Assembly: GCA_022813865.1 (NCBI GenBank) | Contig: JALDZX010000107.1 | Location: 1-36,934 of the forward strand | Length of the DNA: 36,934 nt | Source: Xylographa opegraphella | Lineage: Eukaryota | Direction of reading: 5' to 3' | Position numbers and translations under genes: made by a program | Shown: positions 1-36,934 of the stretch, piece by piece | Layout: each line of letters begins with the position of its first letter | Numbering within the stretch: the first letter of the stretch is position 1 | The notes under the pieces: model-generated | Databases searched by the model: none | What the model was told of the DNA's origin: nothing | The model's input: only the letters and a program-made list of their open reading frames with translations

Positions 1-57
<57 letters not shown>
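1..57. repeat. (TAA)19 microsatellite, open at the window edge
   Basis: Perfect TAA tandem array. Confidence 0.97.
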
Positions 58-59
<2 letters not shown>

Positions 60-960
60 TACAGTATAAAATACACGCAAATTTGCAAAATACGTATATA
101 TTTATATAAATCGCTTAATATAATATAATGCACGTAAATTACGCAGACCACGCGAATTATACAAATTACGTAAATTACGCAAATTACGTTAATTACGCAA
201 ATGACGCAAATTATACAAATTACGTAAATTATACAAACTCGTAAACGTAATAAATACGCGCAGGGCTGCGAAATACGTTTATTATAATAAAATACGCGCA
301 GATTTGCGAAATACGCTCATTATAGTAAAATAAATGCAAATTACGCAGGCTCGCAGGCGTGACGAATTGTTAAGGTTCTCCCTTTGCAGGGTGGAGCTAA
401 AACACTAGAGGACTAGCGCGCGGTCGTAAGACGACCCTATGCCCCCTCCTGCTTCCATGTGCCCTCGTAGGGGGGCACTGGGGGGCACTGGGGGGCAGGA
501 GGGAGCACACCAGAACATGGCTTCTATATAGAGTGGAGGATCTCCTATGTTGTAGAAGGCGTGTTCAACTCATGTTATGATCTTAGACTACTAGGCTTCA
601 ATACAATACTGTACAAAGACTATTAGACTGGAGCATTAAGACTGCATCGTGACTTCCTATCTACTCATTGACGAATCCAACCCAGATCCCTGATCGAACT
701 ATACTAGTGAGAGGCAGGATCGTAACACGAATATGCGCGAAAATCACGCAGATTCGCAAACATGATAAATACGCGCAGACCTGTGAAATACGTTTATTAT
801 AATAACATATGCGCAGGCTCGCAGGCGTAATGAATACGCGCAGGCCTGGTGAATATGTGTAAATTCACAGGCCACGCAGGCGTATAGTATAATATACGCG
901 CAGGCCTGATAAATGCGTGTAAATTCACAGGCCACGCAGGCGTGTAATATACGCGTAAAT
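60..960. repeat. Degenerate minisatellite / subterminal-type repeat array (acgcaaatt and acgcgcagg motifs), interrupted by the solo LTR
   Basis: Many copies of ttacgcaaa and aatacgcgcag on both sides of the LTR. A ~60-bp tandem unit occurs at about 833-892 and 893-950. Confidence 0.75.
368..727 (+). mobile_element. Solo LTR (360 bp) of a Gypsy element related to element B; not RIP-mutated
   Basis: Starts TGTTA and ends TAACA. Perfect 5-bp TSD CGAAT at 363-367 and 728-732. TATA-like ctatatag at about 524-531. The reverse complement of about 525-727 aligns with the LTRs at 9869 and 15745 (tgttacgatcctgc...atcataacatgagt.gaacacgcctt). Confidence 0.95.
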
Positions 961-1047
961 TCAAAAATTTGCGATTATTATAAAAATAATTATAAAAATG
1001 TATTTTAAAAATTTTCATGCATAATATAAATTTTATATCATTATGTG

Positions 1048-2000
1048 ACTGGGTTAATTTAATTCAATTCAGAATTCAACCCAGAAAATTGAATTAAATC
1101 GAGATCCCTTTGAATTCAATTCAAAATTCAATTCAAAATTCAATTCAAGTTCAATTCAATATATAACTCAATAAATTAATTCAAATTATACCGTAATATA
1201 ATTTTATTATATTTTCTTATATTATCGCGGCGTTAATTATACGCATGTTCATTTTTACTAAAATCAATAAATCATTTAATTTTATAATATAAAATTAAGA
1301 GGCTCACGAAAAACAATAAATATACGTATAACACGAGTCAATTCAATTATTCTCGTTATTATTTTTTTCTTTTTTCTTCTCTTTTTCCTCTTTAATAATA
1401 CTTTTCATGTTTTGATCGTCGTTATTATTAAATAACTACGTAGTCGTTTTTTGTTTTTTATTAAAAATAAAGTCTCGCCCTGCTTGTAAAATAACGAAAA
1501 TTGCCAAGCGAGAGCTTGAATCGCCATAAATTCGGCGACGTTAATACGCGGGTATATAATCTCGTAGTTGTTTATAATTAATATAATATATTTATTAATT
1601 TCTATATTTCGTATAAAATACCTATTACGCTATTAATATTTATGATATTTTTTAATAAATTATAAGCTCGGGTTAATTATAAATTCAATTATTATTAAAT
1701 TTTATCGTTCATCAATTTAACGATTATTTTTACCTTTATAAACCTTCGTGTCGATTAAAGTATTTAATTCGAATATAGCTATAATAATTATTATACGTAA
1801 AATTCACGATTAATTTATATAAATATTAAAACAAATTTACTTTAAATTTATCACATAACGATTTGTAAAATAATTTACCCGCTTGCCTTTATTATAAAAT
1901 ATTCAATTTTTCGCAATTTCTAAATTCGTTTAAAATTTAAAGGTTTTCTTCGATATTTATCATTTTTTATTCGGCGTTTAAAAGCCTCGACGGAATTGTT
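1048..2000 (-). mobile_element. Possible RIP-degraded DNA-transposon (hAT-like) 3' end with an (aattc)n subterminal repeat cluster at 1048-1185
   Basis: A dense aattcaattc cluster is followed by degenerate coding-like sequence. On the - strand this ends in a putative acidic tail and contains a possible de-RIPped 'DILWWR'. The family assignment is weak. Confidence 0.3.
1488..1650. repeat. Diverged direct duplicate of 3004-3170
   Basis: aaataacgaaaatt...ttcggcga.gttaatacg...tatataat.tcgta.tt.tttata... is shared, and most differences are transitions. Confidence 0.85.
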
Positions 2001-2062
2001 ATATAAATAAAAAATACGAAAAAGAGAGTCGTAGTCGAGAATAATAAAATTAAAAAAATATC

Positions 2063-2240
2063 GGTTTAATGATTTTGCTATAAAATAAATTATTAATTAT
2101 AGTAGGAAATAATAGTATTATAATTCTGCTGTAGAATAAATTATTTTTAATGATTTTGCTGTAAAGCAGATCGTTAATTAAAACAAAAAGCGATAATACT
2201 ATAATTTTACTATCAAATAAATCGTTAATTATAGCAAAAA
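2063..2240. repeat. Degenerate tandem repeat (tgattttgct.taaa...aaat.gttaatta units)
   Basis: Four related units. The periodicity is visible in the spurious ORF 2050-2250 (INDLFDSKII / INDLLYSKII / NNLFYSRII / INNLFYSKII). Confidence 0.7.
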
Positions 2241-3003
2241 AGCAAACCAAAAATCGCTGCGAAAAAACGAGGCAGATAAAATAATTATCGTTTATAATAA
2301 TTATTAAAATGGTCGAATATTTAATATTATGGCCGTGTAAAGTTTTCGCTATTTTTTATGCAAATTACACGTGTTTTCATTAATATTATTTATAAACAAT
2401 ATCGATATTAACGTTTTTCGCTTATTATGATAACTATTTATTTTTTTCGCTTCGTTATATAATTATTTTCATAGCTATTAATACAATACGTTGAAATGAT
2501 TTTTTCTCGTATAAACTACGGAACTATAGCTTGATATTTCTTTTTTAATTTGTAAATTTTTTTTAAATATCAATACTAAATATCGCTAAGTTTATACTAT
2601 TGAGTTTCTATTATAACTACGACCCGACTCGACTCGAAAATCGTTCATAATAATTAATAAAAGTTATTTATTATGGTAATGTTAAAATATTTTTGTTAAA
2701 AACGTTATTATATAGAAGTTTTTTTTTAATTTTTTTACTTTCTTTATAATTATTATATTAATAGTTTTATTATTCGTAATTTATCGCTATATCGCCGCTA
2801 CCTCGCGATTATGAAACTATAAAATACTTTACTAAAAAGTTAAAAAAATACTATTTTGAAAAACCGATGTAAAATATTTCGCTAAAATATTAAATAAAGT
2901 ATTTTATCAAAAAAATGAAAAGCAGTCGCTATTTATAAAATTTTATTTTAATAAATCGATTTTTTAAAAAAAAATATTAAAAATAAAGTTTCGCTTTATC
3001 TAT

Positions 3004-3170
3004 AAAATAACGAAAATTATTCAAAGAAAGTCTAAATTATCGTAAGTTCGGCGATGTTAATACGTAAATATATAATTTCGTAATTATTTATAAATGATAT
3101 AATATATTTATTTACATTTATATTCTACGTAAAATATTCACTGCGCTATTAGTACCTATCGTACCATTCA
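3004..3170. repeat. Diverged direct duplicate of 1488-1650
   Basis: Same alignment as for 1488-1650. Confidence 0.85.
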
Positions 3171-3523
3171 ATATTTTCGTTCAATAAACGTTTTTTGTTT
3201 TATTAAATTTTTGAATATTTTGAACAATTTTAAATATATTAATATAAAAATATAATAAACGCGCAGTATTCACAGAGAATAAATTAATTATAATTATGCG
3301 TTTAATAATTATAATTTAACGTTTTAATAACTTGAGTTTGTATTTTTGATAAACTTATACGATTTTTAAAATTAAATCTAATTAAAAGAATTAATACTCG
3401 ATTTTTAATTATTATATTATTAATATTTATTCACAGTCAACGTATAATAAATACATAAAAATTATTTATTTAGTATTAAAAGGTTTTAATTTATATTTTA
3501 ATTATAATCATTTTTAGCGATTT

Positions 3524-4150
3524 CATCAGCAAAAAGGAAGAACGAAAATTTGATCAAAAAGTATACTCTTTGCGTAAAAAGCAAATTTGCAAATATAGCA
3601 CAAGGTTTTTGATTTTTAAATACAAAAAGTATACTTTTTCCGTATTCAAGACGTTGAACACGTTCAAACCCTTTTTTATTGAATTAAAAAATTAAAAAAT
3701 TATTTTAAAATGATTAATTCATTCAAAAATTATATTTAAAAATTGTTAAGCAACAAATATTTCTCAAAAAAAAATTCTAAATCCCTTTAAGCAGATCTCT
3801 TACCAGATTTATATAAATAATATAAATATCTAATTAAATTAATTTTATGTAAAAAATTTAAATTTGTTAAAATTTTCAAATTATGTTAAATATTCGTAAA
3901 GTTATAACGTTAACGAATATTGAGGAATAATATTCGTTAATTTAAAACCTTTTAATTTATTCTATTTTTAGCTATTTTTAATAAAATTTTTAAAACGTAT
4001 TTTGAATATATAAATTTTTAATTAAAAAGCAAAAAGTAAATTCTTTTATTAAACGTATTAAACGTATTAAATATATTAGATACGTAAAAAGTATACTTTT
4101 TGATCGATTCGTAAAACCTTGGATTTTAAGCAAGGATTTTTTTCGCTGAA
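3524..4150. mobile_element. MITE family copy 1 (reverse orientation to copy 3; right end degenerate)
   Basis: Begins catcagcaaaaaggaagaacgaaaatttgatcaaaaagtatac and is colinear over about 600 bp with the reverse complement of 20183-20894. Confidence 0.85.
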
Positions 4151-4923
4151 ATTACGTCATATCTTGAATATAAATTCTAAAATTTATAACGATTGAAATA
4201 AATTTCGACAAAATTTAAATAATATTAAAAATAAATATATAATTTATAATATGGTTTATAATTTGCAAAATAATAAATATAATTATAAAATCGCTTTTCT
4301 AACAATTTGATAAAAATACGCGTTAAAAACTCATTATTCTTTTTAAATAACGATAATACGATGTAAAATCTTTTTAAAAACGTAAAAGAAAAACGTAAAA
4401 ATAACGAATTTAAAGTTTTTTAACGTTAAAAATTTTGATTTATTGAATATTAATCTTTTATTTTGATTTCGTATAATTTTATTTTTTGAAATTGCTTTCT
4501 CGATATGAATTTTTAATTACGACGATTCATTATAGTATAATATCAATTAAAAATACGAAAAATAGCATTAAAATATATAGTTACGTAATAATATAAATAA
4601 CATAAAAAATTGAAGGGCGATTAAACGTAAAAATAACCCAAATGAAAAATAAATTAAAATAAAATTAACGCAAAAAACTTGAATGATTAACGTGATATTT
4701 TCGGCATTACGAATTACGAATTATATAATCCGCGTAATAATTCTTATTAATTAAAAGAACTAGAAAAAAGCAATTTTAAAACATTACAAACTTTTCGAAA
4801 ATCGAACGTAAAAAAAACGTAATAAAGAATATCTCAATTTATACGTATATAAATAATTTTCTCTCGCATAAACTTTATAAAATTTTATTTTAATGTAAAA
4901 TTGATAAACTAATAAATAATATA

Positions 4924-5544
4924 TATTAACAGAAAAATTAACTTCAAATTTAAAGTTTTACGAGTCGTTTGTATAACGCGAAAATTATAATTTTTACGTA
5001 TTCAACACGTTTAATCATTTCAATAAATAATTTTATTTTTAAAATTTTTAAGAAATATGTGATACGTTGAAAATATATGTAAAAAGTAATTAAAAAGTAA
5101 TTAAAAATAAAATAAATTATAAAGTTTTAAATTTATAAATATTACTCGTTATCATTCGTGAATATTGTAATGTTACGAATACTTAACGTAGTTTTTTTTC
5201 AAATAAAATTAATTTAATTTAATAATATATTTATATTATTCATAAAAGTTTGACGAGAAATTTATTTAAAGAAATTTAAAGAAAAATCGAATTTCTTTTC
5301 GTTTAATCAATTTTTATTTATTTTGAATATTTTATAAAAAAATTTTAAGCGATTTAATTTTTTTCGAAATTTTTTTGGAATTTTTGAATTTTAAATTTTT
5401 TTGCTAAACGTGTTAACCGTTTTAAAAGCGCAAGAAATATATAAAAAACATACAAAAATTAAAATCTTTATACTATCTCTGCTGGTTTATCTTTTGCGCA
5501 GAAATTTTTTTTGATAAAATTTCCTTTTTTCTTTTTTGTTGATA
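4924..5544. mobile_element. MITE family copy 2 (621 bp) with TA target duplication
   Basis: TA|tattaacagaaaaa ... tttttgttgata|TA. The interior 5150-5300 aligns with 20500-20650. Confidence 0.8.
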
Positions 5545-5546
5545 TA

Positions 5547-5682
5547 AAGTTTTTCGAATTTGTTATTTCGTTATTATTTAAGTGAATTATTCATTCGTGA
5601 ATTTAAATTGCTAATTATTTTATATTTAATTTAGCCGTCTCTCAATTAATTTAAGAAAATAATAATTTAAATTTCGCCGTCG
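5547..5682 (-). mobile_element. Continuation of LINE copy 2 on the other side of element A
   Basis: The reverse complement (ggcgaaatttaaatt...aaataattagcaattt...aaattcgaaaa) aligns with 35382-35520. Confidence 0.8.
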
Positions 5683-5909
5683 TGTTGTAACTACAGATCG
5701 TAGGTTTTTGCTCCAAATCCCTGTAGTAATTATAAAATATAAATTTTAACTGCAGTTACCCTGATTGCTTATCAAAGCTCCTGTTATATATAATTAATAA
5801 AGGCTTTTTATTTAATTAAAATTCTTTACATATATATAAAGTTTTTGACTTTTTGATCATTATTTTTTACTATTTATATAATTATTTATTTTGAACAATA
5901 TTTATAACA
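5683..5909 (+). repeat. 5' LTR of element A
   Basis: TGTTGTAACTACAG...TTATAACA; aligns with 18560-18794. Confidence 0.92.
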
Positions 5910-5919
5910 TATCAGAGTA

Positions 5920-8900
5920 ATGTCTGCTTTATTAACAAAGAACTAATTTCTTATTTTATTAAATTTATTTATTAGTTCCAACCAATAATTCTAGTGTTAT
6001 TTTAATCTTTTATTATTTTAATTAACTATTTAAATTCGGGCTTGTTTTATTTTATAATACTTTTTTTAAATGAACTCCTTTAAATCGCGGTTCATATTAT
6101 TGAATTACTTTCGTTTTATTTTTATATTCTTTATTATATTCCTAAATACAAAAATCGAGAATTAATTAATTGTTCTAATTTATTCGTATTTTTGATTAAA
6201 TTTACCTATCGGTTTATTTTTCTGCGTTATTTACCAATTTTTTTTAAATATAAATAAGGAAATTAATTTTTTTATATTATTTTCGCGACAATTGTTTTAT
6301 TCGGTAGTATTTTTATATATATAAACATTTTATTCTAATTTGATTAAAACGCTAAACTAGCGTTTTTCTTATCGTTTTTTATAATAAAATATATATATTA
6401 GTTAAATTTGTATTTATTGAAATCGAAGATAAACTTGTATTCGATTTAAACTAAAGTCGGGACTTTTCAAAATTTAATACGTATTTCAATGAAATATTTT
6501 AAAACTATCGAGATTAAATTGCTAAAAATTTAATAAATTAAAAATATCTTACCAAAAAAATCTTACTAAAAAAATCTTTATTTTCAAACGAGTAATTAAC
6601 AAACGTCGCAGCGATTTATTAAATTTTTAAAATTCTTAATCGTATTTTTATAATTTTTAGAAATTGATTAAATATTTAAAATCAAAATATTACGAAATAA
6701 GTTTATCCAAAATATCAATATTTTTTTTAATTAATAATAAAATAATACCTTCGATTATTTTATTAATTACGTATTTTACCCTCGCAGTAAATTTAAAATA
6801 AGTTTATTAATTCTTTTAAAAAAATTTTATCCGTTTGTAGTTCTTTTTTAAAATTAACAAACGTTTTAATTTCCGAAACAATTATTTCTATTTGAAGAAA
6901 ATTAAAACGATTATTTTACAGTATCGATTTAAAATTAGCGTTTTATAATATATTTTTTAGAATTAATAAGTTTTTTAATTTCTTTCAATATTTTAAATAA
7001 TATTTAACCCAAATCAAAATATAAAATTTCTATAAAAGTGATTTATCGCTATTGTAAATATTGCAGTAAATTTAGATATAGCAAATTTTGTATAAATATA
7101 AAATATAGTAACTATAAATATTTATTATTTAATATTTCAAAATAAAGAAAATAGCCTATTTCGAGATTAGTAATAATATTATTTTAATTAACATAAACGA
7201 TAAAAAACAATTTATTATAATATATAAAGCTTTATCTTTCGTGTTCGAATAAAGATTTTAACAAAAATATTAAATAAATTAAAATATAATTTTAATACTT
7301 GCTTGCTAGATAAAGCTAAAATATAATATATTAAGAAACTAAATAATCTTTTTTAATCAGGCCTGTACAACAATTTAAGTAAAATGAAAGTTTAATATAA
7401 AACTTTAAAAAATAAATTTCGAAAAATTTCTGGCATTTTTTTATTCCGATTAAAATGATTATATTATACAATTAAAAATGCAAGAAATCGAAAGAATTTT
7501 AAAAAATGCTGCTAGTAAATAGTAATTCATAATAAAAATTTAAATATTATCATAATAAATTATAGCTATATTTTATTAATATATTAATACTTTGATAATA
7601 CTTTAAAATCATTTTCTGTTATAATTTTTACAACCATTACGACCAAGTTTATTAAATCTTTTATAATTTAGAAATATTTTAATATATATATATATATAAA
7701 TTCGAAGATCAAAAAGAAAAGAATAATAAAAATATAATAATCGCAGTTTTTTTATTTTAAAATTTTAATTTTCTTATTAAATTAATTATCGGGATTTCCA
7801 AAATCGGTTTCTTGAATACCACTATTATTATAATGGTTAGAAAAACGATAATAATAAGAAACAGGGTTAAAATTTATCGATTAAATAAGAATTCGAAAAA
7901 GAAAAGGGAAATAAATTTTTAAAAATTAACAAACTTACTTTAGAAAATTTTATTAAAAATTTTAATTGACTGAAATTTTTAATAACGTTTCGAAAAACGA
8001 TAACGAACTGTACAAAATTTATAAAAAAATTATTATTAAAATGTTACCTTCCAGGGTAAAAATTATTATAATAATAGTAATAATAGCGGAAATAAAGAAA
8101 ATAATATAGTCAAAGTCAATTTCGCAACTAATATTACCAAATTTTATAAATATAAAAAATATGTTACTTTTTTATTATCATTATTAACATTATTAACACG
8201 TTCGCCAAAATTTATATATTAAACCGCTTAAAATTGATACGAAAAGGGCATTTATCGTGGAATAAAAAGTATTTAAAATATTTTATGTCGAATTAAAAAT
8301 GTACTAAAAAGAACTTTTTAATTAATTAATGTTAAAATCGATGCTCTCGAAAATTTTGTTTAAAAATGAATATTCCTTGCACAACTAGCGATATATTACG
8401 ATTAAAATTAATTTAAGCTTTTTTATCAGAGAGAAAACGAATATTTATTTAGATATTAAATATATTATAAATTTTATTGGTAAAAACTTTTTTTTATAGC
8501 GCTGTTGTGATATAAAATTTAAAATAATATTTATATTTATAAAAATTTATAGTATTGACTCGTTTAGCTATACAGCGAAATAATAAACCGTTGTTAATAT
8601 ATTTTTGGAAAATAATAATAGTAGAATAGTTTATATTAGACGGGAAATTCATTTAATTAATAAATTGAAAACGAATATATTTATAAAAATCGATATCATT
8701 ACCCCTGAAAGCATTTTAATTAATACTATATTAAAAAAAGCTAGATTTACATATTACGACTTTATTTAAATATTTATATTTATTAAAAATCGATTATTAA
8801 AAGATAAAAAACGATTATTCTATTTATACTCGTTAAATTATATTTATTAAAAATATTCAAGGAAAAGCCTTAAATTTTCCTAAAGATGGTAATTTTCTTT

Positions 8901-9868
8901 TCAAATCGAATAAAATTCAGTAATAATTATCAATATTTACTTATATTATTAATTATAATATATTTTTAATTTTCGTATAAAACGATTTTAATATAAACGT
9001 TAATTTATTACGAAATATACGTATAAAAAACGTAGTAAAATATAATATAAATAACTATTTTAGAACGACGGTTAAAACATTATTAAATAACGCAAAATTT
9101 ATCGCAAAATTATGGAAATCAAAAAAATCAAAAAAATCAAAAAAATCAAAAAAATCAAAAAAATCAAAAAAATCAAAAAATCAAAAAAATCAAAAAAATC
9201 AAAAAAATTAAAAAAATTAAAAAAATTAAAAAAATTAAAAAAATTAAAAAAATTAAAAAAATTAAAAAAAATGATAGAAAGATTTATTAATATAACTATT
9301 ATTAATTAGCGGTTCTATTTCTAAAGTTAATTTTTTTTGAATCGCGTAAGAATATAAATTTGCGGAGGAAATTATGATTTATAATAATATATTAATTATT
9401 ATATTTTTAAAATTTATTACGACAAAGTACTTTAATTTTTAAATTAATAGAAGAAATATTAAAAATAAATTTAAATTCGAATAAATAAATATATTTTTAA
9501 TAAATAACTAAAAAAGCATTATAAATTTAAATAAATTAAAGTGTATTGAATAAAACAACGGGATCGTAATATTGTCGACAAAATCTTCAATAATTATATA
9601 TAAAAAAAATGAAATAAACAAACTTTGCTATATTCTTTAACTATTTATATTTTATAATTTAAATCAATTGAAATATATAAAGCAAAAATAAAATAATTAT
9701 CGACATTTGAATTTTTAATAAAATTACGATATTAAGTATTTATTTAATACCTTTTTAAGCGAAAATACTCGCAGTTATAAATAACGTTATATATATTACT
9801 ATCGTTAATGTATATTCTTTTTCATTCTTAATTAATAAAGAAAATACACTGATATCGTTTAATAATTC
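5920..9868 (+). pseudogene. Element A gag-protease-RT (N-terminal part), RIP pseudogene
   Basis: About 8440-8495 reads YLDIKY, de-RIPping to CLDTGC (aspartic protease). 9540-9868 reads QRDRNIVDKIF...IIDI*FLNKIT...L*SEILAV...YITIVN...H*YRLII, the fungal Gypsy RT N-half. The gag start is not definable. Confidence 0.8.
9115..9270. repeat. 9-bp microsatellite (AAAAAATCA)n switching to (AAAAAATTA)n
   Basis: Directly visible tandem array inside element A. Confidence 0.95.
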
Positions 9869-10214
9869 TGTTACGATTCTGCTTCTCATTAATATAGTTC
9901 GATTGGGGATCTGAGTTGAATTCGTTAATAAATGAATAAAAAAGCACAGTAACAGGTCAATTATTTTCAAGAGTAATAATTTTCGTATAAAAAATTTGTA
10001 TTAAAATTTACTATTTTAAAATTATAATATAAGCTGAATACGCCTTTTAAAATAAAGGAAATCCTTTGCTTTATATAAAAAAATTATTTTAAAATGCCTC
10101 CCATGCCTCCCAAGGGTGGCTACTAAGGCAAAGGGGTTATGCCTTCCATGCCTTTTTAAGAAAACACAAAAGATAGCCGAGATAAGGTTCCCCCGACCCT
10201 TGTTTTGTACAACA
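9869..10214 (-). repeat. 3' LTR of element B (~346 bp)
   Basis: TGTTACGAT...TACAACA. The first ~208 bp align with 15745-15952. The right boundary is inferred from the AACA end and the 360-bp length of the related solo LTR. Confidence 0.8.
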
Positions 10215-10288
10215 TTGGTCAGAATTTTATCACTAATTTTCCCCGCCAGATTCTTGCTCCGAAAGAATTCCAGCAGTTTTGTTATATT

Positions 10289-10818
10289 ATGCTAAAAGAT
10301 AAATTAACCAGCGTTCATCGTCGAAAGGTTCAATCGTACAGTATTCGTGATAAAGGAAAGTTCACGATGCATTCTTGCGATCGCTGTATTAAGGAGTATT
10401 TTATTTATGCAATTTATTCGAAGTCAGAGTTTTACGCAAATTGCGTAACAATTAAAACTCGCTGTTATTTAATCATTATTGAGGCTGATCGTCGTAATTT
10501 AAAAAAACAAAAGAATAAAATAAAATATTAAATGGCCGAGGTGAAACAAACTCTGGGCCAGGTTTAACAAACCCTTGATCGTAAGAAGCGTCGACTTTTG
10601 GACATTAAAAACGAAGAACGAGAAATATTCCAACATAAAATGTTCAATATCGCAGCCCTAAAAAACAATAAACGTTAAAAATAAAAGTTTTTCCCAACGA
10701 TTTCTTCGAGTTTCTTCTCCTTTTTTTTCCTTTTAGAACTTTGGAAGCTTCTTTTTTTAAAATTTTTGCTTTGCTTGGTAATATTGTTAAAAAAATTTCC
10801 GATAATTCCCAAGGTTAA
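10289..10818 (+). pseudogene. Antisense accessory ORF of element B: Zn(II)2Cys6-like cluster + coiled coil + low-complexity tail (~176 aa before RIP)
   Basis: ATG at 10289. CDRC-x6-[Y]-x8-[Y]ANC-x6-C at 10376-10465, where both Y codons (TAT 10406, TAC 10433) are TpG>TpA products of Cys codons. In-frame TAA stops (10529, 10565) are explicable as CAA>TAA. Probable 1-nt frameshift near 10690; stop at 10816-10818. Confidence 0.8.
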
Positions 10819-13800
10819 TAAGTAGTTTTTTAGTACTATTTGATTTTAGGTAGTTTTTCTACTTGATTAAATGATTCTGACTTTGTTTATCCAGAATTTT
10901 CTTTACTTCGAATTTCTATTAATTTTTCTTATTATATTAAAAGATTATTTATAATAAAGTACTTACGTCTGCGAGTTCCAACAAGAATATATAAAATACT
11001 GGGTATACTCTTACATTTTTTGGCAAGTTAAGGAGGCAGTTGACTAACTCTTTGATTTATTTGATTAAGAATGTTTCGATTTTAATATGATTAAGCTTCT
11101 TGCTTCGATTTTTGCTGATTGTTAAATTCTTTGTAAAAAGGTACATTTTATCCCCCTTTTTTAGCTGAGGTCCATTCTTTGTATTTTTTCATTTTGCAGC
11201 AGTAATTCTGTCGTTGTTCTGCTCAATTCTTTTAAATAACGCTTCATGCGTAACTTTCAGATTTTTGATTAATATTATTGCTTTATTTGCATTAAATCCA
11301 GGCCTTTTGTTTTTAAATAATTATAAATGCTGTTTCATATTCGCGAAGAACGGCGACATTTTCGTTATTATAAATTATTTGTCGTTCGGCGCTAATTATT
11401 CTAAAGATAATAATAATGTTTATTTGTTTTATTTAAAGTTAATAAAGTGTCGTAAATATATTTTCAAACTTTGATTTTTTATATTTATTTATTTATTTAT
11501 AGATAATAAGCTGTTGATATTTTTAATTTAATTTTTAATTTAAATATAAAAGTTCTTTTAAAGTTCGATGTAAGTAACTTGTTTTTATTAAATGTTATTT
11601 CTGCTAAAAATTTATAATGTTTTATTAATCTGTTTGATAAAAGAAAATTAATTATTCAGCTATATATATTTCCTTGAAGGGTACAATACTAGAGTATTTG
11701 GTAAATTTATTTATAAATATTATTATCGAGTTATACTTTAGTTCTGTAGTTGAATCTTCTGACTTTGATAGTTTTATAATAAAGTTAATCGAAATTTATT
11801 TTTATGGTTTCTTTAGAATATTCGAATATTGAATATTTCTATATACTGTATGTTTTCTTAATTTATTTTTCTGATATAGTATGTATTTCTTGATATAATA
11901 TGTATTTCTTGATATATTCCTTTATATACTTTTTTATATTTAGGAATTCATAATTTCTTTTTATAAATTCTATTATTTTGGTAACTCCTGGATGGTTATT
12001 GATTGATTTATCGTAATAATGTTTAATTATTTCTTCTGCTAACAGTTCTGTTAAATCTTTTGTAATCGTTTTTATTTCAAAAGCTGCGATTTGTTTTATA
12101 GGAATAAAAGCCTCGTTGTTATCCTTTTATAGCAATGCTTCGTTTATTAGTTCTTTGTTTATAAGATTTTTTCTTTTACTAAATATATTTGCTTTTCTAT
12201 TGTCTTTGCCTGGTGTATATATGATTTTAAATTTATTTTATTCTAAAAGTTCTGCCCATCGTATTTATTTTTTATTAAGTATTTTTATTGTGGTAAAATT
12301 TAACAGATTTTTATGATTCGTATAAATTGTAAGTCTCGAGCAACTTTTTATATACTCTTTAATTTTAAATAAATATTATTATAACGAGTAGATTCTTATC
12401 GTAAATATTATAGTTTTATTTTATTTATAATATTTTTTTTAAATAATATGCAATAGGGTGCTATTTCCCATTTTGCATTTATAATAAACATATTTTTATA
12501 ACTAAGTTTGATACGTCTGTTTTTATTCTTGCAGGTTTTTTTTATTTAAAATATTATTAAAATTGGTAGTTCTGTACAAATTTTTTGAAAATATTAAAAG
12601 CTCGCTGTTGATTCGAATCCCATTTAAAGTTTATATTCTTATGTAATAAATTTGTTAGGGGTATCGCTGTCTTCGAGTAATTTTTAATAAAAATTCTGTT
12701 AAAGTTTGTGAATCCTAGGAATTTTAAAATATTTTTTGCTATTGTTGATTGAGGTTATTTAAATATAGCTTTAATTTTTTTTAAAATTTATTTTAATTCC
12801 GTTTCTACTGATTATGAATTTTAGAAAAATTATCTTGTTTTTACTAAATTTATATTTCTTTGATTTAAGAAGTAATTCTGTTTTTTTAAATATATAAATA
12901 TTTCTTGTACGTGCTGTATATATTTTTTTGCTAATTTCGAATAAATAAATATATCGTTTGAATAAATTATTATTGTTAAATTTAAATATATTTTTAATAC
13001 GTTGTTGATCAATATCTGATAAATAATTAATATATTAATTAATTCGAAAAATGTAATTTATTATTTATAGTATTTATATTTGCTTCGAAATGCAGTTTTT
13101 TATTCCTCGCCTTTTTTTATTTTAATTAGATTGTATACGCCTTTAAGGTTAAACTTGGTAAAAAATTTTACTTTATCGAATCTGTTTTGTATTTCGCTGA
13201 TTTTTGGTAAAGAATATCGATTTTACATAATAATATCGTTTAATTTTCGATAATTAATACAAAATCTTAAGTTTTTATTTTTCTTAAGTATAAATATTAC
13301 GAAATATTCTGTTAAGGATTTTAATTCGCGAATAAATCCTTTCTTTAAACTGTTCTCAATATATTTACGAAACTTTCGAAGTTCTTTTTTTAATATATTG
13401 TATATAAATTCAAATGTTGGCTCTTTTCCTGATTCGAGATTGATCTCGCGATTCCAAGACTGGTATTTAAATAAAGCGTTAAGCCTTTCCTTTTTCTAAA
13501 AGAACCATGTTCATACTTTATACTCTTTAGGGATATCAAGAGGTGCGTCGCTTCTCTTTAAACTTCGATTTAATTTGCTCTGCTAACCCTTGCTGGTGCG
13601 TATTGAGCCGAACCCTTGAGTAAAATCGTTTTTATTCGAAGATAAAATTTCCATAATCTTGATCGATTTTCGATTTTTTTTATTACCGTTCTCTGTTAAT
13701 GTATAAAAATATATATTAATAATGCGACTAATATATTTCTTGATAAGTACTCCTTTATTCTAATTTAGAAATACGTCGTGTTTGATCCATTAAAATCAAT

Positions 13801-14060
13801 TTAAAATAATATAGTATCTGGCTATGATAATTATATTAAAAATTATCTTTTTATGGTACTGATAAATAATAACAGGAAATGGCTTTACACATCGTTCTTC
13901 TACCTTTCTTGATGACCCGTCCGCCATTATTATTAAATTTATTTTAAAGTCGAAAATTCGAACCCGCAGCTTTTCGCGAAAGTACTGGATATATAATTTA
14001 CTTTAACTTTAATATTTAATAATATAATTTATTCGATGATTGTTTATTTTAATCGAAATC
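10760..14060 (-). pseudogene. Element B pol (protease, RT, RNase H, integrase, chromodomain)
   Basis: IYSNDIFIYS, from VYLDDILIYS, at about 12935-12970. RWAELL...YTPGKDN at about 12170-12262. HPGVTK at about 11980-12000. GPQLKKGD at about 11150-11172. FEVKKILDK...LIK*KNY...NLGN chromodomain at about 10770-10915. Confidence 0.92.
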
Positions 14061-14099
14061 TTTATAAAATTTATACAGTTTGATTTTTTCTAGTGTGTT

Positions 14100-15727
14100 T
14101 TCAAGTGTATTATATTAATTTATATATATATTTTTTATAATATATCAAATTATTTTTTCCCCTGTTTAAGGTCATCGTGAATTTCTTTGATTTTCGTACA
14201 CATTATATATATATTTTTTTAAAAATACTATTATTATAATAAAATTTTATATTCGTTTCTTTCTGGGCGCGTTTTATATATAATAAAATCGTTGTATAAA
14301 TCTCGTGTATATTCTGGAAAATATAAATATTTTCGTTTTTCTCGAAGGTATCCAGGGCATTTATCCTTAAAGTATTTATCCTAAATTTAAATATTATAAT
14401 AAACTTTTCTTGTATAGCCATTGTAATCATAATCTCTTTAATAAATCTTACAGTATATATTTATACAAGTATTATTATATATTAAATCATAATATAAATG
14501 TTTTGAATTTATTCGAAAATTTTATATTATATTTATTTTCCTGATTCGTATCGGCGTCGTTTTCTCTTTCGTTTTTTTATAGATTTAATTTTTGAAATCG
14601 TTTAATTTAATATTCTGTTTTTTTGGAATTTTTCTCGATTTGCAAGCTATTGGTGTCTGAGTCGCTTTTTTCATTATTCTTAATTTTTACTCAAGGGTTG
14701 TTTACCTTGTATTAAATATTGATTTTAACTTCTTTATATTTTTTGTTAATATTGACCTGGTCGCTTGAATTTGAAGTGAGTTTCGTGTTTTTTTTCTTGC
14801 ATAAAACAGCTAATTGTTTTTCCTTTTGAATTTCGATTTTATGGGTTTTTTAAATATATATTTATTTATGATTTAAATATTTTGTTCTTTAATCGACAGA
14901 TTTTAGTAATATAGCCGATTTTTCTATATATGTAATAAATAATCCCTGTTTTTAAACCCCGTAAATGCTGTTTTCTAAATCCCTGCTCTTGCTTTTAAAA
15001 TATATTTATTTCTATTGACATTGATTTATAAGAATTTAGCGTTTTGTATTATTTTTTTTATTTTAAAATCGTTTTTTAGTAATTAATTCTTATCGTGTTT
15101 TCGATTTTGTATTTATGTTTTATAGCTCGTTCGTACAGTTGTTATCAACTTATATATATTACGATTATTTGATTCATAATTTTATTTACTGTATCGATTT
15201 TTATTAATTTATTTTTCATCGAGTCTTTAAATCTCCTGTGGTATATTATTATTAATACGTTATTATTTTACTCAGTTTGCGTCGTAAATTATTAAAATCG
15301 AGTTAAATATTTTACATAAGATTTTTTTTATTTGAAATATTATATGATTCGTAATGCCATGTTTTTTTGTTTGATAATTCGAAAATTTTTCTGATTTTTA
15401 TTTTGAATGTCGCAAAGGTTTTTAGCTACTTGAAGTCTTTGTCATCAGAATTTTTGAAATATTTTTTAAAATAAAAGGCGATTTATTTCCGAGCTTGTTT
15501 TTGTATATAAATAATAGCGAAAAGTGATTTTTTGAGTTTTAAAACACCGTTTCCCTAAAACTCGAAAAACATGTCCATTTGCATGAGCCAGTCCTTTAAA
15601 TGGTCCCTATTTCCTTTATATTTATCGGGTCTCTTTACCTTGACGCGATAATCTTCTTCTATAGTATTTTTTTATTACTTTCTGCAACGCTTAGGGTTCG
15701 GTTTGGTCGTGCTCCTGATACATTCAT
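14100..15727 (-). pseudogene. Element B gag
   Basis: ATG at 15727, then MNVSGARPNR...VKVKRPDKYKGNRDHLKDWLMQMDMFFEF, a typical fungal Gypsy Gag N-terminus. The 3' boundary is approximate. Confidence 0.88.
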
Positions 15728-15744
15728 TTTGAAAATGTTTAAAA

Positions 15745-15952
15745 TATTACGATCCTGCTTTTCACTAGTATAATTTAATTAGGGATTTAAATTGAATTCG
15801 TTAATGAATGAATAGGAAAATACAGTAACAGGTTAATTATTCTCCAAAAGTAATAATTTTCGTATAAAGGGTTTATATTGAAGCCTACTATCTTAAAATC
15901 ATAACATGAGTAGAACACGCCTTTTAAAATAAAGGAAATCCTTCGCTTTATA
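15745..15952 (-). repeat. Truncated 5' LTR of element B (R/U5 side only)
   Basis: Aligns with 9869-10076; the homology stops abruptly after gctttatat. Confidence 0.9.
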
Positions 15953-18470
15953 TTAAAGTATTGTAAAAATTATTAAAAAAATTTATAAAAAATTGTTTAA
16001 TTAACTAGGAATCACAGTATTGATATTTCAAGAATAAATAACGATTTTTCAAATTTGAAAATTATTTTTAAAGCCGTCGATATTAGGACATTCTATAGTC
16101 AAATAACTATTATATATTAATATAAATATATTATATAAAATTCAATACGACGCTTACGTATATTATATTATTGAATCAATATTTGATGACACGAATTTTT
16201 TGAAATAAAAAATAATTTAACTAATATAATTTTTATTTAAAAAATTACTAAATTAAAATATTAATACTAACCAACGAAACTCAAAATTTGGATTTAATAT
16301 ATATTATTAAAATATTACGAAATATAATAAAATTCGCAGAATTATCGATAATGATGTTTATTAATTAGTTAATTACGTATTAAATATTTAAACAAATAAA
16401 TTTTAATATTATATTTATTAAGAAATTAGATCTTAAACTAATACGATTTTTAAAGTATTTTCAACGATTTAAATTTAACGTACGATATAAATTTAAGTAA
16501 TTTAATAATATATGAAACGTACTCTTTAAGCTTTTACGCCTTCAAATAATTAACGAAATAAAACATCAATTTAATATATATATATTTTACGCGATTAAAT
16601 ATTTTAAAAAATTACGGCTTTTATTTATACAGTTAGACTAATATCGATATATTTAATATTTGTAATATATATAAACGATAACTTTAAAAAGAATTTAATA
16701 AAAAATATTCATAAAATCCGCGATGAATACGCGTGAAAAAAATAAAAACAGAAATAATTTTAAAAATAATAAAATTGAAATCTTTTATCGTATAATTAAA
16801 TATTTATTTTATTTTAACAATGTCGAATGAAGTTTTGGTTTTTATATTTATAAGTTTATAATCCAAAATATTTCTAAACTCGTATATAATAACCTGGGTT
16901 ATTAAGAATATAATCGCATATATTAAAAATAAATCAAAAGGTTGTATATCTTCAATATAATTAAAAAGCTATTTATATATATTCGATATTATTTATAATA
17001 TTAACTTTATTAATATCTCGATATAATTTTTATAATTAATTATTATTAATTTTAGCTTTTTCAAGACTTTTCCATATAATCATAATGTATTTTATATTAA
17101 TTTTGCCGAAATTGTCTTAGAATGAATTTAACTGCATAATAATAATAATATATAAATTCAGCAAAGCTTTTATAATTATCTTTAAAAAGAGCCATCAATA
17201 GAAAAATATGGATTATAATTTTATTAAATTAATTATATTTACTGTTGGAAATAGCGTTGCCTGGCAGAATGCCCTCTATGTTGCCTGCAGGCAATATAGA
17301 CGCTAACCTGCTTCTAGACTAGCGTANNNNNNNNNNNNNGAGCTTTCTTCCTTAAGAAGAAAGCAACCTTCTTACGCATCTTGACAGATAGTTCAATGAA
17401 GCACTCACTGGTTCCACCATACTGATTCCACCCATTCATTTCAACTTTTACTTTAATAAAAAAATACTTAAAGCTATTTTTTTAATAAAAATTAAAAATT
17501 AATAAAAAAATTGTAGAAGAAAATTCCGAATATTTCAAAATAATTTTATAGTATATTTTATTATTTACAAACGAATAATTAATCTAAACGTTTGAATTAA
17601 ACCGTATAAATTGCACTGTAATATTATATAAAGACATTAAAAAATATATTTAATTAATTCAATATTTTATCGCGATTTAGTTATACTTTTTATAATTTCA
17701 TTAACATTATAGTTATTAATAAGTCTTTATATAAATTTTTTATACTTTTAAAACGAGGGAATCATTAAATTTTCTGAAATTCGAAAATACAAAATTAATA
17801 AAAATAAAAATTATAGCATCGATTAAGCTTTTTATATTTATTTATTTAATTACAATAAAAAACGTCGTTATAATAATACGAATACTTGATATTAATAATT
17901 TACGTATAGCGAACGTTAATTAATGTCGATTTATTTATATTAATACGAAGAACGCAATCATATTTATAAAAATAAAAATAAAAATATATTAAAAATTCAA
18001 AATTCAAAATAGAAATCGATTTTTAAAAAAAAAACTTATAATAAATTTGAAATGGTATAAAAAAATATAACGTATTAAATATTAAATAACGAATAGTTTA
18101 TCAATAATTTATTAAATCGCTTAAGAATTTTAAACGCATCGATCGTTTAACGTATACATTAAAACTTTCGAAAAATATAAAAATATATTCGATAGTTTTA
18201 ATGTTTTACTTAGAATTAATAATATTTTTAACAGAATTAATATAATAAAATAAAAATTGATTGATAATTATTCGTACTAATACAAAATCAATTAAAATAT
18301 AAATCGATCGATTTTTAAAACGACGAAAGGTAAAAGAATTTACAAAAATTTATTAATTATTTTATACGCTAAAAAAAATACGCTAAAAATACGATAATTA
18401 ATATAATTTTAAAACCCTCGACAACGTAAAAAATTTAAGTAATAATTTCAAAGAAGGCAATAAAGAATAC
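15953..18470 (+). pseudogene. Element A RNase H-integrase-chromodomain, RIP pseudogene
   Basis: About 16420-16535 KLDLKLIRFLKYFQRFKFNVRYKFK*FN..NVLFKL (RNase H end). About 16885 YNNLGY*EY (HDxxGHxG). About 17060 RLFHIIIMYFILILP (PFHTITMDFILxLP). About 18300-18460 IDRFLKRR...IR*KKY...LDN (chromodomain). Confidence 0.85.
17243..17446. mobile_element. Un-RIPped Copia-like LTR (or collapsed full element) inserted in element A integrase
   Basis: TGTTGGAAAT...ATTTCAACT with perfect 5-bp TSD TTTAC (17238-17242, 17447-17451). GC-rich. Contains a 13-N assembly gap at 17327-17339. Confidence 0.85.
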
Positions 18471-18559
18471 GAAATTAATATTATTTTGAAATAATTCTTT
18501 ATTACGTTCTGTATTTATACGTTTTTAAGGCGAAAGCCTTTTTTTTTATATTAAAAATG

Positions 18560-18794
18560 TATTATAATTACAGGCCGTAGATTGTTACCGTAAATCCCTG
18601 TCGTAATCATAGAATATAAACTCTGGCTGCAGTTGCCCTGATTATTTATTAAAGCTTTTGTTATATATAATTAATAAAAGCCTTCCGCTTAATTAATTTA
18701 TATATATATATATATATAGACAGAGCTTTCGACTTTGTAAATTATTATTCTCGATGATTTATATAATTACTCGTTTTCAGCAGTGCTTATGACA
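18560..18794 (+). repeat. 3' LTR of element A
   Basis: TATTATAATTACAG (RIP form of TGTTGTAACTACAG)...TTATGACA. Shares aaatccctgt, ctgcagtt.ccctgatt and tgttatatataattaataaa with the 5' LTR. Confidence 0.92.
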
Positions 18795-18799
18795 ACTCG

Positions 18800-20182
18800 T
18801 AACGATATTTATGAATTAAATAAACGCAGTATAATTATCTATATTTGAATTTGTTTTAATATTAATAATATAAATTAAAAAATTTCATTATAATAGTTTT
18901 TGCTGCAAGTTATTATTTAATTTAAGTAAATTTTTTATGAATATCGTTAACAAAGAAACGAATTATATATTATATCAATATATTATACGTTTTAATTTAA
19001 CGCTACTTTCAACAGTAATTTTAATATTGTAATAATTTTTTAGCGTTTACGTTCTGTATATCAATATTGATTTTTTATTTATAAAAAAATATATTTTTAC
19101 CAAAAAATTCGAATTTTTATTATAATAGATTTACAATTATTCGTATTATACGATTTTATAACGTCGAAATTACGTTTTAATTTTTATATTGTTGATATAT
19201 TTACGCTTTTAATTAATAAATTTTTTGATAATGATATTCAAACTGCGTTTAATCGTTTCTACATATTATATTATAATATTTGTAACTTCGGGTATATATT
19301 TATTAAAAGATTATAAAATAAAATTTTATTTAATTATTTAAATTTTATTTATTTTTATTTTCAACGTTAAAATTACGAATCGCTGGAGTTTCTTTTTACG
19401 TTATTGGAAACGAGTTTTACTTTAATTTAAAAAAGTTTATTATAATCTCGAAGTCGAGCCTTTTGCGTTGATTTAACGCTATTTATTATTATTAATTCGT
19501 AAAGTTTACATCTTCGCGTATTATGTGAAATATAAATATTTAACTATTAAACGTTGCTAAATTTATTTACATTATATATTTATATAATATCTCGTAAAAT
19601 CCTTTTAATTTATTTTTAAAAATAATATCGATTTCATTATTTTATATAATCGAGCATGCGTTTATTTACGATTTAAAAAAAATTCGTTTATATTATATAG
19701 TATTTACGTATTTATTATTCTTCGTATTTTTCTGCCTCGTAACTGCCTTCGTATTTATAGCAAAATAAAGGACTTTTATAAAACCTTCTTTTTATATTTA
19801 TATTTAATACCAATTATAATAATACAATATTTTATATTTTTTTAAAATATTTATATTCGTGTTTTTAATACGATTTTAACCATTCATAATTTAATATATA
19901 ATGAATTATCGGTCTGCTAATTGTTTTATTCAACATGAATAAAAGAAATTATCGCTTTTAAATACTTTTTTGCATCAAATCATTTTAAAAAAAAATTAAA
20001 TTCAAATATAAATTCTTATTTTTAAAACTATTTTTACGAGAGCGTTATGATTTTTTTATTTAGTATAATATAAATTCTATATATTAATATTAAAAGCTTC
20101 GACGTTAAATATAGGAAAATATAATAAAAAAAATTTATTTTATATTATTTCTATTTATTACGTGAATCATAACATTTCGTTA
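18800..20182 (-). mobile_element. Tad1-like LINE copy 2 (ORF1 zinc knuckles + ORF2 endonuclease N-terminus); continues at 5547-5682 and probably 21435-21600
   Basis: The reverse complement aligns with 23590-23790 plus 34158-35385. CYKYEGSYEAEKY de-RIPs to CxxCxxxHxxxxC. LQIL*YN...NISTI*KLKRN de-RIPs to LQILQYN...DIxAIQEPWRN. Confidence 0.85.
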
Positions 20183-20894
20183 TATTAACAAAAAGGAAAA
20201 ACAAAAATTCGATCAAAAATATAATTTTTACATTAGGAAAAAAAATTGTTGCTTAAAATTCACGGTTTTACAAATTGATCAAAAAGTATATTTTTTGCGT
20301 ATTTAATATATTTAACACGTTCAGTACGTTTAGCAAAAGTTTTTACGTGCAACTTTTTTAATGAATATTTTATATATTTAAAATACGTTTAAAATACGTT
20401 TTAATATTTTTTCACATATTGCTAAAAACAATTAAAAATAACTAAAAATAAAATAAAATATGAAGTTTTAAATTAACGGGTATTATTCGTAAATATTTAT
20501 TAACCTTATAATTTTATGAATATTTAACGTAATTTAAAAATTTTTAATAAATTTAAAAATTTTATATAAAATTAATTTAACTACGTATTTATATTATTTA
20601 TATAAGTTTAGTGAAAGGTTCGCTTAAAAATTTAAAAGAAATTCGAATTCTTTATTTATTCAATTAGCTTTTATTTATTTTTAAAAAAATTTAGGTACAT
20701 TTTCTTAACGAATTAATTATTTTTTAAAAAAAATTAGTTTTTTAATTTAATAAAAAGTTGCTAAACGTGTTAAATAGGTAAAGAATATATTTTGGCATAT
20801 ATAAATTAAAGGTTTTGTGCTATTTTAATAAATCTGCTTTTTGCGCAAAAAATATACTTTTTGATCGAATTCTCGTTTTTCCTTTTTACTGATA
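20183..20894. mobile_element. MITE family copy 3 (712 bp) with ~40-bp TIRs and TA target duplication; Tc1/mariner-pogo-like target
   Basis: TA|tattaacaaaaaggaaaaacaaaaattcgatcaaaaa ... tttttgatcgaattctcgtttttcctttttactgata|TA. Non-coding. Confidence 0.9.
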
Positions 20895-20904
20895 TATTTA
20901 TTTG

Positions 20905-21432
20905 ACCAATTAGCAGAAATAGTATAAAGTTTTTAATTTTATATATATTTTTTATATATTTTTTTTACATATTTTTTATATATTTTATATGTTTCTTGCG
21001 TATTTAAAATATTCAAAACATTTAATTCAAAAATTAAACTAAAAAATTCAAAAGCAACGTTTTAAAATAATTAATTCGCTTAAAAATATATTGAACAATA
21101 TGTTTAAAGTAAACTAATTAAACGAAAATTAAATTCGAATTATTTTTAAATATTTTTAAACAAATTCTTTACTAAATTTATATAAATAATATAAATACGT
21201 AATTAAATTAATTTTTCCAAAGAAATGTAACCTGATTAATTTTTTTAAACAACGTTAAATATTCGTAAAGTTATAACGTTAACGAATATTAACGAATAAT
21301 ATTCGTGTTATAAATACGATTGAAAGCAAGGTAATTATATAAATTATAAAAAATAATGAATTACAAAATCGAAAACTTTATTTATATATACACGAGGTTT
21401 TTTAACTAAGCGAAAAGTTTTTATTAATTATA
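20905..21432. mobile_element. MITE family copy 4 (truncated, inverted relative to the adjacent copy 3)
   Basis: agcagaaatagtataaag... matches the reverse complement of 5150-5490. Shares gttaaatattcgtaaagttataacgttaacgaatatt with 3885-3921. Confidence 0.8.
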
Positions 21433-21599
21433 CATAACAGAAATTTTATTAAATAATTAAAATGATTACAGCCAAAATTTGTAATTACGCAATTTATAAA
21501 TTTATTATTCGTAACTGTAGTAAAAATCTACGATTTATAATTATAATAAATAGTCGAAATAAAAGAAAAAAAATTCGCTTTAAAAGCGCTAAAAACAAA

Positions 21600-21790
21600 G
21601 AAAACAATAATAAAACAAAAATAAAACAATAATGAAATAATAAAAAAATAATAATAAAATAATAATAAAATAACAATAAAATAATTACAAAATAATAATA
21701 ATAATAAAATCATAATAAAATCATAATAAAATCATAATAAAATCATAATAAAATCATAATAAAATTATAATAAATCATAATAAAATCATC
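21600..21790. repeat. Low-complexity AAT tract and 11-bp (CATAATAAAAT)n array
   Basis: Directly visible; about 8 units at 21700-21790. Confidence 0.9.
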
Positions 21791-21799
21791 ATTTATAAT

Positions 21800-23000
21800 T
21801 AAAATAATATCGATTTCGTATTTTTTAATACTTTTTTTTAAAGAATTCCTAATATTTTTATTCAAAATTGTATTTCAATTCGTATTTCAATCAACGTATT
21901 AAATACTTTATAAAAGATTTTCGTTTTTTTTTCAACTTTTCGACGTTTTAAAAATCGAAGAATTTTATATTTTCATTAATCTCAGTTGAGTAGTACGAAT
22001 AATTACTTTTTATTTCTGAGTTTATTATATATTTTATTATTGGAAAGCGGTGCTGATTTTCAATACGCGATTAAATTTATATATTATTTAATAATTTTAA
22101 TTTAAAATATTATTTATTGTATAATTCTGAATGATTTTACGAATTATTAATCAATTTTGCGATATTTAATATTTTATACATTATAATTACGATGTAAATA
22201 AAAATTAATTTATATTTTAAATCGTAGTAAGTATTTATTTTTATAAATATAAAAATAGTTATTTTTTTCGTATTTCATATAAATAAATTAGTATTTATCG
22301 ACGTTTATTGTACGTAAATTATTAAAAATTAAAGCGAGTAATACGTCGTTTTGATTTATACGTTAAATTAATAAAATAAAAAATGATTTTAAAATTGAGA
22401 AGTTTATTTAAAAAAATATTAAAAATATCGAATACTTTTGGCGTTTTATCGAATTACGATTTATATATAACTTTCGTTATTTTGTTTAAAATAATTATAA
22501 TATTTTGCGAAAGTTTTTTTCGTCAAAATATTCGACAATACTTATTATATTTATTTTCAAGGGGTCGAGAAAGAATTTTCTTTTAATAATATCATTTTTT
22601 TATCAAATAATTGCGCTACTTTTTCGCTTTGTTCGCGATTAAATCGGGAAAACTGTAAAAATTCTTTGAATGTATAATTGTTTCTATTTTGTTTATTTTA
22701 TGAATTTTTAATTTTTTAACTGCGCGCTGCTAAATTTATATATTTAATATTTAAAATAATTTTTTATTTTCATTATTATTTTGCTCTTTACGTCGATTTT
22801 TGTTAAATAAATTTTTACGTATTTTTATATAAATAAAGTTTTTAATCGCTTAATTATTATTTAATCAACGTCACTGCATTGTTATATTTACAGAATTGAA
22901 ATACTTTTAGTAAGTTTGGGTAGTTTAATTTTATTAATTTAATTTATAAAACTATTGAAAGAGTAATCACGCAAGAGGTGAAGCAAATTCTTGAAATATA
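21800..23000 (-). mobile_element. Tad1-like LINE copy 3 (ORF2 linker and RT N-terminus)
   Basis: The reverse complement of 22720-22955 aligns with 35745-35990, and that of 22335-22490 aligns with 36380-36525 (DKTPK from DKAPG). Assignment of 21800-22330 is tentative. Confidence 0.78.
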
Positions 23001-23449
23001 ATTATATTATGATTGATTTAATTATTATACGTATAATAATAGCCGTCTTTACGTTTTTTGTACGTTTTTTGCAATAAAAAATGTAGAGTATTTATAATAC
23101 TTTGATTTCGACGCGTTGAATTAATTATGTTAATAATGCGAAATACGCGACGAGTTTAAAAATAATTAATACGTTAGTAAAAAAAATAAAAATAAAAAGT
23201 ATAAATTTTTAAAAAAGAAAATATTTATTAAATATTATTTTATAAAACGTTAAAACTGCGCCGAGTTCGCGAAATTTAAAAAAAAAATTTAATTAAATAA
23301 ATCGCTCTTTAACTAAGTAAATCCTTGACTTATTTAAAATAATTGAATCAAACTTTTTATTAATAATTCTAAATATTTAATAAAGCTGGTCAAACTTCGA
23401 TATATATAACTAAATAAATATAGTCGTAAAAAAGGTAAAGAATAAACGC

Positions 23450-23790
23450 TTATTTTAACGCTTTTTTAATCTAAAAAAGTTATAGTAAAAATAAAAACGG
23501 CGGAAAATAAAGATTCCATAAAATATGAAAACCCGATTTGACTATTATAAATTTTAAAAATAAAAAAATTATTGATATATATTAAAGGTTCTTTTAGCGA
23601 TAACTTAATGATTTACGCGGTAAATATAGATACAAAAAACAAAATAAAATAAAATTCAATCAAAAAACTCGCCGCGTTCGCGTAAAATTAACATCAAATT
23701 TTTTATATTAATATAAAATATTTAAATTCTACTAAATCTTAAGGATTAAAAAATTGTCGAAAAAATGCTATAAAAAATTAAAAAAATATT
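23450..23790 (+). mobile_element. Tad1-like LINE copy 1, 5' part (ORF1), split by element C
   Basis: Aligns with the reverse complement of 20010-20182 across the element C insertion point. The true 5' end may lie further left (about 23000). Confidence 0.75.
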
Positions 23791-24059
23791 TGTGGTAAAG
23801 TTCGACGGTTATTCAAATCGATAGAAACGCCTTGCGCCCTTATTATATAATTTTTCTAAAGAAATATTTTTTGGAAAAAACAAATAATATATATTAATCT
23901 TTAATAAGTTTAGATCAATATAATTTTTAGCTGCGAAGCAGTCAGTATAATCGTAATTTTAATAATATAAAATCGCTGCGTTTTTTTACCTTTTTTATTT
24001 GATAATTATTTTTTTTCTACTGTAAAATATTACTGCGAAATATATGTAGTTTTATTATA
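23791..24059 (+). repeat. 5' LTR of element C
   Basis: TGTGGT...ATTATA (RIP form of ACCACA). Shares cgccttgcgcccttattatat and aaaatattactgcgaa with the 3' LTR. Confidence 0.92.
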
Positions 24060-24060
24060 A

Positions 24061-24075
24061 TTAACGATCACGATA
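24061..24075 (+). promoter_or_regulatory. Putative tRNA primer-binding site of element C
   Basis: ttaacgatcacg directly after the 5' LTR de-RIPs to tTGGcgaccacg (TGG is the complement of the tRNA CCA end). Confidence 0.6.
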
Positions 24076-24149
24076 CGATTAAAGTATAATATTTGAAAAA
24101 TAATTTAGAAAAGAAAGAAATAATTATTTTAATCCGGAAAAACCTCGTT

Positions 24150-27100
24150 AAGAGTTTTTAAAATTACGATAAAACGAGTTTGAAAGTTTAACAAAATATT
24201 ATAATAATTTGAATTGAAGGTAAAAATACTAAAAACTTAGTCAAAAACGAGGGTAAGGCCTTTATATAATAAAAAATGATTTTTTATTTCAATCGCTAAA
24301 CTAATAATTCGAAGCAATAAATTAATTTAAAAAATATTTAAAAATATTAATAAAGCGTTTTTTATTAATTTGCTATAATTCGAAACTTTTAAATATAATA
24401 TTTAGAAATTTAAAAACAGGATTAATATATATATTTAAATAATATATATTAAATATTTTAAGTTTTTATAGCGATCGAATTTAATAGCTACAGTAATTAT
24501 ATTATTAACAATAATTTATATTTATCGTTTTTTACTATTATTATTTAAATTAATATGTTTTCAGCTCGCTCGAAATTTTTGTTTTTAAAAATATTTAAAT
24601 TTAAAGATATAAACTCGAATTTAACACGGTGAAGTAGAATATTTCGTTTTTCAAATTATTTATATATTTATTTTACCTAAATTCGCCAAAGTATTTTATT
24701 TTGATAAATTTAACGTTATTAATTTTATTAATAATTATAAAATTATGTACTTCGACTACAAGGTTGAAAATAGTATACGAATTAAACGTTTATTTAATTA
24801 CTATTTTTTTATTATAATTATTTACATAAAAGCTTTTTCAGAATTTAAATAAAAAATTTTAATTAAATTAATCGAACGATTGTTTGAGAAGCTTTTTAAT
24901 TAAAATATTAATTAAAAAATTAATTCGCGGGCATATTTTAAGCAATATAAAAAATGAATTTTAAAAAAAAGGTTTAAAGGTTTCAAAATTACTACCGTTA
25001 AGGTTATTTATTAACTTAATAAACAATAAACAAATTTGAATTTTATAAATACATCGTTTATTTGTGATTTATTTACGACCTGATAAAAAGGCGCTAAATT
25101 AAGATTATAAAGAAAGTCGATATCAAATTTAACGAGGCGAAAATTTATAATTCAAAAAGTTAATTAAAGCTGTAAAGCGTATAATTAAAAAAAGCTCGGT
25201 TTGGAAATTTTTAAAAATAAAAAAAGTATTAAGAATTTGCTAAATTTTATCGAAAAAAGGAAATATAGCTCGATTTTTATTATTAATAATAAAAAGATTA
25301 AGAAAACGAAAGTGATTATTAATAATAAAAAGATTCAGAATACGAAAGTGATTATCAATAAGGAAATCAAGGAGATTCGAATTATAATTTACCTTTAAAA
25401 ATATAAATGTAAATAAATTAACGGTTAAGTTTAACAATATAATTTTATTTATTAAATTTTTTACTCGAATTGAAAAGTTTAATCGATAAATTAAAGTTTA
25501 AATCAATATAAAACTATAATTATTCGATCGTAATTTTGATTCGGCCTTTTAAACCCAGTAACTATAAAAGGTAAATGAAAAATTATAATTCAAAACAATT
25601 ATGCGATTAGAATTTTTAAAATTTTTAAATAAATATATTTCGTGAAATTTTTAAAAGCTACGGGCGTACGAACGCGCAGATATATAATAAAAACTTTATT
25701 ATTTTTATAATTAATTTAATTATTATCGTAGATTTTGTTTTAATTTTAAAAATTTAATAAAAGTAGGTCGTATTTACTCAAACGAGCAACTAAGAATTTA
25801 TTGGATATTTATTAATAATAATAAACCATTTAAATCTTTAAATAATATTATAATTTAAATTAATTTAAAAAATTTTTGCTTTAAAAGTATAATAAACGGC
25901 AGAATATTTGAATAATATAAATTTATATAACTAATGATGCACGAATGCGTATTTTAAAAATTTAAATTTAAATACGAATTTTAAAAATAATAATTTTAAA
26001 TAAAAATTCGAGTATTAAATTAAAAACACGTTAATCAATAATACACTAAAACGCTATAATATAAATATAATTCTTTAAAATTCGCAAAAGAAGCGTAGGC
26101 GTAAATGTTTCTCGAAAAAATTATTATTAAATATACTAAGGTTATTAAGAAGAGAATTTTAAAAAATATATAATAAACTTTAAAATTATGAAAAGCGGTT
26201 AATTCGGGAACTTTGTTTTTGGCGTATTAAAAGTTGTCTCGAATTTTAGTTAAGGTTATTAGTATTTTATTATTGAAAATACCCTTGACGGTAATAACAA
26301 TAATATTATAATAAAAATCGAGAGGGACGAAAATCTTTATAAATAAATATAAAAGCACATGAAATTCGAGGATAAAGATAAAAATCAGAGTAAGGGTAAG
26401 ATAAAATAAATTAATTAATCAATTTTTAAAATTAAGAACATTAAATTAATGAATAAATTAAAGAATATAAATAAAAATAATTTTAGGTAGATAATAAAAA
26501 AACTTTTAAATATAATTATTTAAAATATAATCGCTAAAAATTTATCAACGTTTAAATTAATTTATAAATTGATATTTAAGCCCGCGAAGTCGAATATCAT
26601 TAATAAAATTCAAATTAATGAATTACGTTGAATAATGCGAATAAAATCGAATAAAACGATAATTTTGAAAAATACTCTTTATTCTTTAAGGAGTTGAAGG
26701 GCTATAATATAAATAAACGATATAATTATAATCGTTTAAATAAACATAAAAGTCGAGATTAATTTAAATAAAATATAATTAATTTGAAAATTTAAAATAT
26801 CTTATACGATTGATTAGCGGATACGGCTAATAAATATTAATATTTACGAAATAATATGAAAAGAAATATATAATGATATTAAGATTGAAAAAAGTTTATT
26901 ACTGTTTTTTAGGCGATATTCGTAGTTGAATATATTAATTAATTGTTTATCTTTAAAAAGATTTATTCGAATGCAGTTTTTATAACTATAAGAATATTAT
27001 TGTTAAATAAAGTCGAAATTAAGGCAACAAATTTTAATTTTAATATTATTATTATTATTCATTTCGAGAATATATCTACGAATAAATATTTTAAAAAATA

Positions 27101-30100
27101 CTTTTGTGGTTATTCTTTAATATTTTTTGTTAAAAAAAGACTAAAAAAATAAACGTCGAAACTGTTTTTTTATTATATCGATCGGTAAAAATAATCGTTA
27201 ATGCGTCCGAAGTTTATTAATACGAATTTTTAAATATTATACCTAAAAGTTCATTAATCAATCAGAATTTAATAATGAATAATATTATATTTATATTCAG
27301 GCCTTTAAAGTTTAAAAAACGACTTATTTTTGATTATTAAAACGATAAAATTTACAGTACGATATAAAGCGAAAAATAGATATTTAAATAATATATAAAC
27401 GCAAGGCCGATAAAATATAATTTATTAAATAAACGAATTCTTTTGACGAAATTTTTTAATGTTTAATGGCTTAAAAAATAAATTTTTACAAAATATTAAA
27501 TATATACGATAGCCCGAGCTAAACTCGGACAAGAAATTATTTATTTTTTATAATATTAAAATAATAATTAATGCTAAACTAACTTTAGACCGTATTAAAA
27601 ATCTGAAAATTAAAAAGAATTTAACTGTAAATAAAAGAATTTAGTTTTAATAGTATTATTCAATAGGGAAAATAACTTTAAACTAAAATCTTCTTTATAT
27701 TAATTAAATTTATAAAAAGTTGTTTTTTCGTAGAAAATTAAAATTATCGAGTATAAAATATAATAAACGTCAGAATTTTACGTTTTTAAGGCTTTAAAAT
27801 TAATTAAACGCGAGAATTTTAAAGTAATATTATAAACTTTATCGTAATTCCTGATTTCTGGTAAAAAAAGGTTGATAAAAGGAAGTATTAATTAATAAAA
27901 TCACTATTTGAAATTTTAATATACTCTCGAATATTAAAAAGTTTATTAAAAAGTTTGCAGATTTGAAGTTCGTTAATTTCGTAAATATATAATTAAAATA
28001 TATTTAATTTTTATTTAATATTGTTAACCGTGATTTTATAAAAATTTAAATACCCTTAAAGCTTTTAAAATATTATATTAGTATTTAAAAAAAATTCGAT
28101 CGTTTAATTCTACAAAATAATAATTTAAATTCTAAAGAATTTAATATTTATAATAATTCGTATATTTATCAATAATATTATAATTAAATAAAAGCCTTCG
28201 TATTAATTATAATAACGTTGAAACGCTTTCCAGAATTCGTCGTTGTATTCTAAAATATATATATAATTTAAATAAAATATTTTTAAACGTTAAGGTTGCC
28301 GACGAGTATATATTGAATTTAAAATTTCAATTTATTACTAAGTATTTAAAGATCGTTAATTTGATTTATAATTTTAATAAACGTATCTCGAAATCGATGA
28401 AAATTCTAAAAATTATCAAATAATTATTATATATAATTTTGAAAGATACGCGTATTTTTACTAATTTTCATTTTTATTTTCGTTGATAATAAAAAGTATT
28501 GCTTTAATCGCAGCTTTGATATACGTTTTTTTAAAAAGAATATTCTTTTTATGTAAAGAAAGTTTACTAAAATATTTTGAATTATTTGAAATTTATTTAT
28601 TTCGGTCTTTACGATTCAATTAATTAATTACGAGGCCCTGGGTAAACGCGAGGTTGTACTAATTGTATTAATGATAAATATTAATTTAATAAAATAAAGG
28701 GTTTGTTTTATATAAATTATTTTCAACGATTTTCGAAGGTATATTTATAAATATAAATATGAGCTATAATTTTCGATTAAAATTATTTACGATGCAGGCA
28801 AGCGAGAGTATTAAGTTTTATTAAAGATTTTAAAGAAAATTAACTAATATTATACGAATTTATTTTATTATCGAGGTAAACGTTTAAATTTCAGTAATTT
28901 AATGGAATAAAAACGCAATAAATATATTTGAAGTACTATTTAATTGATAATTTATATAAATTTGATATTCTAATTTCAATGTACGACACGTATTGAAAAA
29001 AATATATTATCGTTAATAAATTTTTAAAACGATTTTAAATGCCTGAAAATAATAAGATTAGCGATGATAGTATTGAAAAATTCCAGAATTTTTAATTTAA
29101 TATAACAAGGGTTTATTACGTAATATTATAAGTATTTGTAAATAATGGCGAATTTATACTCACGAGCTCGAATTTCGAATTTATGAATATTATATTTAAA
29201 ATTTTGAAATCAATTAAAAAACCCCTGTTTCAAAATTTGCATCAAGTTATAACGAAAAATGTATTAATATCGCGAAATATTTAATTATTATTAAACGCTC
29301 GCACAACCTGAATACGCGATGATATTTTAAATTTACAAAAAATAAAGTTTTTAATTCGTGACGGCAAGTTTCTTTAAACAAAAGGCAAGAATATTTTTAT
29401 ACGACGTATTATAAACAGTAAGAACTAATAATAAGAAACGATTATTTATTAATATAACTCTTCGAGTTATATAGGTATTAAAAGTATTTATCGTAAAATA
29501 TTAATAATGTTTAATAAAAAAGCCTGTTGAAAACCTGCAAGAAATATTACTAAATATGTAACGAATATTTAATACACGATCGCGCTTTAGAGAATATTAT
29601 TATTTTTGTATTTTATTTTATTATTTTATTTAAGAAAATCGCTATTAATATAATTAAAATATTTATGTTTAAAAAGAGTTACTTAATTTAAGCCCGTAAA
29701 ATATTTTTAATTAACTAAAAACTCGTACCTTTAAAATAGGTTTTTTTTAGCTGTTGTCGCTAAATTTATATAGGAAAATATAATTACGCGCTATAAAATC
29801 TTTAAAAAATTTATTTACGATAATAATTCAGAAAATAAATTTTGAATAAATGATTTAATAAATTTATATAAAGTTAAACGAATAATCGCGTTTGTATAGA
29901 ACTTTTAAGGCAACGATTTAATTAAAAAATATAAATTTATAATCGATGGTCTTTTAAAAATAATAAAAAAAGAGGAAATAAAAGATTAATCTAATTTATT
30001 ATACGTTGTTATATAAATTTATCGTACTATTATTCGTTAAAGTATAAAGAGGATTATAAACGAATTTATTTATATTTATTACTGTATTTTGCCTGTTAAA

Positions 30101-30700
30101 ACAAAATCGTTATTGAAAATACGTTTTTTAAAAATATTATTAAAAATCGTATTAATTTACTGGTAATAAAAGTTTCATAACTATTTTAACGAATAAAATT
30201 TTAAAGAAAACTATCATTCGAATTAAATAAATACGTAAATAAAATAGAAAATATTAAAATAAAGCTTTAAATATTAAAAATAAAATATATTAAATCAGGG
30301 ACTTGGTTTTTTTGTATAATATTAAGTAAAAAATTATTTAATAATCAAAAAGCTTGAATTTTAATAAATCGAATCCTATAAAATTTTGTTAATAAAGGTA
30401 ATTATAGTTTGGCTAAACTTAATAATTTAATTATATTTAATACGATATTTAAACAACGCCTAAAACTTTATAAAGTAAAAAATTTAATATATTTCGGGTA
30501 AAATTAAAAAGCTAATATTTTCGATGTTTTCGACTTTAACTTTTTAAAGTCAAATTTTGTTGATGAAAAACGAGTTTCGCTTTTACTACGAAAACATTAA
30601 AACTATAATAAAAATAAGAACGTCGAGTTTTTGAATTTAAATAATTATGATTTTTAATTAATAAATTCAGATTCGAGCTTAAAATTTATTATTTTTCGAT
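24150..30700 (+). pseudogene. Element C gag-pol RIP pseudogene
   Basis: About 26740 INIKVEIN (from IDTGAEIN). About 27840 YRNS*FLVKK (from YRNPWFLVKK). About 28165 FINNI (from FIDDI). About 28225 SRIRRCILKY (from PGIRRxxLEH). About 28790 YDAGKREY (RNase H). About 29790 RYKIFKKFIYDNNSENK (from RYGxxxxLxxDGGPENK, integrase). Both ends are approximate. Confidence 0.88.
25279..25380. repeat. 36-bp in-frame tandem repeat (~3 units) in element C gag
   Basis: attattaataataaaaagatt.agaa.acgaaagtg repeated. Confidence 0.85.
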
Positions 30701-30774
30701 TTTAATTCGCGTAAACGTTTATTTTTCTTGGGAAAGAAGAAATATTTTCTTTATTATTAATTTTTATATTTTAT

Positions 30775-30958
30775 GTTTCGTACGTACGATTCTGGCTAAG
30801 ATACCTGGGTCGATTTCGTACGCACGATTTTGACTATAATATTTCGATTGTCTGAGTGATTTTTATAATTTACGTTTCGTACGCACGATTTTGACTAAAA
30901 TACCTGGGCCGATCTCGTACGTACGACCTTGATTATAATATTTCGATTGTTTGAAATG
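30775..30958. repeat. 99-bp-period tandem duplication containing four tcgtacg[t/c]acga motifs, downstream of element C pol
   Basis: tacctggg at 30802 and 30901; each unit carries two cgtacg palindromic cores. Confidence 0.9.
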
Positions 30959-33871
30959 AATTGATTAAGCAGATTACTACCCGTTTCACGAAAAGCATTT
31001 ATATTCGCGATTTTATTTACGTTTTATTTTTCGTTTGATAAGCAGTACGCAGTAGTTTAATTATTTTCAAGTTTTATTTATATTTATATTTATATTCGCG
31101 TATCAAGAAGCGAGTACAACTTTCATATTTTTATTATATTGAATAGTTTTCTTTTATTTTTTTTTATTTTTAAAATCAAATTTTAAGTCAAAAATTAGAA
31201 TTTCTTCAAGTAAGGCTTTTACTGATGAATTTTTATTATATTTTTTTATTGAAAGTCTCGAGCTTTATTTTATTATTTTATTAATATATTTAAATATAGT
31301 TCTGCCGTCGTTAATATACCTTAATTAACGAGGTTATTAAACAAAAAAATTGCTTAATTTATCGAGTTTAATACTAAATTCTTTATCAATATTTTGATAA
31401 TGATTTTAACATTAAAAACTGAATTAAAAGTTTATTATATTTATTTTTTTACCTTCCATAATTTTATTAAAGCCTTTAAATATTTTTTAACTTAATTAAA
31501 AATACGATAATATTATATACTAAAAATCCTTAATGTCAAAATTTAATAATATTAAAAATATACTTTAAATATATAAAAACGAATTTTTGAGAAAATTAAT
31601 ATAAAAAAACTCTAGGTTGGTATTATTAAAAAGAAATATTATATTATATTCGAAAGAGAAATAGCCGCAGAAGTCGGATAATATTAAGATTAAAAAGGAA
31701 AAATGGCTACTATCTAAGTAATAATTAAACAAATATAAAGTAGTTAAATTTAGAAAAAATATTCGAAAATAGAAATAAAAGTATTAATTTTTAGGAGCAA
31801 ATTCGAGTATTTATACGAAAATGCCGTGGTTTTCTTCCTATTTAACGAATATTTTGAACGGTATATTATAATCGAATGTTAAATAAGGCTTAAAAATAAC
31901 GCGAGGGAATAATTTTTATCGCTTTAGATTAAAAAATAATAAATATATATATTTTAAAAAATAATTTTTTTAGCAATATCGAGCTTCGCAGTTATAAACT
32001 TATTTAAGCGATTTATAATAAATTTATATATATATATAACAATAATTGCACTATACACGTTGCTCCTTTAATTATTATAAAATAAAATAATAAAATAACT
32101 ATATTACTATCAAAGCAACTCGAGCTCGTATCGAGATTTTCAGAGGGTAATTCTTTAATTAAAAAAGAAAAAGGCGTTATATATTATCGCGCTGATATTA
32201 CGCTAAATCCTGCCTTAAATATTATTTTTCGAATAATACTTAATTACTTCAGCTAGTATGTTAATTTAATATAATTCAATATAATATCGTTATTTTAACA
32301 ATAATCGAGGCGCGTCGTATTTTAATTATTAAAATAAAGTTTTCAAAAAGTTCTAAGGGATTAATCAAGGTTTTAAATTTTATAAATCATAATAATGATA
32401 ATAAAAGCAGTAATAATAATAATAAAAATAAATAAATCATTATTTATTTTATTACATTTAATCCTTTTTTAAATATTTAATTTACGAAAAACTACAAAAA
32501 TTTTAATAAAATTGGCGATTTAAATTAAAAATTGAAAACAATGTTAATATTAATAAATTCGCAACAGCGTATATTACGTTTGTTAGAAGAAGTGACTGTA
32601 ATTACAAGTTTTTAAATAATTTTTTTTAATTTCAATCGAATAAATTAACGTCTTTATAAATATCAAAATTATCGAAATAATATTTTTAGATATAAAATAT
32701 ATAAAATAATATAATAATATTTTCGAGCCGCGAATTATTTAGTAAAACCCGCGAATAATTTAAAAATTTATAATTGTCAATTTACTTTTTTTAATTTGGA
32801 TTTTTTTAATATATCGGCGATTCAAGAATGGGTCGAAAATTAAATTATTAAAGAGAATTAAAAAAAATTATAACTCGTAATTGATTTTGTACTTTTATTA
32901 TACGAAATCGTAGCAGTCCAAAAATTATAATTTTTTAATATATTAATTTAAATATATCGCGATTAATTTAAAATCAGCGAGATAAAAACCTTATTTAAAA
33001 ATTAGTATCTTTCAATTATAAAATAAAAACAATTATATGAAACTTTTGTTAAAAATATATAAATATTTAAAAAAAAATAGTAAGCCAACGTTATCGTAAA
33101 AATATTAACGAAAAGAAAAACGAGTAACAAATAATTAAATAATTCGAATTAATAATAAGTACTGAATTTTGTCGAACATTAAAAAATATAATTTATTATT
33201 TAAATATGCAAAGCGAAATAAATGCGAAAATTGTTTTTTATTTTTTTATTTTTTACGAAATTAAGGGGCCAGTCAAGCGAGTTGGGCGAATAATATTATT
33301 TTAATATATTGAAATTTAAAAAAATTATTAAATTTTAAACGTTTTTAAATTTAGAATTTAAAAAAAATTATTAACAATTTACCGTGATTTACTTTCCGGT
33401 TTTTATTTTTTTAAACTTTTAAAATATATTTAAAGGCTTTTTTTACGCCTTTTCGATTATAATATAAATCACAGAGTAAAAAATAATTCTAAATATTTGA
33501 ATTAATCGAGTACGCTAAATTAATCTAGCAGTTATTAAAGATTTCAAAATACTATTAAATTTAAAATTTAAAACCCGGACCGTGTATATTAGAACCTGGG
33601 AAAACAAGGCCGTTTTAAAGATTTTATAAATAAAAAAAACTCGAGCGTTTAAATAAAATATATTCGAAATTAAATTAAATTTTTCTTATATAATTAATGA
33701 ACTAAATCTATTCGAGGCCGATAACCCCGCATTTTTAAATTAATAAATAATAACAATATATATATTAAGACTATAGAAAAAACGACTTTAAAGATAGCAA
33801 AGTCGGCGAATTATTATTAAACGATAAATATTTTGCGGATTCTTTAAACTGGAACGTTTAAATTCATTTTT

Positions 33872-33883
33872 AAAAGGAAAAAA
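33872..33883 (+). promoter_or_regulatory. Polypurine tract of element C
   Basis: aaaaggaaaaaa immediately before the 3' LTR (G>A eroded). Confidence 0.6.
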
Positions 33884-33884
33884 C

Positions 33885-34153
33885 TGTAATAAAATTCTAT
33901 AATTATATAAATCGATGGGGGCGCCTTGCGCCCTTATTATATGATTTTTTTTAAAAATATTTTTAAGAAAAACAGGCAATATATATTAATTTTTAATAAA
34001 TTTAATTTAATATAGTTTTTAACTGCGAAACAGTTAATATAAATATAATTTTAATAATATAAAATCGCTACGCTTCTTTATCTTCTTTATTTCATAATCA
34101 TTCTTCGTTTTTATTATAAAATATTACTGCGAAGCATACATAATTCTATTATA
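33885..34153 (+). repeat. 3' LTR of element C
   Basis: TGTAAT...ATTATA; same length (269 bp) as the 5' LTR. Confidence 0.92.
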
Positions 34154-35984
34154 TATTTAAATTTAAAAATTCTTAAAATAGTTTAATTTAAAAGAATATT
34201 TAAAAACGACAAAGATTTTTTTATTAATTATTATAAAGGTAATCAGCGAGGCGATAATTAATTATATATTAAATTAGGAATTTTTAAAATCGTATTAAAA
34301 ATATAAATATAAATATTTTAATAAAGAAGGTAAATTATTATAATACTATAATTATTATAAATACGAATACATGAAAAAAAGACTGTAAAAATCTTTTATT
34401 TTGCTATAAATACGAAAATAGTTACGAGGTAAAAAAATACAAAAAAATTACAAAAACGTAAATATTACGTAATTTATACGAAAAAGGGTTATAAATTATG
34501 AATAAACGCGTATATAATATAAAAAGAAATCAATAAAAGTTTTTACGAGGTATTATATAAACGTAAAACGCGAGTTGATCTAGCGATATTTAACAATTAA
34601 AACTTTATATTTAACGAGATAATTGAAAATACGAACTTTACGAATTAATAATCATAAATAACATTAAATAAATGTAAAAGATTTAATTTTAAAATTACGA
34701 CGAAATTATTTAAAACAAAGCGTAATTCGCTTTAATTAACGCAAAATTTTTTAAGCGTTTCGTATTTTTAGCGCCGATAATAAAAATGAATAATAATTTA
34801 AATAATTTAAATTAAATTAATTTTACGAATTTTAAATAAATATATATTTAAATTTACGAGTATTATAATATAATACGCAAAAGCGATTAAACGCAGTTTA
34901 ATACTATTATTAAAAGATTTATTAATTAAAAATATAAATATATTATCGATATAAAAGTCGAGGCGCAGTTTAAGCGCCATAAAATTATAAAATATAAATA
35001 AATATAAATTTATTTTATTTATAACTCGAACCTTTTATTAAAAATATATTTTTATATAGATAAAAAATCGATTTTAATATAAATAAAAAATCGATTTTAT
35101 TATATAAAGCGTAAACGCGATAGAAAACGATTATTGTAATATTAAAATCACTATTTAAAATGACGCTGAATTGAAATATATAATATATTTATATAACGTA
35201 TATAATTCTTTTTATTAATAATTTTTATAAAAAGCCTTTTAACTTTATTTAAATTAAACACTGAATTACAGTAAAAAAAATAGATCGTAATCAAAAGATT
35301 TAATTTATATTATTCGTATTGAAAAAATTAAAAAAATTAAAAAATTATAATACGTTCGCCTAGTTTCTTAATATCGCTACGAGGGCGAAATTTGAGTTAT
35401 GATTTTTATTAAGATTAATTATGAAATAACTAAATGAATAGAAAATAATTAACAATTTAATATTTATGAACAAGTAATTTACTAAAAAAATATTAAAAAA
35501 TTAAATTCGAAAAGATTTATATTATAATTTCAATTATTTATTAATTTTAATAAAAATTAGATTACGTATAATTAACGCCGTGACGGTGCAATAAAAAGAT
35601 GAAAAAGAATTAGTTTAAATAGATTTTTAAAAACTTATAATAAAAAGTTATAAATTTCGTTAAAAACTTTAAAGCTTGAATTATAATTAAAAACGCCAAG
35701 AACTACGCAGTTAAATTAAAAAGCGATTTTAAAAAGCGATCGAAATAACCGTTTTATAAATTAAATGAATAAAATAAAGATATTTAAAAATATTAAAAAT
35801 ATTTCAATTATATAAATATAACGACGTAATAGCGCTGGCGAAACGATAATTTAACGATTAAAATCTATATTTATATAAGAATACGCAAAAGACGTATTTA
35901 GTAAAATTTAACGTAAAGAGTAAGATAATAATAAGTACAAAAAATATTTTAAAGATTAAATATACGAGTTCAGTAACGCGTAGT

Positions 35985-36071
35985 AAAAATTTTCAAAAAT
36001 TTCAAAAATTTCAAAAATTTCAAAAATTTCAAAAATTTCAAAAATTTCAAAAATTTCAAAAATTTCAAAAA
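35985..36071. repeat. (AAAATTTCA)n 9-bp microsatellite abutting the assembly gap
   Basis: Directly visible. Confidence 0.95.
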
Positions 36072-36155
36072 NNNNNNNNNNNNNNNNNNNNNNNNNNNNN
36101 NNNNNNNNNNNNNNNNNNNNNNNNNNNNNNNNNNNNNNNNNNNNNNNNNNNNNNN
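36072..36155. other. Assembly gap (84 N)
   Basis: Run of n. Confidence 0.99.
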
Positions 36156-36375
36156 AAAGAAAATAAAGAAAATAAAGAAAATAAAGAAAATAAAGAAAAT
36201 AAAGAAAATAAAGAAAATAGAGAAAATAAAGGAAATAAAGAAAATAAAGAAAATGAAGAAAATAAAGAAAATAAAGGAAATAAAGAAAATGAAGAAAATG
36301 AAGAAAATAAAGAAAATGAAGAAAATAAAGAAAATAAAGAAAATAAAGAAAATGAAGAAAATAAAGAAAATAAAT
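36156..36375. repeat. (AAAGAAAAT)n 9-bp microsatellite with G variants
   Basis: Directly visible. Confidence 0.95.
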
Positions 36376-36888
36376 AAAATAGCGAAAATTATATATAAAT
36401 CGTAATTTAATAAAATGCCGGGGCTATTCGATATTTTTGATAAAAGATTTTAAATTGATATTTTGACTTCAAAATTATTTTTATTTCATTTATTTAACGT
36501 ATATATTAAAATAGTATATTATTAATTTCGTTATAAAAAACCAATATTATAACCCTTCGTAAATTGAGGAAAAGAAATTATATAAATTTATCGTTTTTTT
36601 AATATAATGAAAAAGGCTTTAAAATTAATTATCGTAATAAAAATTAACGATTTAACAAAAAAATATTTTTATTTTTAACTTATGAATTAAAGGCGAGACG
36701 CGAGCGATTTATTAAAATGAGGCTAAATTACTTTATAAAATCAATCTATACAATATAAAGTAAAAATAACGATTACACAGCGACGATATTAAATTTGAAT
36801 ATTAATAGCGTTTTTAATAACGTATTTTATTAACGACTGCTATATAATTTGCGTAAATAAAATTTTAAAAGATTATATTGAAACTAAT

Positions 36889-36934
36889 CACTAGGCGCAG
36901 GTAATGGCAGCAGGTAACAGTGCATTGCTTAATC
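36889..36934 (+). mobile_element. Start of an un-RIPped GC-rich insertion beginning CACTA (possible EnSpm/CACTA terminus)
   Basis: Abrupt composition shift inside the LINE RT; starts CACTAGG and has gcaggtaa twice. Only 46 bp are visible. Confidence 0.4.

Follow-up and report, generated by a model that had tools for sequence, protein, structure and literature searches.

Inside a Ty3/Gypsy retrotransposon that we call element B, on the strand opposite to gag-pol, lies an additional gene (aORF) whose existence, place between pol and the 3′ LTR, conservation as protein, six-cysteine pattern and long helix are shown by our analysis of the window, by which we mean the whole 36,934-nucleotide stretch. 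Judged from comparison with its relatives, aORF is a real, recurring antisense accessory gene of a Gypsy element; what the window contains is a pseudogene that GC-to-AT mutation has ruined and that no longer encodes anything. We think it probable that the feature is a mutation-killed accessory gene of an ascomycete Ty3/Gypsy lineage, the intact product of which would form dimers, hold zinc and bind nucleic acid.

Element B lies on the minus strand between two LTRs, identified from a match of 81% identity between positions 9871–10094 and 15747–15968. Both LTRs terminate in ...TCGTAACA, and 9869/9871 is the end point of many paralogous contigs, in keeping with the bound of the 3′ LTR. Because Pfam matches to RT_RNaseH_2, RT_RNaseH (E 6.6e-9, stops read as X) and Integrase_H2C2 were found on the minus strand between these LTRs, we assign the element to Ty3/Gypsy; no Chromo, RVT_1 or gag domain was matched by Pfam at E ≤ 1 in its decayed minus strand. 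The stretch FEVKKILDK...QAKQKF (10912–10760) has what we take to be a likeness to the chromodomain consensus. The features of element B and of aORF, with the basis of each call in brackets, are as follows.

9869–10083, minus strand: 3′ LTR of element B, ~215 bp, ending ...TCGTAACA (alignment and end sequences).
10084–10111, minus strand: polypurine-like tract (GGGAGGCATGGGAGG...), lying next to the 3′ LTR on its upstream side (position and composition only).
10084–10288, no strand assigned: spacer of 205 bp from the 3′ LTR to the ATG of aORF, a candidate site for an antisense promoter (GC content).
10289–10825, plus strand: aORF in its present pseudogene state, 178 codons closed by TAG and interrupted by TAA at 10529, 10565, 10676 and 10682 (homologues and stop counts).
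10376–10465, plus strand: six-Cys motif C-x2-C-x6-C-x8-C-x2-C-x6-C, with its third and fourth positions now Tyr (sequence and alignment).
10481–10678, plus strand: counterpart of the long helix in the relative P0001 (AF2 and alignment).
10760–10912, minus strand: chromodomain-like C-terminal stretch of pol (likeness by eye only).
11890–12042, minus strand: integrase zinc-binding domain, Integrase_H2C2 (Pfam PF17921, E 4e-8).
12350–12622, minus strand: RT-linked RNase H, RT_RNaseH_2 (Pfam PF17919, E 3e-13).
15745–15958, minus strand: 5′ LTR of element B (81% match to the 3′ LTR, alignment and end sequences).

Element B is broken up by a stop about once in every few dozen codons, and as a whole it is dead in this window. 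A permissive self-BLAST of the entire element returned only AT-rich alignments of ~52% identity, which we dismissed as noise. Among the organism's contigs at no less than 80% likeness, the LTR (9850–10100) recurs in 25–33 and the internal parts in 1–7, an excess that points to numerous solo LTRs or to interiors that have diverged strongly.

aORF is a plus-strand frame that opens with an ATG at 10289 and closes with a TAG at 10823–10825. This TAG is one of five stops in its frame, the four internal ones all being TAA, as compared with 9–16 stops in the other five frames over 10289–10825 (9 in each minus-strand frame). Five or fewer stops were obtained in 16 of 5000 mononucleotide shuffles of aORF, which had a mean of 14.1 (s.d. 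3.5). Over its last 66 nucleotides (10760–10825), the codons of aORF are exact reverse complements of pol codons. The original prediction, made from the sequence of the window, had described an ORF at 10289–10818 that runs opposite to gag-pol between the 3′ LTR and the chromodomain, which its tail overlaps in antisense. Its start was correct, and its end fell 7 bases before that of the true stop; the LTR bounds and the minus-strand pol domains agree with its placement, and the 66-nucleotide overlap does lie opposite the chromodomain-like stretch, recognized by eye only.

A phmmer search of 1.84 billion representative proteins with the open 123-residue stretch of aORF identified two relatives at E ≤ 0.001, both of which are automatic predictions without names: P0001, an intact protein of 177 residues encoded on an 8706-bp contig (E 2.4e-9), and P0002, which has 166 residues and is encoded on a 361,890-bp contig (E 1.5e-5). 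In tblastn searches, residues 1–131 of P0001 mapped to 10289–10660 in the aORF frame only (E 4e-20), with the initiating Met on the ATG at 10289, and P0002 matched the window with an E value of 5e-15; neither protein had any other match anywhere in the window. This alignment of an intact relative, beginning at its Met, bears out the earlier proposal of an extra antisense gene inside a Gypsy element. The aORF of the window is identical to P0001 or P0002 in 58 of 130 aligned columns. Beyond its last two TAA codons, the aORF frame (…SSSFFSFFFLLEL…FPIIPKVNK) resembles the tail of P0002 (…SSFKFFSFFFFEDLEL…IPKEIPGNF), and the two terminate within 1–2 residues of each other; we therefore conclude that the whole frame of 10289–10825 corresponds to a protein of ~170 residues.

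A further copy was found in the same genome on a 1987-bp contig, in which an LTR, the aORF region and the end of pol are collinear with element B in patchy pieces of at least 80% likeness and are spaced by 714 bp, as compared with 734 bp in the window. The genome therefore holds at least one additional copy with the same layout. Word-indexed homologue searches with the window ORF, with P0001 and with a profile (E ≤ 10) returned nothing beyond P0001 and P0002, and no relative emerged when metagenome and viral contigs were scanned with protein patterns or when the metagenome contigs were scanned with a degenerate DNA motif. The nearest ESM Atlas clusters to P0001 consist of unnamed Ascomycota 'hypothetical proteins' (122, 62 and 210 members, scores 0.94–0.95), and these leads raise the prospect that there may be hundreds of unnamed ascomycete proteins of the same kind. 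Conservation as protein across copies and relatives was thus seen in two relatives and one collinear contig. The window, the collinear contig and the tails of P0001 and P0002, which align with the part that overlaps pol, together suggest that the family has a constant place inside Gypsy elements.

The six-Cys motif of the window retains Cys codons at 10376, 10385, 10442 and 10463 and has Tyr codons at the third position (TAT, 10406–10408) and the fourth (TAC, 10433–10435). That both had been Cys was proposed on the basis of TpA-to-TpG reversions placed at 10406 and 10433, each of which is the T of its TpA, with the A at 10407 or 10434, and the intact homologue P0001 indeed has Cys at both positions. 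The motif segment of P0001 reads CDRCIEKGLVCQVSADSDYCASCMESKSSC, and the stretch ...MHPCDRCIEKGLVCQVSADSDYCASCMESKSSC... carries all six cysteines of the protein, all within one pattern, C30-x2-C33-x6-C40-x8-C49-x2-C52-x6-C59. The Zn(II)2Cys6 pattern is CX2CX6CX5-12CX2CX6-8C, and the spacing in P0001 fits it. Tyr occupies four of the six Cys columns in P0002, two in the window copy and none in P0001, which is the outcome expected from G-to-A change at TpG; P0002 thus appears to be mutated in the same manner as the window copy. Among the matches listed, no paralogous contig has a G at 10407 or 10434. Over 10396–10410, again among the matches listed, two of ~3 paralogous contigs have a T>C change at 10408 with 10407 unchanged, and in these two, which themselves bear G>A changes, the third Cys position also appears to be Tyr.

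Nearly all of the window is AT-rich, at 16–23% GC per kb. Because the classical RIP indices are unremarkable in the window (TpA/ApT = 0.84–1.08), we argue for RIP-like mutation from the direction of the changes. With the least-mutated LTR copy, at ~515–735, as the starting point, C>T/G>A changes number 39 and 35 in the two LTRs of element B, as compared with 7 and 6 changes in the opposite sense and 16 and 17 of other kinds, and among paralogous contigs (one DNA run of the same organism) transitions account for 205 of the 245 variant places. Pfam detected nothing on the aORF of the window or on the three plus-strand read-through frames, and the stops and Tyr codons fit GC-to-AT change, in agreement with the idea that mutation hides the gene from domain scans.

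Base composition varies along the window in several other ways. The spacer (10084–10288) is 41.5% GC, as compared with 23–27% for the LTRs; taken together, the spacer and aORF region (10084–10825) has 32–41% GC, versus ~22% in the rest of element B, and the aORF region has 25 CpG in 537 bp. A third LTR copy at ~515–735 on the plus strand is little mutated (41% GC) and is preceded by a G-rich stretch (361–514, 61% GC) with a likeness to the polypurine side of element B. Together they are flanked on both sides by AATACGCGCAG-type tandem repeats, and 361–735 may be a short 3′ fragment spared by GC-to-AT mutation. Repeats elsewhere include (TAA)n at the start of the window (1–57), short-period arrays of AAATCAAAA (x17) and AAAATAATAAT (x17.5) within AT-rich sequence at 9116–9270 and 21601–21786, a 99-bp unit present twice with 86% match at 30760–30954, which has CG-rich words (TACGCACGA) unlike its AT-rich surroundings, and, at 35986–36389, 9-bp microsatellite arrays of AAAAATTTC (x9.6) and AAAGAAAAT (x26) that flank a run of N marking an assembly gap.

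The Cys motif is followed by a long helix. In two AF2 runs, residues 65–142 of P0001 formed a single helix with a pLDDT of 82–97, in line with the helical stretch that the original prediction had placed after the Cys motif. The first half of this helix is very basic and the second half acidic, and within the equivalent region of the window lies a conserved MFNIxAL segment (10640–10660). We predicted a homodimer from two copies of P0001 residues 20–145 with four Zn included, which gave an ipSAE of 0.48 (runs of 0.48, 0.44 and 0.51), as compared with a best value of 0.00 in three controls. The mark that we apply to ipSAE was reached by 21 of 30 solved one-chain pairs and 0 of 23 solved single chains (17 of 29 and 0 of 30 for eukaryotes), a calibration outside of which this job falls, in that it includes ligands and concerns a predicted chain of a eukaryotic protein, and such predictions readily place long helices side by side. 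The runs shared at least 88% of their contacts, with a partner pLDDT of at least 77. Contacts such as 78–110, 71–117 and 89–99 describe an antiparallel register with 3–4 spacing over ~nine heptads, an arrangement that would leave one Cys module at each end of a long rod, and residues 42–63 of each Cys module touch residues 122–131 (the MFNIxAL segment) of the other chain. P0001 is thus predicted to pair as an antiparallel homodimer through the long helix.

The product had originally been identified as a Gal4-type Zn2Cys6 regulator. On this reading it would be a true member of the family that binds paired CGG half-sites as a parallel coiled-coil dimer; its transcription would start in the 3′ LTR and run in reverse, and it would act back on the LTR or on promoters of the host. 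P0001 does share with Gal4-type Zn(II)2Cys6 proteins (PF00172) a fungal host, a helix after the motif and a Cys spacing that fits the pattern exactly; its CDRC agrees with the beginning of the Pfam consensus, and it has an acidic/hydrophobic tail that we take to be like an activation region. The match of P0001 to Zn_clus is weak, however: it scores 11.5 bits (E 0.33), where the cut-off is 21, and it spans only residues 27–44, which cover one half of the motif and fall on the latter half of the model. Neither P0002 nor the window ORF had a Zn_clus match in Pfam. No solved Zn2Cys6 chain was found at E ≤ 10 in the PDB with either a profile or a single sequence, both of which returned only weak coiled-coil or unrelated matches. 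The Cys region had a pLDDT of 44–63 in both AF2 models, the first of which begins a short helix at each CxxC with low confidence, and a Foldseek search of the PDB with this model, unconfident in its Cys region, gave nothing at E ≤ 0.001. Among named ESM Atlas clusters, the best score was 0.88, with no common Pfam family and no Zn_clus cluster.

Sequence and predicted architecture outside of the cysteines also appear to differ from those of Gal4. Gal4-type domains have basic DNA-contacting residues at fixed positions between the second and third Cys (Gal4, PROSITE). In the three aORF sequences this interval reads IEKGLV, IKNKLF and IKEYFI, with 1–2 Lys each and at no fixed positions, and the basic residues that we would expect there do not appear to be conserved. 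CGG/CCG triplets are absent from three LTR copies including the least mutated, a count of little weight given that two of the copies are heavily mutated. The Gal4 dimerization element is a short parallel coiled coil, whereas the P0001 helix extends for ~75 residues and is predicted to pair antiparallel over ~9 heptads with the Cys modules at opposite ends; as far as prediction goes, P0001 does not have the short parallel coil, and the Gal4-like dimerizing coil originally proposed is not what is predicted. The product would also be only ~177 residues long and is encoded by a retrotransposon. Of the Gal4-type identity, then, the Cys spacing stood up and the Pfam score did not, with no sequence match in the PDB and an unconfident fold of the Cys region. 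We describe the motif as zinc-cluster-like, with Gal4-type membership a possibility to which the Cys spacing points, and regard the full Gal4-type transcription-factor reading, with which the predicted antiparallel pairing is partly at odds, as distinctly unlikely. Also unlikely in our estimation is that an ascomycete chromovirus lineage carries its own host-derived Zn2Cys6 factor, rebuilt as an antiparallel dimer, and uses it to control LTR or host promoters by means of an antisense transcript.

Two other explanations dispense with a standing gene. The frame might be non-functional, staying open in the relatives only because constraint falls on the opposite strand or on cis-acting sequence near the polypurine tract, with gene callers simply having predicted it. 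The nameless, automatic nature of P0001 and P0002 would suit this explanation, as would the at least 66 nucleotides at the end of aORF that overlap pol codon against codon. It is made very unlikely by the ~470 of 537 nucleotides that lie outside recognizable pol domains, by the confinement of the tblastn similarity to the aORF frame, by the 9 stops in each minus-strand frame, and by the regular six-Cys pattern and heptad-regular helix of ~75 residues, with pLDDT above 90, in P0001. Alternatively, a host gene or fragment might have been captured by, or come to lie beside, one insertion without belonging to the element family in any lasting way. The GC content of the region (32–41%, against ~22% in the rest of the element) is consistent with capture, and so is the number of contigs at no less than 80% likeness, which is 1–5 over the aORF region and 25–33 over the LTR. 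However, aORF is enclosed by the two LTRs, with the polypurine tract on one side and pol, which it overlaps, on the other; the genome has another contig that is collinear across the region; and the homologues share the pol-overlapping tail. Together these points make capture highly improbable.

The closest known parallel to aORF is brtn, which Zhao et al. reportedly described in 2011 (Virology 417:248) as an additional antisense gene of Boty-like Gypsy retrotransposons. The LTRs of Boty are longer than the ~215-bp LTRs of element B, and we liken the two genes by position, not by sequence. brtn is an extra antisense gene in the interval between pol and the 3′ LTR of Boty-like Gypsy elements of Botrytis cinerea and Sclerotinia, and the antisense extra ORFs that plant elements and Boty have in this interval are of unknown function (PMC7264820, PMC8365987, PMC4227169). 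Genes brtn and aORF share their antisense orientation, their location between pol and the 3′ LTR and their residence in an ascomycete Gypsy element with a pol chromodomain, which in the case of element B is a chromodomain-like stretch recognized by eye. The ORFs of the plant elements Grande1, RIRE2 and Retand have the same position and orientation and are conserved within families, some with a coiled coil (PMC7264820, PMC4408406), and the eORFs of plant Tat elements have a PMD and, in some, a coiled coil (PMC4408406). They differ from aORF in that their hosts are plants, their lineages are mostly not chromoviruses, and their PMD and Tr28 domains are unrelated to the Cys cluster. Beyond the citations of brtn, the literature that we searched, as far as it was accessible, described no fungal LTR element with a zinc-cluster ORF or an antisense ORF.

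We return to the reading that we favor, an accessory gene of the element itself. In the orientation opposite to gag-pol, the gene occupies the interval from the polypurine tract to the pol end, with its last codons opposite the C terminus of pol, and would be transcribed from a putative antisense promoter for which the LTR and the spacer are candidate sites. Its intact product, presumably of ~177 residues as in P0001, would consist of a basic N terminus, six Cys with the spacing of a zinc cluster, a helix of ~75 residues and a short acidic/hydrophobic tail. The six Cys would hold zinc, and two chains would pair antiparallel through the long helix, with each Cys module predicted to pack on the MFNIxAL end of its partner. 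In the nucleus, such a dimer might bind nucleic acid and serve the element by tuning its transcription or its silencing.

To our knowledge, extra antisense genes of LTR retrotransposons are an established class in which no member has an assigned function, and brtn is the only named fungal one. The aORF protein is a new type within this class and, with a metal-binding-type motif and a confident helix predicted to dimerize but no Pfam family, provides a testable handle on it. If zinc and nucleic-acid binding hold true, the protein would give a fungal retrotransposon accessory gene its first functional assignment and would also be an example of how genes of this kind, once hit by GC-to-AT mutation, escape routine annotation. 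If the host-derived zinc-cluster reading proved true, it would be a fungal transcription factor borne by a retrotransposon.
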